A DNA stretch of 63,973 bases from assembly GCA_013388435.1 (NCBI GenBank), contig JACAFE010000030.1, forward strand, positions 1-63,973. Direction: 5' to 3'. Within the stretch, counting starts at the first letter, position 1, and every line of letters begins with the position of its first letter. Shown here piece after piece: positions 1-63,973 of this stretch. The DNA is from Nitrospirota bacterium. Lineage in GTDB: Bacteria; Nitrospirota; Thermodesulfovibrionia; Thermodesulfovibrionales; SM23-35. A program made the translations under genes and the position numbers. The notes under the pieces are model-generated. The model had not been told where the DNA came from. It saw nothing but the letters and a program-made list of their open reading frames with translations, and searched no databases.

Positions 1-118
<118 letters not shown>

Positions 119-183
119 ATTTAGAATCTTTAAATTCACAAAGTTTGAACTGACTTAAGGGTGTGCTACGCACTTTTTTAGAT

Positions 184-196
184 TTTTCAAAGAACA
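184..196 (-). promoter_or_regulatory. rrn leader boxA antitermination element
   Basis: Minus strand TGTTCTTTGAAAA about 65 nt upstream of the 16S 5' end, matching the boxA consensus (TGCTCTTTAACA / GTTCTTTGAAAA). Confidence 0.65.
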
Positions 197-213
197 AATA
201 CTCAAGAGAAATT

Positions 214-243
214 ATGTTAACTTATATATTAAATTTTTGTCAA
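214..243 (-). promoter_or_regulatory. Candidate sigma70 rrn promoter, overlapping the 3' end of the RLP gene
   Basis: Minus strand TTGACA (243..238), 18-bp spacer, TAACAT (219..214), directly upstream of boxA. Confidence 0.5.
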
Positions 244-1479
244 GCTTGTTTTTAGAAATTTGTTATCCTTAGTTCCAAAGAAATCAAGAGCCTTTCTTAA
301 TTCAATATGTTCTTTGGAATACTCTTCTAAACTGACCCCTTTTATTACTGCATCCCATGCCTGCCTCATACTTCTTGCTCCGGCAAAAGGACCATCTGGA
401 TGTGAATAAATGCCTGAACCTGCGAGATGGATAAAATCATAGTGCCCGATTTTAGCTGCATTAACAGGAGCACTGGCCGCCCATTGTCCACCCGAGCTTA
501 CAGGCATTGCAGGTTTTATATTATGAAAATCTTTTATACATTCATTCATATTTAAGAGAACTTCGTCGTCATTTTCAAAAAGCTTACCCTGTATAGCACC
601 ACAATGAATCTGATCTGCTCCGCATAGTCTATAAAGTTTTGTAAGCAAAGGGAAGCTGATGTTAAAATGAGTATTTCTTGCTAATATTGCGGAAAATACC
701 CTGTGACAATGAATTGGTAATTCTGAATATTCTGCAAGTTCCCTCATGGCTTCGAATCCAACTGCTGCCGCATTAATCATTATACATTTTCCACCATTCT
801 CAACTACCGTATCATGTAGTTCTTTAAGTCTACTAAGTCTTCCAGTTACATTAAAGGCATACATCTTTTTTTCACCCGTTTCATCCTCAACCTGTTTTAT
901 CTTTTCTGTTACTTTTTTTACTCTTTCAGAAACAGTATTATAAGAAGCATCCGCAAGTAATTCATCATCCTTTATAAAATCAATACCTCCAGAGAATCCT
1001 TCATAAGCAAGTTCTGCCAATTGCCCGGCAGAGAGTCCGACACATGGCTTTATAATAGAACCAATTATAGGCCTTTCATAAATCTTTAGAATATCCCTGC
1101 ACCCTTTTATCCCGAATTTCGGTCCAATGAAATTGCTGAGATATGAAGAAGGGAATTCAATATCAAGTAATTTTATTGAAATGAAAATATTCATTTCATA
1201 TAATTCACCAGCAATGGTACTTAAAAGATTCGGGATATTAAAGCCAAAATTTACATAAGGAAACGCTATTTTAACAAAACCCGAATATTCCTTTTCTTTT
1301 TCCACATGAGAGATTTCAATTACTCTGGCTGCATATTTATAAAGAGTTGATTTAAAGCGTTCGCCGATTCCTGACCATACCCCTATTGATTGAAGTGCAG
1401 CTATAGTATCAGCCGCTTTTTCAAGTTCAATTCGGGTTTTAATATAATACCTTACCTCAATATGATTTTCAGAATACAT
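229..1479 (-). CDS. RuBisCO-like protein (form IV RLP), enolase/decarboxylase-type
   Basis: Motifs GGIDFIKDDE, IIKPCVGL, HCHR, IHCGAIQGKL, SSGG and HPDG. Several carboxylase residues are substituted (see findings). Confidence 0.88.
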   Translation of the reverse strand: MYSENHIEVRYYIKTRIELEKAADTIAALQSIGVWSGIGERFKSTLYKYAARVIEISHVEKEKEYSGFVKIAFPYVNFGFNIPNLLSTIAGELYEMNIFISIKLLDIEFPSSYLSNFIGPKFGIKGCRDILKIYERPIIGSIIKPCVGLSAGQLAELAYEGFSGGIDFIKDDELLADASYNTVSERVKKVTEKIKQVEDETGEKKMYAFNVTGRLSRLKELHDTVVENGGKCIMINAAAVGFEAMRELAEYSELPIHCHRVFSAILARNTHFNISFPLLTKLYRLCGADQIHCGAIQGKLFENDDEVLLNMNECIKDFHNIKPAMPVSSGGQWAASAPVNAAKIGHYDFIHLAGSGIYSHPDGPFAGARSMRQAWDAVIKGVSLEEYSKEHIELRKALDFFGTKDNKFLKTSLTKI

Positions 1480-1487
1480 TCAGATAC

Positions 1488-2741
1488 CTAAAAAAGTCTG
1501 ACTTCTACAATTTCATCTTTAATTATTCCTGTTTTGAATACAGGTATAATTACTATTCCATCAGCTTGAGTTAAAGTGGTAATAATTCCTGATTTTGCAA
1601 GTAATGGTACTGCGCACAATTCTCCGTTAATTTCTTCAAGTTTAACTGCAATATGTTCTTCTCTCCCGGGGCTTGAAGAAATATTACGGTTAATCTTTGC
1701 TTTTATGATTCTATTTCTTACAAAAGTTTTTTCCTTAACAGTTCCTGAAAGCTCCAAAATCAAAGGCTTTACAAAAATATTGAAGCATATTATTACAGCA
1801 CCAGGATGTCCGGGAAGTCCTAAAACCGGCACATTATCTATTATTCCACCTATTGTTGGTTTACCCGGCTTAAGTGTTACTCCGTGAAAAAGCACCCCTG
1901 GTGTTCCAATATCATTAATAACTTTTTCTGTTACATCTTTTGCGCCAACTGAACTTCCTCCGGAAATAATCACCATTGAAGATTCTTCAATAGATTCCTT
2001 CAGAACCTGATAAATTAGCTCATAATTATCTTTGAATATTCCTTTTCTTAAAGGAATGCCACCTGATTCCTCAATCAGACATGAAAGAGTATAGGTATTT
2101 ATATCTCTTACCTGCCCGGGTTTTACAGGCATTCCAGCAGGAACTATTTCATCCCCGGTTGAAATAATAGAAACAATGGGTTTTTCATAGACTTCCACCT
2201 CTTTTAAACCTATTCCAGCAAGTGCTCCTATATCCTGCGGCCTTAATCTATGACCTGTCTTAAAAATTACCTCTCCCTTTTTTGCGTCTTCTCCTGCCTG
2301 TATTACATTTTCTCCCGGTGAAACAGGTTTCAAAACTTCAAGTGTTTTTTCGTCTATATATTGAGTATATTCAAACATTACTACAGAGTCAGCACCAGAA
2401 GGTAACATTCCACCTGTGGAAATTTTCGCAACCTCGCCTCTCTTTAAAGCAAAATTCGGTTCTTCTCCCATCAATATCTCATTTACAATGTTCAGGTAAG
2501 CAGGCATACTTTCAGTAGCTCCAAATGTATCAGCAGCATTAACTGCAAATCCATCGACTGTTGACCTGTTAAACGCTGGTAGATTTTCAGGAGATATAAT
2601 ATCCTGAGAAGTTACTAAATTATATGCCTTTTCAATAGAAACCTTTTTTACTGCCGGCATTTTAAAAGGTACATATTGAAATAAAAGATATAAAGCCTTT
2701 TCAACAGTAATAAGTTCTTCTCTGCCAAGCATGTCTTTCAT
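1488..2741 (-). CDS. moeA: Molybdopterin molybdenumtransferase MoeA
   Basis: Motifs PAFNRSTVDGFAV, STGGMLPSGADSVVMFE, STGDE, SGGSSVG, KPGKP and GLPGHP. Confidence 0.93.
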   Translation of the reverse strand: MKDMLGREELITVEKALYLLFQYVPFKMPAVKKVSIEKAYNLVTSQDIISPENLPAFNRSTVDGFAVNAADTFGATESMPAYLNIVNEILMGEEPNFALKRGEVAKISTGGMLPSGADSVVMFEYTQYIDEKTLEVLKPVSPGENVIQAGEDAKKGEVIFKTGHRLRPQDIGALAGIGLKEVEVYEKPIVSIISTGDEIVPAGMPVKPGQVRDINTYTLSCLIEESGGIPLRKGIFKDNYELIYQVLKESIEESSMVIISGGSSVGAKDVTEKVINDIGTPGVLFHGVTLKPGKPTIGGIIDNVPVLGLPGHPGAVIICFNIFVKPLILELSGTVKEKTFVRNRIIKAKINRNISSSPGREEHIAVKLEEINGELCAVPLLAKSGIITTLTQADGIVIIPVFKTGIIKDEIVEVRLF

Positions 2742-2890
2742 TCTTTCACCTTTTTAACTTAATCCAGATAATACAAACATTGCTTTAAAATAAATTGTTT
2801 TTACATATCCGCTGTCCGTTTCAGTAAGAAAATGTTTTGATACATATTGCGGACAACTATTAACAGATAACGAATGTAACAGCACATTAA

Positions 2891-2930
2891 GGTATCGAAA
2901 AATAATTTGTTCGCAACATCTATATTCTTT
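2891..2930 (-). repeat. Dispersed short intergenic repeat, copy 1
   Basis: GGTATCGAAAAATAATTTGTTCGCAACATCTATATTCTTT aligns to 30560..30600 at about 34 of 41 positions (by eye). Confidence 0.65.
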
Positions 2931-3168
2931 TAATTTCATTATTTGGCTAATAATTTACAGTTTACATAAATTTATACAGTTTTTACAATTCATGTTTTAC
3001 TATGAATTAAACCAAGTAATACATTTTGAGGTTAATTTTCTTGCCAGATTTTTATATCAATTTACCTTTGTTATAAATTGTAAAATCATAGTATTTTTTA
3101 GTTATTCAGTAGTAGTCATAAAAATTATTTGATATACTTTATGTAAAATACATTTTAAAGGTGTATAA

Positions 3169-3804
3169 ATGGAAAAACTTTTTAAAGAAGCAGATATAAA
3201 GCTTCATGTTTCTGCTGAAGCATCAGATGAATACGAAATAAATAAGGATTTCATGCTTGATTTTGTAAATAATGAGATGTCAAAAAGAAAAGATTTAGTT
3301 CAACTAATTGGAGGGAATTCCTTGCAGATGATGTATGATAATCACAGAAATCATGTGCATTTCATGATTAATGTTTTTAAGTTTTCCCTTTTTGAAATGC
3401 TCGTAAGATTAGTGCCATGGGTTTACAAATCTTATCACAATCATGGTTTTTCTTATGAGTACTTCCCAGTTGAATTAAAAGCATGGAAGAATGCAGTTAA
3501 GAAGTTTCTTTCAAAATCTAATGCCTCTGAAATAATAAAAATTTATGACTGGCTTATCAATAAGCATAAAAAAATGATAGAGCTGTCAAAAAGACAAAGC
3601 GACTTTATCCTAAAAATAGAAGAAGAATGGAAAGATAAAAAGAATGAATTTCTGTCTTATATCATAGATGGTGATTTTGAGTCTGCTCTAAAATTCACAA
3701 ATAAAATTCTAAAATCATATAATGAAATGAGTTTTATAAAAAGAGCAGATGAAGCCCTTTATATAGCAAAAAGAAATGGCAGAAACCGTTGCGAAATAAT
3801 ATAA
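3169..3804 (+). pseudogene. Probable deletion chimera: helical globin-like sensor domain, start of a B12-binding cap, then the last 24 aa of a GGDEF domain
   Basis: N-terminus has MMYDNHRNH...WVYKSY...GFSYEYF...W, then FLSYIIDGDFESA. It ends abruptly in IKRADEALYIAKRNGRNR, the GGDEF C-terminal signature, with no GGDEF core. Confidence 0.5.
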
Positions 3805-3907
3805 ATAAAGATTTTATATTTAAAATCAAGTTATAGATAGCGTCGGTATCAGATATTGAGAATTAACTATAAATTTATTCGTATAATTATCTTTTACATA
3901 TACAACA

Positions 3908-3958
3908 GACACGTAAAACGAATTTATTTTGAGCAACACCTGTATTATTTGGGTTAAT
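3908..3958 (-). repeat. Dispersed short intergenic repeat, copy 2 (begins at the pth stop codon)
   Basis: Aligns to 51284..51335 with about 10 mismatches and 1 gap over 52 nt (by eye). Confidence 0.65.
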
Positions 3959-4505
3959 TAAAGCGGTTCATTGCTTTATCAACACCCTCAGTAATAATTG
4001 TTGTAATTGCTTCTGCAGCTATAGTGATAGCATTTTTTATTACTTGCAATTCATCTTTATTAAATTTTGAGAGAACATATTTTTCAGCAGATACTCCGGG
4101 TTCTCTTCCTATTCCAATTCTTACTCTTATGAAATCTTTTGTTCCAATATTATCAATTATTGATTGAACTCCTTTATGCCCGCCTGATGAACCTGTTTTT
4201 CTAATCCTAATTTTACCGGTTTCCATATCAAGGTCATCATAAACCACAATCATATCTTGAGTCTGTACAGGATATTTTTTAAAGATATTACTTATAGCTA
4301 CACCGCTAAGGTTCATATAAAGGAGGGGTTCTACAAGCAGAATTTGTTTATCTCCAATAAAACACTTTCCAATACGATATTCTTTTTTATCTGTGAATTC
4401 TATATTGTATCGGTCAGCAAGCTCATCCAGAACCATAAACCCTATGTTATGTCGGGTTCTTGAATATTTTCTACCAGGATTTCCAAGACCTGTAATTAAC
4501 CACAT
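3954..4505 (-). CDS. pth: Peptidyl-tRNA hydrolase
   Basis: Motifs GLGNPG, TRHNIGF, YMNLSG, DDLD and GGHKG. Confidence 0.96.
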   Translation of the reverse strand: MWLITGLGNPGRKYSRTRHNIGFMVLDELADRYNIEFTDKKEYRIGKCFIGDKQILLVEPLLYMNLSGVAISNIFKKYPVQTQDMIVVYDDLDMETGKIRIRKTGSSGGHKGVQSIIDNIGTKDFIRVRIGIGREPGVSAEKYVLSKFNKDELQVIKNAITIAAEAITTIITEGVDKAMNRFN

Positions 4506-4518
4506 GTATAATTACCGC

Positions 4519-4543
4519 ATGGGCAGGGTTCAAACCTGCCCAT
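4519..4543. other. GC-rich inverted repeat without a U-tract between rplY and pth (REP-like hairpin)
   Basis: ATGGGCAGG-GTTCAAA-CCTGCCCAT forms a perfect 9-bp stem. Confidence 0.6.
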
Positions 4544-4556
4544 ACATAATATACTA

Positions 4557-5219
4557 CTATTTCTCTTCCTCTGCTTCTTCTTTTTTGCCTTTTTTAATTA
4601 CCTCTGGTTCAGCAGTTGTTTCTGCAGCAGCAACCTCCTCCGCTGGTTTAGCAACTTCTTCTATAACTGGAGCAACAACATTTGCTATAACTCCATCCGG
4701 GTCAGTAAGTATTCTTATTTCTTCATCGATTTTTATATCAGAAACATGAAAAGATTGTCCGATTCCAAGATTTGATATATCTACTTCGATATGCCCTGGT
4801 ATTTTGTCAGGCAGACATTCAACCTCGATTTCTCTTAAAACATGCTGTAAAACTCCACCATCTCTTTTTACACCTATGGGTTCTCCAACTGTAGTAACAT
4901 GTACACTTACTTTAACTTTCTCTGTAAGAGAAACTTCAAAGAAATCAGCATGTAATAAATTTCTCTTAACAGGGTCAACCTGATAATCTTTCATTAAAGC
5001 AAACTTATTTTCTCCATCTGAAAACTGAAGCTTTACCATAACCTGTTCACCGGCAGTAGTGTTTATAAATTTGGTAATCTCTGTCTTTGGTATTTTTATA
5101 GGCATTGATTCTCCGCCTCTATAAATCACTGCTGGTATCATATCATTTCTTCTGAGAGACCTTGCTGCTCCTTTACCTTTTATATCTCTCCTATCAACAT
5201 TAATTGTAATCGTCTCCAT
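4557..5219 (-). CDS. rplY: 50S ribosomal protein L25 (long CTC form)
   Basis: Motifs KGAARSLRR, IPAVIY, HADF and GGVL, plus an acidic C-terminal tail. Confidence 0.95.
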   Translation of the reverse strand: METITINVDRRDIKGKGAARSLRRNDMIPAVIYRGGESMPIKIPKTEITKFINTTAGEQVMVKLQFSDGENKFALMKDYQVDPVKRNLLHADFFEVSLTEKVKVSVHVTTVGEPIGVKRDGGVLQHVLREIEVECLPDKIPGHIEVDISNLGIGQSFHVSDIKIDEEIRILTDPDGVIANVVAPVIEEVAKPAEEVAAAETTAEPEVIKKGKKEEAEEEK

Positions 5220-5235
5220 ATTTTATCCTCCTTCT

Positions 5236-6180
5236 TTATACAAAAAGCGAACTTATTGATGTTTCTTCGTGTATTCTTTTTATTGCTTCACCTATAAGTG
5301 GAGCTATACTAAGAACTGTTAATTTTTTGCATTTCTCGGTCCTGCTATTCATAGGTATTGTGTTTGTGACAATAAGCTCCTGCAATAAGGAATTATTGAC
5401 TTTATCAACAGCATTACCTGAAAGAACAGCATGTGTACATGCAGCGACAACACTCTTAGCTCCTTTCTCAATAAGAGCTGTAGCTGCCTGAATTGTAGTT
5501 CCACCTGTATCAACCATATCATCAAGTATAATCGTGTCCTTACCTTTTACATCGCCAATTACATTCATTATTTGTGAGACATTCGCTGCTTCACGCCTTT
5601 TATCTATAATTGCGATTGAACACTCGAGTTTTTTTGCAAAAGCTCTCGCTCTTTCAACACCACCTGCATCAGGAGATACAATAATCAAATTATTTAAATT
5701 ATATTTTTTCCTCACATATTCAAAGAGAACCGGAGCTGCATAAAGATTGTCAACCGGGATATTAAAGAAACCCTGTATTTGAGCTGCGTGAAGATCCATT
5801 GTGAGAATTCTGTTCGTTCCGGCAGCTGTAATAAGATCCGCCACAAGTTTTGCTGAAATAGGAACACGAGGCTGTACTTTTCTGTCCTGTCTCGCATATC
5901 CATAATATGGAATTACTGCAGTTATTCTTCTTGCAGATGCTCTTTTAAGAGCATCAATCATCAACAGAATTTCCATAAGATTTTTATTAACAGGCATACA
6001 TGTTGGCTGAAGCACAAAAACATCAGCACCCCTGACATTTTCATTGATGTGAACACTTATTTCTCCGTCGCTGAATTCTGTCACCGTGGCATCAGACACG
6101 GGTATATTGAGATAATTTGCTATTTCCTTTGCAAGTTCTTTGTGTGCATTCCCTGTAAAAAATTTAATTCCCTCTGGCAT
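5236..6180 (-). CDS. prs: Ribose-phosphate pyrophosphokinase
   Basis: Motifs [26 protein letters not shown] and DDMVDTGGT. Confidence 0.97.
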
Positions 6181-6331
6181 TCCATCTCCTTTTATAAAAA
6201 GAATAATTCGAACCAGTATAAAATCAAAGTTTTATTATTGAAAACTGCTCACAGCCTTTTTCTATTAATAAATATTTTATATTCCTTTATCATCAAAATA
6301 TAGCTTCAATAAAAATAAATTATTTCCTTCA

Positions 6332-6406
6332 TGGCTGGGGCGGGAGGATTCGAACCTCCAGATGGGAGATCCAAAGTCTCCTGACTTGCCGTTTGTCGAC
6401 GCCCCA
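6332..6406 (-). tRNA. tRNA-Gln(TTG)
   Basis: TGGGGCG/CGCCCCA acceptor stem, GGAGA-CTTTGGA-TCTCC anticodon arm, GGAGG-TTCGAAT-CCTCC T arm and encoded CCA. Usual ispE-tRNA-Gln-prs context. Confidence 0.96.
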
Positions 6407-6482
6407 AATCTTCAATATTAAAACCAAAACATACATCTAATATACAATTCTTTACCAAGCATCTTGAATTTTTACTTAATTT

Positions 6483-7322
6483 TCAAATCAGGGTCTTAAC
6501 AATCCTGCGCCATTCGGAATCAAATCTTTCAGAAGCTTTTTCCGCCATTTCAATATCATGAAAAACTCCGTACACAGAAGAACCACTGCCTGTCATGGAT
6601 GAAAAAAGCGCACCTGATTCAATCAAATTTTCCTTCAATTCCTTTACAACAGGATAGCTTGAAATGACCGCTGGTTCAAGTTCATTATCAGTCAAAGTCG
6701 CTAATCTTGCAAAATCTCTATCATTCAAAGCCTGAATTAACAGTTTAATATCAATATTTTTTTTTGTCAACTTTGTATTTTTATCAAAAGCTGAATAAGC
6801 CCAAGCGGTTGATATAGACAAAGAAGGTTTAACAATAAGCAATATCAATGTCCCTTTCATATCTACTGGTGTAACTTTTTCTCCGAATCCTTCGACCAAT
6901 GCGATATTTCCTGCCAGAAAAAAGGGGACGTCAGAGCCGAGTTTAAAGGATAATTCCATTAATTCTTTATTTCTAATACCAATGCTCCATAATTTGTTTA
7001 AGCCAATTAGGGTATGTGCAGCATCGCTACTTCCACCGCCGAGTCCGGCAGCTATAGGTATATTTTTTTTCAAAAAAATCCTTGCACCTTTTCTGATTGA
7101 ATATGCTTTCTTTAAAAGCATTGCAGCCTTATAAATATAATTTTCTTCAAGAGGTATATTTAAATCAGAAATAACCTCAATTTTTTCGGCAGGCTCAAAT
7201 TCTAAAATATCATAAAGGGAAATACACTGCATAAGTGTAATTAAAGAATGATAACCGTCTTCTCTTTTACCGGTAATCTTGAGAAACCAATTAATTTTTG
7301 CCGGCGCTTCTATTCTGAGCAT
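6483..7322 (-). CDS. ispE: 4-diphosphocytidyl-2-C-methyl-D-erythritol kinase
   Basis: Motifs APAKIN, KNIPIAAGLGGGSSDAA, LGSDVPFF and MTGSGS. Confidence 0.96.
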   Translation of the reverse strand: MLRIEAPAKINWFLKITGKREDGYHSLITLMQCISLYDILEFEPAEKIEVISDLNIPLEENYIYKAAMLLKKAYSIRKGARIFLKKNIPIAAGLGGGSSDAAHTLIGLNKLWSIGIRNKELMELSFKLGSDVPFFLAGNIALVEGFGEKVTPVDMKGTLILLIVKPSLSISTAWAYSAFDKNTKLTKKNIDIKLLIQALNDRDFARLATLTDNELEPAVISSYPVVKELKENLIESGALFSSMTGSGSSVYGVFHDIEMAEKASERFDSEWRRIVKTLI

Positions 7323-7358
7323 AATATTTCAGTTTTTTTATTTATCTACAAATTTTAT

Positions 7359-7394
7359 TTAAGAATAGCGCAGATATTGCGAGAAATTTTATTT
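7359..7394 (+). repeat. Dispersed short intergenic repeat, copy 3
   Basis: AATAGCGCAGATATTGCGAGAAATTTTATTT differs from the reverse complement of copy 4 (AATAACGCAGAGGTTGCGAAAAAATTTATTT) at 5 of 31 positions. Confidence 0.6.
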
Positions 7395-9095
7395 CTATTT
7401 ATTTTTTATACTTTCGATTTTCCTGCTAACTCTGTCTTTTAACCCTTCATCTTCACTTTCTGTTTCCGACTCGAGTGATTTAAGGTAATACTCGATTGCC
7501 TTATCCCTGTTCCCAAAGGCAATGTAAACATCACCGATATGTTCCATTATAACAGCATCATTTTTTGTAAGTTCTGCTGCCTTAAGAAGAAACTCGAGAG
7601 CTTCTTCTTTTTTGCCAAGTTTAAAATATATCCAGCCGAGACTATCAAGAATATATCCGCTTTCAGGCTTGATTTCAAGAGCTTTTTTCACAAGCCCGAG
7701 AGCTTCCTCAAGATTTATACCTCTTTCAGCATAACTATATCCCATATAATTTAATGCTTCAGCATGTTTTGGATTCAGTTCAATAGTCTTTTTCAGATAC
7801 TTCACCATTTCATCAAACCTGTTTGTTTTTTCCATTACAACAGCAAGATTAAAGTATAGATCATCATTCTTATCAAACCTCTCTAAAGCTTTTCTAATAA
7901 TTTCTTCTGCATTCTGATAATCTTTCTTTTTTATATAAGAAGAAGATAAATATAAATAAATTTCAGGTTTATCTTTCTCAAAATCCAGAATTTCCTGATA
8001 AACTTTAATTGCTTCATCTTCTTTATCTGTCTTATTGTAAATAATCCCGAGATGCAAAAATGCTCCAAGATGTTTTGGGTCTGCCTGTATAATTTTTCTG
8101 AGTTCGGAAATAGCTTCTGTGTATCTTTCCATTTCTTCAAGAGCAAGGGCAAGGTAATATCTGATCGAAATATTCTCGGGTCTATCCTGAAGAACTATTC
8201 TGAATTCTTCTATAGCTTTATCATATTGTTTATCTTCAAAATATAAAACCCCGAGATTTATATGAATATCAATATTAATTGGGATTTGATTGCTTATTTC
8301 TTCATATTGTTCAATTGCCTTTCCAGTATCTTTTTGTTTGAAATATATCTGTCCAAGACGTTCTCTCGCCTGAAGATTATGTGGATTCAATAAAATTGCT
8401 CTATTATAATTTTCGACTGCCTTTTCCATTTCATCTTTTTGTTCAAATATTAAGCCAAGATTATAATATGCTGCATCAAAATTCGGTCTCTGTTCAGCAG
8501 CCATATTGAAATACTTTATAGCTTCATCTAAATCTCCCTTTTCAGTTAAAAGAACCCCAAGATAATAAATTGCCATCAGATTATCAGGTGAAGATTTAAC
8601 AAGTTTTTCAAGTATTTCTACAGCCTCATTATATTCTTTCCGAGATGCGTAAAGAAGACTCAGGAAAAGAGAAGCTTCCTGATTATCAGGCTGTATTCTT
8701 AAAACTTTTTTGTACACTGTAATTGCATCAACAGTTTTTTTCTGACTGTTATACAATTCTCCGAGAAACATAAGGGCAGGGACATATTTAGGGTCGCTTC
8801 TAAGAATATCCTCTGCAAGCGATATAGCTTCTTCAATATCCCCTGTTCTTAAAAGGACAGAGCTTAATAACATTTTGATATGAGAAGATGCTGTATCATA
8901 ACTTAAAGCTTTATTGTAATAATCAATAGCCTTTTCCCATTTACCCTCCCTCTCAGCATCATATCCAAGAATCAAATAATAATAGACTTCGGAATTAGAA
9001 ACATCTATTTTGGGCTCAAAAGCTGAAAGATTTGTAGTCCTGAAAAAAATAATTGCGGCAAATGTTACAAAAATCAAAATAATTCTTCTTTTCAT
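7395..9095 (-). CDS. Exported multi-TPR protein
   Basis: Signal-peptide-like N-terminus and many TPR units (A.Y.LG..Y). Ends with ALNYMGYSYAE...YILDSLGWIYFK, as in TPR proteins commonly found upstream of ispE. Confidence 0.85.
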   Translation of the reverse strand: MKRRIILIFVTFAAIIFFRTTNLSAFEPKIDVSNSEVYYYLILGYDAEREGKWEKAIDYYNKALSYDTASSHIKMLLSSVLLRTGDIEEAISLAEDILRSDPKYVPALMFLGELYNSQKKTVDAITVYKKVLRIQPDNQEASLFLSLLYASRKEYNEAVEILEKLVKSSPDNLMAIYYLGVLLTEKGDLDEAIKYFNMAAEQRPNFDAAYYNLGLIFEQKDEMEKAVENYNRAILLNPHNLQARERLGQIYFKQKDTGKAIEQYEEISNQIPINIDIHINLGVLYFEDKQYDKAIEEFRIVLQDRPENISIRYYLALALEEMERYTEAISELRKIIQADPKHLGAFLHLGIIYNKTDKEDEAIKVYQEILDFEKDKPEIYLYLSSSYIKKKDYQNAEEIIRKALERFDKNDDLYFNLAVVMEKTNRFDEMVKYLKKTIELNPKHAEALNYMGYSYAERGINLEEALGLVKKALEIKPESGYILDSLGWIYFKLGKKEEALEFLLKAAELTKNDAVIMEHIGDVYIAFGNRDKAIEYYLKSLESETESEDEGLKDRVSRKIESIKNK

Positions 9096-9133
9096 AATAT
9101 AAATTATGACATAAAGATAAGATTCTTAACAAT

Positions 9134-11077
9134 GTGATAGAATTACATATGAATTTTTGCAGAGTAGTTTTTCCCATAAACCTTGAACCTCTTCTCTACA
9201 GTTGCAGGGAAGATAATTCTAATTTAATCAAACCTGGAATGCTTGTAACCGCACCTGTTAGAAATAGTTCTAAGAGAGGTATTGTAACTGAAATAGTTAA
9301 CACGCAAACCTTGGATAATATTAAATTCATAGAAAAAATCCACGGGAGTGAGCCACTCTTCAGCAAAAATATGCTTAAACTCTTAAAATGGATGTCTGAA
9401 TACTATCTGGTCAATCAAGGCACTATTTTAAAAAATATACTTCCAGGGGAATTTTTTGAATTATCTTCGCCTTCTCTTAAAAATAAAGATAAATTAAAGT
9501 TACCTGATTTAGAATCTTATAATAATATACCTGAATTTGATATTAATCCAATTTTAAACTTATTTTTAAAATCACTTAAAAAAGATGTTTACCAAAGTTA
9601 TTTGTTGTACGCACATTCCAGAAATATAGAATACTCCTTCATACTTGGAATCTTAGATAATTTCAGAAACATAATTATACTTTGTCCTGAAATATCAATT
9701 GTTGAAACTCTTTATCCTTTGTTAAAAAAATCCTTTGGTGAACGTGTCTGTCAATACCATAGCGGACTTAGCAAACCACAAAAAATTCTTTCAATAGAAA
9801 GAATAGTCTCCGGAAAATCCGATATAGTAATCGGCACAAGACATGCTGTCTTTACGCCATTTAAAAAAGTATCTCTGATTGCAGTTCTTAATGAACATAG
9901 CAGTTTTTATAAATTAGAAAAAATACCATTTTATAATATAAGAGATATTGCGGTTATGAGAGGTTATTACGAAAAATCAGTAGTCCTTCTTTCATCAATA
10001 TCTCCATCCATTGAATCTCTTCATAATTGCATGTCAGGCAAATATAATCTGTTAAAACCTGATATTCATATAAATAGACCAAAAATTAGAATAATAGATA
10101 CAAGATATGGCACGTTTCTGAAGTCTGGCATCTCAAGATCAGTAATTGAATCTGCTTTGAACTCAATAAATCGTGGGAATAAAGTAATGTTTGTACTTAA
10201 TAAAAAAGGTTATGCATCTGTCGTACACTGTGATGATTGTGGTTATATTCAGAAATGTGTAAACTGCGGGATACCTCTTACAGTTGATAAGAAGATCCAC
10301 GCATTAAAATGCAGATATTGCAATTATTCGTTGTCACCTGTACCGGAACAATGTGGCAGATGCAAAGGTTATAATCTTCAAATGCTTGGAACAGGAACAC
10401 AGAGAATTCAGGAAGAATTAGAATCTTTAACCGGATTTAAAACTATCAGAATAGACAGTGATATAGCTTCAGGAAGAAAAGCTTTAAAGAGTCTTCTCAG
10501 TTCCATTTCAAGTGATGACATAAGGATAATAATCGGCACAAAATTAATGACTAGCAGAATTATTACTTTAAACGAATTTTCAAAAGCAATTATACTAAAT
10601 GCAGATTCTTTTTTAAATTTTCCAGATTTCAGAGCTTCGGAAAAAGCTTATCAGGAATTTGTCTCAATCGCTGATAAAATATCATTTGACGGCGAATTAT
10701 TAGTCCAGACCCGTATGCCTCAAAATTATCTTTTTAAATACCTCAAAAAATATGATTATATCTCTTTTATAAAAGAAGAACTCAAGAGACGCAGAGAGTT
10801 GAATTATCCTCCTTTTTCAAAACTTGTATTGATAAAATTTAGATCCGGACATAATATCTTTGAAAAGATAGAAGATATTAGCAAGAAAGCGAATAAAAAT
10901 CTCCAAATTCTCGGACCATTCAAATCAACAGAAAAACAAAAAGATAACGAATTCAGTCTGCTTCTCAAATCCTCTGACCGTAAAATTCTTCATGAAACAG
11001 CAAAAATTTTTCTTAACGCCTTTAAACAGGATAAAAAAACCGAATTATGGATTAATGTAGATCCACTACACATTTAA
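9134..11077 (+). CDS. priA: Primosomal protein N' (PriA) with degenerate helicase motifs
   Basis: Intact 8-Cys Zn region (CDDC..CVNC..CRYC..CGRC) plus GTGTQRI, IGT, PDFRASE and YPPF motifs. Walker A and DEAH are not recognisable. The start may be the ATG at 9149. Confidence 0.85.
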   Translation: MIELHMNFCRVVFPINLEPLLYSCREDNSNLIKPGMLVTAPVRNSSKRGIVTEIVNTQTLDNIKFIEKIHGSEPLFSKNMLKLLKWMSEYYLVNQGTILKNILPGEFFELSSPSLKNKDKLKLPDLESYNNIPEFDINPILNLFLKSLKKDVYQSYLLYAHSRNIEYSFILGILDNFRNIIILCPEISIVETLYPLLKKSFGERVCQYHSGLSKPQKILSIERIVSGKSDIVIGTRHAVFTPFKKVSLIAVLNEHSSFYKLEKIPFYNIRDIAVMRGYYEKSVVLLSSISPSIESLHNCMSGKYNLLKPDIHINRPKIRIIDTRYGTFLKSGISRSVIESALNSINRGNKVMFVLNKKGYASVVHCDDCGYIQKCVNCGIPLTVDKKIHALKCRYCNYSLSPVPEQCGRCKGYNLQMLGTGTQRIQEELESLTGFKTIRIDSDIASGRKALKSLLSSISSDDIRIIIGTKLMTSRIITLNEFSKAIILNADSFLNFPDFRASEKAYQEFVSIADKISFDGELLVQTRMPQNYLFKYLKKYDYISFIKEELKRRRELNYPPFSKLVLIKFRSGHNIFEKIEDISKKANKNLQILGPFKSTEKQKDNEFSLLLKSSDRKILHETAKIFLNAFKQDKKTELWINVDPLHI

Positions 11078-11097
11078 GAATTAACCGAATTATTCTT

Positions 11098-11751
11098 TCA
11101 GGCCATTTCTGAATCATATTCTTCCATCTTTTCAGCAAGGCTTTTCCAGTTCAGGCTCTGCAGGAGTTTAACTATTGTATGTACACCACCTGTCTCTATT
11201 ACTCTAATCCTTTCGTTTTCATCTTTAATTCCATAGAATGGAAGCATTATAAAAAAAGCATGGTCAATGTATTTTTTAATTGGCTTAAGCACATCCTCGC
11301 GTCTTGTATAATAAGGGTCTTCTCCTTCCTTGCACGGCTTTCCGAATACATTGAATTGCCTGCAGGAAATGGGTCTTACAGAATGAATAGAACAAATACC
11401 ATCAATAAGAAAAGGACAGGGGTCACCTGACTTATATTGTTTTAATTGTTTTTTGAGAATATCTCTATTATGTCCTTTAATTTTTTCAGTGGCATACCAT
11501 GAAAGACCCACAAGCTCTAAAGGATAAACAGGAATTGTTTCATGAGTTTTACAACAATAAGAACAGCCTTTTGCGCAAGCCAGTTTTCTTCCTTTTTTAA
11601 ATTCTTCTTTGAGTGCTTCTGAAATACCTTTATCAATAATATAATAAGCATTTAACAATGCTGGCAGCCATTCATGAAGCTTTTCATCAATAGGAAAAGA
11701 TACCCTTTTCGGATTTGTATATCCAGATTTTATTAATTTTTTATCTTTCAT
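11098..11751 (-). CDS. YkgJ-family cysteine-cluster (Zn/Fe-chelating) protein
   Basis: CAKGCSYCC ... CPFL ... CSIHSVRPISCRQF pattern. Confidence 0.8.
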   Translation of the reverse strand: MKDKKLIKSGYTNPKRVSFPIDEKLHEWLPALLNAYYIIDKGISEALKEEFKKGRKLACAKGCSYCCKTHETIPVYPLELVGLSWYATEKIKGHNRDILKKQLKQYKSGDPCPFLIDGICSIHSVRPISCRQFNVFGKPCKEGEDPYYTRREDVLKPIKKYIDHAFFIMLPFYGIKDENERIRVIETGGVHTIVKLLQSLNWKSLAEKMEEYDSEMA

Positions 11752-11823
11752 TGTTTAATGTAGTTTATTTAGAATAATAGAAAGTAATAAAAATAAAAAG
11801 TACATTTTTCGGAGAAAATATAA

Positions 11824-13647
11824 TTGGACTTCCTTTTTATTTCAATGCCATATGCCAGATTTATTTCTCGCTGGTTTGCAAACATACCAAACATTAATTT
11901 AGGCATAATTCAATCTTTATTAACTCAAAAAGGCAAAAGAGTAAAAACTTTTCATTTCCATCTCGACTTTCTACCCTATATTAAGAAATTTGAACCCAAT
12001 TTATGGGAAAATTTCTTATTTCAAACAGAACAATCAGGCGTTGAATACATGGGGCTTGACTACATATTCGCATCATTGCTTTTTAACGACAAATTCATAA
12101 AATCACAAAAACTAATAAATGATAGACTTAATTCTATCAATCTTAACTTAACAGATTTTTTAAACATGAGGCAAATAGCTGAATCTTTTATTAAAATGGA
12201 ATTCAGTAAATTATTGCCGTATATCAGTGATACAAAGCTGATAGGTTTTAGCTGTTCACACTATCAGTTAAGCAGTTCACTGATTATGGCTAAAAAAATT
12301 AAATCATTATATCCTGATATTCCAATAATATTCGGGGGAAAAGATTGCTCCGGAAAATTTGCTTTTGAGCTTATTAAAAATATGGATTGTTTAGACTATG
12401 TGGGTATCTCTGAATGCGAAATAACAATAGAAAGTCTTCTCGACTATATCGAAAATAGAGATAACATTTTATATAATTTAATATACAAAGCAGAAGGCAG
12501 AATAATAAACTCACCTGAAAAGCCAAATATATCGCTGGAACATCTTCCATTCCCTTCATATGATTTTAATGATTTCCCTTTATCTTCGAGCGAAATAATA
12601 CTTCCTGTTGAGTTTGGAAGAGGCTGCCCATGGAAAAGATGCACATTCTGTCCTGACGAGTCGTACAACATTAAATGTCAATCAAAATCAGCAGAAAAAA
12701 TTTCTGCAGAATTTGAATATTACAAAAATATTTCCCCGGATTTAACTAATTTTTTTATTCTCGACTCAGACGCTCTCAAAAACAAAGAAACAATCAAGGC
12801 AATACCTCAACTTATAAATAATAAAAGTCTATCTTTTCACTATGCTGAATTCAGGGCTGAAAGAATGGATAGAGAGGTCTTGAATGCAATTCTTCATTTC
12901 GGGAAATGGGTATCAAACTTTCAAATTGGCATCGAGACATTCAGTGAAGGACTCCTTAAACTTATGAATAAAGGTGTAACAGTTCTTAAAAACGTTGAAG
13001 TCATCAAATCAGCAGCTGAACTCGGTGTCCCGATTCAATTTAATCTTTTTACATGTTACCCTAAAATGAAAGAAGAACATTTAATCGAAAATATAAAAGT
13101 TATGTACACAATTCAGCATCTTCTTGTATATGAAAATATACAAATATTTCCGGGTGAGTTTTATCTTCCAGCAGACTGCCCTGTTTTTGAAAACCCGGAA
13201 AAATTTGAGATAACTAAAAGTAAAGAAAACATATTTGCATTACTATTGGAAGATTTTCCTATGTCCTCATATTCTAATTATCCTTTCCCTTATAGTTTTA
13301 ATAATGATGAGGAACAATACAGAATGTCGATGATAATCAGAGAAACATGTGAATCAATAAAGAAAAAGAGTCCTGAGAATAACTATATGCGTTATGATAA
13401 TACCGGGGATAAGTTGTTAATCAAATTATGTCGTGATGGTATTAAATCAAGTTTAATATTCAGCGGTTTAGAAAAACATATATATATGAATGCAATAGAA
13501 AAAATTCAGGATATAGAATCCCTTTCACTCGAAACCGGTTTGACTATTAATGAAATAAACTCTATTCTCGCTGACTTTGAAAATAAAGGCATAGTTTTAC
13601 TCTCCTCTGATAAAAAATCTTTTTTATCATTGGCAACAAAGGCTTAA
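11824..13647 (+). CDS. B12-binding-domain radical SAM protein, RiPP-maturase-like N-terminus
   Basis: TTG start. SMPY...PNINLGIIQSLL, IGFSCSHYQ and IIFGG (B12-binding region), RGCPWKRCTFC cluster motif and QIGIETFS. Confidence 0.78.
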   Translation: MDFLFISMPYARFISRWFANIPNINLGIIQSLLTQKGKRVKTFHFHLDFLPYIKKFEPNLWENFLFQTEQSGVEYMGLDYIFASLLFNDKFIKSQKLINDRLNSINLNLTDFLNMRQIAESFIKMEFSKLLPYISDTKLIGFSCSHYQLSSSLIMAKKIKSLYPDIPIIFGGKDCSGKFAFELIKNMDCLDYVGISECEITIESLLDYIENRDNILYNLIYKAEGRIINSPEKPNISLEHLPFPSYDFNDFPLSSSEIILPVEFGRGCPWKRCTFCPDESYNIKCQSKSAEKISAEFEYYKNISPDLTNFFILDSDALKNKETIKAIPQLINNKSLSFHYAEFRAERMDREVLNAILHFGKWVSNFQIGIETFSEGLLKLMNKGVTVLKNVEVIKSAAELGVPIQFNLFTCYPKMKEEHLIENIKVMYTIQHLLVYENIQIFPGEFYLPADCPVFENPEKFEITKSKENIFALLLEDFPMSSYSNYPFPYSFNNDEEQYRMSMIIRETCESIKKKSPENNYMRYDNTGDKLLIKLCRDGIKSSLIFSGLEKHIYMNAIEKIQDIESLSLETGLTINEINSILADFENKGIVLLSSDKKSFLSLATKA

Positions 13648-13700
13648 TTTTCTTATGATTGCTTTAATTATCAAATCAGGTATAATTATAAGCATATAAG

Positions 13701-14369
13701 ATGAAAAGATATTTTGAACTCAACAAATTCAAAAAAGATTGCTCGGATTTTATGCCATTCAAATACCTCGGCGATATGCTCAAGGAAAATAATTTCGTTC
13801 TCAAAAACAAAACGACTCATAGACATGAATCTCATGTTAAAAAATCCGATGAAGAGATTTTTCGTGAAGCTATGGTTAATGTCAAACAAATCAGGGAATT
13901 TATAGACATTCCATATTTAAGTAAAAAGCCCCGAAAATATATTTCTTTAAAAGAAGACGATACAATAAAAACCCTAAAAAAAATAGTTTCAGGCCAGCAA
14001 AAAATTAATCTTCCCGACACACCTGAATACATCGAATGGGTACACTCTGACATTAGAAAAGACATTACTCAAAAGCTGCATCAGGGATATTTTTCTGTGC
14101 AGGACTATATAGACCTTCATGGGCTTACAGTCAATGAAGCAGAAATAGCTTTAAGCGCTTTTCTAAAAAATGCCATTAAAAAAAGACTCTGTTGCGTTAA
14201 AGTTATTCACGGCAGGGGACTTAGATCCCCAAAAGGACCGGTTTTAAAAGAATCTCTGGTTAAATGGTTACACGGAAAATTCAGCAAATGGATTATTGCA
14301 TATTCTACTGCAAAAGACCGAGATGGCGGACTTGGCGCTACATATATAATTTTGAAAACAAGATTATGA
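13701..14369 (+). CDS. Smr/MutS2-domain endonuclease-like protein
   Basis: IDLHGLT...VKVIHGRGLRS...GGLGATYIIL. Confidence 0.9.
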   Translation: MKRYFELNKFKKDCSDFMPFKYLGDMLKENNFVLKNKTTHRHESHVKKSDEEIFREAMVNVKQIREFIDIPYLSKKPRKYISLKEDDTIKTLKKIVSGQQKINLPDTPEYIEWVHSDIRKDITQKLHQGYFSVQDYIDLHGLTVNEAEIALSAFLKNAIKKRLCCVKVIHGRGLRSPKGPVLKESLVKWLHGKFSKWIIAYSTAKDRDGGLGATYIILKTRL

Positions 14370-14773
14370 ATATTAACAATTCTCTTAAAATAAAAATCTA
14401 CTATGAAGATACAGATGCTGGTGGAGTTGTATATTACGCCAATTATCTTAAATTCATGGAACGCTCAAGAACAGAGTATCTTGCTGACAGAAAAATAGAT
14501 GTTTCAGCCTATCACAATAAAGGTTTTATATTCGCGGTCGTTGATGCTGAAATACACTACAAACATCCTGCAAAGCTCGGAGATATTGTAGAAATCACCA
14601 CTGATATTATTGAAACAACAAAAGTAACACTAAAAATAAGACACCATATCAAGAAAAACGAAACAACCTTAGTTGAATCGGTTATAAGACTTGCATGTAT
14701 TAATCCTGAAGGTAAACCACAAAAGATACCAGAAGAAATAATCAAAGCTATTACTGTCCCTGCCATAAAATAA
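14366..14773 (+). CDS. YbgC/4HBT-family acyl-CoA thioesterase
   Basis: IYYEDTDAGGVVYYANYLKFMERSR hot-dog motif. Start moved to the ATG at 14366, which overlaps the Smr stop (ATGA). Confidence 0.9.
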   Translation: MNINNSLKIKIYYEDTDAGGVVYYANYLKFMERSRTEYLADRKIDVSAYHNKGFIFAVVDAEIHYKHPAKLGDIVEITTDIIETTKVTLKIRHHIKKNETTLVESVIRLACINPEGKPQKIPEEIIKAITVPAIK

Positions 14774-14860
14774 AATTAATCCTAAAATGCAATCTAATAG
14801 TCTAACAGGCCATTCAGCCTTCAGGTTAAAAAATAAGTAATTGTGGTATGACAGATAATG

Positions 14861-16966
14861 TTAGCCTGTTCTTAAAGCATATTGATAAAATTTTAATGCA
14901 TATTCTTTAGCCATTCTGCGCGCGCTGAATTTTGCAGCAGTGCTTTTTATCGCTTCCTTCATGATTTTAACCCACTCCACAGGAACTCCGTCTTTATCCA
15001 GCTTATAATATAATGGTATCACCTCATTTTCAAGGATATTATAAATAGCCTCTGCATCTTCTTCATTCCCCTTACCCTCAAATGCCCAGCCATTTTTGCC
15101 ATTATAACCTTCAATCCACCAGCCATCAAGAATACTTAAATTAGGAACACCATTCAAGGAAGCCTTCATTCCGCTTGTTCCGCAGGCTTCAAGTGGTGGC
15201 AATGGATTATTAAGCCACAAATCAACACCATGAACCATATATTGAGCAAGCTGTTCATCATAATTTTCAACAAAAGCTATTCTTCCACCTATTTCAGGAT
15301 CATGCGCAACATTAAATATCTTCTGCAAAATTCTCTTGCCATCTTCATCTGCTGGATGCGCTTTTCCTGAAAAAATAATCTGGATAGGTTTCCAACGATT
15401 ATTAAACATTTTTTTAAGTCTTTCAATATTGGACAATATCAAATCCGCTCTTTTATATGAAGTGAATCTTCTGGCAAATCCTATAGTTAAAGTCATCGGG
15501 TCAAGTAATACACCATTACATATAATGTTAACAGGATTAACTTTATTTTCTTTCCATCTTTTTCTTGTCTGTTCTCTTATAAAATTTAACAGTTTTATTT
15601 TGAGCCAGTAATGAACCTGCCATAATTCATTGTCCGGGATATCATCAATCAAACCCCATATTACAGGATTATCGTGTTCATCAACCCAATTAGAACCAAG
15701 ATATTTGTTAAACAACAATTTTATTTTAGGCTCAATCCATGTAGGCACATGCACTCCGTTGGTAATTGCATCAATTGGTATATCTTCTTCTTTTTTATCC
15801 TTCCACAATATTTTCCATCTACTTTTGGCTACTTCTCCATGCCTTTTACTAACAGCATTGTTGAACTTTGACATTCGTAATGCGAAAGCAGTCATATTAA
15901 ATCCTGCTGAAGGATCTTCAGGATTCACCCCCATTTGAAAGAATTCATCGCGACTTATTCCGAGATGTGAGTAACAACGACTGAAATATTTGTCCATCAT
16001 ATGATAAGGAAAAACATCATGTCCAGCAGGCACCGGAGTATGTGTAGTAAAAATAGTTGTATTCCTGACTTTTTCAATTGCATCCGCAAATTTTTCTCCT
16101 GATTCTACTCTATCTCTTATACGTTCAAGAATTGCAAAAGCTGGGTGGCCTTCATTTAAATGTATAACCGAATGTTTGATTTTAAGGGCGTTCAGTACTG
16201 CTATTCCTCCTATGCCAAGAATTATCTCCTGACGTAATCTTTGCTCTTTATCAGAAATATATAAATGTGCGCTTATTTTTCTATTCCATGGATCATTTAT
16301 ATCTATATCAGTATCCATTAAATATAATGGAATACGACCTACTGCCACTTTCCATACAGCTACATATATAGGTGGATCGGTAAAAGGCACCTTAACTATA
16401 AGTTGTTGCCCATTTTCATCAAACACTCTTTGAATAGGCGATTCATCTCTATCAATTGGCTCATCAATATTTTCCTGCCATCCGTCAACACGTATCTTTT
16501 GTCTTAAATATCCTTCGGGATACATAAATCCCACTGCAATCATAGGCACACCAAGATCACTGCATTCTTTAATATGATCCCCTGCAAGGAAACCGAGACC
16601 ACCTGCATAAAAAGGCAAAGAATGATGAAGTCCGTATTCTGCCGAAAAATAAGCGATAGGAAGACAACTTGGCGCTTCAATATTAGCTGCGAACCAGCAT
16701 ACTTTTGTCTGAATATCATTAAGATATTTTGAATATACCACATCATAATGTCGTAAATAATCGTAATTAGAAGCAAAAGATGTTAAAGTTTCAGAAGGAA
16801 TTTCTTTTAGCATTTTAACAGGATTATGTCTGCTTTCTTTCCAGGCAGCCCTGTTTAACATTTTAAAAAGCATCCTTGCAGACGGATGCCAGCTCCACCA
16901 TAGATTAAAAGCTATTTCTGATACTCCATTAATTCTTTCAGGCATATCAAGTATATTATCACTCAT
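14861..16966 (-). CDS. glgP: Alpha-glucan (glycogen) phosphorylase
   Basis: Motifs YFSAEYG, GGLGFLAGD, HLNEGH, NGVH, ARRFTSYKR and EACGTSGMK. Start placed at MSDN behind the SD GGGGAGG. Confidence 0.95.
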   Translation of the reverse strand: MSDNILDMPERINGVSEIAFNLWWSWHPSARMLFKMLNRAAWKESRHNPVKMLKEIPSETLTSFASNYDYLRHYDVVYSKYLNDIQTKVCWFAANIEAPSCLPIAYFSAEYGLHHSLPFYAGGLGFLAGDHIKECSDLGVPMIAVGFMYPEGYLRQKIRVDGWQENIDEPIDRDESPIQRVFDENGQQLIVKVPFTDPPIYVAVWKVAVGRIPLYLMDTDIDINDPWNRKISAHLYISDKEQRLRQEIILGIGGIAVLNALKIKHSVIHLNEGHPAFAILERIRDRVESGEKFADAIEKVRNTTIFTTHTPVPAGHDVFPYHMMDKYFSRCYSHLGISRDEFFQMGVNPEDPSAGFNMTAFALRMSKFNNAVSKRHGEVAKSRWKILWKDKKEEDIPIDAITNGVHVPTWIEPKIKLLFNKYLGSNWVDEHDNPVIWGLIDDIPDNELWQVHYWLKIKLLNFIREQTRKRWKENKVNPVNIICNGVLLDPMTLTIGFARRFTSYKRADLILSNIERLKKMFNNRWKPIQIIFSGKAHPADEDGKRILQKIFNVAHDPEIGGRIAFVENYDEQLAQYMVHGVDLWLNNPLPPLEACGTSGMKASLNGVPNLSILDGWWIEGYNGKNGWAFEGKGNEEDAEAIYNILENEVIPLYYKLDKDGVPVEWVKIMKEAIKSTAAKFSARRMAKEYALKFYQYALRTG

Positions 16967-16980
16967 ACAAACCTCCCCTG

Positions 16981-17604
16981 TTATTTGCAATTTATGTATT
17001 TATGTAACTGGATATTAAGTCTTGCATGACTTTTATCTTCAATCATCCACCTTACAAGTTCAAAGGGTTTTAAAATATTATATGCAGGTGAAAACAACAC
17101 TTTACAGCGTTTAAATAAATTATAATCCTCGATAATCTTTTTTGACCAATCATAATCATATCTATCCGTTATAACAAATTTTACTTCATGGTTCTCTTTT
17201 ATTATTTCCAGATTGGGGAAAAGCATCTTATCATCCATTTTGCTACCGGGTGTTTTAATATCAAGAATTACTATTGCTCTCGGGTCAATATCTTTAATAC
17301 TTAATGAACCATTAGTTTCTATCAATACATTATACCCTGCGTCTAAAAGATTTGTTATAAAAGGGATTATATTTTCTTGAAGTAATGGTTCGCCGCCGGT
17401 TATTTCAATAAGAGGTATTGTAAGCTCTGTTATTTTTTGAAAAATATATTCTTCATCTATAGTTATACCGTTCTGCCATGCGTATTCTGTGTCACAATAG
17501 GAACACCTCAGATTACATCCAGAAAGTCTGATAAATGTACAGAGCAGCCCCGAATAAGTTGATTCACCCTGAATACTCGTAAATATCTCAGATATTTTCA
17601 ACAT
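16981..17604 (-). CDS. queE: 7-carboxy-7-deazaguanine synthase-like radical SAM
   Basis: Motifs EIFTSIQGES, FIRLSGCNLRCSYCDT, ITGGEPL, IETNG and QLHK. Confidence 0.85.
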   Translation of the reverse strand: MLKISEIFTSIQGESTYSGLLCTFIRLSGCNLRCSYCDTEYAWQNGITIDEEYIFQKITELTIPLIEITGGEPLLQENIIPFITNLLDAGYNVLIETNGSLSIKDIDPRAIVILDIKTPGSKMDDKMLFPNLEIIKENHEVKFVITDRYDYDWSKKIIEDYNLFKRCKVLFSPAYNILKPFELVRWMIEDKSHARLNIQLHKYINCK

Positions 17605-17668
17605 TTAAGTTAAAGACTCCTCTTCCCGATATATTTTATTATAGTATAATGTTACAGGAGGAGTTTAT

Positions 17669-20600
17669 ATGACCGAAAATACACTCGTTTTAAAAATTAC
17701 AGAATTCGATATCCTCAGAGATGTGGTAAAAGATTATCCCGGTATTGTTGGCTCTGCCGAATCTCTGATCAATGATCTCAATAATCCTGAAATCAAACTC
17801 GCGGATGTTTTGAAAAATATGCGTAATTATGCTTTAAAAAACTTCTACCTTTATAACCAACATGAAAAAGGTCCAAAAGTTACTGAAACCATAATGAATT
17901 TCTTTTTTAATGCTTTATCGAGCCCTGATATTTCGATCCATTATTCAGCAATCGAAAATATTCTTGTTTATCTTGAAAAAATATTGATGGATACAACTAC
18001 TGGACTGGACAGATGTTCATCTGTATTATCTGAATGCTTTTTAAAACTGCTTGAGCTTCCGGATGAATTTTTCATTATTATTATAGAGAATCAACATCAA
18101 CTAAAAAAACATGGACAGATTCTCCTCGAAAAAATACACAATCAAATTGATTTAAATATTTTCAATAAATTACTTAAAAGATTTTTCAAAGAAACTTATT
18201 CATACTGGCTAAAGCAGAAAGATCCTCTGCTCTGGCTTAAAGAAAATAATTATTTCCAGCTTCCTGAAGATAAACATGAAAAAATTGAAGAAATCTTTTA
18301 TCCGATTTCCCATTCAAATCTTACGGAACTCTTAAATGAACTTAATTCTATTGATAATATAGAGCACGAAATTATTCGTCTAAAAGAACTCGTAAAATTT
18401 CCAGGATTTATTCAAATCGCAAGATTCTACGAAGAAATAGGCGCAAAACTTTCATTAACCGGGGATGTAATTAGAGACTTGAATATAAAAATACTCTATC
18501 TATTGATGATAATGGATACCCATGGTCTAAGCAGTATTCATGAAAATACACTCAGGGAAATTAATCGTACTATCTCAAATATCGTGAGGCTTGGTGAACC
18601 TGATCAGATTAAAGAAGCTTTATCAGAAATATTTCAAGTTTTCCAGCAAAGCTTTAAAAAATATCCAGAAACTGCATTATATTGCATACAGATTACAGGT
18701 AATGCATTGTATGGCAAAGGTATTAGCAGTCTTGTTGAATGGTATTTGCAGAAAATTGTATCCTTAGGGTTTCAGTACCCTGACATTAAAGGCGTCTCAG
18801 ATGAATGGCAGGTCAAAGCTAACAGAGCCCATCTGAAAAATATAAGGGTATGGCTCGAACTTATCGAAAATAATCCTAAATGGTCAAAGCAGCTTATCTC
18901 CGGACTTATTATAAATTTAAGTCTTGGCGGAGTCCATATAAGTGACACAGACATCTTTCAAAAAGACATAACAAAACTCCTCAATAGTGATATAAAGCCT
19001 GTCTATCATCTGATAAAACAACTATCAAAACTTTTTCCTGTTTATTTCAGTGAAATCGGGGCTGAAGGTCCTTTACGCGAAGTTTCAACTGAAATAGATG
19101 AAATTACACACAGAAATGATAAACTTGTACATTTTTTAAGAAAGCAAAGTCATGCTGACAGCAGCGCGCGTGTCGTGGATTTTATCGAGGCTGTAATACA
19201 CTTTTGGCTTACAAAAGACAAAACAAATCTGAAAGATTTTCTTTATGAAGAACTTTATAACAGACTCGAGTCTTCAGGAGAATATTACGATGAATTACAT
19301 ATTATCTTCAAGAAAATCTTTTCTGGCAAAGGTATAAAGTATATTTCAGACCTGCTTTATTTAACAGAAGATGAAATAATTCTTCTGACAGATAATATTC
19401 AGGAAGTTTCAGATAGAGAAAAAAGACGAGCTTATCTTGCGATAAAATTCTATCAGCTTCTCCATAAAAAATATAGATTCGATATTAAGGATATTAAAGA
19501 ACAACTTATATATGCTCACAGCCTCGGGCTTCCTGCAACAGATTCCCTTATAAGCATACTGGATGAAGGCAATATCGCGCAGAGACTCGAAGCAGTATTG
19601 AATTATCTCGAGAAATTAAAAGAAATAATACTATCTCCTGAAAAATATGAACCTGTTGAGAATATTTTTCGCAAAAGACATATCGCAGCAGGAATGCCAT
19701 CGATGTATGGCAAATATCATGAAAGAAAATTTGACGCTCTTTCAATGAGTTACAGGCTCGAAAATCTTGCAAATATTCTTTTTGAAGACTTGCTCCACTC
19801 AATAAATCTCAAATTCATTACCAGAGCTACATTATTCAAAATACAGAAATATGCTACTTTGTTCTTTAAAGCCCTTCAGATAGACGGAATCTCATCAAAT
19901 AGATTTGAGAATAATCTTGAACTTCTCACTGTTGCGCTTGAAGTCAGGCGTTTTTCTTTTTCACAGTATATTGACATATTCAGAGGTTTTTCAGAAGCCG
20001 TGCAGGATATTTTAAATACATATTATAGTAGTGTTTACAAGAATAATCTTAAGCAGATAATCCTGAATATTGGAACTGAACATATTCTTTCAAAATATCT
20101 GCACACGGAAAAATCTGTCAATGATTCAGAATTCATCAATAAAATATCAGAACAATTTCTAAGAGAAATAGTCGCAAGTTCATTCGGGCTACAGCAACTT
20201 GACAGCTTTATAAGCAGAATTCTTAAAACACTTTTTGAGCAGGCTGAAGGACTCGATATCCAGACACTCGATTTATTAATGAGTTATGACCCTAAAAAAG
20301 CATTGTCAGGAATTCATATACCGAATCAAGTTACTTTTGACAGAATACATCTCGGGAATAAAGGTCATAATTTAGTCAAACTCGCTTCTTTGAAAATACC
20401 TGTTCCTCCTGGTTTCATAATAACAACAGAGGTCTTCAGATGTGAAAAAGCCATTAGCAGATTCAGATACGTAAGAGAACATCTTGAAGAAGGCATAAAA
20501 AAACATCTTTCGGTTCTTGAAAAACAAACAGGAAAATCATTTGGAGATCCAGATAATCCTTTAGTTGTTTCGGTTAGAAGCGGCAGTGCTATCTCAATGC

Positions 20601-21835
20601 CCGGTATGATGATTTCATTCTTAAATGTCGGGCTGAATGAAGAAATTGTCGAAGGTCTAATAAAAAGAACCAGCAAACCATGGTTTGCATGGGATTGTTA
20701 TAGAAGATTTATGCAGTGCTGGGGAATGTCTTATGGAATGGAAAGAGACAAATTCGATGCATTAATGAATTTACAAAAAAGCAAGTATCATGTATTGAAA
20801 AAAATACAATTCTCACCCGAACAAATGAAAGAATTAGCTCTATCTTACAGAAAAGCTGTTGAAGAAAACGGAATACATATTTATGATGAACCAATGAAAC
20901 AGCTTTTTGTTGCTATTGAACAGGTTTTCAAATCCTGGTCATCCAAAAAAGCTCAGGCTTTCCGTGAAATTATGGGAATTTCAGAAAACTGGGGTACAGC
21001 AGTAATAGTTCAGGCAATGGTTTACGGTAACCTTGATACGAACTCAGGCACAGGAGTGCTTTTCACACGTAATCCCCTTGAGACAGGCGATAGAGTAGTG
21101 CTATGGGGAGATTATGCAACCGGAGCTCAGGGTGAAGATATAGTTTCAGGACTCGTAACAACACTCCCTATTTCCAACGAGCAAAAACCTTCAGAGGAAA
21201 GGATTACAGAAGTTTCATTTGAAGAAAAATTTCCTGAAAATTATAATGCACTACTAAAAATTGCCAAAGATCTCATTTATAACGAAAGATGGAGCGCGCA
21301 GGAAATTGAATTTACATTTGAAGGTTCGTCCCCTGAAAATCTTTTTATACTACAGACAAGAGATATGGCAATTACAAGACGCGAAACCTTCATGGCTTTT
21401 GAACCCTCTGAAGAACTTACTTCAAGCTATTTATCGAGAGGTATTGGAGTTGGTGGCGGTGCTTTAAGCGGCAGGGTTGTATTCGACCTTGATGAGATAC
21501 AGGAATTCAGAAAAAACGAACCTGATACTCCATTAATCCTTATCAGGTCTGATACTGTTCCAGATGATATAAGGCATATTTCCGCGGCAGACGGTATTTT
21601 GACTGCGCGTGGAGGTTCAACATCTCATGCTTCTATTATCGCAAATCGTCTCGGAAAAACATGTGTGGTGGGTTGCAATAATCTAATAGTTCTGGAACAG
21701 GAGAAAAAATGTATTCTAAACAAAAAAATAATCAATGCCGGCGATTTTCTGAGCATTGATGGAAGAAATGGCGCGGTTTACGAAGGAGTTCATAACACAA
21801 AAGAAATTAGAGCGGAGATTCCGGGAAAAGTATAA
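17669..21835 (+). CDS. PPDK-like protein: about 890-aa unknown helical N-terminus, ATP-grasp domain and phospho-His domain, with no PEP/pyruvate TIM barrel
   Basis: LGNKGHNL (about aa 896), VPPGFIITT, SVRSGSAISMPGMM, VQAMVYGN, SGTGVLFTRNP, QGEDIVSG and LQTR, then GGSTSH (His1320). The protein ends 68 aa later. Confidence 0.85.
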   Translation: MTENTLVLKITEFDILRDVVKDYPGIVGSAESLINDLNNPEIKLADVLKNMRNYALKNFYLYNQHEKGPKVTETIMNFFFNALSSPDISIHYSAIENILVYLEKILMDTTTGLDRCSSVLSECFLKLLELPDEFFIIIIENQHQLKKHGQILLEKIHNQIDLNIFNKLLKRFFKETYSYWLKQKDPLLWLKENNYFQLPEDKHEKIEEIFYPISHSNLTELLNELNSIDNIEHEIIRLKELVKFPGFIQIARFYEEIGAKLSLTGDVIRDLNIKILYLLMIMDTHGLSSIHENTLREINRTISNIVRLGEPDQIKEALSEIFQVFQQSFKKYPETALYCIQITGNALYGKGISSLVEWYLQKIVSLGFQYPDIKGVSDEWQVKANRAHLKNIRVWLELIENNPKWSKQLISGLIINLSLGGVHISDTDIFQKDITKLLNSDIKPVYHLIKQLSKLFPVYFSEIGAEGPLREVSTEIDEITHRNDKLVHFLRKQSHADSSARVVDFIEAVIHFWLTKDKTNLKDFLYEELYNRLESSGEYYDELHIIFKKIFSGKGIKYISDLLYLTEDEIILLTDNIQEVSDREKRRAYLAIKFYQLLHKKYRFDIKDIKEQLIYAHSLGLPATDSLISILDEGNIAQRLEAVLNYLEKLKEIILSPEKYEPVENIFRKRHIAAGMPSMYGKYHERKFDALSMSYRLENLANILFEDLLHSINLKFITRATLFKIQKYATLFFKALQIDGISSNRFENNLELLTVALEVRRFSFSQYIDIFRGFSEAVQDILNTYYSSVYKNNLKQIILNIGTEHILSKYLHTEKSVNDSEFINKISEQFLREIVASSFGLQQLDSFISRILKTLFEQAEGLDIQTLDLLMSYDPKKALSGIHIPNQVTFDRIHLGNKGHNLVKLASLKIPVPPGFIITTEVFRCEKAISRFRYVREHLEEGIKKHLSVLEKQTGKSFGDPDNPLVVSVRSGSAISMPGMMISFLNVGLNEEIVEGLIKRTSKPWFAWDCYRRFMQCWGMSYGMERDKFDALMNLQKSKYHVLKKIQFSPEQMKELALSYRKAVEENGIHIYDEPMKQLFVAIEQVFKSWSSKKAQAFREIMGISENWGTAVIVQAMVYGNLDTNSGTGVLFTRNPLETGDRVVLWGDYATGAQGEDIVSGLVTTLPISNEQKPSEERITEVSFEEKFPENYNALLKIAKDLIYNERWSAQEIEFTFEGSSPENLFILQTRDMAITRRETFMAFEPSEELTSSYLSRGIGVGGGALSGRVVFDLDEIQEFRKNEPDTPLILIRSDTVPDDIRHISAADGILTARGGSTSHASIIANRLGKTCVVGCNNLIVLEQEKKCILNKKIINAGDFLSIDGRNGAVYEGVHNTKEIRAEIPGKV

Positions 21836-21919
21836 TAAATAATTATTCTCTATTTTGGACAGAATATCATTTTAGAGTTATAATTGTATCATTATAAAAT
21901 AATTTAAAAGGGGTGAAAT

Positions 21920-23203
21920 ATGTCAGAAAGGAGCAAAGTATCCATGTTATCAAATAGCAAAAAGATTCTCGGTATCAATGGGTTTGGCAGGATAGGTAAA
22001 TTAAGCCTCTGGAATCATATTGGAAGAAAATATTTTTCCGAAATAGTTGTTAATATAGGCAGAAAAGCTGGAACAAGTCTGAGAGATATAGCCCTTTATA
22101 TAGAAAAAGATTCCACATACGGTTCATTGCAATCCTATCTCTATGGTTACAAGGCTAACAGAATTATTGAAAACATTAATGAAGACAAAGGAACAATGAC
22201 AATAGATGGTATTCCTGTAACTATTTTAAGAGAAGCACGCAATCCGAGAGACATTAAATGGAAAGAACACGGTGTTAAGGTCGTTGTTGAAGCTACAGGA
22301 AAATTTAAAGATCCCGCTGCAATGCCTGATTCAAAAGAAGGTTCTGCAAGAGGACATATAGAAGCTGGTGCTGAAAAGGTTATAGTATCGGCACCTTTTA
22401 AGATTAAAGAAAAGGGTATAAAAATGCCCGAAGACGCAATTACTATTGTTATCGGAATAAATGATGATAAATATGATCACACCAGACACCATATAATTTC
22501 AGCAGCTTCATGTACTACAACATGTCTTTCTTACATGATAAAACCTCTACTTGATTATTTTGGACCTCAAAAAATACTTAGTGCCTCAATGGCAACAGTA
22601 CATGCTGCCACTGGCACACAACAGGTTCTCGACAGACTGCCAGGCGCTGGTGCAACTGACTTAAGAAAAAATCGCAGCATTATGAATAATATTATTCTTA
22701 CAACAACAGGTGCTGCCAAGACACTCGCACTTGTTATTCCTGAAATGCAGCAAATTGGATTTATAGCAGAATCAGTAAGAGTTCCTATTTCAACAGGCTC
22801 TTTGATCATTCTCGTGCTTGCTTTATGTGAAGAACCCGGGAAACCACCTGTTATCACAAGAAAGCTATTGAATGATATTTACAAAAATGCAGAGGAAAAG
22901 GAAAAAAGAGGATATATAAAATATACCGAAGAACAAAATGTATCCTCGGATATAATAGGACATTACGGACCAGCTACTATTATCGAAGGAAGCGAAACAC
23001 ATACAAGAACAGCGAATATGACTCTTGATTTATCCAGTTTATATAATATTCCACCTGATCAGTTTAAAGGAAAAATCCCAGCCACCATCGAAATACCTGT
23101 AACACAGGCAGTAATTTACGGCTGGTATGATAATGAATTAGGTAGTTACACCAATATGCTCGGGGATCTGACAGTTAAAATAGCATCCAAAGTTTATGAT
23201 TAA
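21920..23203 (+). CDS. gap: Type I glyceraldehyde-3-phosphate dehydrogenase, long variant
   Basis: Motifs GINGFGRIG, EATGKF, SAASCTTTCL, TTTGAAK and WYDNE. Confidence 0.9.
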   Translation: MSERSKVSMLSNSKKILGINGFGRIGKLSLWNHIGRKYFSEIVVNIGRKAGTSLRDIALYIEKDSTYGSLQSYLYGYKANRIIENINEDKGTMTIDGIPVTILREARNPRDIKWKEHGVKVVVEATGKFKDPAAMPDSKEGSARGHIEAGAEKVIVSAPFKIKEKGIKMPEDAITIVIGINDDKYDHTRHHIISAASCTTTCLSYMIKPLLDYFGPQKILSASMATVHAATGTQQVLDRLPGAGATDLRKNRSIMNNIILTTTGAAKTLALVIPEMQQIGFIAESVRVPISTGSLIILVLALCEEPGKPPVITRKLLNDIYKNAEEKEKRGYIKYTEEQNVSSDIIGHYGPATIIEGSETHTRTANMTLDLSSLYNIPPDQFKGKIPATIEIPVTQAVIYGWYDNELGSYTNMLGDLTVKIASKVYD

Positions 23204-23476
23204 ATTGTGTAAGGAATAATTCATCAGGCCGGTAAGTTATTAAGCTGACAATTTGTAAAAGTAGAGAGCAAAGAGCAAAAACGCATTCTGTTTTAACATT
23301 ACTACCTTTTATAGAATGGAAACAGATAATACTTGGGAACAGATGCCGAAACCAATTTTTCTGGATTCTATATTTAACCAATTGAGCTATAACATTTTAT
23401 TGGATTTATACCTGACTCAACCATAGAATAGGAAGATGACAAATAAGTTTTACGGATAAATTACAGGAGGGTATTT

Positions 23477-23896
23477 ATGCTAAAAGCTAAAGTCACACTG
23501 GTTAAAGATATGCAATTTATAGGAGATACCGAATCAGGTCATGCTATTGTAATGGATTCAGACTTTTCTGTTGGTGGAAAGAATACAGGCCCGAGACCTA
23601 TGGAATTGCTTCTTATTGCATCAGGTGGTTGTACAGGAATGGATGTAATCTCTATTTTGAGAAAGAAAAAACAGGATGTCACGGGTCTTGAAATAAATGT
23701 AAAAGGGAATAAGGCAGAGGAATTCCCCAAAAAATTGACAGAAATTATCATTGAATACATTGTGAGGGGGAGAAATATATCCGAAGAAGCTGTAAAAAGA
23801 GCTGTTGATCTATCCATGAATAAATATTGCTCTGTTAAAGCTACTCTTGAAGGTTCTGCAAAAATCCATTATTCCTACAAAATTATTAATGAATAA
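23477..23896 (+). CDS. OsmC/YhfA-family protein
   Basis: GPRPMELLL...GCTGMDV ... SMNKYCSV two-Cys pattern. Confidence 0.9.
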   Translation: MLKAKVTLVKDMQFIGDTESGHAIVMDSDFSVGGKNTGPRPMELLLIASGGCTGMDVISILRKKKQDVTGLEINVKGNKAEEFPKKLTEIIIEYIVRGRNISEEAVKRAVDLSMNKYCSVKATLEGSAKIHYSYKIINE

Positions 23897-24362
23897 ACCT
23901 TACAAAATCTCAGAAATAGTTTTCAAAAATATTGCAACTCTTGGTTTTATAGGTTATTTGCCTATCGCACCTGGAACATGGGCAAGCGCAATCGGAGTAT
24001 TAATTTTTCTAATTTTCAATATTTCCTTACATGTTCAATTTTTACTGATATGTATTTTGACAGTCATCGGTATAGTTTCTTCAACAATTGCTGAAAGAAT
24101 TATCGGGCAAAAAGATAGCGGCCATATAGTAATAGATGAACTATTAGGATATTTAATTTCTGTTTTCAGTCTGCCAATTAATTATGCTATTCTTATAGCA
24201 GCCTTTTTTTTATTCCGTTTTTTCGATATACTAAAACCGTTCCCTATCAGACTTATTGAAAAAAAATTGGATGGCGGACACGGAATAATAATGGATGATA
24301 TTCTTGCAGGAATTTATACTAATTTAATTTTACAGGGTTACTTTATTTTTTATGGATATTAG
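23889..24362 (+). CDS. pgpA: Phosphatidylglycerophosphatase A
   Basis: Motifs APGTWAS, DSGHIVIDE, FRFFDILKPFPI and GIIMDDILAG. Start moved to the ATG at 23889. Confidence 0.93.
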   Translation: MNKPYKISEIVFKNIATLGFIGYLPIAPGTWASAIGVLIFLIFNISLHVQFLLICILTVIGIVSSTIAERIIGQKDSGHIVIDELLGYLISVFSLPINYAILIAAFFLFRFFDILKPFPIRLIEKKLDGGHGIIMDDILAGIYTNLILQGYFIFYGY

Positions 24363-24918
24363 GTGTTTTATTGCAGTCGATATACCGGATTCAATAAAAA
24401 AAGAAATAAGCGATTTAATTGAATTTCTTAAAAAAAACGATGCTGATATAAAATGGGTATCTGCTGATAATTTGCACATCACACTAAAATTTCTGGGTAA
24501 TACACCTGAAAAACTCATTGCAGAAATAAGGGATAAAATATCAATATTAGCAAAATCTTATAAGCCATTTTATATTAAAATAAAAGGTACTGGAGTATTT
24601 CCTAATATTAAATATCCACGGATATGCTGGATAGGGATCGAATATCCTGACACTTTTATAAAACTCCAGAAGGATATTGATAAATCAATGAAACAACTCG
24701 GGTTTAAAGAAGAAGAAAGAGATTTTAAACCACATCTAACAATTGGTAGAATACGTTCTAAAAAGGGAACATTGAACATTATTAAAGAACTTGATAATAA
24801 TGCATTAAAAGAATTTGGAAATGTCTTTGTTGATTCTTTGAAAATTATGAGAAGCGTCCTGAAACCAACAGGGTCTGAATATAGTTCTTTACATGAAATA
24901 AAATTGGATGAAGTATAA
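24352..24918 (+). CDS. thpR: RNA 2',3'-cyclic phosphodiesterase (2'-5' RNA ligase family)
   Basis: Two HxT motifs (LHITLKFLG and PHLTIGR). Confidence 0.92.
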   Translation: MDIRCFIAVDIPDSIKKEISDLIEFLKKNDADIKWVSADNLHITLKFLGNTPEKLIAEIRDKISILAKSYKPFYIKIKGTGVFPNIKYPRICWIGIEYPDTFIKLQKDIDKSMKQLGFKEEERDFKPHLTIGRIRSKKGTLNIIKELDNNALKEFGNVFVDSLKIMRSVLKPTGSEYSSLHEIKLDEV

Positions 24919-24968
24919 AATATATGAAAATGTAATATTTTTTATAGTAATTTTAACGGAGGTACAAA

Positions 24969-25964
24969 ATGAATAAAGACAAAGCTAAGGCACTTGAGAT
25001 GGCTATTTCCCAGATAGAGAAGAGTTTTGGCAAAGGTTCAATAATGCGTCTCGGTTCGGAAGAAGTAGCTGAAGGATTACAGGTAATACCTACCGGGTCT
25101 CTGACTCTTGATATCGCAACAGGCATAGGTGGTTTTCCAAGAGGCAGAGTAATAGAAATTTATGGTCCTGAATCTTCGGGGAAAACCACACTTGCACTAA
25201 GCGCTATTGCACAGGCACAGAAGACAGGTGGCAATGCTGCGTTCATTGACGCAGAACATGCTCTTGATATTAATTATGCTCAGAAACTCGGGGTTAAAAT
25301 TGAAGACCTTTTAGTCTCACAGCCGGACACAGGCGAACAGGCTCTTGAGGTTGCAGAGGTTCTTGTAAGAAGCGGAGCTATTGATATAATTACAATTGAC
25401 TCTGTAGCAGCCCTTGTTCCAAAAGCAGAAATAGAAGGTGAAATGGGCGACTCTTTACCAGGACTTCAGGCAAGACTTATGAGTCAGGCTCTGAGAAAAT
25501 TAACAGCAGCAATATCAAAATCAAACACAACAGTTATTTTTATAAACCAGATAAGAATGAAAATAGGTGTAATGTTTGGCAATCCTGAAACAACAACAGG
25601 TGGTAATGCCCTTAAATTCTATTCTTCAATGAGGCTTGATATAAGACGAATTGAGAATCTCAAAGAAAATCAAGACACTATTGGCGGACGCGTCAGGGTA
25701 AAGGTGGTTAAAAATAAAGTGGCTCCACCTTTTAAACAGGCTGAGTTTGATATTTATTTTAACGAAGGTATATCCCGTGAAGGTGAAATAGTAGATCTCG
25801 GCGTTGAAAAAGGTATAATAGAAAAATCAGGTGCATGGTATAGTTATGGAGGAAGTAGAATCGGACAGGGACGCGAAAATGTTAAGGAATATCTTAGAAA
25901 CAATCCTGAAATAACAAAAGAAATAGAAGGCAAAATTATTGAAGCCTTTCATCTCAGGAGGTAA
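24969..25964 (+). CDS. recA: Recombinase RecA
   Basis: Motifs [26 protein letters not shown] and GGNALKFY. Confidence 0.99.
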
Positions 25965-25967
25965 ATA

Positions 25968-27119
25968 ATGGAAATCAATGATCTTTTAAGAAAAGCCCAT
26001 GCATTAGAAGCATCTGACCTCCATATAAAAGTCGGTTCACCTCCGATATTAAGAATACATGGTGAACTTATTCCTTTAACATCTGAAAAGAAAATCAGTC
26101 ATGAGGATGCTACAAAAGTTGCTCTTTCTGTTATGACACCTGGTCAAACAGAAGTCTTTAAAAGAAAAAATGACCTTGATCTTGCATATAGCGTTCCCGG
26201 TCTTGGAAGATTTCGGTGTAATATATTTATGCAAAGGGGAACAGTAGGACTTGTATTCAGGGTTATACCAATGAAAATTCCATCCATTGACGAACTCCTT
26301 CTTCCTGAAGTAATAAAAAAGATTTCCACGGAACAAAGAGGCTTAATTCTTGTTACAGGAACAACAGGAAGCGGAAAATCCACAACTCTTGCTTCAATGA
26401 TAGACCTGATTAATTCAACGAGAACAGAACATATAATGACTATAGAAGATCCAATTGAATATTTACATAGAGATAAAAAAAGCATAGTTAATCAAAGAGA
26501 AATAGGAAGTGATACAGAGTCTTTTAGTAAAGCATTAAGACAGGCTCTAAGGCAGGACCCGGATGTAATTCTTGTTGGTGAGATGAGAGATTTTGAAACC
26601 ATACAGACATCTCTTGTTGCCGCTGAAACAGGACATCTTGTCTTGAGTACACTTCACACAATAGATGCCACAGAAACTGTTAACAGAATTATCGCTGTAT
26701 TTCCTCCTTACCAGCACAAACAGGTGCGTATGCAATTATCATCTGTACTTAAGGCTATTATCTCCATGAGACTCGTTCCGAGAGCAGATGGCAAAGGAAG
26801 GGTTCCTGCTGTAGAAATCCTTATAGCCACTGCTACAATAAAAGACTGCATACTCGACCCTGATAAAACAAAAAGCATTCCTGATGTCATTGAACAGGGA
26901 GCCATTCATTATGGCATGCAGACTTTTGATCAGTCGCTATTTAGTCTTTATAAATCAGGTTTAATAACTTACGAGGAAGCTCTAAGAAGAGCAACAAATC
27001 CGGATGATTTTATACTTAAAGTAAAAGGCATACAATCCACAAGTGATTTAGCACTCGAATCTTTCGAGAAAAAACCTGATGACAAGGATCAAATGAAAAT
27101 TGAAAGATTCTCAAAATAA
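25968..27119 (+). CDS. pilT: PilT/PilU-family type IV pilus ATPase
   Basis: Motifs ASDLH, GTTGSGKST, TIEDPIEY, LRQDPDVILVGEMRD and AETGHL. The AIRNLIRE motif is replaced by TIKDCILD, so this may be a paralog. Confidence 0.85.
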   Translation: MEINDLLRKAHALEASDLHIKVGSPPILRIHGELIPLTSEKKISHEDATKVALSVMTPGQTEVFKRKNDLDLAYSVPGLGRFRCNIFMQRGTVGLVFRVIPMKIPSIDELLLPEVIKKISTEQRGLILVTGTTGSGKSTTLASMIDLINSTRTEHIMTIEDPIEYLHRDKKSIVNQREIGSDTESFSKALRQALRQDPDVILVGEMRDFETIQTSLVAAETGHLVLSTLHTIDATETVNRIIAVFPPYQHKQVRMQLSSVLKAIISMRLVPRADGKGRVPAVEILIATATIKDCILDPDKTKSIPDVIEQGAIHYGMQTFDQSLFSLYKSGLITYEEALRRATNPDDFILKVKGIQSTSDLALESFEKKPDDKDQMKIERFSK

Positions 27120-27564
27120 AATTAAACAATATGCTCTGAAGCTTCTCAGTTATCGCGCAAGGAGTGAAAAGGAACTTAAAGAAAGACTCAAAAATAAAGG
27201 ATTTCCGGAGAATGATATTTTTACAGTTACAGAACATCTGAAGGAACTCGGCTTTATAAATGATAATCTGCTGGCAGAATCATTGAAGCGGGATGCTTCT
27301 GAAAGAAAATTATTAAGCTCAGATGGCATAAAAAAATACCTTTTACAAAAAGGAATACCTAAAAATGTAATTAAATCCGTATGTAACGGAAATGACAACG
27401 AAGATCTTGATAATGCGATTAAATATCTTTTAAAAAAATTCAGAAAATCCGGCTTTTATCCCGATGAAAAAACTAAAAAAAAATTATACAACCAGTTGCT
27501 GCGAAGAGGTTATAGCCCTGATATAATATTCAAGGCATTCAATAAAATTAAAAAGGAGGAGTAA
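27100..27564 (+). CDS. recX: RecA regulator RecX
   Basis: ALKLLSYRARSEKEL ... GFIND ... LLRRGYS, near recA. Confidence 0.88.
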   Translation: MKDSQNKIKQYALKLLSYRARSEKELKERLKNKGFPENDIFTVTEHLKELGFINDNLLAESLKRDASERKLLSSDGIKKYLLQKGIPKNVIKSVCNGNDNEDLDNAIKYLLKKFRKSGFYPDEKTKKKLYNQLLRRGYSPDIIFKAFNKIKKEE

Positions 27565-27567
27565 GTT

Positions 27568-27891
27568 ATGAAAAAATTTGTTTTAATCATTGTGGTTTTC
27601 TCATTAATGATTTCTACAATTATTTTAACAGGTTGCACGAGTCCAGTACGTTATTCCGAGACCGAGATTCAGGGATTTCCTTCAAATATTCAAGACAATA
27701 TCCGCAAAGGTGAAGTTGCTCTTGGAATGACTCCCGAGCAGGTAAGATATTCATGGGGAAACCCTGATTACCAGAAAATTCTTGATCCTTATGAAGGAAA
27801 ATCAAGAACAGAGTGGATATATTCAAAACTTGGCATTATAGGGACAAGAATATTGTTATTTTATGATGGAAAACTTATTTATGTAAAATAA
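27568..27891 (+). CDS. Small lipoprotein, SmpA/BamE-like
   Basis: Lipobox LTGC and a GMTPEQV..WGNPD motif. Confidence 0.65.
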   Translation: MKKFVLIIVVFSLMISTIILTGCTSPVRYSETEIQGFPSNIQDNIRKGEVALGMTPEQVRYSWGNPDYQKILDPYEGKSRTEWIYSKLGIIGTRILLFYDGKLIYVK

Positions 27892-27903
27892 TTCAGGAGA
27901 TAT

Positions 27904-30537
27904 ATGAAAAGTTCAGAGATACGCACCGCATTTCTTGAGTATTTTCAATCTAAAGGGCACAAAATAGTACCGAGTTCACCTTTGATACCATGGGATGACC
28001 CTACCCTGATCTTTGTTAATGCTGGAATGGTTCAGTTTAAAAAGATATTTCTCGGTAATGAGAAAGCAGACTTTACACGTGCAACTACATGCCAGAAATG
28101 CATGCGTGCCGGTGGCAAACATAGTGATCTTGAAAATGTTGGACATACAGCAAGGCATCACACTTTTTTTGAAATGCTCGGGAATTTTTCTTTTGGTGAT
28201 TATTTTAAAAAAGATGCAATAATTTTCGGCTGGGATCTTTTAACCAATATATTTGGTCTTCCTGAAGATAAACTTTATGTTTCAGTATTCGAAGAAGATG
28301 ACGAAGCCGCAAAGCTCTGGAATGAACTCACAGGTATCCCTGAATACAGGATAGTTCGTCTTGGTGCAAAAGACAATTTCTGGCAAATGGGAGACACAGG
28401 GCCATGTGGTCCATGTTCGGAGATAATTATTGATCAGGGTTCAGATATAGGATGCGGTAACCCCGATTGTAGTGTTGCATGCGACTGCGACAGATTCCTC
28501 GAACTCTGGAATCTTGTTTTTATGCAGTACAACAGAGATGAGAGCGGACAACTTAATCCTTTGCCGAAGCCGAGCATTGACACTGGAATGGGATTAGAAC
28601 GTATTAGCGCGGTTTTACAGGGGAAATATACCAATTTTGACACAGATATATTCAAACCAATTATTGATGAAATATCATCTTTATCTGGTATCGAGTATGG
28701 TTCCTCATCTGATAGCACAGTTTCGATGAGAGTAATTGCAGATCACATAAGAGCAAGTGTTTTTATTCTATCGGAAGGATGTGTTCCTTCAAATGAAGGC
28801 AGGGGTTATGTTTTAAGAAGGATTATCCGTAGGGCATCGAGACATGCAAAACTCCTAAACCTTCATGAACCATGTCTTTATAAGCTCACTGCTTCGGTCA
28901 TTGAATCCATGGGGAATGTATATCCTGAAATTATTAAAGAAAATAGCAGAAATGAAAAATTTTTAAAAATTGAGGAAGAGAATTTTCATAGAACCATTGA
29001 GAATTCGATGAACTTATTTGATGAAATTATTAAAAAAGCAAAGTCCTCAAACCTTAAAGTAATACCTGGTGAAGAAGTCGCGAGGTTACAGCAAACACAT
29101 GGCTTACCTCTTGATTTTGCAAAAGATATAGCATTGGATGCAGGACTTATTATCGATGAAGAAGGTTTTCATAAGGAAATGGAAGCCCATCGCCAGAAAT
29201 CGAAAATCACAAGCAGCTCATTAAAGGATACCACCACTTCTGTTTCAACAGAAATTCATAGAATTGGTGAAAACACTATTTTTGTAGGTTATGACAGTCT
29301 TACTTCCGAATCTTCAGTATTGGCAATCCTGATAGATAATGAAGCAAAAGAAGAATTAAACGAAGGTGAAGAAGGCATTTTGATACTTGACCGCACACCT
29401 TTTTACGGAGAATCAGGAGGACAAGTCGGAGATATAGGTTTTATAGAAACGGTTAATTCGCTTATAGAAATAACAGACACAAAAAAACCATCTCAACTTT
29501 TTTATCATTATGCAAAAGTTCTCAAAGGTAAAATAAAAAAAGGTGAAAAGGTTCTCTGTAGAGTTAATGATTCCTTTAGAAAAGCAGTTATGAGAAATCA
29601 TACAGCAACCCATCTTTTACATAAATCATTGCGTATGGTACTCGGGAATCATGTAAAGCAGTCAGGCTCTGTTGTTGACAATGAAAGGCTGAGATTCGAT
29701 TTCACACATTTTAGTGGTATGAGCAAAAACGAAATAGAAAATGTTGAAGATATAGTTAATGAAAAGATAATCGAGAATCTTCCTGTAAAAACAGATATTA
29801 TGAATATTCAGGATGCAATGAATTCGGGTGCAATGGCTTTATTTGATGAGAAATACGGAGATACTGTTCGGGTTGTCTCGGCAGGAGATTTCAGTAAAGA
29901 ACTCTGCGGTGGAACTCATTGCAAATCAACAGGCGAGATAGGCTTATTTGTTATAACATCTGAAGGGAGCGTGGCATCTGGAGTAAGAAGAATAGAAGCT
30001 TTGACAGGAAAATCTGCATTTAATTATATAAGGCAACAAAGGACAGAACTCAGCAATATAAAAGAAATATTAAAAGGCGATAAGCCGTCAGAAAAAATCC
30101 AGAAACTATTAGCAGACATTAAATCTCTCGAGAAAGAAGTTCAAAAACTTAAAACCGGTTCTTCCAGAGATATTATAAACGATGCAATAAATTCAGCTAT
30201 AACTTTTGATAATGCAAAAATCATCAGTTTAAGACAGGATAATATGAACCTGAATGAATTACGTCTTCTTTCTGACAATATTCGTGACCGTCTTAAATCT
30301 GGCATTATAGTGACAGTATCTGTCAGTGAAGGTCAGGCTTCAATTGTTTGCATGGTGACAAAAGATTTAACCAATAAATTCCATGCTGGAAATATTATGA
30401 AAAAACTCTCTGCTATTGCTGGTGGAAAGGGCGGGGGAAAACCAGAACTTGCTCAGGGTGGCACAAAAGACATAGAAAAACTCGAGACAGCTTTAAGAAA
30501 TTTAAAGAATATTATTGAAGATACAATAAGTCCGTAA
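27904..30537 (+). CDS. alaS: Alanine--tRNA ligase
   Basis: Motifs NAGMVQFK, RHHTFFEMLGNFSFGDYFK, IDTGMGLER, HTATHLLH, ELCGGTH and GGKGGG. Confidence 0.98.
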   Translation: MKSSEIRTAFLEYFQSKGHKIVPSSPLIPWDDPTLIFVNAGMVQFKKIFLGNEKADFTRATTCQKCMRAGGKHSDLENVGHTARHHTFFEMLGNFSFGDYFKKDAIIFGWDLLTNIFGLPEDKLYVSVFEEDDEAAKLWNELTGIPEYRIVRLGAKDNFWQMGDTGPCGPCSEIIIDQGSDIGCGNPDCSVACDCDRFLELWNLVFMQYNRDESGQLNPLPKPSIDTGMGLERISAVLQGKYTNFDTDIFKPIIDEISSLSGIEYGSSSDSTVSMRVIADHIRASVFILSEGCVPSNEGRGYVLRRIIRRASRHAKLLNLHEPCLYKLTASVIESMGNVYPEIIKENSRNEKFLKIEEENFHRTIENSMNLFDEIIKKAKSSNLKVIPGEEVARLQQTHGLPLDFAKDIALDAGLIIDEEGFHKEMEAHRQKSKITSSSLKDTTTSVSTEIHRIGENTIFVGYDSLTSESSVLAILIDNEAKEELNEGEEGILILDRTPFYGESGGQVGDIGFIETVNSLIEITDTKKPSQLFYHYAKVLKGKIKKGEKVLCRVNDSFRKAVMRNHTATHLLHKSLRMVLGNHVKQSGSVVDNERLRFDFTHFSGMSKNEIENVEDIVNEKIIENLPVKTDIMNIQDAMNSGAMALFDEKYGDTVRVVSAGDFSKELCGGTHCKSTGEIGLFVITSEGSVASGVRRIEALTGKSAFNYIRQQRTELSNIKEILKGDKPSEKIQKLLADIKSLEKEVQKLKTGSSRDIINDAINSAITFDNAKIISLRQDNMNLNELRLLSDNIRDRLKSGIIVTVSVSEGQASIVCMVTKDLTNKFHAGNIMKKLSAIAGGKGGGKPELAQGGTKDIEKLETALRNLKNIIEDTISP

Positions 30538-30559
30538 TTAAAAAATCTGTGTATCAGAA

Positions 30560-30620
30560 GGTATCGAAAAATAAATTTTTTCGCAACCTCTGCGTTATTT
30601 CAATTGTAATTTTTGGGTTA
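30560..30620 (-). repeat. Dispersed short intergenic repeat, copy 4 (between convergent genes, starting at the methyltransferase stop)
   Basis: See the alignments given for copies 1, 3 and 7. Confidence 0.65.
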
Positions 30621-31739
30621 AAGTTTATTTATCTGGTTTTTCATCAAGAAACCTTTTAGTACAGGATTCCCTTCTCCTTTATACTGTATAATGACCTTAT
30701 GTGTTTCACCAATAGTACCTGGAAGAATCAGACGTTTTATTTTTGCTATTTCAAAAAGATAATCTTTTGAATTCTGATATAATTCAGAAATAATCCTGTC
30801 AATTCCGAGTGAAACAAGGTAAGTTCCCTGATTTGCAAAGCCAATTGTCTTAATCCCGATTTCCTCACCATATTTTTTAAGAGAAGAGAAATTAACATGA
30901 GCTGTAATATCCTGATTCCCTATATTTAAATAAGGATTTTCGATAAATTGATGTTGATAATAGCATAAAAGTGTCCCTCTGTTTCTTTCTTCACAGTAAT
31001 ATTCATGGGCAGGATAACCATAATCGATTGTTATTATAAAGCCTTCGATAAGAATATTATTAACTTCCTTAAGCCAATCTTTTACTTCTAAATTTATTTC
31101 AGTTCTATAGCCGTAAGGCAATGAAATAGAAAAATCTTCCATATATTTTTTTAAATCATTGGACGACAGACTATCTTTAATTTCAATAAAATTATTGTCA
31201 CCGTTAATAGTAACATATACTTCTTTTAATTCTTTTTCCATCTCGACCAGATGCACAGGGAATGCGTCTAAAAGCTCATTTGATAATATACAACCTTTAA
31301 TATTTTTCAATTCGTTAAGTGAAGAAATCCATGTAATTTTATCACTGAAACTTTTGAGTAATTTTTTTTGTTTATGCTTCATAAAAGGATGAGGTTCAAC
31401 TATTATATATTTAAGTGTGCCATATATCTCCTTATTCTTAAGATAATTAAGTATGTCATTGCACATATAACCTTCGCCGGCTCCCGGTTCTACTGAGTAA
31501 AAAGTTTTAGGTTTTCCCATAAATTCCCAAATTTCAATAAGTTGTTCCCCGAGCATTGCGCCGAAAGCAGGATGAAGATGCTGGCTTGTATAATAATCGC
31601 CTTCTCTCCCGATTTTTATTTTGTCAGAAGAATAGTAACCGAGTTCAGGTTCATAAAGAGCCATCTGCATAAAAGTTTTAAAAGTAATACGGCCCTCTCT
31701 GAGTATTAAATCTTTAATTTTTTTTTCAAGAATATTCAT
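30618..31739 (-). CDS. SAM-dependent methyltransferase, MidA/NDUFAF7 family
   Basis: Motifs FMQMALY..GYY, DYYTS, EPGAGEG, SNELLDAFP, IDYG and QDITAHVNF. Confidence 0.9.
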   Translation of the reverse strand: MNILEKKIKDLILREGRITFKTFMQMALYEPELGYYSSDKIKIGREGDYYTSQHLHPAFGAMLGEQLIEIWEFMGKPKTFYSVEPGAGEGYMCNDILNYLKNKEIYGTLKYIIVEPHPFMKHKQKKLLKSFSDKITWISSLNELKNIKGCILSNELLDAFPVHLVEMEKELKEVYVTINGDNNFIEIKDSLSSNDLKKYMEDFSISLPYGYRTEINLEVKDWLKEVNNILIEGFIITIDYGYPAHEYYCEERNRGTLLCYYQHQFIENPYLNIGNQDITAHVNFSSLKKYGEEIGIKTIGFANQGTYLVSLGIDRIISELYQNSKDYLFEIAKIKRLILPGTIGETHKVIIQYKGEGNPVLKGFLMKNQINKL

Positions 31740-31930
31740 ATAAATTCTATCTCAACAAAAATATTATCACCTTCTGAAAGTTCTCCATCAATACCAATTT
31801 CATTTCCCCATTTATCTTTCATAGATTTTATGTAAATACCTTTTTTTAATATACCCGCACTTATTAATGCGTGGCTGACTTTCATGCCCGGAATTATTTC
31901 AACTTCCTTATTGTTAACATAAACTATCAT
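31736..31930 (-). CDS. 64-aa hypothetical protein, ThiS/MoaD-like beta-grasp pattern without C-terminal GG
   Basis: Starts 1 nt after the upstream stop and overlaps the next start (ATGA). Sequence MIVYVNNKEVEI...LSEGDNIFV. Confidence 0.6.
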   Translation of the reverse strand: MIVYVNNKEVEIIPGMKVSHALISAGILKKGIYIKSMKDKWGNEIGIDGELSEGDNIFVEIEFI

Positions 31931-31931
31931 C

Positions 31932-33476
31932 TTATTTTACTGATATAATTCTTCCCTCTTTTACAGGATTAACTTCACCCTTTTTCAATATATACTCAAC
32001 TACAACATCCCTGAGCCATTTGCCCGGTTCATTATACGCGAGGTTTTTACTTTTAATTAAACTATTCGTAATTGAAAAATCTTTTGATGATATGAGAGCT
32101 TTACGAAAAACATTGTAACCATCACCACCTGCAACAAGAAAATCATTGGTTGCCACAGAATATTCTTTTTCCATATCAATGGGCCTGCCAGATATATTTA
32201 TAAGACTAACTCTTTCCCCGGGTCTTGCTTCAGGATTATATTTAAAAGTTATCCCAGAAATTTGGGGGAATCTGCCTTCATTTCTTTCAATCGCCGAGAC
32301 TCCGTGTTCCAATGCTTCTTTAATTTGTCTGCCTGTAAGTTTAATTGCAACGATATAATTATTAAAAGGAAGGACTGAATAAATATGCTTAACCTTTATT
32401 TCACCTTTCTTGATACCTGTTCTTATTGTTCCAGCATTAATTAATGCTGCATCTGCTCCGGCTGTTTCTTTAATAATATCAGCAATAAAATTTCCAAGAT
32501 TTGTTTCATCTCTTCTTACATTTTCTCCATCAAGATCTGTTAAGGCTATACCAATTGTTCTGTCAAGAACTTCGTCAACCTTTTTTTTATATTTTTCCAC
32601 TATAAATTGAACTTCTTTATCTTCCTGACCGGGAACTGGTTTGATCTCTTCAAGATAGCCGGTTGAATTTATTATTTTCCTGTCTTCTAAAATAATATCT
32701 ACTACACCGAGTGCTTTACCATGTTCCCACGCCTGTACAATTAATGTATTGTTAATTTTTTCAGGATTCGTAACCTTTGTATGTGAATGTCCTCCTACAA
32801 TTAAATCTATTCCATTAAGTTGTTTAGCAAGATTCCTATCATTAGAATATCCTGTATGAGAAAGTAGAATAATTATATCAACCTTATCTCTGATTTCATT
32901 TAGATATTTTGATACTGTTTCTTTAACAGATTTAAATTTTAAACCTGTTACATTACGCGGGTGAGTTGATTCAGGTGTATCTTCTGTTATAACACCAATA
33001 ATACCTACTTTTATCCCTGAGATATTTTTAATGGTGTAAGGTTGCAATGAATCAATACCTTCAATATTTGCTCCGAGCACCGGAAATAAAACATCTGATA
33101 TTCTTTTTTTTAGAATTTCCTGCCCAAAATCAAACTCATGATTCCCTGCAACCATTGCATCGAATTTCATTATATTCATTAATTCTGTAACAGATTCTCC
33201 ATAAAATAAATTAGCCCAATTATTTCCCTGAATCATATCGCCGGCAGCAAGTAGTAGCGAAGGCTTTTCATTTCTTAAAGAATTTATTTTTGATGCAAGA
33301 AAAGCAACGCCTCCTGAATATTTATCAGAACCAAATGGTTTATATGGTTCTGCAAATCCATGAAAGTCATTAATGTGCAGGATTCGTATTTCCTTAATTT
33401 CGGCAAATGTACTGGATAGAAATAATAAAATTAAGATTATCGTGAAGATATATAAAAATATATTCTTATATTTCAT
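31932..33476 (-). CDS. Exported 5'-nucleotidase / UDP-sugar hydrolase (UshA-like)
   Basis: Signal peptide and motifs NDFHG, AGD, GNHEFD, GGHSHT and FPQISG. Confidence 0.92.
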   Translation of the reverse strand: MKYKNIFLYIFTIILILLFLSSTFAEIKEIRILHINDFHGFAEPYKPFGSDKYSGGVAFLASKINSLRNEKPSLLLAAGDMIQGNNWANLFYGESVTELMNIMKFDAMVAGNHEFDFGQEILKKRISDVLFPVLGANIEGIDSLQPYTIKNISGIKVGIIGVITEDTPESTHPRNVTGLKFKSVKETVSKYLNEIRDKVDIIILLSHTGYSNDRNLAKQLNGIDLIVGGHSHTKVTNPEKINNTLIVQAWEHGKALGVVDIILEDRKIINSTGYLEEIKPVPGQEDKEVQFIVEKYKKKVDEVLDRTIGIALTDLDGENVRRDETNLGNFIADIIKETAGADAALINAGTIRTGIKKGEIKVKHIYSVLPFNNYIVAIKLTGRQIKEALEHGVSAIERNEGRFPQISGITFKYNPEARPGERVSLINISGRPIDMEKEYSVATNDFLVAGGDGYNVFRKALISSKDFSITNSLIKSKNLAYNEPGKWLRDVVVEYILKKGEVNPVKEGRIISVK

Positions 33477-33511
33477 AAATATTCCTCTCTGTTAGAACTG
33501 ATTAAGCATGT

Positions 33512-33549
33512 GAATTTCTATTGAGCAATTTGTGCATCTTTCGGGTTAA
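33512..33549 (-). repeat. Dispersed short intergenic repeat, copy 5 (begins at the nadA stop codon)
   Basis: GAATTTCTATTGAGCAATTTGTGCATCTTTCGGGTTAA matches copy 2 (GAATTTATTTTGAGCAACACCTGTATTATTTGGGTTAA) at about 28 of 38 positions. Confidence 0.5.
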
Positions 33550-34532
33550 CTTACTTCCAGCATTCTATCAAGGGCTTTACGAGCAGGAATTCGAATATAT
33601 TCTGGCACTTTAATAACAAAGGTATTTTCACTTAACGCTCTATAAATACTTTGCAATGTTGTCATTTTCATATTCGGGCATATCATATCTTTCCTGAGTG
33701 GATAGAATTTTTTATCAGGATTTTCTTTTCTCAAACGGTACATTAAACCAATTTCTGTGCCAACAACAAATTCTTTTTCAGAAGAAGACTTTGCAAATCG
33801 CAACATTCCCGAGGTACTCGTTACATGATCTGCCATTTCAAGAATATCGAGCCTGCATTCAGGGTGCGCCATTATTAATGCTTTTGGATGTTCTTTTCTT
33901 GCTCTTTTTATATCTTCAACTGTTACCCTTTCATGGACATGACAGAATCCGTCCCATGAAATAATTTTTTTCTTTGTGTGCTTTTGTGCCCAGGCTGAAA
34001 GGTTTCTATCAGGTACAGATATGACGATTTCTTCGGAAAGTGATTCAATAACTTTAATTATATTAGCCGAAGTACAACAGATAAAACTTTCGGCTTTAAT
34101 ATCAGCAGTAGTGTTTACATAAGAAACTATAGGTGCATCAGGATATTTTGACTGAATATCTCTAAGTGTATAATCTGCGGGAAATATAAAAGGAGGTGGA
34201 TTTTTAAAACCCGGAAAGCTTTTTCTTTCTATGCGCGGGGCATCAACATGTATCATATCTGCCATCGGGCAGCCAGCGTTTTTTTCTGTAAGAAGTACTG
34301 TCTTATCAGGATTCAGAATTGAAGCGCTCTCAGCCATAAAGTTTACACCCGCAAAAACAATCACATCACATTTAATCCCGGATGCGGTTCTCGAAAGTTC
34401 AAGAGAATCACCTGTAAAATCAGCTATCTCCTGGACTTCGTCCCGTTGATAATTATGTGCAAGAATTACTGCTTTTCTTTTTTCTTTGAGTTTTATGATT
34501 TTTTCGGTAAGCCTTAAATTGTCTGAGGGCAT
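33546..34532 (-). CDS. nadA: Quinolinate synthase
   Basis: Motifs LAHNYQ, GDSLEL, GVNFMAE, AGCPMA, YVNT, CCTS, CHVH, HPEC, STSGM and CPNM. Confidence 0.95.
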   Translation of the reverse strand: MPSDNLRLTEKIIKLKEKRKAVILAHNYQRDEVQEIADFTGDSLELSRTASGIKCDVIVFAGVNFMAESASILNPDKTVLLTEKNAGCPMADMIHVDAPRIERKSFPGFKNPPPFIFPADYTLRDIQSKYPDAPIVSYVNTTADIKAESFICCTSANIIKVIESLSEEIVISVPDRNLSAWAQKHTKKKIISWDGFCHVHERVTVEDIKRARKEHPKALIMAHPECRLDILEMADHVTSTSGMLRFAKSSSEKEFVVGTEIGLMYRLRKENPDKKFYPLRKDMICPNMKMTTLQSIYRALSENTFVIKVPEYIRIPARKALDRMLEVS

Positions 34533-35279
34533 TTAAAGTTTATTGGGATATTTCGCAAAAAAGGTTGAATTTGTGAACATAATCGTTCCGTCATCAAGAA
34601 CTATTTTATAAATAGGATCGGATTTTTTTACTTTCTTATCCTGTTTGTCCGGATTGTCTGAAGTATCGATTTGATATTGGGTTGGTCCATTATACAAAGA
34701 AAGGACCTTGTTAACATATTGTTTTGTTTCTGTTATCGGAGGCACATATCCGTATTTTTCGACTCTATTCGGACCTGCATTATATGCTGCAAGCGCAAGA
34801 GTAAGGTTACCATTGAACTTCTCTAAAAGATATTTCAGATATTTTACCCCGCCCTCTATATTTTCTTCAGGATCAAAAGGATTCCGCACATTAAGGTCAT
34901 TTGCTGTAGATGGCATTAATTGCATCAGTCCCATTGCTCCTTTTCTGGAAATTGCTCTGCTATTATAATTTGATTCGGTTTTAATAACAGCCTTAACGAG
35001 CGATGGATCAATATTATATGCACTGGCTTTTTCATGAATTATTTCATGATATTCAGCAGTCTGCACATTACTATATTTTTTTGTGCTTTGCGATTTCTCC
35101 TGAGTTGTCGTTTCATTTGAAGATTTCTGTTTGTCTTTATGTATTCTGTCAGCTTTTTTATTTAAAGGCAGGTCAGTATAACATATTACCCCGTTTTCAT
35201 CCACATATTTATATATGTCTGCATAAGCAGTCAACGATGTAATAATCATAAAAATAAAAGCAGAGATTAAAAGTTTCAT
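34533..35279 (-). CDS. Lytic transglycosylase (SLT domain) with N-terminal DUF4124-like segment
   Basis: Motifs IYKYVDENG, IKTESNYN, GAMGLMQLMP, AAYNAG and ETKQYV. Start placed at MKLL (signal peptide). Confidence 0.88.
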   Translation of the reverse strand: MKLLISAFIFMIITSLTAYADIYKYVDENGVICYTDLPLNKKADRIHKDKQKSSNETTTQEKSQSTKKYSNVQTAEYHEIIHEKASAYNIDPSLVKAVIKTESNYNSRAISRKGAMGLMQLMPSTANDLNVRNPFDPEENIEGGVKYLKYLLEKFNGNLTLALAAYNAGPNRVEKYGYVPPITETKQYVNKVLSLYNGPTQYQIDTSDNPDKQDKKVKKSDPIYKIVLDDGTIMFTNSTFFAKYPNKL

Positions 35280-35522
35280 ACTAAAAATATTATCATTCAA
35301 CTTTTTTTCTGTCAACTTTTTTACTCCATTCATAAAAAATGTGACAAATTTTTCCCATTTATAAGGAAAAAATGAAACAAAACTTTTAACTATTTTCTAT
35401 CTCAATTTCTATAACCTGTTGATTTTACAATATATTAATTCTATTTTCATAAATCCTTATATATTATAAAGCAATGTTTATGCCAGATAACTATGCATAT
35501 AGTTAAATTGTCCTGCTATTAT

Positions 35523-36818
35523 TTATACTGTATTGAAAATATTTTCTACTAATCCCTCTGGAGTCGAAGGTATTTTAACTGCTGGTATTCCTGTAGCTTC
35601 CTTAAGGTCACTTAAAGTAACATCGTCAAGAAATTTATCATCCGAGTTTAAAGTTACATCTGGTACAAATATTTTATCATATCCATCTGTTTTATCCATA
35701 ATTGTTTTGATAACATCCCTTCCGGAAATCAAGCCTGCAACAGTAATTGATGGCCCCAGAAATCTGTTTTCAACTTCAAGTAAATCAATAGAAATCTTCT
35801 CTTTTTCTTTAAGTCTTTCAATAAATTTATTAAGGAATGGATAAAAAGAAGTTCCTGTGAAAGTAAGAAACTTCTTTCCCTGAATGAATGTTCTGTTTAT
35901 TTTGAGTTTTTTCGCCTGATTAAGAAATAAAGGCACCATACCTACTCCATTTTCAAGCTGGTAAAGCTCTCTATATTCTTTTAATGGAGGAAAAGGTTTT
36001 TCAGCTTTTAAATATAATTCGTCAGCTCCATAAACTATCGGCGTGCCATGTTTTTTTATAAACCTCTTCTGAAAATATTCAATTGTTTTTAAAGCATTTT
36101 TTGCGTCTATCTTTCCAACAGGATTGAGATTATATTTATGGTATATGGTTAACCCAACAGGTACAACAGCAATAGACAGAAGATAAGGATAAAATTTAAA
36201 TAGATTATTAATAGTCTGATGCAATTCTTTGCCATCATTATAGCCGGGACAAAGAACAATTTGAGCATTAAAACGTATTTTATTATCAGCAAAAAATTTT
36301 AATTCTTTCATTATATCGGGTCCTTTGGGATTCCCGATAAGTTTGTTTCTGATCGCTTTATTTGTTGAATGAACGGAAATATAAAGAGGACTTAACCTCT
36401 GTTCTATTATGCGTTTCTTATCTTCTTTGGTGATATTCGATAGTGTTATATAGTTTCCGTATAGAAATGACAATCTATAATCTTCATCTTTTACATATAA
36501 AGTCTTCCTCAAGCCTTTCGGAAGTTGTTTGACAAAACAAAATATGCAATTATTTCTGCATGTGCGAACCCTAAAAGGCTTGAATTCAAGGCCAAATCCT
36601 ATATCATCCCTTCTTTTTATTATGATATTCTGTATCTTTTCATTGCGTTTAAATTCAATATTTAAAATATCATCAGAACTGTAGAACATAAAATCAACCG
36701 GATCTTTTATTGTGTGGGAATTGACAGATAATATAATATCTCCCGGTTGCATTCCGAATTGTTCAGCAAGGCTGTTGCTTTCTATTTTACTTATTTCTAT
36801 ACCTTTTTCAGACCGCAT
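35523..36818 (-). CDS. PDZ + DUF512 putative radical SAM protein
   Basis: N-terminal PDZ (GDIILSVN) and motifs CRNNCIFCF, KDEDYRLSF, ENGVG and VAGLISG. Confidence 0.88.
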   Translation of the reverse strand: MRSEKGIEISKIESNSLAEQFGMQPGDIILSVNSHTIKDPVDFMFYSSDDILNIEFKRNEKIQNIIIKRRDDIGFGLEFKPFRVRTCRNNCIFCFVKQLPKGLRKTLYVKDEDYRLSFLYGNYITLSNITKEDKKRIIEQRLSPLYISVHSTNKAIRNKLIGNPKGPDIMKELKFFADNKIRFNAQIVLCPGYNDGKELHQTINNLFKFYPYLLSIAVVPVGLTIYHKYNLNPVGKIDAKNALKTIEYFQKRFIKKHGTPIVYGADELYLKAEKPFPPLKEYRELYQLENGVGMVPLFLNQAKKLKINRTFIQGKKFLTFTGTSFYPFLNKFIERLKEKEKISIDLLEVENRFLGPSITVAGLISGRDVIKTIMDKTDGYDKIFVPDVTLNSDDKFLDDVTLSDLKEATGIPAVKIPSTPEGLVENIFNTV

Positions 36819-37347
36819 GTGTTAACTTCAAACCTTTGTAAATATAATCCAGCCCGGATATTATTGTGACACAGGCTGTTAAAATAAAGAATAATTCAGT
36901 GAATCCCCCGACCAGCGGAATATTAATGTTTATAAGTATATATGCAATAAGCAAACTCTGAACCCATATGGTTGCTTTTCCGATAATTGACGGTTCAACC
37001 TTTGCTGTTCCTGAAGTAAAATAAATAATCAACCATCCTGTTATAACTATTACATCCCTGCTTATAATTATTATTGTAAGCCACGTTGGTATCCAGCCAT
37101 AAACTGTAAATACAATAAAAGATGTAACAAGAAGAAATTTATCGGCTAATGGGTCAAGAAATGTGCCGAGTTGAGTTTTCTGATTTGTTATACGGGCAAA
37201 AAGTCCGTCAAATAGATCGGTAAGAGCCGCAATTACAAACAAATATAAAGAATAATTGTAATGTTTATATATTATAGAAGTAATAAATACAGGTATAATT
37301 AAAATACGAGCAACAGTAAGTGTGTTAGGTATATTTAAAACCCCCAT
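36808..37347 (-). CDS. pgsA: CDP-alcohol phosphatidyltransferase (PgsA-like)
   Basis: PNTLT and TDLFDGLFAR...LGTFLDPLADK signature. Confidence 0.85.
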   Translation of the reverse strand: MGVLNIPNTLTVARILIIPVFITSIIYKHYNYSLYLFVIAALTDLFDGLFARITNQKTQLGTFLDPLADKFLLVTSFIVFTVYGWIPTWLTIIIISRDVIVITGWLIIYFTSGTAKVEPSIIGKATIWVQSLLIAYILININIPLVGGFTELFFILTACVTIISGLDYIYKGLKLTHAV

Positions 37348-37362
37348 AAAACTCCCGATAAA

Positions 37363-38475
37363 TTAAGGTATATTGAACGGTATCTCTCTCAAATTAAGTT
37401 CGATGCCGAGATTTTTATAACAGGATAAATTTAAACCACTTTTTTTAAGTATAGATTTTAAAGTATTTGCATAACATTTTTCTATAGCAAATTTGTATTT
37501 GATTGTGTCATTAAATGCTTCTTCAATATATTTTTCAGCCAACAGTTTATTTCCTTTAAGCAATGATAGTTCTCCTCTGGCAAGTTTGCAGTAAATCAAA
37601 CCGCGCGGATCTTTTGTCTTTTTAAAATTTGAAATTGCTTTATTGAAAAACTCATCTGCTTCTTTGTAATTCCCGATCATTTTATGTGAAGTTCCAATTC
37701 CCCAGAGAGTATATGAATAACTTACAATATCTCCAATCTTCTCATATATTTTTGAGGCTTTTCTAAAAAACTCGAATGCTTTTTTAAAGTCTAACAACAT
37801 TCTATAAGCATTACCAATTCCGCAATAAGAATATGCGATTCCAAATTTGTCTTTTAATTCTGTGAATATCTTATTGGCAGCTTTGTAATATTTCAGCGAA
37901 TCAGAAAATTTGCCTGCAATCCTCGAAGCTCCGCCGAGACCACACATACAATACCCTGTGCCGTGCTTATCTTTTAATGATTCAAATAATTTCCTTGATT
38001 CTAAAAAAGTCTCAATTGCTTTTTTAATATCTCCTTTGATTCTGTATGTGCCGGCTTCAGCCCAGAGCGTAAAAGCAAGCCCTTCGATATCATTTTTCTT
38101 TATATAATATTTTTTGGATTTATTTATATGAAAAAGAGCATCTTTCCAGTTTCCAAGAGCACGCATAGATAGCCCTAAGCCAACTTCAGCATCAGCTCTT
38201 TTGACATCATAATCTTCGGAATTGGAGACATTTATTGCTGCAAGATAATTGTCCGCGGCAAGGCTAAAATTTCCTATCATCCTGTAAACATCGCCGATTG
38301 CGGCATGGCAACAAAATAAACCTGCGCTATCATTCAGAGTTGCATATCTCTTTAAAGCTTTCCTGAAAAAAGAAAGAGATTCTTTATATTGACATTTTTT
38401 TCTTAATGATTCCGCTTTGTTAAAGATTTTAATTGTCGCCTGCGATTTTTCTGATTTTTTTGATGAATTTTTCAT
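37363..38475 (-). CDS. TPR/NSF-type helical repeat protein
   Basis: Repeated G.AY..C.LG...R..G units. The true start is uncertain because the ORF overlaps rpe by 47 bp. Confidence 0.75.
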
Positions 38476-39088
38476 AGTCTCCTGATTTAAAAAATGCCGA
38501 ACCCATTACAAGAATATCAGCGCCTGCTGAAATTACCTCATATGCATTATCAGTTCCTATTCCTCCGTCAACTTCTATTAAAGCATTAGAATTCTTTTTC
38601 ACAATAAGATCTTTCAACCTTTTTATCTTATCTGTGGACTGTGTAATATATTTCTGACCTCCAAATCCCGGATTAACTGACATTATGAGAACCATGTCAA
38701 TATCATTAATTATTTCTTCAAGACAATTAACAGGAGTCGAAGGATTTAATGATACCCCTGCTTTAATGCCTTTTTCTTTTATATGCTGTATTGTCCTGTG
38801 CAGATGTATAACAGCCTCATAATGCACAGTTAGAAAATCAGCTCCTGCATCTATAAAATTCTGAAGATAATTATCAGGCTTTTCAATCATAAGATGAACA
38901 TCCAGAGGAAGTCCAGTAATACCATTTACAGCTTCAACAATAGCTGGACCAATAGTTATATTTGGTACAAAATGACCATCCATAACATCAACATGTATTA
39001 AATCCGCACCTGCCAATTCGGCTGATTTAATATCCTCTCCTAAACGCAAAAAATCCGCTGACAGAATCGATGGAGCTATCTTTAACAT
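38429..39088 (-). CDS. rpe: Ribulose-phosphate 3-epimerase
   Basis: Motifs [36 protein letters not shown] and EVDGG. Confidence 0.96.
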
Positions 39089-39129
39089 ATTACCCCCGTA
39101 TTTTTTCAGGATATATAATAAATAGAAAC

Positions 39130-39822
39130 TTAGATTAGCTTCAAGTAAATTGTATCACCGGTTTTTATCTGTCTTCCCGGCTCGGGATTTTGTGATTCAA
39201 TAATTTCACCTTCACCGTCTGTTATAAGTTTTAAATTAAGTTTAGTTATTAGAAATTTTGCTTGTTCAATTGTCATACCCTTGAAATTAGGACAAAAATA
39301 TATTTTTTCATAAGGTCCAGCACTTACGATTATTGTAATTGTATCGCTAACAGGGTCATTTGGTTCAGGTCGCTGGGCTATTATAAAATCTTTTTCAACA
39401 ATATCCGAATGTACTGCAATTATTTTGCCAAATTTAAGTCCTTTGTTAGTAATCATGGATTCAGCGTTTCCAATGGTTTCATTTACAAGCAATGGAACAG
39501 AGTTGATTCGTGGCCCCTTGCTTATTACAACTTTTATACCTCTGCGTTCTTTGACTTTATTTCCAGCAGGCACATCCTGTTTGATTATTTTACCCTGAGG
39601 AATGTCAGGGTCATAATCCTCTCCTTCTATCTTCAAGTATAATCCTATATCATTTAAATATTTATTTGCTTCAACAAGATTTTTTCCTCTAAGATCTGGC
39701 ACCTCTACAGTTCTACTGAAACTCAACATTTTAAATGTTATAAAGCCAAAAAAAAGCCCGAGTAATACGAAAGAAAATATATATAATGGAAATCTTAACA
39801 GGTTGCTAATTTCTTTTTTCAT
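39130..39822 (-). CDS. Membrane-anchored PASTA-domain protein
   Basis: N-terminal TM helix and three PASTA-like repeats (VPDLRG, VPLLVN, CPNFKG). Confidence 0.85.
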
Positions 39823-40349
39823 TATTTATGCGCAAAAAACCTTACAGCTTCCTTTATTTTTTCGATATTTACCTTTGTATTTATACATGGCCCGAATGGT
39901 CTTTCATTCGGGATACCTATAACAGGCATTGGATAAATATCTGCAATGCCACTGCTTAAATCATTTTCGCATGCTACTGCAATAACAGCTTCGGGTTTGA
40001 CATCATGAATTATTCTTCTTGCCAGTGATCCTCCAGTTGCAATAAATATTTCAAGTCCGCTTTCTTCGGCTAAAAAAATTAAATCCTTTATCGTGCATTT
40101 TCCACAACGTTTACAGTTGTTTATATTATACGTTAATCTTATATCACACTCATTGATCTGAAGACAATGAGGAAGAAGGAGGAGTATTTTCTGGGGTATT
40201 GGTTTTTCTTTTATTACAAGTTTGTTATTAAGCCCGATAATAAAATTCTGATAATTCTCTTTTTTGCTCTTTATAAATGAACCTGCCAGCATAAAAAGAG
40301 GGTAAAGAATTTTCAGAGTAAATCCCCTTGCAAACTTAAATATTGTCAA
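39822..40349 (-). CDS. DUF116-family protein
   Basis: LLPHCLQ..C...C.RCGKC, IATGG..AR, AVACENDL and GPC. Confidence 0.85.
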   Translation of the reverse strand: MTIFKFARGFTLKILYPLFMLAGSFIKSKKENYQNFIIGLNNKLVIKEKPIPQKILLLLPHCLQINECDIRLTYNINNCKRCGKCTIKDLIFLAEESGLEIFIATGGSLARRIIHDVKPEAVIAVACENDLSSGIADIYPMPVIGIPNERPFGPCINTKVNIEKIKEAVRFFAHK

Positions 40350-41268
40350 AGAAGTCGCCTTCTTTCAATCTTCTACCAATTATGAAATCTTTTGAATTCA
40401 TTTTTCTTTTCCCTTCAGGTTGAAGTTCGAGAATTTCGATAAGACCTTCACCTGTACCGATAATCAGTTTATCTGAAATATTTTCTATCCTTCCTGGAAT
40501 ACTTTTCCCATCAACAGGTTTAACATTTATAATTTTTATTCTTTCATTTTTTAAAAAACTGAAAGCTCCCGGCCATGGATACATACCACGCACAAAATTC
40601 CAGATATCTTTTGCTTTTGCATCCCATTTAATTCTTCCGTCTTCTTTTTTAAGAGGAGGCGCATAAGAAGGCATACCATGCTGGGGAACAGGTTTTAGGG
40701 AGCCTGATTTAAGACCTTCAATGGTTTTGATTAATAAAGATGCGCCTTTCATGGAAAGCTTCTTACTTAGAGTTTCAGAATTATCACTTTCCAAAATTTC
40801 GAGACTTTCTTGCATAAGAATGTCTCCGGTATCCAGTCCTTCATTCATTAACATTGTGGTCACACCGGTTTCTTTTTCACCTTTTATAATCGCCCATTGA
40901 ATTGGCGCAGCACCTCGATACTTCGGAAGAATAGATGCATGAACATTAATACATCCAAAATGTGGCAATTTCAGAATCTGCGGAGGCAGTATTTTCCCGT
41001 AAGCTACAACCACAATTATATCAGGTTTAAGTTGAAATAATTCACTAATAAATACAGGGTCTTTTATTTTTTCAGGTTGTAAGACCCTAATATTTTCACT
41101 TATTGCAAGTTCTTTAACAGGTGGCGGAGAAAGATGTCCCGAACGGCTTCTTCTCCTGTCAACTTGTGTAACTACTGCAAGCACTTTATTGTCCGAAGCA
41201 ATAAGTGCCTTAAGAGAAGGTATAGCAAATTGAGGTGTGCCAAAAAATACGATTTGCATAAATTTCAA
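40336..41268 (-). CDS. fmt: Methionyl-tRNA formyltransferase
   Basis: Motifs FFGTPQFA, VVAYGKIL, INVHASILPKYRGAAP and LDTGD. Confidence 0.96.
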   Translation of the reverse strand: MKFMQIVFFGTPQFAIPSLKALIASDNKVLAVVTQVDRRRSRSGHLSPPPVKELAISENIRVLQPEKIKDPVFISELFQLKPDIIVVVAYGKILPPQILKLPHFGCINVHASILPKYRGAAPIQWAIIKGEKETGVTTMLMNEGLDTGDILMQESLEILESDNSETLSKKLSMKGASLLIKTIEGLKSGSLKPVPQHGMPSYAPPLKKEDGRIKWDAKAKDIWNFVRGMYPWPGAFSFLKNERIKIINVKPVDGKSIPGRIENISDKLIIGTGEGLIEILELQPEGKRKMNSKDFIIGRRLKEGDFFDNI

Positions 41269-41297
41269 TAAACTACAAATAAGAACAGTGCATTGAA

Positions 41298-41819
41298 TTA
41301 TTTATCGGTTTTTATTTTTCTTATATCTCTCAAATATTTTCTTTTAAAAAATTCTCTTTTAATGGGACTCATCCTGTCAAACATTAACATACCTTCAAGA
41401 TGGTCTATTTCATGCTGTAATGCTCGAGCAAGCAGCCCGCTTGCTTCAAGTTCAAAGGGCTTCCCTTCACGATTTAAACCTTTAACAAAGACTTTTTCAG
41501 CCCTTTTTATTGAAGACATATAGCCCGGCAAACTCAGACATCCTTCTTCTGCATCAATAGCACCCTCGGACTCAACTATAACAGGATTAATAAGAATTAT
41601 AACAGGTATTTTATTGTCTTCTTTTATGCTAAGGTCAATAACACATAACCTTTGAGATATTCCAACCTGGTTAGCAGCAAGCCCGAGTCCTCTAACATTA
41701 TGCATTGTTTCAAGCATGTCATCAATGAGTTTTTGTGTATTCCCATCAATATTTGATAATTCCTGTGTCTTTTGTTTTAGAACTTTATCAGGATATTTTT
41801 TAATTTCAAGTAAAGCCAT
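41298..41819 (-). CDS. def: Peptide deformylase
   Basis: Motifs GLGLAANQ, EGCLS and QHEIDH. Confidence 0.97.
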   Translation of the reverse strand: MALLEIKKYPDKVLKQKTQELSNIDGNTQKLIDDMLETMHNVRGLGLAANQVGISQRLCVIDLSIKEDNKIPVIILINPVIVESEGAIDAEEGCLSLPGYMSSIKRAEKVFVKGLNREGKPFELEASGLLARALQHEIDHLEGMLMFDRMSPIKREFFKRKYLRDIRKIKTDK

Positions 41820-41869
41820 AAACTATTATAATCTAAAATATAATGTTTTTTTAATATTTAAGAAAAGTT

Positions 41870-41898
41870 TTGAAATAAGAAATAAAAACGTGTATTAT
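41870..41898 (+). promoter_or_regulatory. Candidate sigma70 promoter for thrS
   Basis: TTGAAA, 17-bp spacer, TATTAT. The AT-rich context lowers specificity. Confidence 0.4.
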
Positions 41899-41959
41899 AT
41901 TAACTATCAGAACAACAAAATATTTAAGGAGGGTTATTAATTTATTAATATTTTTTCCT

Positions 41960-43687
41960 ATGGAAGATCTTAATACCTACCGTCATAGTACATCTCATGT
42001 AATGGCACATGCAGTAAAAAGACTATTCCCTGAAGCAAAACTTGCAATAGGTCCTGCTATTGAAGAAGGTTTCTATTATGACTTTGACATTGATAAACCT
42101 TTCACTCCTGAAGACCTCGCATCTATTGAAAAAGAGATGAAAGCAATTATAAAGAAAAATTACCCTTTTGTTAAAAAAACTATATCAAGAGAAGATGCTC
42201 TGAAAATGTTCAAAGAAAAGGGCGAAATTTATAAAGTTGAACTTCTTGAAGAAATAACTGATTCCGAGGTCAGTCTTTATGAAGACGGTGATTTTGTTGA
42301 TTTATGCAGGGGGCCTCACATTGAATCAACCGGACAGATAAAGGCATTTAAACTATTAAGTGTTGCAGGAGCATACTGGCGGGGAAATGAAAAAAACAAA
42401 ATGCTACAGAGAATTTATGGCACTTCATTTACAGACCCGGAAGAATTAAAGAAATATCTCTCTTTTTTAGAAGAAGTAAAAAAGAGAGACCACAGAAAAC
42501 TCGGTAAAGATCTCGATCTCTTCAGTACTACAGATGAGATAGGAGCAGGGCTAATAATCTGGCATCCTTATGGAGCTTTAATAAGGAGAACTATAGAAGA
42601 TTTCTGGCTTAATGAACATTATAAAGCAGGTTACAACACTTTATATTCGCCTCATATCGCAAAGCTCAATCTATGGAAAACAAGCGGACACACAGAATTT
42701 TATAAGGATAACATGTATTCACCGATGGAGATAGACGGGATTGAGTATGAAATTAAACCAATGAATTGTCCCTTCCATCTCCATGTTTATAAGTCTTCTT
42801 TAAGAAGCTATAAAGATTTACCAATCAGATATGCTGAATTGGGAACAGTTTATAGATATGAACGTTCAGGAGTTTTACATGGACTTCTCAGAGTCAGAGG
42901 CTTTACACAGGACGATGCTCATATATTCTGCAGGGAAGATCAGATAGAAGATGAGATATTAAATGTTCTTGATTTTACTATATTTATCTTAAAAACTTTT
43001 GGATTTGAAAAATATGATATATATCTTTCAACAAGACCAGAAAAATATGTAGGAACAAATGAAAACTGGGAACGCTCAACAAATGCTCTTAAAAGAGCCC
43101 TCGAAATAAAAGGTCTTTCCTTTCAGGAAGACCCGGGAGAGGGAGTTTTCTACGGGCCAAAGATCGATATTAAAGTGAAAGACGCTCTTAACAGACCCTG
43201 GCAGTGCAGTACAATACAGGTAGATTTTAATAATCCCGAAAGATTTGATATTACTTATAGAGGAAGTGATGGAAAAGAACACAGGCCTATTATGATACAT
43301 AGAGCGCTTATGGGATCGCTGGAAAGATTTTTTGGGATATTGATAGAACACTATGCAGGAGCATTTCCTTTATGGCTTTCACCTGTGCAGGTTAAAGTTC
43401 TTACAATAGCTGAAAGGCATAAAGATTATGCTGACAAAGTTTTTAATCTCTTAAAAGGTGAAGGGATACGTGTTGAGATTGATTTTGAAAATGAGAAGAT
43501 TGGTTACAAAATAAGAAATGCCACTATTATGAAGGTGCCTTATTTGATTATAATAGGCGATAAAGAAGTTTCTGAAAACAAAATAACTGTCAGGAAACGT
43601 TCAGGTGAAAATGAAGGACCTCTATCTATAAGTGAATTTACAGAAAAACTGAAAAATAAAATAAAGCAGAAAGAAATAGATTTATAA
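41960..43687 (+). CDS. thrS: Threonine--tRNA ligase (lacks the N-terminal TGS domain)
   Basis: Motifs [44 protein letters not shown] and HRA. Confidence 0.97.
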
Positions 43688-43692
43688 AAATT

Positions 43693-43713
43693 AAGGAATC
43701 ATTGATTCCTTTT
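43693..43713 (+). terminator. Weak hairpin between thrS and infC
   Basis: AAGGAATC-ATT-GATTCCTT followed by a short T run. Confidence 0.35.
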
Positions 43714-43762
43714 ATAAGGATAAGGTTATAACTAACTTTATCTAAATAATGGAGGTGATAAT

Positions 43763-44257
43763 ATAATAAAGGATATCAAAGTAAACGAACAAATCAGGGC
43801 AAAGGAAGTCAGACTGATAGATGTTGATGGCAGTCAACTCGGAATTGTTCCAATAAACGAGGCATTAAAAATAGCTGAAAATCGCGAACTTGATTTAGTT
43901 GAGGTAGCCCCAAATGTATCACCACCTGTCTGTAAAATCCTTGATTTTGGTAAATATCGCTATCAATTGAGCAAAAAACAGACACAGAGAAAAACAATCG
44001 ATGTTAAAGAAGTTAAGATTCGTCCTCAGATTACAGATAATGACCTCGGACTTAAAGTAAAAAGCATAAGACGTTTTCTTGATGAAGGGAATAAAGCCAA
44101 GGTAACCATGTATTTTAGAGGAAGAGAAATTATAAGACCTGAAATTGGCATGAAAGTATTTGAGAAAATCGGGCAACTTCTCACTGGAAAGTTTAATATA
44201 GAACAAATGCCCAGGCTCGAAGGTAATCATATTACAATGGTTATAGCTCCCAAATAA
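43763..44257 (+). CDS. infC: Translation initiation factor IF-3 with a non-canonical ATA start
   Basis: SD GGAGGTG at 43751..43757, then in-frame ATA ATA AAG GAT ATC AAA GTA AAC GAA CAA ATC AGG (VNEQIR...LDLVEVAP...CKILDFGKY...KEVKIRP). The ORF track only caught the C-terminal part, from 43967. Confidence 0.92.
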   Translation: MIKDIKVNEQIRAKEVRLIDVDGSQLGIVPINEALKIAENRELDLVEVAPNVSPPVCKILDFGKYRYQLSKKQTQRKTIDVKEVKIRPQITDNDLGLKVKSIRRFLDEGNKAKVTMYFRGREIIRPEIGMKVFEKIGQLLTGKFNIEQMPRLEGNHITMVIAPK

Positions 44258-44379
44258 GGATTTCTATAAGTTCAAAAATAGTTATCAGATATTTTTCGGG
44301 TTTAAAAAACTTAGGGGTTTTTTTGTTTTTGACAATAAAAAGTTTCTGAATTAACTATTTTTAATTTAAAATCTATGCA

Positions 44380-44409
44380 TTGCTCAAAATTTTTGAATTT
44401 TGTTATAAT
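44380..44409 (+). promoter_or_regulatory. Candidate extended -10 promoter for rpmI-rplT-pheS
   Basis: TTGCTC, 18-bp spacer, and TGtTATAAT. Confidence 0.5.
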
Positions 44410-44471
44410 AAGTGTTCTAAAATAGAATATCTTGTTTTAATTTATAAAGAATAAATTATCCGGAGGGAAAA

Positions 44472-44669
44472 ATGCCAAAACTTAAAACACACAGAGGTGC
44501 TGCTAAAAGACTTAAAGTTACAGGCACCGGAAAAATAAAGAAGCATAGCGGTTATAAGAGCCATCTTCTTACCGGCAAATCATCAAGAAGAACAAGAAGA
44601 TTAAGAACCGCTTCTTTAGTTGTTAAAAGTGATATGGAAAGAATGAAAAGGCTATTGCCTTATATGTAA
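44472..44669 (+). CDS. rpmI: 50S ribosomal protein L35
   Basis: [13 protein letters not shown]...HLL. Confidence 0.96.
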
Positions 44670-44724
44670 AAAATTAAATTAAATAGAGGAATATATTTTT
44701 CCTTGCAGTTAAGGAGGTTTTCAA

Positions 44725-45072
44725 ATGCCGAGGGCAAAAGGTGGTTTTAAAACAAGACGTAGAAGAAAAAAGATATTAGAAAGAGCAAAAGGCTTTTATG
44801 GTGCTAAGAGCAGACTTTATAGAATAGCTACTGAAGCTGTTGATAAAGCAATGCAATATTCTTACAGAGACCGTAGAGCAAAAAAACGTGAATTCAGATC
44901 TTTATGGATTATAAGAATTAATGCTGCATTAAGAGCGTTGGGACTTACTTACAGTCAATTTATGTCAAAAATAAAGAAAGCAAATATAACACTGAACAGA
45001 AAAGCAATAGCTGATATGGCTTATAATGATCCCGCAGCATTCAATCAGCTTGTTGAAAAAGTAAAGAGCTAA
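44725..45072 (+). CDS. rplT: 50S ribosomal protein L20
   Basis: MPRAKGG...[22 protein letters not shown]. Confidence 0.97.
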
Positions 45073-45078
45073 AATATC

Positions 45079-46092
45079 GTGGATGACCTTTTAGTTTTAA
45101 AAGATTCTTTTATTAATGACTCGCTCACTGTTAGCTCCCTGCCCGAGTTACAACAGATAAAAATAAAGTATCTCGGTAAAAAGGGAATTGTAACAGCAAA
45201 GCTAAAAGCCCTTTCTTCTGTTTCTGCTGAAATCAGGCCATTATATGGCAAAACAATCAACGAAATAAAAAAATTTATTGAGACAGAATTAGACAAAAAA
45301 GAAGAAGAACTAAAAAGAGAAGAACACAAAAAGCGTATACTTTCAGAAGCAATAGATATAACACTGCCAGGGAAATATACTCATCCTGGCAGGGAACACC
45401 CAATAAATAAAGTCTTATATGAAATCACTTCTATTTTTACATCTATGGGATTTGAGATTGAGGAAGGACCTGAAGTTGAATTGGATTACTATAATTTTGA
45501 AGCCCTTAATATTCCCAGAGATCATCCTGCAAGGGATATGCAGGATACTTTTTATATTTCTGAAGATGTAGTTCTTAGAACACATACTTCCCCTGTACAG
45601 GTAAGAGTTATGGAAAAGAGGAAACCACCTTTAAAAATTATAGCTCCCGGGAAAGTTTACAGATGTGATGCCGATGTTTCCCACACCCCGATGTTCCACC
45701 AGGTTGAAGGGTTTATGGTTGATAAAAATATAGCCTTTAGTGATCTTAAGGGAGTTCTTGAAATATTTATACATAGTATTTTTGGATCAGACACCCCTGT
45801 TAGATTTAGACCAAGTTTTTTTCCATTTACAGAACCAAGCGCCGAAGTAGATATAGGTTGTATATTCTGTTCTGGAAAAGGTTGTAGAGTGTGTAAATCA
45901 ACAGGATGGCTTGAAATACTCGGTTCAGGTATGATAAATCCAAAAGTCTTTGAATTTGCAGGATATAGCCCTGATGAATACACTGGTTTTGCTTTTGGAA
46001 TGGGTGTTGAAAGAATTACCATGCTTAAATATTCTATTGATGATATAAGACTTTTCTTTGAAAATGATCTCAGGTTCTTAACCCAGTTTTAA
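45079..46092 (+). CDS. pheS: Phenylalanine--tRNA ligase alpha subunit
   Basis: Motifs [28 protein letters not shown] and [13 protein letters not shown] start. pheT is not adjacent. Confidence 0.97.
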
Positions 46093-46094
46093 TT

Positions 46095-46466
46095 TTATAT
46101 AATGTATTTATTAATAATCTTAAATAAATCAAAAAAATTTACTGGCTTCTGTACATAATCATCAAACCCAAACTTCAAAAATTCTTCTTTCTGTAAATAT
46201 AGAGAAGTTAACGCTATAGATGGTATATGTTTTGTAGATGGTTCTTCTTTCAGAATTTTTACTGCTTCCAATCCATTCATTACAGGCATTTGAATATCCA
46301 TTAAAATTAAATGGGGTTTTTCTTCTTTTGCCAATTTAATACCTTCTTTTCCATTTGATGCTTTAATTGGATTAAAACCTGCATGTTTCATCAAAGTGCT
46401 GAAAACTTCCAAATTTTCATGACTATCATCAACAATTAATATTTTTTTAGGCGTTTCATTTTCCAT
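46095..46466 (-). CDS. Stand-alone response regulator receiver (CheY/DivK-like)
   Basis: ILIVDD, LMDIQMP (phospho-Asp), ALTS and KP. Confidence 0.9.
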   Translation of the reverse strand: MENETPKKILIVDDSHENLEVFSTLMKHAGFNPIKASNGKEGIKLAKEEKPHLILMDIQMPVMNGLEAVKILKEEPSTKHIPSIALTSLYLQKEEFLKFGFDDYVQKPVNFFDLFKIINKYII

Positions 46467-46636
46467 AAAGATACCCTCTTATTTCAGATGTTAATAATAA
46501 TATATTATTAGCATAAGCTTATTTTTTATTTATTGTCAAGAATAAAATTTAAGGTGATTTTAATAATAAAAAAGCTAATATATAACTGAATGTTATATAT
46601 TAGCTTTAAAGTAATAATTGAAGTTAATTTAAAATA

Positions 46637-47395
46637 TTATTTTGCTTTTTCAATTGTTGTAATTAAAGCATCTGCTTCTTTGTATCCTGGATTTATTACT
46701 CCATTTGGAAGAACTATCGCAGGTGTTCCTCTTATGCCAAGTTTTTCAGCAAGTTTAAGAGTTTCATCTACAGCTTTTCCATCACATTTTGCTTCAGGAA
46801 TATTTTTCTTTGCAAATGCGTCTTCGAGCATTTTTAGAGACTTTTCACAAACTATTGCTTTTGATTTTTCATACGCGCCTTTGTGCATTGGTAAAGGATA
46901 CATTTTGATATAGAAACTTATATCTTTTCTCTTTTCAACAACCTTCTTCATTTCTTCATGTAATCTTGAGCAATATGGACAATCAGGATCGCTAAAAACT
47001 ATTACTTTATATTTAGCATCTTTTTCACCTAATAAAAGCGCATCATCAAGCGGAATAGTTGATGTATCAACCTTATTGAGTTCGCTAATCCTCTCCTGTG
47101 TTAAATTTGTTTTTGTTTTAAGATCAAAAATAGCGCCCTGCATAAAGTACTTTTTTGAATAATCAAGATAAATTAAACCCTTTCTATCACCGGATTGCAC
47201 ATCAATTTCCCATAAACCTTTTATAGGACTTTCTTTTACTTCAAGAATTTTTAAATCAGGAGCAAGGTCTTTGAGAATTTCTAAAGCTTCATCTTTGCCT
47301 GGTATTTTTTCATCAGAAAAACATATTCCTCCAAAGATTAAAAAACAAAATAAAGTAATCATAAAAACCAGAAACTTGTTACGCATTTTCTCCAC
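46637..47395 (-). CDS. dsbC: DsbC-family periplasmic thiol:disulfide isomerase
   Basis: Signal peptide, FSDPDCPYC and GIRGTPA. Confidence 0.85.
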   Translation of the reverse strand: MEKMRNKFLVFMITLFCFLIFGGICFSDEKIPGKDEALEILKDLAPDLKILEVKESPIKGLWEIDVQSGDRKGLIYLDYSKKYFMQGAIFDLKTKTNLTQERISELNKVDTSTIPLDDALLLGEKDAKYKVIVFSDPDCPYCSRLHEEMKKVVEKRKDISFYIKMYPLPMHKGAYEKSKAIVCEKSLKMLEDAFAKKNIPEAKCDGKAVDETLKLAEKLGIRGTPAIVLPNGVINPGYKEADALITTIEKAK

Positions 47396-47522
47396 CTTTC
47401 TTTTTTATTACCCTAACAGAATGTAAGGGTTTGCAAGTTAATTAACAATAGTATTTATAATAAGACATTTATAATATCTTTAACAAGAATAAACTGATTA
47501 ACACTCAAAACGCATTTATTTG

Positions 47523-48584
47523 CTAAAGTTCTTTAAGTTTCTCTGCCTGATAATGGGTAATCAAAGCTTCAATAATTTCATCAATGTCTCCTTCCAAAAC
47601 CCTGTCAAGCTTATGAAGAGTAAGGCCAATTCTATGGTCTGTAACCCTGTTCTGTGGAAAATTATATGTTCTTATCTTTTCACTTCTATCACCGGTGCCT
47701 ACCTGTGATTTTCTTTCCGAGGCTCTCTCCTTTTCCTGGCGTTCCATCTCAATTTCATAAAGTCTTGAACGCAAAACTTTCATAGCTTTTTCTTTGTTTT
47801 TTATCTGAGAGCGTTCATCCTGACATTGAACTATTAAACCTGTTGGAATATGAACGATTCTTACTGCTGAATAAGTTGTATTAACACCCTGGCCTCCGGG
47901 CCCGGATGAACAAAATGTATCAACTCTAAGGTCTTTTTCATCAATTTTTATATCAACATCTTCTGCTTCCGGTAAAACAGCCACTGTTGCAGCAGAGGTA
48001 TGGATTCTTCCTGAAGCTTCTGTTACAGGAACCCTTTGCACTCTATGAACACCACTTTCATATTTAAGACGGCTATATGCATTTTTACCCTGTATAGATA
48101 TAATTACCTCTTTTATACCACCCAACCCGGTAGTATTCAAATCAATTGTTTCTACCTTCCACCTTTTTAATTCAGCATATTTCATATACATCCTCAGGAG
48201 ATCCGAGGCAAATAAGGCAGCCTCTTCTCCGCCAGTGCCTGCTCTTATCTCAAGAAATACGTTTTTCTCATCACGGGGGTCTTTTGGAAGGAGCATTATT
48301 TTTAATTCTTCTTCAACAACAGGTTTTCTCTGCTTGAGTTCATCAAGCTCGGTCTCGGCTAATAAACGCAGTTCTTCATCGCTGCTTTTTAAGAGTTCTT
48401 CTGCATCCTGTATATCTGACAAAATTTTGCTGTATTCCTTTATCTTATCAACTAAAGGTTTCAGGTCAGACTGTTCTTTTGAATACTTCTGAAGTTCTAA
48501 AGGCTTAGATAAAACTGCGGGGTCCATAAGCAGCTTTGTAAGCTCTTCATATTTTTCTTCAATGACTTTTAGTTTTTCAAGCAT
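47523..48584 (-). CDS. prfA: Peptide chain release factor 1
   Basis: Motifs [28 protein letters not shown] and RTYNFPQ. Confidence 0.97.
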
Positions 48585-49455
48585 TTTTTTCCTCTAATAT
48601 TAAAACCTCCTGCAGGGCTTTTAATGCAACCTCTATCTGAGATTCATCAGGCTCTCTTGTTGTAAGACGTTGTAAAAGCAATCCAGGTTGTATGAATAAA
48701 TGCATGATTACATTATTTTTCATTTTTGCTGATAGTTTAAGTATTTCATATGAAATACCTGCAATTAAAGGGATAAGAATAATTCTTGAAAGAAATTTAT
48801 AAATAAACAACCATTCCTGAGGGATAAATGAAAAAGTAAAAATACTTATGACCATAACTATCAAAAGAAAGCTTGTACCGCAGCGTGGATGAAGGGGACT
48901 AAAGTTCATAATATTTTTAATTGAAAGGTCCCTGCCATTTTCATATGCATGAATCACTTTATGTTCTGCGCCATGATATTCAAAAATCCGTCTCATTTCT
49001 TTCCACATCCCGACTCCAACAATATAAAGTATGAAAAAAACCACCCTGATAATCCCATCCACTAAATTAAACATAAGAGAATTTTTCGATATAGAATGGA
49101 AAAATATCCCGAGTATTTTTGTCATATAAAGCGGTAATAATATGAACAGTCCTATACCCAATAATATCGAAACAATAATAGTTATACTTATAGAGGCTGG
49201 GCTCAGTTTTTCGTCTTCTTTTTCATCGAATGCTTTATTTGCTGAATATTCTATAGCTTTTATTCCTATCAATAAAGCCTGAAATAGAGCGATAAAACCT
49301 CTTATAATAGGCAATCTGAATAAAAATGGTGTCTCAGAAAGGTTTTCCTTTTTTACATGGATTTCTCCATTAGGGCTTCTGACAGCAACTGTCCAGCCCT
49401 TTTTCCCTTTCATCATTACACCCTCTATAACTGCTTGTCCACCTATGTTTTGCAT
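48577..49455 (-). CDS. DUF1385-family membrane protein
   Basis: Motifs [28 protein letters not shown] and LTTREP. Confidence 0.9.
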
Positions 49456-49461
49456 ATAGTC

Positions 49462-49497
49462 AAAAAAAAGCCGTTAGCCAAAGAAGTGACTAACGAC
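49462..49497 (-). terminator. Intrinsic terminator after rpmE
   Basis: Minus strand GTCGTTAGTCA-CTTCTT-TGGCTAACGGC followed by T8 (11-bp stem with G-U pairs). Confidence 0.75.
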
Positions 49498-49515
49498 TTA
49501 TATAAATAAAGATAG

Positions 49516-49737
49516 TTAATTCTTTGTACGGTTTGCTTCTGCTTTTGCGTATTTCTTCTTAAACTTCTCCACCCTTCCTTCTGCATCAACTATTTTTTGT
49601 TTTCCGGTGTAAAACGGGTGGCATTTTGAACATATATCAACATGTATTTTCTGTTTTGTTGATTTAGTTACAAATGTTTCACCACATGCACACTGAACAG
49701 TAACCTCATTATATTGAGGATGAATTCCTTCTTTCAA
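49516..49737 (-). CDS. rpmE: 50S ribosomal protein L31 (Zn-binding type)
   Basis: TTG start after [19 protein letters not shown]...[14 protein letters not shown]. Confidence 0.95.
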
Positions 49738-50031
49738 TTTTGACCTCCCTGAAAAATTTATAATCAATATAATAATAAATTTTGATTATTTTTCGCAATA
49801 GTTTGAAAAAAGTTGTTCATTCAGAATATGAATTTTTTAAAGGTATTTACCCATAAGTTGAAAAAATAAAACATTTATGTTAGTTTAAAATATAAATTAT
49901 AAAAAAGCTCTGACATTTATTGATGCCAGGTTACTTTAGATTAATAAAAAATAAATCATTTGATTTTTCTGATAATATTTTTGTTTGTTTCTTTAAAAAA
50001 GAAAACAGTGTCAAAGTATCAATTTATTTAA

Positions 50032-50775
50032 ATGGAGGCAAAAATGAAAAGTAAACTTGGCATATTTATTATAACCACCCTATTCCTTATCTTTATCTTT
50101 ACATATTCCAATACATGCTTTGCTGCAAATTCATTGAATTTTAATGAAACCTTTCAACAAAGAGGTGATTGTTTTATTTTATGGGGCATTCCATTTTGTG
50201 ACGGTGGTGCTATAAATGGTAAATTTACTATAAATAGTAAAATTTCTCTGAGCGGAATTGATATCAACAAATTTGACCGCGAAACAAAATTCATATTTGA
50301 AATAGGTGGACTATCTTTTGAAACAAAATTAGGTAGTGATTGGAAATATTCTCCCGGTAAAACTGCATTTAACATATCTTATGTTGACAGGCTTGAAGAA
50401 TCTTATAAACCTGTCAAATATATAACTATTAATCTTAAATGGAATAGTAAGCTCTTGACAGTAAAAATTACAGGAATAACTCCTGATTTTATCTCTCCAA
50501 TTGCTGCTGACGCTTATATTGGTGGTGTTTCAGGAAAATTTAATGATAGTACAATCGGTTATTTCACACTCGGAGATGAATTATATGCTGGTTTCAATAT
50601 AAACTATACCGCTACTGTCTCAACAAAAACTGTAAAATCCAAAAACGGCAATGAAACAGTGATTTCCAAAGTTACTATTAAAGGTATAGGCACAGAGACA
50701 TCACAGGACTATAGGAATATTTTCCAGGAAAAACGAGCTTTAAAGAAAAAGTTTATATCAAGCATTTATGAATAA
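50032..50775 (+). CDS. Hypothetical secreted beta-rich protein
   Basis: Signal-peptide-like N-terminus ending CFA. Rich in Thr, Gly and aromatic residues. No family recognised. Confidence 0.6.
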   Translation: MEAKMKSKLGIFIITTLFLIFIFTYSNTCFAANSLNFNETFQQRGDCFILWGIPFCDGGAINGKFTINSKISLSGIDINKFDRETKFIFEIGGLSFETKLGSDWKYSPGKTAFNISYVDRLEESYKPVKYITINLKWNSKLLTVKITGITPDFISPIAADAYIGGVSGKFNDSTIGYFTLGDELYAGFNINYTATVSTKTVKSKNGNETVISKVTIKGIGTETSQDYRNIFQEKRALKKKFISSIYE

Positions 50776-51202
50776 AAAACAGCTTATTCCAGAGGAAGAA
50801 TTAAAAAAACTATTAAATCAAGTTGATATTTCTGATTCCATAAAAACTCTAATAAAAGAAGCCGATGAGTTATTTCGTGATAATAAATTGATATCGGCAC
50901 AGGAAAAACTCTCAAATGCACTTGATTTTATTCCTGATAATCTCCATTTGCTAAATGCTTATGGAAATTTACTTCTTCATATCGGAGAACCCGAATATGC
51001 TGCTTTTGAATTTGTTAAAATTGCTGTTTTTGATAAAAATTTTGCACTTAATCATTTAAATCCTGATGCGCTTTTGCTTGTTGCCGAAAACTATCTTAAG
51101 ATAGATGACCCGGTTACAGCATCTTTAATATATAAAAGAGTTCTTGAAATTGAACCCTATAATGAAAAAGCTAAACAGCAACTTGAGATTATTCAAACAT
51201 AG
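50768..51202 (+). CDS. Small TPR protein
   Basis: Two TPR-like units (A...P.N..LLNAYGNLL; YKRVLEIEPYN). Overlaps the upstream stop. Confidence 0.65.
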   Translation: MNKKQLIPEEELKKLLNQVDISDSIKTLIKEADELFRDNKLISAQEKLSNALDFIPDNLHLLNAYGNLLLHIGEPEYAAFEFVKIAVFDKNFALNHLNPDALLLVAENYLKIDDPVTASLIYKRVLEIEPYNEKAKQQLEIIQT

Positions 51203-51276
51203 TGTTTATATTTTAACTTCTTTAACATTACCTTTAATAAACTTTTACACTATACTCTAAAAGTTTATTTTACTTC

Positions 51277-51336
51277 AGACACGGACACATAAAACAGATT
51301 TATTTTTGGGCAATATCTGCATTTTTTCGGCTAATC
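51277..51336 (-). repeat. Dispersed short intergenic repeat, copy 6
   Basis: Aligns to copy 2 and shares CCGTGTCTGAA with copy 7. Confidence 0.65.
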
Positions 51337-51381
51337 AGTTAAAATAAAATAAAAGACAATTACCGGAGGTTCTACAAAACA

Positions 51382-53028
51382 ATTTTATACGGCAATATTA
51401 CAGGACTTAAATCAAGTCAGGTAAACTATCTCGAGAGATTATATAGAAGAAAAGTAAGCAGTGAGATAATTACACATGAACTTGCACGCACCCTTACAGA
51501 GATTTCTTTTCAAATTAATCGTCAGGTAGGAATTCTTATAAACAGAGCAGGAATAATAACCCACGTAATTATTGGTGACGCAAAAGGCATTTTTATTCCT
51601 TCTCTTGAAAATTACCCGCTCGGCAAGAAAGCATTAAGAGGCTTAAGACTTATTCACACACATCTTAAACAAGAAAACCTTACTCAGGATGATCTTACTG
51701 ACCTTGCACTCCTCAGACTTGACATGATAGCTGCAATTGGAGTAAAAGACGGTTTGCCAGGAAATTTATTTATTGCTCACCTTCTACCCGGCACTGAAAA
51801 AACAATGGATATTACTTCATACAAAGATTTTTATATGCTTGATTTAAACTTTAACGAATTTATTAGTTCTCTTGAAGAAGAAATGGAAAGAAGCAGAGGG
51901 TTCAGTCATGATGAAAAAAGAGAACGCGCCATTCTTGTAAGCGTATCTACAAAATCAAAATACGAACATGAGGATTCTGTAGAAGAACTCAAAGAACTCG
52001 CAGAATCAAGTGATATTTTGGTTCTCGATACAATTTTGCAGAAGCCCAAGAATATAAACCCAAAATTTCTGATGGGTGAAGGAAAGCTGAAGGAATTGAT
52101 TATTAATGCTTTAAATAAAGGAGCAACTTTACTTGTTTTTGATCAGGAACTTAGTCCTTCACAGATCAAAGCAATAAGCGACCTTACAGAGATTAAAGTC
52201 ATAGACCGTTCACAATTAATTCTTGATATTTTCGCAAGAAGGGCTCATAGTAGAGACGGTAAAGTTCAGGTTGAACTCGCGCAATTAAAATATAGACTTC
52301 CAAGACTTACAGGCAAAGGAACTGCTATGTCACGTCTTATGGGTGGAATAGGCGGGAGAGGACCGGGTGAAATGAAACTCGAAGTTGACAGAAGACGGGT
52401 AAGAGACAGAATAGCTTTACTCGAGAAAAAACTTAAAGAACTTGCCGAAGCAAGAAAACAAAGGAAACACAGGCGCATAGAAACCGGTATTCCGATCGTA
52501 TCCATTATTGGATACACTAACGCAGGCAAATCAACTCTGCTTAATTCATTAACCAGAAGCTATGTTTTCACGGAAAACAAACTTTTCGCGACTCTCGATA
52601 CTTCGAGCAGAAGACTCAGATTTCCAAAAGATAGAGATATTATAATTACCGATACTGTCGGATTTATCAGGGATCTTCCAGAAGACCTTATGGCTGCCTT
52701 TAAATCAACTCTCGAGGAACTTGAGGATGCAGATATGCTTCTTCATATCGTTGATATTTCTAATCCAAGATTTGAGCAGCATATTGAATCAGTTGAAAAT
52801 ATACTCAGACAACTCGGGCTTATCGAAAAACCAAGACTTCTTGTATTCAACAAGATTGATAAAGTCAGCCAGGAAGAAGTCAGCAATCTTAAGATGCGTT
52901 ATAATGCCATTGCAATTTCAGCACTGAATCCTTCGACATTCATGGAACTGCTGGATGCAATAGAAATAAATATCTGGGGTCTAAAACAACAAAATTACCA
53001 GGACGTTTTAAAATCAATTAAAGTCTGA
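51382..53028 (+). CDS. hflX: GTPase HflX, long form with N-terminal extension and probable ATT start
   Basis: Motifs [34 protein letters not shown] and NKID. The frame is open for 114 codons upstream of the ATG at 51724 (YGNITGLK...LERLYRRK...HTH...[12 protein letters not shown]), behind a GGAGG SD. Confidence 0.88.
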
Positions 53029-53047
53029 ACCTTCAGGAGAAGTTAAA

Positions 53048-54130
53048 ATGGAATTTACACCTAAATGGATCGCGTGGGAAATTACGAGAAGATGTAATTT
53101 AAATTGCATACACTGCAGGTCTTCTTCAACACTGGAAGTTCAATCACACCCTGATTTTCCAACAGAAGAAGCTTTCAGAATTATTGATGATATTTCTTCA
53201 TACGCAAAACCGGTTATTGTATTATCAGGCGGTGAACCTTTGCTTAGAAAAGATGTCTTCGATATAGCAAAATACGGGAACGAAAAAGATTTGAGAATGT
53301 GTATTGCAACAAATGGAACTCTTGTAAATGATGATGTCTGCAAAAAAATGAAAGAATCAAGCATAAAAATGGTATCCCTGAGTCTTGATGGTTCGAATGA
53401 AATTGTGCATGATAACTTTAGAAACCAAAAAGGTGCATTCGCAGGAACAATAAATGCGGCAAAACTTTTCAAAAAATACGGGATTAATTTCCTTATAAAT
53501 TCTTCATTTACAAAAAGAAATCAGGAAGAAATACCAAAAGTTTATCGTCTTGCAAAAGAACTCGGCGCAACCGCGTGGTATATGTTTATGATAGTTCCTA
53601 CCGGCAGGGGAGAAGAAATCATGAATGAACTAATCTCAAAAGAAGATTATGAAGAACTCCTCGAATGGCACTATCATATGGAAAAGCAAGAAAAAGATCT
53701 GCTTGTAAGGCCTACCTGTGCGCCTCATTATTACAGAACAGTACTCCAGAAATCAAAAGAAGAAGGGGATAAATTTGAGAGAAGATCTCTGAAATTTTCT
53801 ACTGGTGGTTCCAAAGGCTGTATTGCCGGACAGCTCATTGCTTTAATAGATGTTGATGGAAATGTTCTGCCTTGCAGTTATTTTCCAAAGCCTGCCGGCA
53901 ACATAAGAAAACAAACATTTAAAGACATATGGGAAAATTCAGAGCTTTTCAAAGAATTGAGAGACTTTAAAAAATATAAAGGCAAATGTGGTTCGTGCGA
54001 ATATATACATGTATGCGGTGGATGCAGAGCAAGGGCATATGCTGTATCAGGGGATTATCTTGATGAAGAACCTTTCTGCCAATATATACCAAGAAAATTA
54101 AAAAATACAAAGAGGAGGGAGTTGGAATGA
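53048..54130 (+). CDS. ahbD: Radical SAM/SPASM heme-biosynthesis enzyme, AhbD-like (coproheme decarboxylase)
   Basis: [31 protein letters not shown] and a SPASM region (GCIAG...PCSY...CGSC....CGGCRARA...EEPFC). Translationally coupled to hemE-hemH. Confidence 0.7.
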
Positions 54131-55152
54131 ACGATACTTTTTTAAAGGTTTGTCGTGGAGAAAAAGCTGATTACACACCTGTATGGTTGATGCGTCAGGC
54201 AGGAAGGTATATGCCTCAGTATCAGGCTATAAGGTCTAATATAGATTTTTTAACACTCTGTAAAAATCCAAAATTTGCTGCAGAAGTCACTCTTCAGCCA
54301 GTTGATGTACTCGGTGTCGATGCAGCAATTCTTTTTTCGGACATACTTATTGTTGTCGAACCTATGGGTATGCGCCTTGAGTTTTCAGAAAAAGAAGGTC
54401 CTGTTCTTAGCGAACCTGTAAGAAATAAATCCGCGGTAGATAAATTGATAGTACCCGAGATAGAACAGGACCTGCCTTTTGTTCTTGAAACAATAAAAAT
54501 TCTCAGGGAAGAACTTAAAGATAAAGTGCCTTTAATAGGTTTTTCAGGTTCTCCTTTTACACTTGCAACATATATGATAGAAGGTGGAACATCAAAAAAT
54601 TTTGTGAATACAAAAAAATTAATGTTCCAGAATTCCTCTGCTTTTCACTATCTTATGGATAAACTGACTGATACTGTGAGTGCATATTTATTAGCTCAAA
54701 TCAAGTCAGGTGCGCAGGCTGTTCAGATATTCGATACATGGGCAGGAATACTAACACCTCAGGATTTTCGCATTTATGTTCTGCCTTATATAAAAAAATT
54801 AATAAAGGAATTGAAAAAAACAGATGCTCCTGTAATTTATTTTGTAAATGAATGTGCTGGCATCCTATCTGAAATAAAAAAATGCGGCGCTGATATTATT
54901 GGAGTTGACTGGAGAATAGATTTATCCGATGCCATTAAAAAACTCGGAAAGAAAATAATTATTCAGGGCAATCTTGACCCATGTGCTCTTTTTCTACCAA
55001 AAGAAAAGCTCGAGGACAGGATTAAAGATATATTATGGAAAGGAGAATCTGCAAGAGGACACATTTTCAATTTAGGACATGGAATACTTCCACAAACTCC
55101 TGTTGAGAATGTTATTACTCTGGTTGAAGCAGTTCATACTTTCAGCAGATGA
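54127..55152 (+). CDS. hemE: Uroporphyrinogen decarboxylase
   Basis: Motifs [33 protein letters not shown] and FNLGHG. Confidence 0.96.
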
Positions 55153-56129
55153 ATAAAAACCTTACAGCAATATTGCTTCTAAATCTTGGCGGACCTGATT
55201 CAATTCAGGCAGTACGTCCGTTTCTCTATAACCTTTTCTCCGATAGACAGATTATTCGACTCGGCCCTTCTTTTTTACAAAAACCAATTGCAGGCTTTAT
55301 TTCATTCTTCAGATCAAAAAAAACAGAAAAGTACTACAAACTCATCGGTGGCAAATCCCCTATCTTAGAAATTACACAAGCTCAGGCAAAAGCTCTTGAA
55401 AAGGCTTTAGATAAATCAGAAGATAATAATGAATTCAAGGTTTTTATTGGTATGCGTTACTGGCATCCATTTATTGAAAATGTGGTTTCTGAAATAAATC
55501 AAAATGGAATAAAAAAAATAATTGCTCTCAGTCTATATCCTCAGTATTCAATTACAACTTCTGGCTCTTCATTCACAAGGCTTGATGAAGTTTCAAAGAA
55601 ATTTGACCTTCGGATTACAAAAATAGAATCATGGAATAACCATCCTTTATATATTGACGCACTGGTTGATGTTATAAGGAAGGGGCTCGATTCTTTTTTT
55701 GAAAATGTTAGCTCATATTCTTTTTCTGAAATTCATGTCCTTTTCAGCGCCCACAGTCTTCCTAAAAAAATAATTGATGCAGGTGATCCATACGAAAAAC
55801 AGACATTAGAAACAATAAATGAAATTACAAAAAAAATTAATATACAATGGCACCTTAGCTATCAATCCAGGAGCGGCCCTGTAAAATGGCTTGAACCTTC
55901 AACAGAAGAAAAGCTTAAAGAACTTTCCGAGAAGGGAGTAAAAAATGTACTTATTGTTCCAATAAGTTTTGTTTCGGATCATATAGAAACACTTTATGAG
56001 ATTGATATCTTTTACAAATCTCTTGCAAAAGAACTCGGTATAAATATGAAAAGAGCAGATTCTTTAAATACCCATCCATTATTCATAGAAGCATTAAAAG
56101 ATATCGTCTTAAAAAACACTAAATCTTAA
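55149..56129 (+). CDS. hemH: Ferrochelatase (proto- or coproporphyrin)
   Basis: Motifs LLNLGGP, GGKSP, MRYWHP, LYPQYS, FSAHSLP, QSRSGP.KWLEP and FVSDHIETLYEID. Confidence 0.95.
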   Translation: MNKNLTAILLLNLGGPDSIQAVRPFLYNLFSDRQIIRLGPSFLQKPIAGFISFFRSKKTEKYYKLIGGKSPILEITQAQAKALEKALDKSEDNNEFKVFIGMRYWHPFIENVVSEINQNGIKKIIALSLYPQYSITTSGSSFTRLDEVSKKFDLRITKIESWNNHPLYIDALVDVIRKGLDSFFENVSSYSFSEIHVLFSAHSLPKKIIDAGDPYEKQTLETINEITKKINIQWHLSYQSRSGPVKWLEPSTEEKLKELSEKGVKNVLIVPISFVSDHIETLYEIDIFYKSLAKELGINMKRADSLNTHPLFIEALKDIVLKNTKS

Positions 56130-56356
56130 CAAGTCGGTAAGCATGGTTGAAAGTCCGAAAAAACTCTGAGGAGGCAAGCTTCAAATATGATATTTTAAAA
56201 TAGTAATATCATCATATTTTCTCGCACTTGATTTTTAATGCTGTTATGTGTTATTAATTACAGGTTTTTTTTCTTCAGTTGATGTATTTTTAATTGCAAT
56301 CATACTGAAAGAGATTTAGTATATCTTAATTTAATAAATTTGGAGATTTTAGATAG

Positions 56357-57670
56357 GTGGGTTTTTTAGTCTTTAAAGGCGGCATTCATCCTGCTGACAA
56401 AAAAGAACTTTCAGCAGACAAAAAGATAACCGAAACAATTAAACCTCCGAAAGTTATAATTCCATTGAGCCAGCATATTGGAGCGCCATGCAAACCAGTT
56501 GTCACAATAAATCAGGAAATAAAAAAAGGTGAATTGATTGGAGAAGCAACAGGTTTTGTTTCTGCTCCAGTTCATTCTTCTGTATCCGGGAAAGTCATAT
56601 CAATTATCGAAATTCCAAATATAATGGGAAGAATGGTTACTTCTGTGGTTGTTGAAAACGATTTTAAAGATGAATGGACATTATTAAAAGACAATCCCGA
56701 TTATATGAAACTTAGCCCCGATGAAATAAAGGAAAAGATTAAAAATGCAGGAATAGTTGGTATGGGCGGAGCTACATTTCCTGCTATAGTCAAACTTTCT
56801 CCTCCTAAAGAAAAACCAATTGATACAGTTATTATAAACGGTTCTGAATGCGAGCCGTATCTCACAGGCGACTATAGATTAATGATAGAAAAACCTTCTG
56901 AAATAATAGAGGGATTGAAAATAATAATGAAAGTTTTGGGAGTATCAAATGGATTTATCGGAATAGAAGACAATAAACCGTTAGCTATCGAATCTCTTAA
57001 AAAAGCGGTTATCAATTCAGAAGGTATTAATATTAAAGTATGCTCTTTACGTACAAGATATCCGCAGGGCGCAGAAAAAATGCTAATAAAAGCGATTACC
57101 GGAAGAGAAGTGCCTCCGAGAGCACTACCCATGGATGTTAAAGTTGTGGTGCATAATGCAGGAACGGCTAATGCAATATATGAAGCTGTTCGTTTTGGCA
57201 AACCATTAATTGACAGAGTTGTAACTGTATCAGGTGAAGGGATTAGAGAGCCTAAAAATCTTCTTGTTAAAATCGGCACACCTATTTCTCATCTAATTGA
57301 AGAATGCGGAGGGCTTAAAGAAAATGCTGTCAAAGTTATTTCCGGTGGCCCGATGATGGGATTTGCGATAGCTTCACTCGATATGCCTGTAACAAAAGGT
57401 ACTTCAGGCATCACTGTACTTACTGAAAAAGAGATTGTGCATACAGAAAAATTTAGACCTTGTATAAAATGTGGAAGGTGTATTGACGCATGTCCCATGG
57501 GACTGATGCCATCAATGTTAAGCGTTTATAGCGAAAGAGGCTTTTTTGAAGGAGCAAAAGAATACAATCTTTTTGATTGTTTTGAATGTGGATGCTGTAC
57601 ATATGTCTGTCCTTCAAAAAGACCAATTGTACATTTAATAAGACTTGCAAAAACACAGGTTAAACCATGA
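56357..57670 (+). CDS. rnfC: Rnf complex subunit C
   Basis: FKGGIHP, GIVGMGGATFP, NGSECEPY, YPQGAEK, GGPMMG and two CxxCxxCxxxCP motifs. GTG start. Confidence 0.95.
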   Translation: MGFLVFKGGIHPADKKELSADKKITETIKPPKVIIPLSQHIGAPCKPVVTINQEIKKGELIGEATGFVSAPVHSSVSGKVISIIEIPNIMGRMVTSVVVENDFKDEWTLLKDNPDYMKLSPDEIKEKIKNAGIVGMGGATFPAIVKLSPPKEKPIDTVIINGSECEPYLTGDYRLMIEKPSEIIEGLKIIMKVLGVSNGFIGIEDNKPLAIESLKKAVINSEGINIKVCSLRTRYPQGAEKMLIKAITGREVPPRALPMDVKVVVHNAGTANAIYEAVRFGKPLIDRVVTVSGEGIREPKNLLVKIGTPISHLIEECGGLKENAVKVISGGPMMGFAIASLDMPVTKGTSGITVLTEKEIVHTEKFRPCIKCGRCIDACPMGLMPSMLSVYSERGFFEGAKEYNLFDCFECGCCTYVCPSKRPIVHLIRLAKTQVKP

Positions 57671-57682
57671 GCATTCTAAATT

Positions 57683-58690
57683 ATGGACAAAGAGAACAAT
57701 CATAGTAAATCATTTATCGTATCAGTTAGTCCCCATATAAGAAGTGATGAATCCACTGGCCGTATTATGTGGAGCGTATCTGCGTCATTACTGCCTGCTG
57801 TGATTATGGGAGCTTATTACTTTGGTCCGCGTGCTATATTTGCGCTGGCATTATGTATTGTGTCATCCGTTTTTTTCGAATTTCTATATCTGAAAATACT
57901 GAAAAAAGATATAACCATAAATGACGGCAGTGCATTCCTAACAGGTCTTCTATTAGGAATGAATCTTCCAGCTTCTGTTCCTTTCTATATACCTGTTGCA
58001 GGTTCATTTTTCGCTATTATAATTACAAAGCAACTATTCGGCGGGCTTGGATATAATATTTTTAATCCTGCATTAATCGGCAGGGCTTTTCTTCTTGTAT
58101 CTTTTCCTAAACTAATGACAGCATGGACAGAACCTTCCCCGGCTTTTATTAAAATTGATGCAATTACAACCGCTACTCCTCTGGGAATATTAAAAGAAGA
58201 AGGATATACAAAACTCATAGAAATTTTTGGAGACAAAGCTAATCTTTATTCACACCTATTGTATGGAAACCGCGCTGGATGCATAGGTGAAACATCAGCC
58301 ATCGCACTTTTATTAGGAGCAGCTTTTCTTTTTTATCGCAGATATATTACCTGGCACATTCCTTTGACTTTTATTGGCACAGCAGCTTTAATTGCATGGA
58401 TATTCGGAGGAAACAGTGGATTGTTTTCAGGTGACCCATTGCTTCATATTCTTAGCGGAGGAATGATGCTTGGAGCTTTCTTCATGGCAACTGATTATGT
58501 AACAAGCCCATCAATGAAAAGCGGGCAGGTTTTATTCGGCATAGGTTGCGGATTCTTAACAATGCTTATAAGATTAAAAGGTGGATATCCTGAAGGTGTA
58601 ATGTTTGCAATACTTATAATGAACTGTTTTTCACCGCTGATTGACAGGGGTTTTAAAAGTAAGATTTTTGGAGCAGTAAAGAAAAAATGA
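57683..58690 (+). CDS. rnfD: Rnf complex subunit D
   Basis: SPHI, KQLFGGLG.NIFNPA, DAITTATPL (FMN-Thr), GCIGETS, FFMATD and PEGVMFAIL. Confidence 0.95.
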   Translation: MDKENNHSKSFIVSVSPHIRSDESTGRIMWSVSASLLPAVIMGAYYFGPRAIFALALCIVSSVFFEFLYLKILKKDITINDGSAFLTGLLLGMNLPASVPFYIPVAGSFFAIIITKQLFGGLGYNIFNPALIGRAFLLVSFPKLMTAWTEPSPAFIKIDAITTATPLGILKEEGYTKLIEIFGDKANLYSHLLYGNRAGCIGETSAIALLLGAAFLFYRRYITWHIPLTFIGTAALIAWIFGGNSGLFSGDPLLHILSGGMMLGAFFMATDYVTSPSMKSGQVLFGIGCGFLTMLIRLKGGYPEGVMFAILIMNCFSPLIDRGFKSKIFGAVKKK

Positions 58691-59277
58691 ATACTAAAGA
58701 TATTATTAAAATTACTCTAAATCTCGTTGTCATTTATCTTATCGGAGGTGCTATTCTTGCATTTGTTTATGCTAAAACATCTCCTATAATGTATAGAAAC
58801 TCTGTAATAGAAAAAGAGCGGGCTCTTAAAAAACTTATGCCCGAGGCTGATAAGATTGATAAACTCGGGGATTGGGTAATACATGACAAACATGCTGAAT
58901 ATTATATAGCGATGAAAGAGAATAAAGTTATTGGTTATTTAATTCAGTCTTTTGGAAAAGGTTATTCAAGTTACATTAACATTCTGACGGCAGTTGACAC
59001 TGACTTTAAAGTTAAAAAGATTGGTATTCTCAGTCATGCTGAAACACCCGGGCTTGGAGATGAAATTGAAAAAGATAATTTCATAAACCAGTTTAAAGAA
59101 AAAGATTTAGATCATCTTAAGGTCTTGAAAACTGATACAAAAGAATATGTTCAAGCTATCTCAGGAGCAACAATCTCAAGCAGGGCAGTCACCGAAGATG
59201 CTGTCAGAAATGCTGTTTCTTTTTTGATTAATAATATAAAGCAAAAAGAGAAATCAGATGATACAGAAAAAAATTAA
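58687..59277 (+). CDS. rnfG: Rnf complex subunit G
   Basis: N-terminal TM helix, GKGYSS, HAETPGLG and ISGATISS (FMN-Thr). Confidence 0.93.
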   Translation: MNTKDIIKITLNLVVIYLIGGAILAFVYAKTSPIMYRNSVIEKERALKKLMPEADKIDKLGDWVIHDKHAEYYIAMKENKVIGYLIQSFGKGYSSYINILTAVDTDFKVKKIGILSHAETPGLGDEIEKDNFINQFKEKDLDHLKVLKTDTKEYVQAISGATISSRAVTEDAVRNAVSFLINNIKQKEKSDDTEKN

Positions 59278-59872
59278 TTATTACGAAGTCATTAAAAACG
59301 GAATTTTCAAGGAAAATACTATTTTCAAACTCGCATTGAGTTTATGCCCTTCTATAGCTGTTACGAACAATCTAAGAAATGGTGTTTTAATGGGCACAGC
59401 AGTTCTTTTTGTGCAGGTAATGGTTAATATTACTATTTCCCTGATGAGACATTTTATTCATCCAAGAATCAGGCTGCCGATATTCATGCTTGTAATATCT
59501 GGCTGGGTTACAATAACAGACATGTCAATGGCAGCTTTTGCTCCTGAAGCATATAAACAGATGGGGCTTTATATACAGTTAATAGTCGCATTCGCTTCTA
59601 TTCTTGCGCGCGCTGAAATGTTTGCAAGTAAAAACCGTTTTATACCCTCGATGTTTGATGGAATAGGAATGGGACTCGGTTTTTTATTCGCGCTTAGTCT
59701 TATAAGCTTTTTCAGGGAATTGCTCGGTAAAGGTTCCCTCTGGGGATATCAGATTATAAATGCAAAACCCTTGCTAATTTTCATTCTGCCTGCAGGAGGG
59801 TTTATTGCTGTAGGAATTTTAATGGGAATATTCAACTGGATTTATGGCAAATATGAAAATAAAAGTTATTAA
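59258..59872 (+). CDS. rnfE: Rnf complex subunit E
   Basis: LSLCPSIAVT, IRLPIF, FRELLG and PAGGF. Confidence 0.92.
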   Translation: MIQKKINYYEVIKNGIFKENTIFKLALSLCPSIAVTNNLRNGVLMGTAVLFVQVMVNITISLMRHFIHPRIRLPIFMLVISGWVTITDMSMAAFAPEAYKQMGLYIQLIVAFASILARAEMFASKNRFIPSMFDGIGMGLGFLFALSLISFFRELLGKGSLWGYQIINAKPLLIFILPAGGFIAVGILMGIFNWIYGKYENKSY

Positions 59873-59890
59873 TCATACATAGGAGAAAAA

Positions 59891-60484
59891 ATGAGTTCAG
59901 AGTTCGTAAAGGTTTTCGAGCTAATTATTTCTGCTTCTCTTATAAATAATTTTGTGTTCACAAGATTTCTTGGATTATGCATATTTTTTGGTGTTTCAAG
60001 AAGAATGGAAACTGCTATTGGCATGAGCATTACATTTACTTCTGTTATGATGATCAGTTCGGGACTTAGCTGGCTCGTATTTAATTATGTACTTGTACCA
60101 TGGGATATTACTTTTTTAAAGATAATTATCTTTATAGGAATTGTTGCAGGTTTTGTTCAGGCTTCAGACACTATTATGAGAAAAATTTCTCCTGTTCTTT
60201 ATCATAAACTCGGTATTTATTTGGCGCTGATTTCAACCAACTGTATAATTCTTGCAGTCCCTCTGATTAATGCTGGAGAACGCTACAGCTTTATTGAAAG
60301 TATTTCTTTTGCATTCGGTTCAGGAATAGGGTTTGCTCTTGCACTGATAATTATGGCGAGTATCAGGGAAAGGCTCGAACTTGCTGATGTGCCAAAACCT
60401 TTCAGAGGAACACCAATAGCTTTCATAGTCACAGGACTCATAGCCTTAGCCTTTGCAGGTTTTTCTGGACTAATAAAAATTTAA
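59891..60484 (+). CDS. rnfA: Rnf complex subunit A
   Basis: NNFVFTRFLGLC, LALISTNC and IRERL...VP..F.G.PIAF. Confidence 0.93.
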   Translation: MSSEFVKVFELIISASLINNFVFTRFLGLCIFFGVSRRMETAIGMSITFTSVMMISSGLSWLVFNYVLVPWDITFLKIIIFIGIVAGFVQASDTIMRKISPVLYHKLGIYLALISTNCIILAVPLINAGERYSFIESISFAFGSGIGFALALIIMASIRERLELADVPKPFRGTPIAFIVTGLIALAFAGFSGLIKI

Positions 60485-60493
60485 GGGGTTTGA

Positions 60494-61636
60494 ATGATAG
60501 AGTTAATTGATCTTTTAAATCTAATTTTATCAGGGCTTAACTATATTATTCCCCATACAGGAGTTGGGGGCGGAGTAGAAGCAAAAGAATATGTAGAAAT
60601 CATCCCATTAATTAAATACACACTTATATTTCTTGCGGGAATAAGCATAATTTTTGGGCTCGGTCTTGCTTTTGCTGCCAAAAAATTTTCAGTTGAGGTT
60701 GATCCACGTGTTCAGGCGGTTCTTGATGTTCTTGCTCACGCTCATTGAGGCGCATGCGGGTTCGCAGGTTGCGAACAATATGCTGAAGCTGTTGTAAAAA
60801 AAGCTGAAGTCCCCCCTAACCTTTGCACTCCCGGCGGAGCTGCCACTGCAGAAGCTGTTGCAGGTATAACTGGGAAAAAAGTAACTTTAAAAGAACCTGA
60901 ATTTGCACGCATTATATGCAAGGGTGGATGGAGTAAATCATCCAAAAAATTTAAATACGAAGGTGTTAAAGATTGTAGAGCAGCGATGTTAACAGCAGGA
61001 GGAGATAAATCCTGTGTCTATGGATGTCTCGGATATGGAACATGTTCAAGGGTATGTCCATTTGGCGCAATAACAATGACCGATGATCATCTGCCTTTTA
61101 TAGATATAACAAAATGCACTGGTTGCAGAAAATGTGAAGCAGCCTGCCCACGAAAAGTTATCAAAGTTCTACCTTCTTCAAAACAGGTTCTTGTAACCTG
61201 CAATTCGAAGGACAAGGGTGCCGGGACAAAAAAGAATTGTAAGACAGGTTGTATTGCCTGCGGTATTTGTGTAAAAACATGTCCTTTTGATGCTGCTTTA
61301 ATTGAAAATAATCTTTCAAGAATAGATATTGAAAAGTGTAGAGTCTGTGGTTTATGCTTTAATAAATGTCCTACCGGCGCAATAACTGATTATATACCTC
61401 AAAGACCGAAAGCTTTTATAAATGACCGTTGCATTGGTTGCGGCATTTGTGCTAAAGTATGTCCCGTCAATGCACCATTTGGTGAATCCAAGAAATTACA
61501 CAAGATAGATGGCAACAAATGTATAGGTTGCGGAATATGCACAGAAAAATGTCCTGTGCAGGCTATTGAAGGAACTTTCAACACTGCTAAAGTGCTTGCT
61601 GAAGCAGCAAAGAAGAAAAAGAATCAGGCAGCTTAA
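60494..61636 (+). CDS. rnfB: Rnf complex subunit B, 380 aa, with an in-frame TGA (codon 85) read as probable selenocysteine
   Basis: ORFs 60494..60748 and 60986..61636 are in the same frame and the sequence between them is open. The joined protein reads DPRV..VLDVLAHAH-[TGA]-GACGFAGCEQYA...CTPGG (RnfB FeS domain) and carries six ferredoxin-type Cys motifs. Confidence 0.9.
60752..60783 (+). promoter_or_regulatory. Bacterial SECIS-like stem-loop directly after the rnfB TGA
   Basis: GCATG-CGG-GTTCGCA-GGT-TGCGAAC-AA-TATGC: a 5-bp lower stem, a perfect 7-bp upper stem and a G-starting apical loop 18 nt after the TGA. Confidence 0.75.
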
Positions 61637-61683
61637 CAATATAGATATTTCGAGAATATTTATTTTTGATCTCCGTGTCTGAA
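61633..61683 (+). repeat. Dispersed short intergenic repeat, copy 7 (begins at the rnfB stop codon)
   Basis: TTAACAATATAGATATTTCGAGAATATTTATTTTTGATCTCCGTGTCTGAA resembles copies 1, 3, 4 and 6. Confidence 0.6.
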
Positions 61684-61768
61684 CCATAGATTTATGGAAT
61701 AAAATTATGGGTTAATATATACCCACTCATCGAGGGGTTTAAATTAATAATTGAGGAGGTATTGGTTT

Positions 61769-62503
61769 ATGAAGTTATCAAGGTTTTCAGGTATTATTTT
61801 ATCTTTGTTTGTTATTTTAGCTTTTTCCGGTCTTGTATTTGCAGGAAGTGCAGGAGACGAAGCCCTGCAGAAATTACTCGATGGAAACAAAAGGTATGTC
61901 GAAGGCAAGTTTGCCAGCAAAGACCTTGGTGATTCAAGAAGAACCGAAATCTTAAAAGGCGGACAGCATCCTTTTGCAACAATTATTAGTTGTTCTGATT
62001 CAAGAGTTCCCCCTGAACATATTTTTGACCAGGGATTAGGTGATATTTTTATAGTAAGAGTTGCAGGCAATGTTGTTGATCCAATTGCACTCGGAAGTAT
62101 TGAATATGGCGTAGAACATGTTCATACGCCTTTGCTCATGATTCTTGGACATTCAGATTGTGGTGCTGTAAAAGCTACAATGGAAACAAAAGGTGAACCT
62201 GAAGGGAATATAGGTGCGATTGTTAAAAAAATCCAGCCTGCTGTAAAGAAAGCAAAGAAAAAAGGCGGTTCAAAAGACGAAATTCTTGAGACAGCTATTA
62301 AAGAAAATGTAATGAATGTATATGCTGATGTAATGAAAAGCCCTGTTGTTAAAGAACTTGTACATGAAGGAAAACTTAAGATAGTAGTTGCTGAATACAA
62401 TCTTTCAAATGGCAAAGTGGAAATGCTCGAACTTCCAAAAGTAAAACATGAAATGAAAAAATCAGAGCATAAAGCAGAAAAAAAGACTGAAAAAGCCCAC
62501 TAA
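61769..62503 (+). CDS. Exported beta-class carbonic anhydrase
   Basis: Signal peptide after SD GAGGAGG. Motifs CSDSRV, RVAGN and GHSDCGAV. Lys/His/Glu-rich tail. Confidence 0.92.
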   Translation: MKLSRFSGIILSLFVILAFSGLVFAGSAGDEALQKLLDGNKRYVEGKFASKDLGDSRRTEILKGGQHPFATIISCSDSRVPPEHIFDQGLGDIFIVRVAGNVVDPIALGSIEYGVEHVHTPLLMILGHSDCGAVKATMETKGEPEGNIGAIVKKIQPAVKKAKKKGGSKDEILETAIKENVMNVYADVMKSPVVKELVHEGKLKIVVAEYNLSNGKVEMLELPKVKHEMKKSEHKAEKKTEKAH

Positions 62504-62529
62504 TTCACCAATAATTTCTAAATAAATTT

Positions 62530-62565
62530 AAAAAGAGGGTTCAATATATATTGAACCCTCTTTTT
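62530..62565. terminator. Bidirectional-type intrinsic terminator
   Basis: Palindrome AAAAAGAGGGTTCAA-TATATA-TTGAACCCTCTTTTT. Confidence 0.85.
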
Positions 62566-62641
62566 TATTCTGATAAAGTAATATTCATTTTTTGAAGTAA
62601 TATTGAATAAGTTTTACATACTCTGATATTATTTAAAGAAC

Positions 62642-63973
62642 ATGAATGAAATTCTTATAAAATTTCTCAAATCCAATCCAATTATTGAAAAATATCATTT
62701 AACTAATGATGAAATTTCTGAGCTTGCATTTTTTCTTAGAAAATACTGTATTTCTGAATATATAAAAGATGTTGTTAAAATGGTTGAAGATGTAATTAGC
62801 ATTGACCCTGAACTTAACTGGAAAGACATATTAGGTGAAGCAGCGAAAAGGATTACTGAATTTCTTCATGCTGAAGCTGCTTCGATAAGAATATTCGACC
62901 CAAAAACTGAAAATCTCGTTGCTTTTGGCTCGTATAATTTTAAAGAAATAAGCAGATTGAAAAGCATCCCTGTAAATAAAACCGTTGCAGGGACAGTTAT
63001 AAAAAGCGGCCGCAGTTATCTTGTCCCAGATATTATGAATGAGCCAGCATATGCAAACAAAGATATAGTTAAAATTTATGGTTTTAACTCCTTAATGGCA
63101 GTGCCTTTAAATATTCCTGGATTCTTAAAAAATGAACCTGATATACCCGGCGCAATCCAGATTTATTATAAAGAAAAAAATCGTGAATTCGACCCGCTCG
63201 AGGTTTCAAATGCTGAATTAATGGCACGGAGAGTAAGTTATGTTCTTGCAAAAAAGAGAATTATTGACCTTCAAAAATTAAATCAGCAAAAAGAAAAAAT
63301 AACAGAAAAAATATTTGTAAAACTCAGCCACAGGGAAGGCATTAAACTCAAAGATGTTTTCATGACAATGATTCCTGAATTGGTTGACATATTGCTTATC
63401 CAGAGCTGTTCGCTTTTTTCTATAATGCCTGACAGAAAGCATGTTAAAATTGAGCTTGAATATCCGATTGGTCAGCAAAGTCATGATATAACCTGTCTTT
63501 TTAAAATAGAAGAGCATCCTTATTTTGACGCTCTGATTAATTTTCAAGGAGCCCGTGTTGATAATGAATATGAACGCATAGAATCTTCATACATTCTCAT
63601 TAAAGACCCCTTGAACAGTTCTTTATCAAACGACGAATTAAAAAAATACGCATTAAAAAATAATGTAAACTCTGTCCTTCTTATCCCTCTTAAAGCCAAT
63701 GAAGACATAAATTATTTCCTAATTTTCTACGCTATAGACAGAAGGCAGGAGTTTACTGAAAATGAAATAGAGCTTTTAACTTTTTTCGGCAAAGAAATTA
63801 TGAAAGCTTTAAGGATGGAAAAACTTGATGACGTGCTTCATGATTTTAAAAATCCTGCGATCGCAATAGGAGGTTTTGCCAAAAGAGCGATTAGATTACT
63901 TCAAAACAGTGATCTAAATTCAACCAAAAATAAAATAAATGAATATCTTGAAATAATATCACAGGAAGCTTTA
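62642..63973 (+). CDS. GAF-GAF sensor histidine kinase, truncated by the window end (absent from the ORF track)
   Basis: Open frame from the ATG at 62642 to the edge. Two GAF-like segments (SLMAVPL, SVLLIPL), then the H-box LHDFKNPAIAIGGF. Confidence 0.85.
   Translation, partial: MNEILIKFLKSNPIIEKYHLTNDEISELAFFLRKYCISEYIKDVVKMVEDVISIDPELNWKDILGEAAKRITEFLHAEAASIRIFDPKTENLVAFGSYNFKEISRLKSIPVNKTVAGTVIKSGRSYLVPDIMNEPAYANKDIVKIYGFNSLMAVPLNIPGFLKNEPDIPGAIQIYYKEKNREFDPLEVSNAELMARRVSYVLAKKRIIDLQKLNQQKEKITEKIFVKLSHREGIKLKDVFMTMIPELVDILLIQSCSLFSIMPDRKHVKIELEYPIGQQSHDITCLFKIEEHPYFDALINFQGARVDNEYERIESSYILIKDPLNSSLSNDELKKYALKNNVNSVLLIPLKANEDINYFLIFYAIDRRQEFTENEIELLTFFGKEIMKALRMEKLDDVLHDFKNPAIAIGGFAKRAIRLLQNSDLNSTKNKINEYLEIISQEAL

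What the first reader, a model, noticed from the sequence alone, without database searches (positions are those of the whole stretch)
60494..61636. Probable selenocysteine-ligated RnfB: in-frame TGA at an Fe-S ligand plus a SECIS-like hairpin
Seen: the single TGA (60746..60748) sits exactly where RnfB has the first Cys of its N-terminal cluster motif (usually xxxNCGACGxxGC; here AHAH-U-GACGFAGC). The frame continues uninterrupted to 61636. Immediately downstream is a two-tier hairpin with a perfect GTTCGCA/TGCGAAC stem and a G-starting loop 18 nt from the TGA. The codons forming it (TGC GGG TTC GCA GGT TGC) are GC-rich choices in an AT-rich gene. Established: bacterial Sec insertion uses UGA plus an adjacent SECIS bound by SelB, and RnfB is the ferredoxin-entry subunit of the ion-pumping Rnf complex. 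Inference: Se ligates this cluster and could tune its potential or make Rnf activity selenium-dependent. Automatic annotation would call this a broken gene. I cannot confirm whether Sec-RnfB has already been catalogued in selenoproteome surveys.
Basis: partly seen in the sequence, partly recalled or inferred. Interest (0 to 1): 0.85.

Follow-up and report, generated by a model that had tools for sequence, protein, structure and literature searches.

The report
Selenocysteine codon in Rnf subunit B
The stop-like TGA inside this rnfB gene is almost certainly a real selenocysteine codon with its own RNA hairpin signal, replacing a cysteine that holds an iron-sulfur cluster of the Rnf ion pump; gene callers miss it, but selenoprotein catalogues already list the family under a generic name.

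Summary
The gene rnfB (60494-61636) is the last gene of an rnfCDGEAB operon in an uncultured hot-spring Thermodesulfovibrionales (Nitrospirota) genome. It has one in-frame TGA (60746-60748), at the first Cys of the U-x2-C-x4-C-x17-C motif of the mobile FdI [4Fe-4S] domain.

Thirteen distinct orthologues in one family carry TGA in this column, and 45 or more carry TGC/TGT. In the TGA forms only, the five codons that build the hairpin stem (60760-60776) are identical at their synonymous sites (5 of 8 invariant codons out of 157; P about 3e-9). The Cys forms vary there.

The part after the TGA is under strong purifying selection (dN/dS 0.096). TGA is otherwise an ordinary stop, there is no restart codon and no second rnfB. 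Assemblies from three independent studies show the same TGA.

The genome has tRNA-Sec, SelA, SelB and other Sec genes. SelD is missing from the bin, but a SelD-bearing contig occurs at about the same depth as the rnfB contig in five runs.

Reviews from 2022 and 2026 list a UxxC selenoprotein family under PRK07118/NF005503, which is this protein's best NCBIfam model, without calling it RnfB. So this is a new member of a known kind.

The parts
56357..57670 (+). rnfC (no in-frame TGA)
   Evidence: Pfam RnfC_N, Complex1_51K, SLBB and Fer4 domains.
57683..58690 (+). rnfD
   Evidence: PF03116 NQR2_RnfD_RnfE, E = 2e-119.
58687..59277 (+). rnfG
   Evidence: PF04205 FMN_bind.
59258..59872 (+). rnfE-type membrane subunit
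   Evidence: PF02508 Rnf-Nqr. Assigned as E from the usual CDGEAB gene order.
59891..60484 (+). rnfA-type membrane subunit
   Evidence: PF02508 Rnf-Nqr.
60494..61636 (+). rnfB, 380 codons including one UGA (Sec85). It has an N-terminal membrane helix, the FdI domain and a polyferredoxin part.
   Evidence: NF005503, 306 bits against a cut-off of 252; 9eri_B E = 1e-82, 7zc6_B E = 5e-68.
60746..60748 (+). UGA read as selenocysteine (U85), the first ligand position of the U-x2-C-x4-C-x17-C motif
   Evidence: It aligns with TGC/TGT in 45 or more orthologues and with TGA in 12 others. The same letters stand in contigs of runs X1, X3 and X4.
60760..60776 (+). SECIS upper stem-loop: stem 60760-60765/60771-60776 (plus A60766-U60770 in this genome), loop N-G-G-N-U with GG at +22/+23 from the U of UGA
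   Evidence: Pair probabilities are 0.93-0.95. It is 100% paired and invariant in the Sec forms, against 73% paired in the Cys forms. Stem codons +3, +4, +5, +8 and +9 are invariant at synonymous sites only in the TGA forms, P about 3e-9.
60752..60783 (+). Possible lower tier (60752-56 with 60779-83) enclosing the upper stem. It is not Sec-specific.
   Evidence: It is part of the minimum-energy fold but is equally pairable in the Cys forms.
60755..60757 (+). Cys88 codon, second ligand of the FdI cluster motif
   Evidence: and the alignment.
60770..60772 (+). Cys93 codon, third ligand. It also forms part of the 3' arm of the SECIS stem.
60824..60826 (+). Cys111 codon, fourth ligand
   Evidence: The motif is described in PMC9588780.

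Best explanation
The gene rnfB encodes a full-length, 380-residue selenoprotein. During translation, the hairpin 12-28 nt downstream of the UGA is bound by SelB carrying Sec-tRNA(Sec), and this inserts selenocysteine at codon 85 instead of terminating.

Sec85 takes the place of the first cysteine of the U-x2-C-x4-C-x17-C motif. That motif holds the [4Fe-4S] cluster of the small, flexibly tethered FdI domain of RnfB. This cluster is thought to shuttle electrons between the polyferredoxin part of RnfB and the metal centre between RnfA and RnfE in the membrane.

Shown here: the UGA/Cys correspondence, RNA-level selection on the hairpin in UGA forms only, purifying selection on the protein after the UGA, and the presence of tRNA-Sec, SelA, SelB and other Sec genes.

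Inferred: that selenium actually ligates the cluster, and that this changes its potential, kinetics or robustness. Because there is no second rnfB, Rnf activity in this organism would depend on Sec decoding.
For:: a single in-frame TGA.

13 distinct orthologues with TGA and 45 or more with TGC/TGT in the same column, all in Thermodesulfovibrionales.

among the 13 TGA forms, only 8 of 157 amino-acid-invariant degenerate codons are codon-invariant, and 5 of those are the stem codons (background 2%, P about 3e-9). None is invariant in the Cys forms.

the upper helix is 100% paired in Sec forms and 73% in Cys forms. All TGA forms have Phe (TTC) where most Cys forms have Tyr (TAT), which breaks the stem.

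dN/dS downstream of the TGA is 0.096 at dS 0.81 (G000 vs G004).

there is no in-frame start until codon 165, TGA ends 200 of 934 long frames, and the hairpin has pair probabilities of 0.93-0.95.

only one rnfB in the genome.

the TGA is identical in assemblies from three studies.

tRNA-Sec(UCA), SelB and SelA are present.

other Sec genes are present, namely FdhA with a GGUC-loop hairpin at the same +22/+23 spacing, a DsbC-like UxxC protein, a hydrogenase and NuoB.

U85 aligns with the first Cys of the FdI cluster motif of solved RnfB structures.
Against: No direct evidence of selenium in the protein.

SelD is missing from this bin and from that of the closest relative G004. At the position where two same-genus genomes have selD, this genome has only a 766-bp spacer.

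The stem shows no covariation, only invariance. Part of its pairing potential is forced by the amino-acid sequence, since Cys forms are 73% paired.

Rfam has no model that matches the hairpin.

The FdI cluster is poorly resolved in all Rnf structures, so the ligand role rests on the motif alignment.
Confidence: 0.88

Rival explanations
1. In this genome the UGA is read as cysteine rather than selenocysteine. This could happen because SelD has been lost and SelB delivers Cys-tRNA(Sec), or because the second SelB with its Sec-like tRNA-Cys (a selC*/selB*-type pair on contig C20) serves SECIS-marked codons when selenium is lacking.
For: SelD is absent from the bins of G000 and G004. A 96-nt Sec-like tRNA scores 57.7 bits on RF01852, and ARAGORN calls it Cys. 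It lies directly upstream of a second SelB (TIGR00475, 380 bits) next to YedF and an SclA-like desulfurase. PMC5389517 shows that selC* tRNA-Cys with a UCA anticodon can suppress UGA.
Against: The tRNA here has anticodon GCA, which reads UGC/UGU and not UGA. SelA and canonical tRNA-Sec(UCA) are retained. A contig that ends in a SelD gene co-occurs at the same depth in five runs from four studies. Eight of the ten TGA-rnfB genomes found have SelD. The second SelB does not track TGA-rnfB: 5 of 10 TGA genomes have it, and so do 8 non-TGA genomes.
Confidence: 0.06
2. Translation stops at the UGA. The gene is split into an 84-residue membrane anchor and a separately initiated soluble polyferredoxin.
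For: Gene callers would produce these pieces (ORFs 60494-60748 and 60986-61636). No full-length protein above 75% identity exists in the databases.
Against: The first in-frame start after the TGA is codon 165 and has no Shine-Dalgarno sequence. The cut would fall inside the cluster motif and remove the FdI domain. Codons after the TGA are under purifying selection. The hairpin is conserved at synonymous sites.
Confidence: 0.02
3. The TGA is a recent nonsense mutation (a pseudogene) or an assembly or sequencing error.
For: None beyond the presence of a stop codon.
Against: The same TGA is present in 13 distinct orthologues across several genera. It is identical in contigs from three studies. 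All 13 frames are otherwise intact, with dN/dS about 0.1 or lower. This is the only rnfB in an otherwise intact rnf operon.
Confidence: 0.01
4. UGA is reassigned genome-wide to a sense codon (Trp or Gly, as in tables 4 and 25).
For: None.
Against: TGA ends 200 of 934 open frames of at least 300 codons. The column aligns with Cys, not Trp or Gly.
Confidence: 0.005

Closest known systems
[quoted passage not shown] 2022 (PMC9312934) and the 2026 review PMC13188914
   Same: This protein's best NCBIfam model is NF005503 (306 bits against a cut-off of 252). It has the UxxC motif (U-G-A-C). [quoted passage not shown]
   Different: The catalogues never call the family RnfB or link it to the Rnf complex: 'Rnf' occurs 0 times in both reviews. 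Their representatives are ABC78902.1 and WP_258165141.1, and I could not fetch either to confirm that the Sec is in the same column. The Thermodesulfovibrionales clade has its own invariant SECIS.
Cys-type RnfB of solved Rnf complexes (A. woodii 9ERI_B, C. tetanomorphum 7ZC6_B, A. vinelandii 8AHX_B)
   Same: Same architecture: a membrane helix, a flexible FdI [4Fe-4S] domain with Cx2Cx4Cx17C, and a polyferredoxin part. Same operon context.
   Different: The first cluster ligand is Sec instead of Cys. This protein also has an extra C-terminal ferredoxin module (380 aa, against 274 aa for 7ZC6_B and 333 aa for 9ERI_B).
E. coli fdhF-type bacterial SECIS (SelB-binding hairpin just downstream of UGA)
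   Same: A hairpin directly after the UGA with GG at +22/+23 from the U of UGA. This genome's own FdhA has the same spacing, with a GGUC loop. The E. coli numbering is from memory.
   Different: The stem sequence is different, there is no bulged U, and loop position +24 is variable. Binding by this organism's SelB is untested.
'RnfC' selenoprotein of Peng et al. 2016 (PMC5029168), which is really PrdC (PMC3091704)
   Same: An Rnf-related name in selenoprotein lists.
   Different: It is a different protein, a different motif (C-terminal CxxU) and a different pathway (proline reductase). The rnfC of this operon has no TGA.

Membership tests
RnfB (subunit B of the Rnf complex) | Encoded in an rnf operon together with rnfC, D, G, E and A | tested here: met
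   RnfC, RnfD, FMN_bind (RnfG) and two Rnf-Nqr genes lie directly upstream (56357-60484).
RnfB (subunit B of the Rnf complex) | N-terminal membrane helix, FdI domain (PF04060) with a Cx2Cx4Cx17C motif, and a polyferredoxin part | tested here: met
   Searches give U85, C88, C93 and C111. One search aligns residues 47-363 to 9eri_B (E = 1e-82). One search gives NF005503 and TIGR01944 above their cut-offs. The first ligand is U, not C.
Bacterial SelB/SECIS-dependent selenoprotein gene | In-frame UGA aligned with Cys in orthologues | tested here: met
   13 TGA forms against 45 or more TGC/TGT forms in one column.
Bacterial SelB/SECIS-dependent selenoprotein gene | Stem-loop directly downstream of the UGA with G in the apical loop, conserved among Sec forms | tested here: met
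   The support is invariance at synonymous sites (P about 3e-9). There is no covariation, and there is no Rfam model to compare against.
Bacterial SelB/SECIS-dependent selenoprotein gene | tRNA-Sec, SelA and SelB in the genome | tested here: met
   tRNA-Sec UCA, 72 bits; SelB on C27; SelA, E = 4e-161.
Bacterial SelB/SECIS-dependent selenoprotein gene | SelD (selenophosphate synthetase) in the genome | tested here: inconclusive
   SelD is not in the bin. An AT-rich contig (L107) ends in a SelD N-terminus with its own UGA. It is present at 99-100% identity and at about the same depth as the rnfB contig in five runs from four studies.
Bacterial SelB/SECIS-dependent selenoprotein gene | Selenium actually incorporated at the UGA | not testable with these tools
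   This needs 75Se labelling or mass spectrometry.
[quoted passage not shown] | Matches NF005503 and has the UxxC motif | tested here: met
   Searches (306 bits against 252; U-G-A-C), and for the catalogue entries.
[quoted passage not shown] | Sec in the same column as the catalogue's representatives (ABC78902.1, WP_258165141.1) | not testable with these tools
   The accessions cannot be fetched here. The main text of the 2008 primary paper does not describe the family.
selC*/selB* cysteine recoding of UGA (Mukai et al., PMC5389517) | Sec-like tRNA-Cys with an opal (UCA) anticodon able to read UGA | tested here: not met
   The Sec-like tRNA on C20 has anticodon GCA, so it is not filed as the decoder of this UGA.

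The most novel reading that the evidence does not exclude
Selenium is a direct ligand of the mobile FdI [4Fe-4S] cluster that hands electrons into the membrane part of Rnf. This would be one instance of a lineage-wide pattern in which Sec replaces Cys ligands of key metal centres in several energy-converting complexes of the same genome: RnfB FdI, the NuoB N2 motif, the N-terminal Ni-binding motif of a [NiFe] hydrogenase, and FdhA. If so, the whole low-potential electron-transport chain is selenium-dependent and tuned by Se ligation. Neither the selenoprotein catalogues nor the Rnf literature discuss this, and it has never been tested biochemically.
Probability: 0.4. Interest if true: 0.65.

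Novelty: new member of a known kind. Interest (0 to 1): 0.35.

Why it matters
Rnf is a central ferredoxin:NAD+ ion pump of anaerobes. The FdI cluster sits at the proposed gating step between the soluble and membrane parts. A natural Sec/Cys pair at one of its ligands, with close Sec and Cys orthologues even within one genus, is a ready-made system for asking what a selenolate ligand does to a [4Fe-4S] cluster. Neither the 2022 Rnf structure paper (PMC9588780) nor the 2025 review (PMC12174285) was found to mention a Sec form; the review has no occurrence of 'selen' at all.

On the practical side, gene callers split or truncate the gene. Metabolic reconstructions of these Nitrospirota would then wrongly score Rnf as broken. 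The finding itself is not new to selenoproteome catalogues, and the same thing has turned up repeatedly in this scan.

Tried and rejected
1. RNAfold of 60740-60800 with upstream context gave a different minimum-energy fold and z = -0.49. Thermodynamics alone is therefore uninformative, and I used comparative data instead.

2. Rfam at gathering threshold and at E up to 10 found no SECIS-like family.

3. Covariation in the stem: none. All six pairs are invariant, so the support is synonymous-site conservation only.

4. The 'two-tier' claim: the lower tier is not Sec-specific.

5. SelD. The family search, tblastn with a same-genus SelD and a scan of the syntenic spacer all came back negative. I first took the metagenome contig L107 for a relative, because one gene is 77% identical to C65. 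I revised this when its other genes matched G000 only at paralogue level and its depth tracked G000 in five runs. This is still not proof.

6. Link between the second SelB and TGA-rnfB: no clear association.

7. The 2016 catalogue (PMC5029168, table S3) lists 'RnfC' only, which is really PrdC. The main text of the 2008 GOS paper does not mention the family.

8. A single origin of the Sec form cannot be shown. The tree needs 4-5 changes, of which at least 2 are forced by well-supported branches.

Full report
**Observation.** The window holds an rnfC-D-G-E-A-B operon at 56357-61636 (Pfam). The last gene runs from ATG 60494 to TAA 61636 and has a single in-frame TGA at 60746-60748. Read with TGA = U, the product has 380 residues. 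It consists of a hydrophobic N-terminal helix, a PF04060 'FeS' domain with the motif U85-G-A-C88-G-F-A-G-C93-x17-C111, and a polyferredoxin part. Its best NCBIfam model is NF005503, 'RnfABCDGE type electron transport complex subunit B' (306 bits against a cut-off of 252). It aligns over residues 47-363 with RnfB of the solved A. woodii complex (9eri_B, E = 1e-82) and with C. tetanomorphum RnfB (7zc6_B). In those alignments U85 falls on the first Cys of CGGCG[LF][PA]GC.

**Organism.** The genome is 2.15 Mb in 88 contigs, 34.6% G+C and 98% complete. It is an uncultured member of the Thermodesulfovibrionales (Nitrospirota). The stretch is present in hot-spring and sediment metagenomes from several studies.

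**Comparative test.** Among 61 related genomes, ten carry exactly one in-frame TGA in their RnfB orthologue and the rest carry none. After pooling these with named GTDB genomes, there are 13 distinct TGA forms and 45 or more Cys forms. The TGA always aligns with TGC or TGT of the first motif cysteine. In a 401-genome sample of the phylum, the TGA form is confined to one family. On a maximum-likelihood tree the Sec forms make three groups interleaved with Cys forms. The tree needs 4-5 changes, of which at least 2 are forced by well-supported branches. Two Cys forms (L025, L084) sit inside the Sec clade and keep most of the hairpin. This looks like Sec-to-Cys reversion. One gain followed by several losses is the economical reading, but it is not proven.

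**The hairpin.** All 13 TGA forms read TGA GGn GCn TGC GGG TTC GCn GGn TGC GAA CAr.
- Among these 13 there are 157 codon columns that are amino-acid-invariant and degenerate. Only 8 are identical at the codon level, and 5 of those are exactly the stem codons +3, +4, +5, +8 and +9. The background rate is 3 of 152, giving P of about 3e-9. The wobble positions of the two loop codons vary freely.
- Among 45 Cys forms, no column is codon-invariant. Most have Tyr (TAT) where the Sec forms have Phe (TTC), and that breaks the U17-A29 pair.
- The upper helix (G15-C31 to C20-G26, counting the U of UGA as 1) is 100% paired in Sec forms and 73% paired in Cys forms.
- There is no covariation. The evidence is conservation, and I give it that weight.
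- Folded from the UGA onward, the hairpin is the minimum-energy structure, with pair probabilities of 0.93-0.95. With upstream context another fold wins.
- The stem codons are minority choices in this AT-rich genome, with a joint probability of 0.004.
- The loop GG lies at +22/+23, as in this genome's own FdhA Sec site and, from memory, as in E. coli fdhF.
- The amino-acid sequence C-G-[FY]-A-G-C-E already gives the Cys forms most of the pairing. That suggests how a SECIS could arise here through a few synonymous changes plus Tyr to Phe. This is an inference.

**Rivals.**
- Pseudogene or assembly error is excluded. Thirteen lineages share the TGA. Contigs from three studies are identical over 60600-60900. 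dN/dS downstream of the TGA is 0.096 at dS 0.81 between G000 and G004, and dN stays at 0.11-0.21 where dS is saturated.
- A split gene is unlikely. The next in-frame start is codon 165 and has no Shine-Dalgarno sequence, and the cut would fall inside the cluster motif.
- Genome-wide reassignment is excluded, because TGA ends 200 of 934 long frames.
- There is no second rnfB in the genome, so a working Rnf needs read-through.

**Machinery.** The genome has tRNA-Sec(UCA) (72 bits), SelB and SelA. It also has other Sec genes: FdhA (HCARY-U-HSAS), a DsbC-like U-xx-C protein, a [NiFe] hydrogenase large subunit and NuoB.

SelD is the weak point.
- The only hits are ThiL, HypE and PurM paralogues.
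- The nearest relative G004 also lacks SelD, while 57 of 61 relatives have it, always with its own TGA.
- In two same-genus genomes selD sits next to the 86-aa ORF, YedF and SclA-like cluster. In this genome a 766-bp AT-rich spacer lies at that place.
- On the other hand, the metagenomes that hold the window also hold a contig that ends in a SelD N-terminus (MKDKSVKLMEKVRAAG-U-AAKISPGDL). This contig (L107) has 33.5% G+C and matches G000 genes only at paralogue level on scattered contigs.
- L107 is present at 99-100% identity with depths of 10.4, 8.7, 9.9, 16.3 and 4.0. These are five runs from four studies.
- Assemblies break at a widely shared tRNA-Leu 100 nt from selD. That leaves 2-4 kb contigs that binning would drop.
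- I therefore think SelD belongs to this population, but this is not shown.

**What the residue does.** In RnfB the Cx2Cx4Cx17C motif belongs to the small FdI domain. This domain is flexibly tethered between the membrane helix and the polyferredoxin part, and it is proposed to carry one [4Fe-4S] cluster that swings to deliver electrons to the metal centre between RnfA and RnfE (PMC9588780; PMC12174285). The domain is poorly resolved in all structures. The ligand role of position 85 therefore follows from the motif and not from coordinates. That selenium ligates the cluster and alters its properties is inference.

**Known or new.** The 2016 catalogue lists only 'RnfC', which is really PrdC. Earlier notes of this scan claimed that the RnfB family is catalogued under a generic name. 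I checked this. [quoted passage not shown] PMC13188914 (2026) lists the same family as NF005503, UxxC, WP_258165141.1. NF005503 is this protein's top model, so the family is known as a predicted selenoprotein. Neither review uses the word Rnf, the 2025 Rnf review never mentions selenium, and the 2008 paper's main text does not describe the family. I could not fetch the representatives to confirm the column. Public protein sets hold no full-length relative above 75% identity. The 78-100% identical Sec forms are missing as full-length proteins, so gene callers do cut the gene.

**Verdict.** This is a genuine Sec-RnfB, a new lineage-level member of a catalogued but functionally unexamined family.

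**Side observations.** This genome and its family show Sec at metal-ligand positions of several energy-converting complexes, and they carry a selC*-like tRNA-Cys(GCA) with a second SelB. See the separate list of things noticed in passing.

Noticed in passing
Genome contig C49:225-1889 (+), TGA at C49:411 (locus L108); relatives L109, L110, L115, L118: A [NiFe] hydrogenase large subunit has Sec in the N-terminal Ni-binding motif (RICGV-U-PTAH), while the C-terminal motif stays Cys (DPCIACAVH). Three relatives have two TGAs three codons apart (RI-U-GV-U-PTxH), one has a single TGA, and others have RICGVCPTSH. The sequence downstream of the TGA is conserved. From memory, known [NiFeSe] enzymes carry Sec in the C-terminal DPUxxC motif. 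This may deserve its own follow-up.
   Followed up: partly
Genome contig C20:13625-15634 (-) and tRNA at C20:15536-15631 (-) (locus L104:8625-10634): A 96-nt tRNA with a Sec-like fold (57.7 bits on RF01852) but anticodon GCA (Cys) lies directly upstream of a second SelB (TIGR00475, 380 bits). The pair sits beside YedF and an SclA-like cysteine desulfurase. This resembles the selC*/selB* pairs of Mukai et al. (PMC5389517), where selB* was reported only for two deltaproteobacterial orders. The second SelB occurs in about 13 of 37 genomes of this family and in none of 24 from other families of the order.
   Followed up: partly
Genome-wide; L107 (JGI contig Ga0078972_1004505), positions 1-215 (-): selD is missing from this bin and from that of the closest relative G004. 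A 33.5% G+C contig that ends in a Sec-containing SelD N-terminus co-occurs at the same depth in five runs. Assemblies break at a tRNA-Leu(UAG) gene (L107:320-404) next to it.
   Followed up: partly
Genome contig C71, TGA at 58112 (-): NuoB has TGA at the first Cys of the tandem-Cys motif (TFGLA-U-CAIEMM), another Fe-S ligand position. I confirmed only that the TGA and the motif are there.
   Followed up: partly
Genome contigs C58:33637 (+) and C80:37171 (-): These are ordinary selenoprotein genes. One is an FdhA-type formate dehydrogenase (HCARY-U-HSAS) with a GGUC-loop hairpin at +22/+23. The other is a DsbC/G-like protein (DPD-U-PFC) with an AGGA-loop hairpin.
   Followed up: no
Loci L025 (G018) and L084: These are Cys-type rnfB genes nested within the Sec clade. 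They still carry most of the hairpin (GGG TTT GCA GGT TGC GAA in L025, TTC in L084). They look like recent Sec-to-Cys reversions and could serve as natural controls.
   Followed up: no
window 61751-62503 (+) and 62642-63973 (+): Downstream of rnfB lie a beta-class carbonic anhydrase (PF00484) and a GAF-domain protein that runs off the window. Both are ordinary, and no link to the finding was seen.
   Followed up: no
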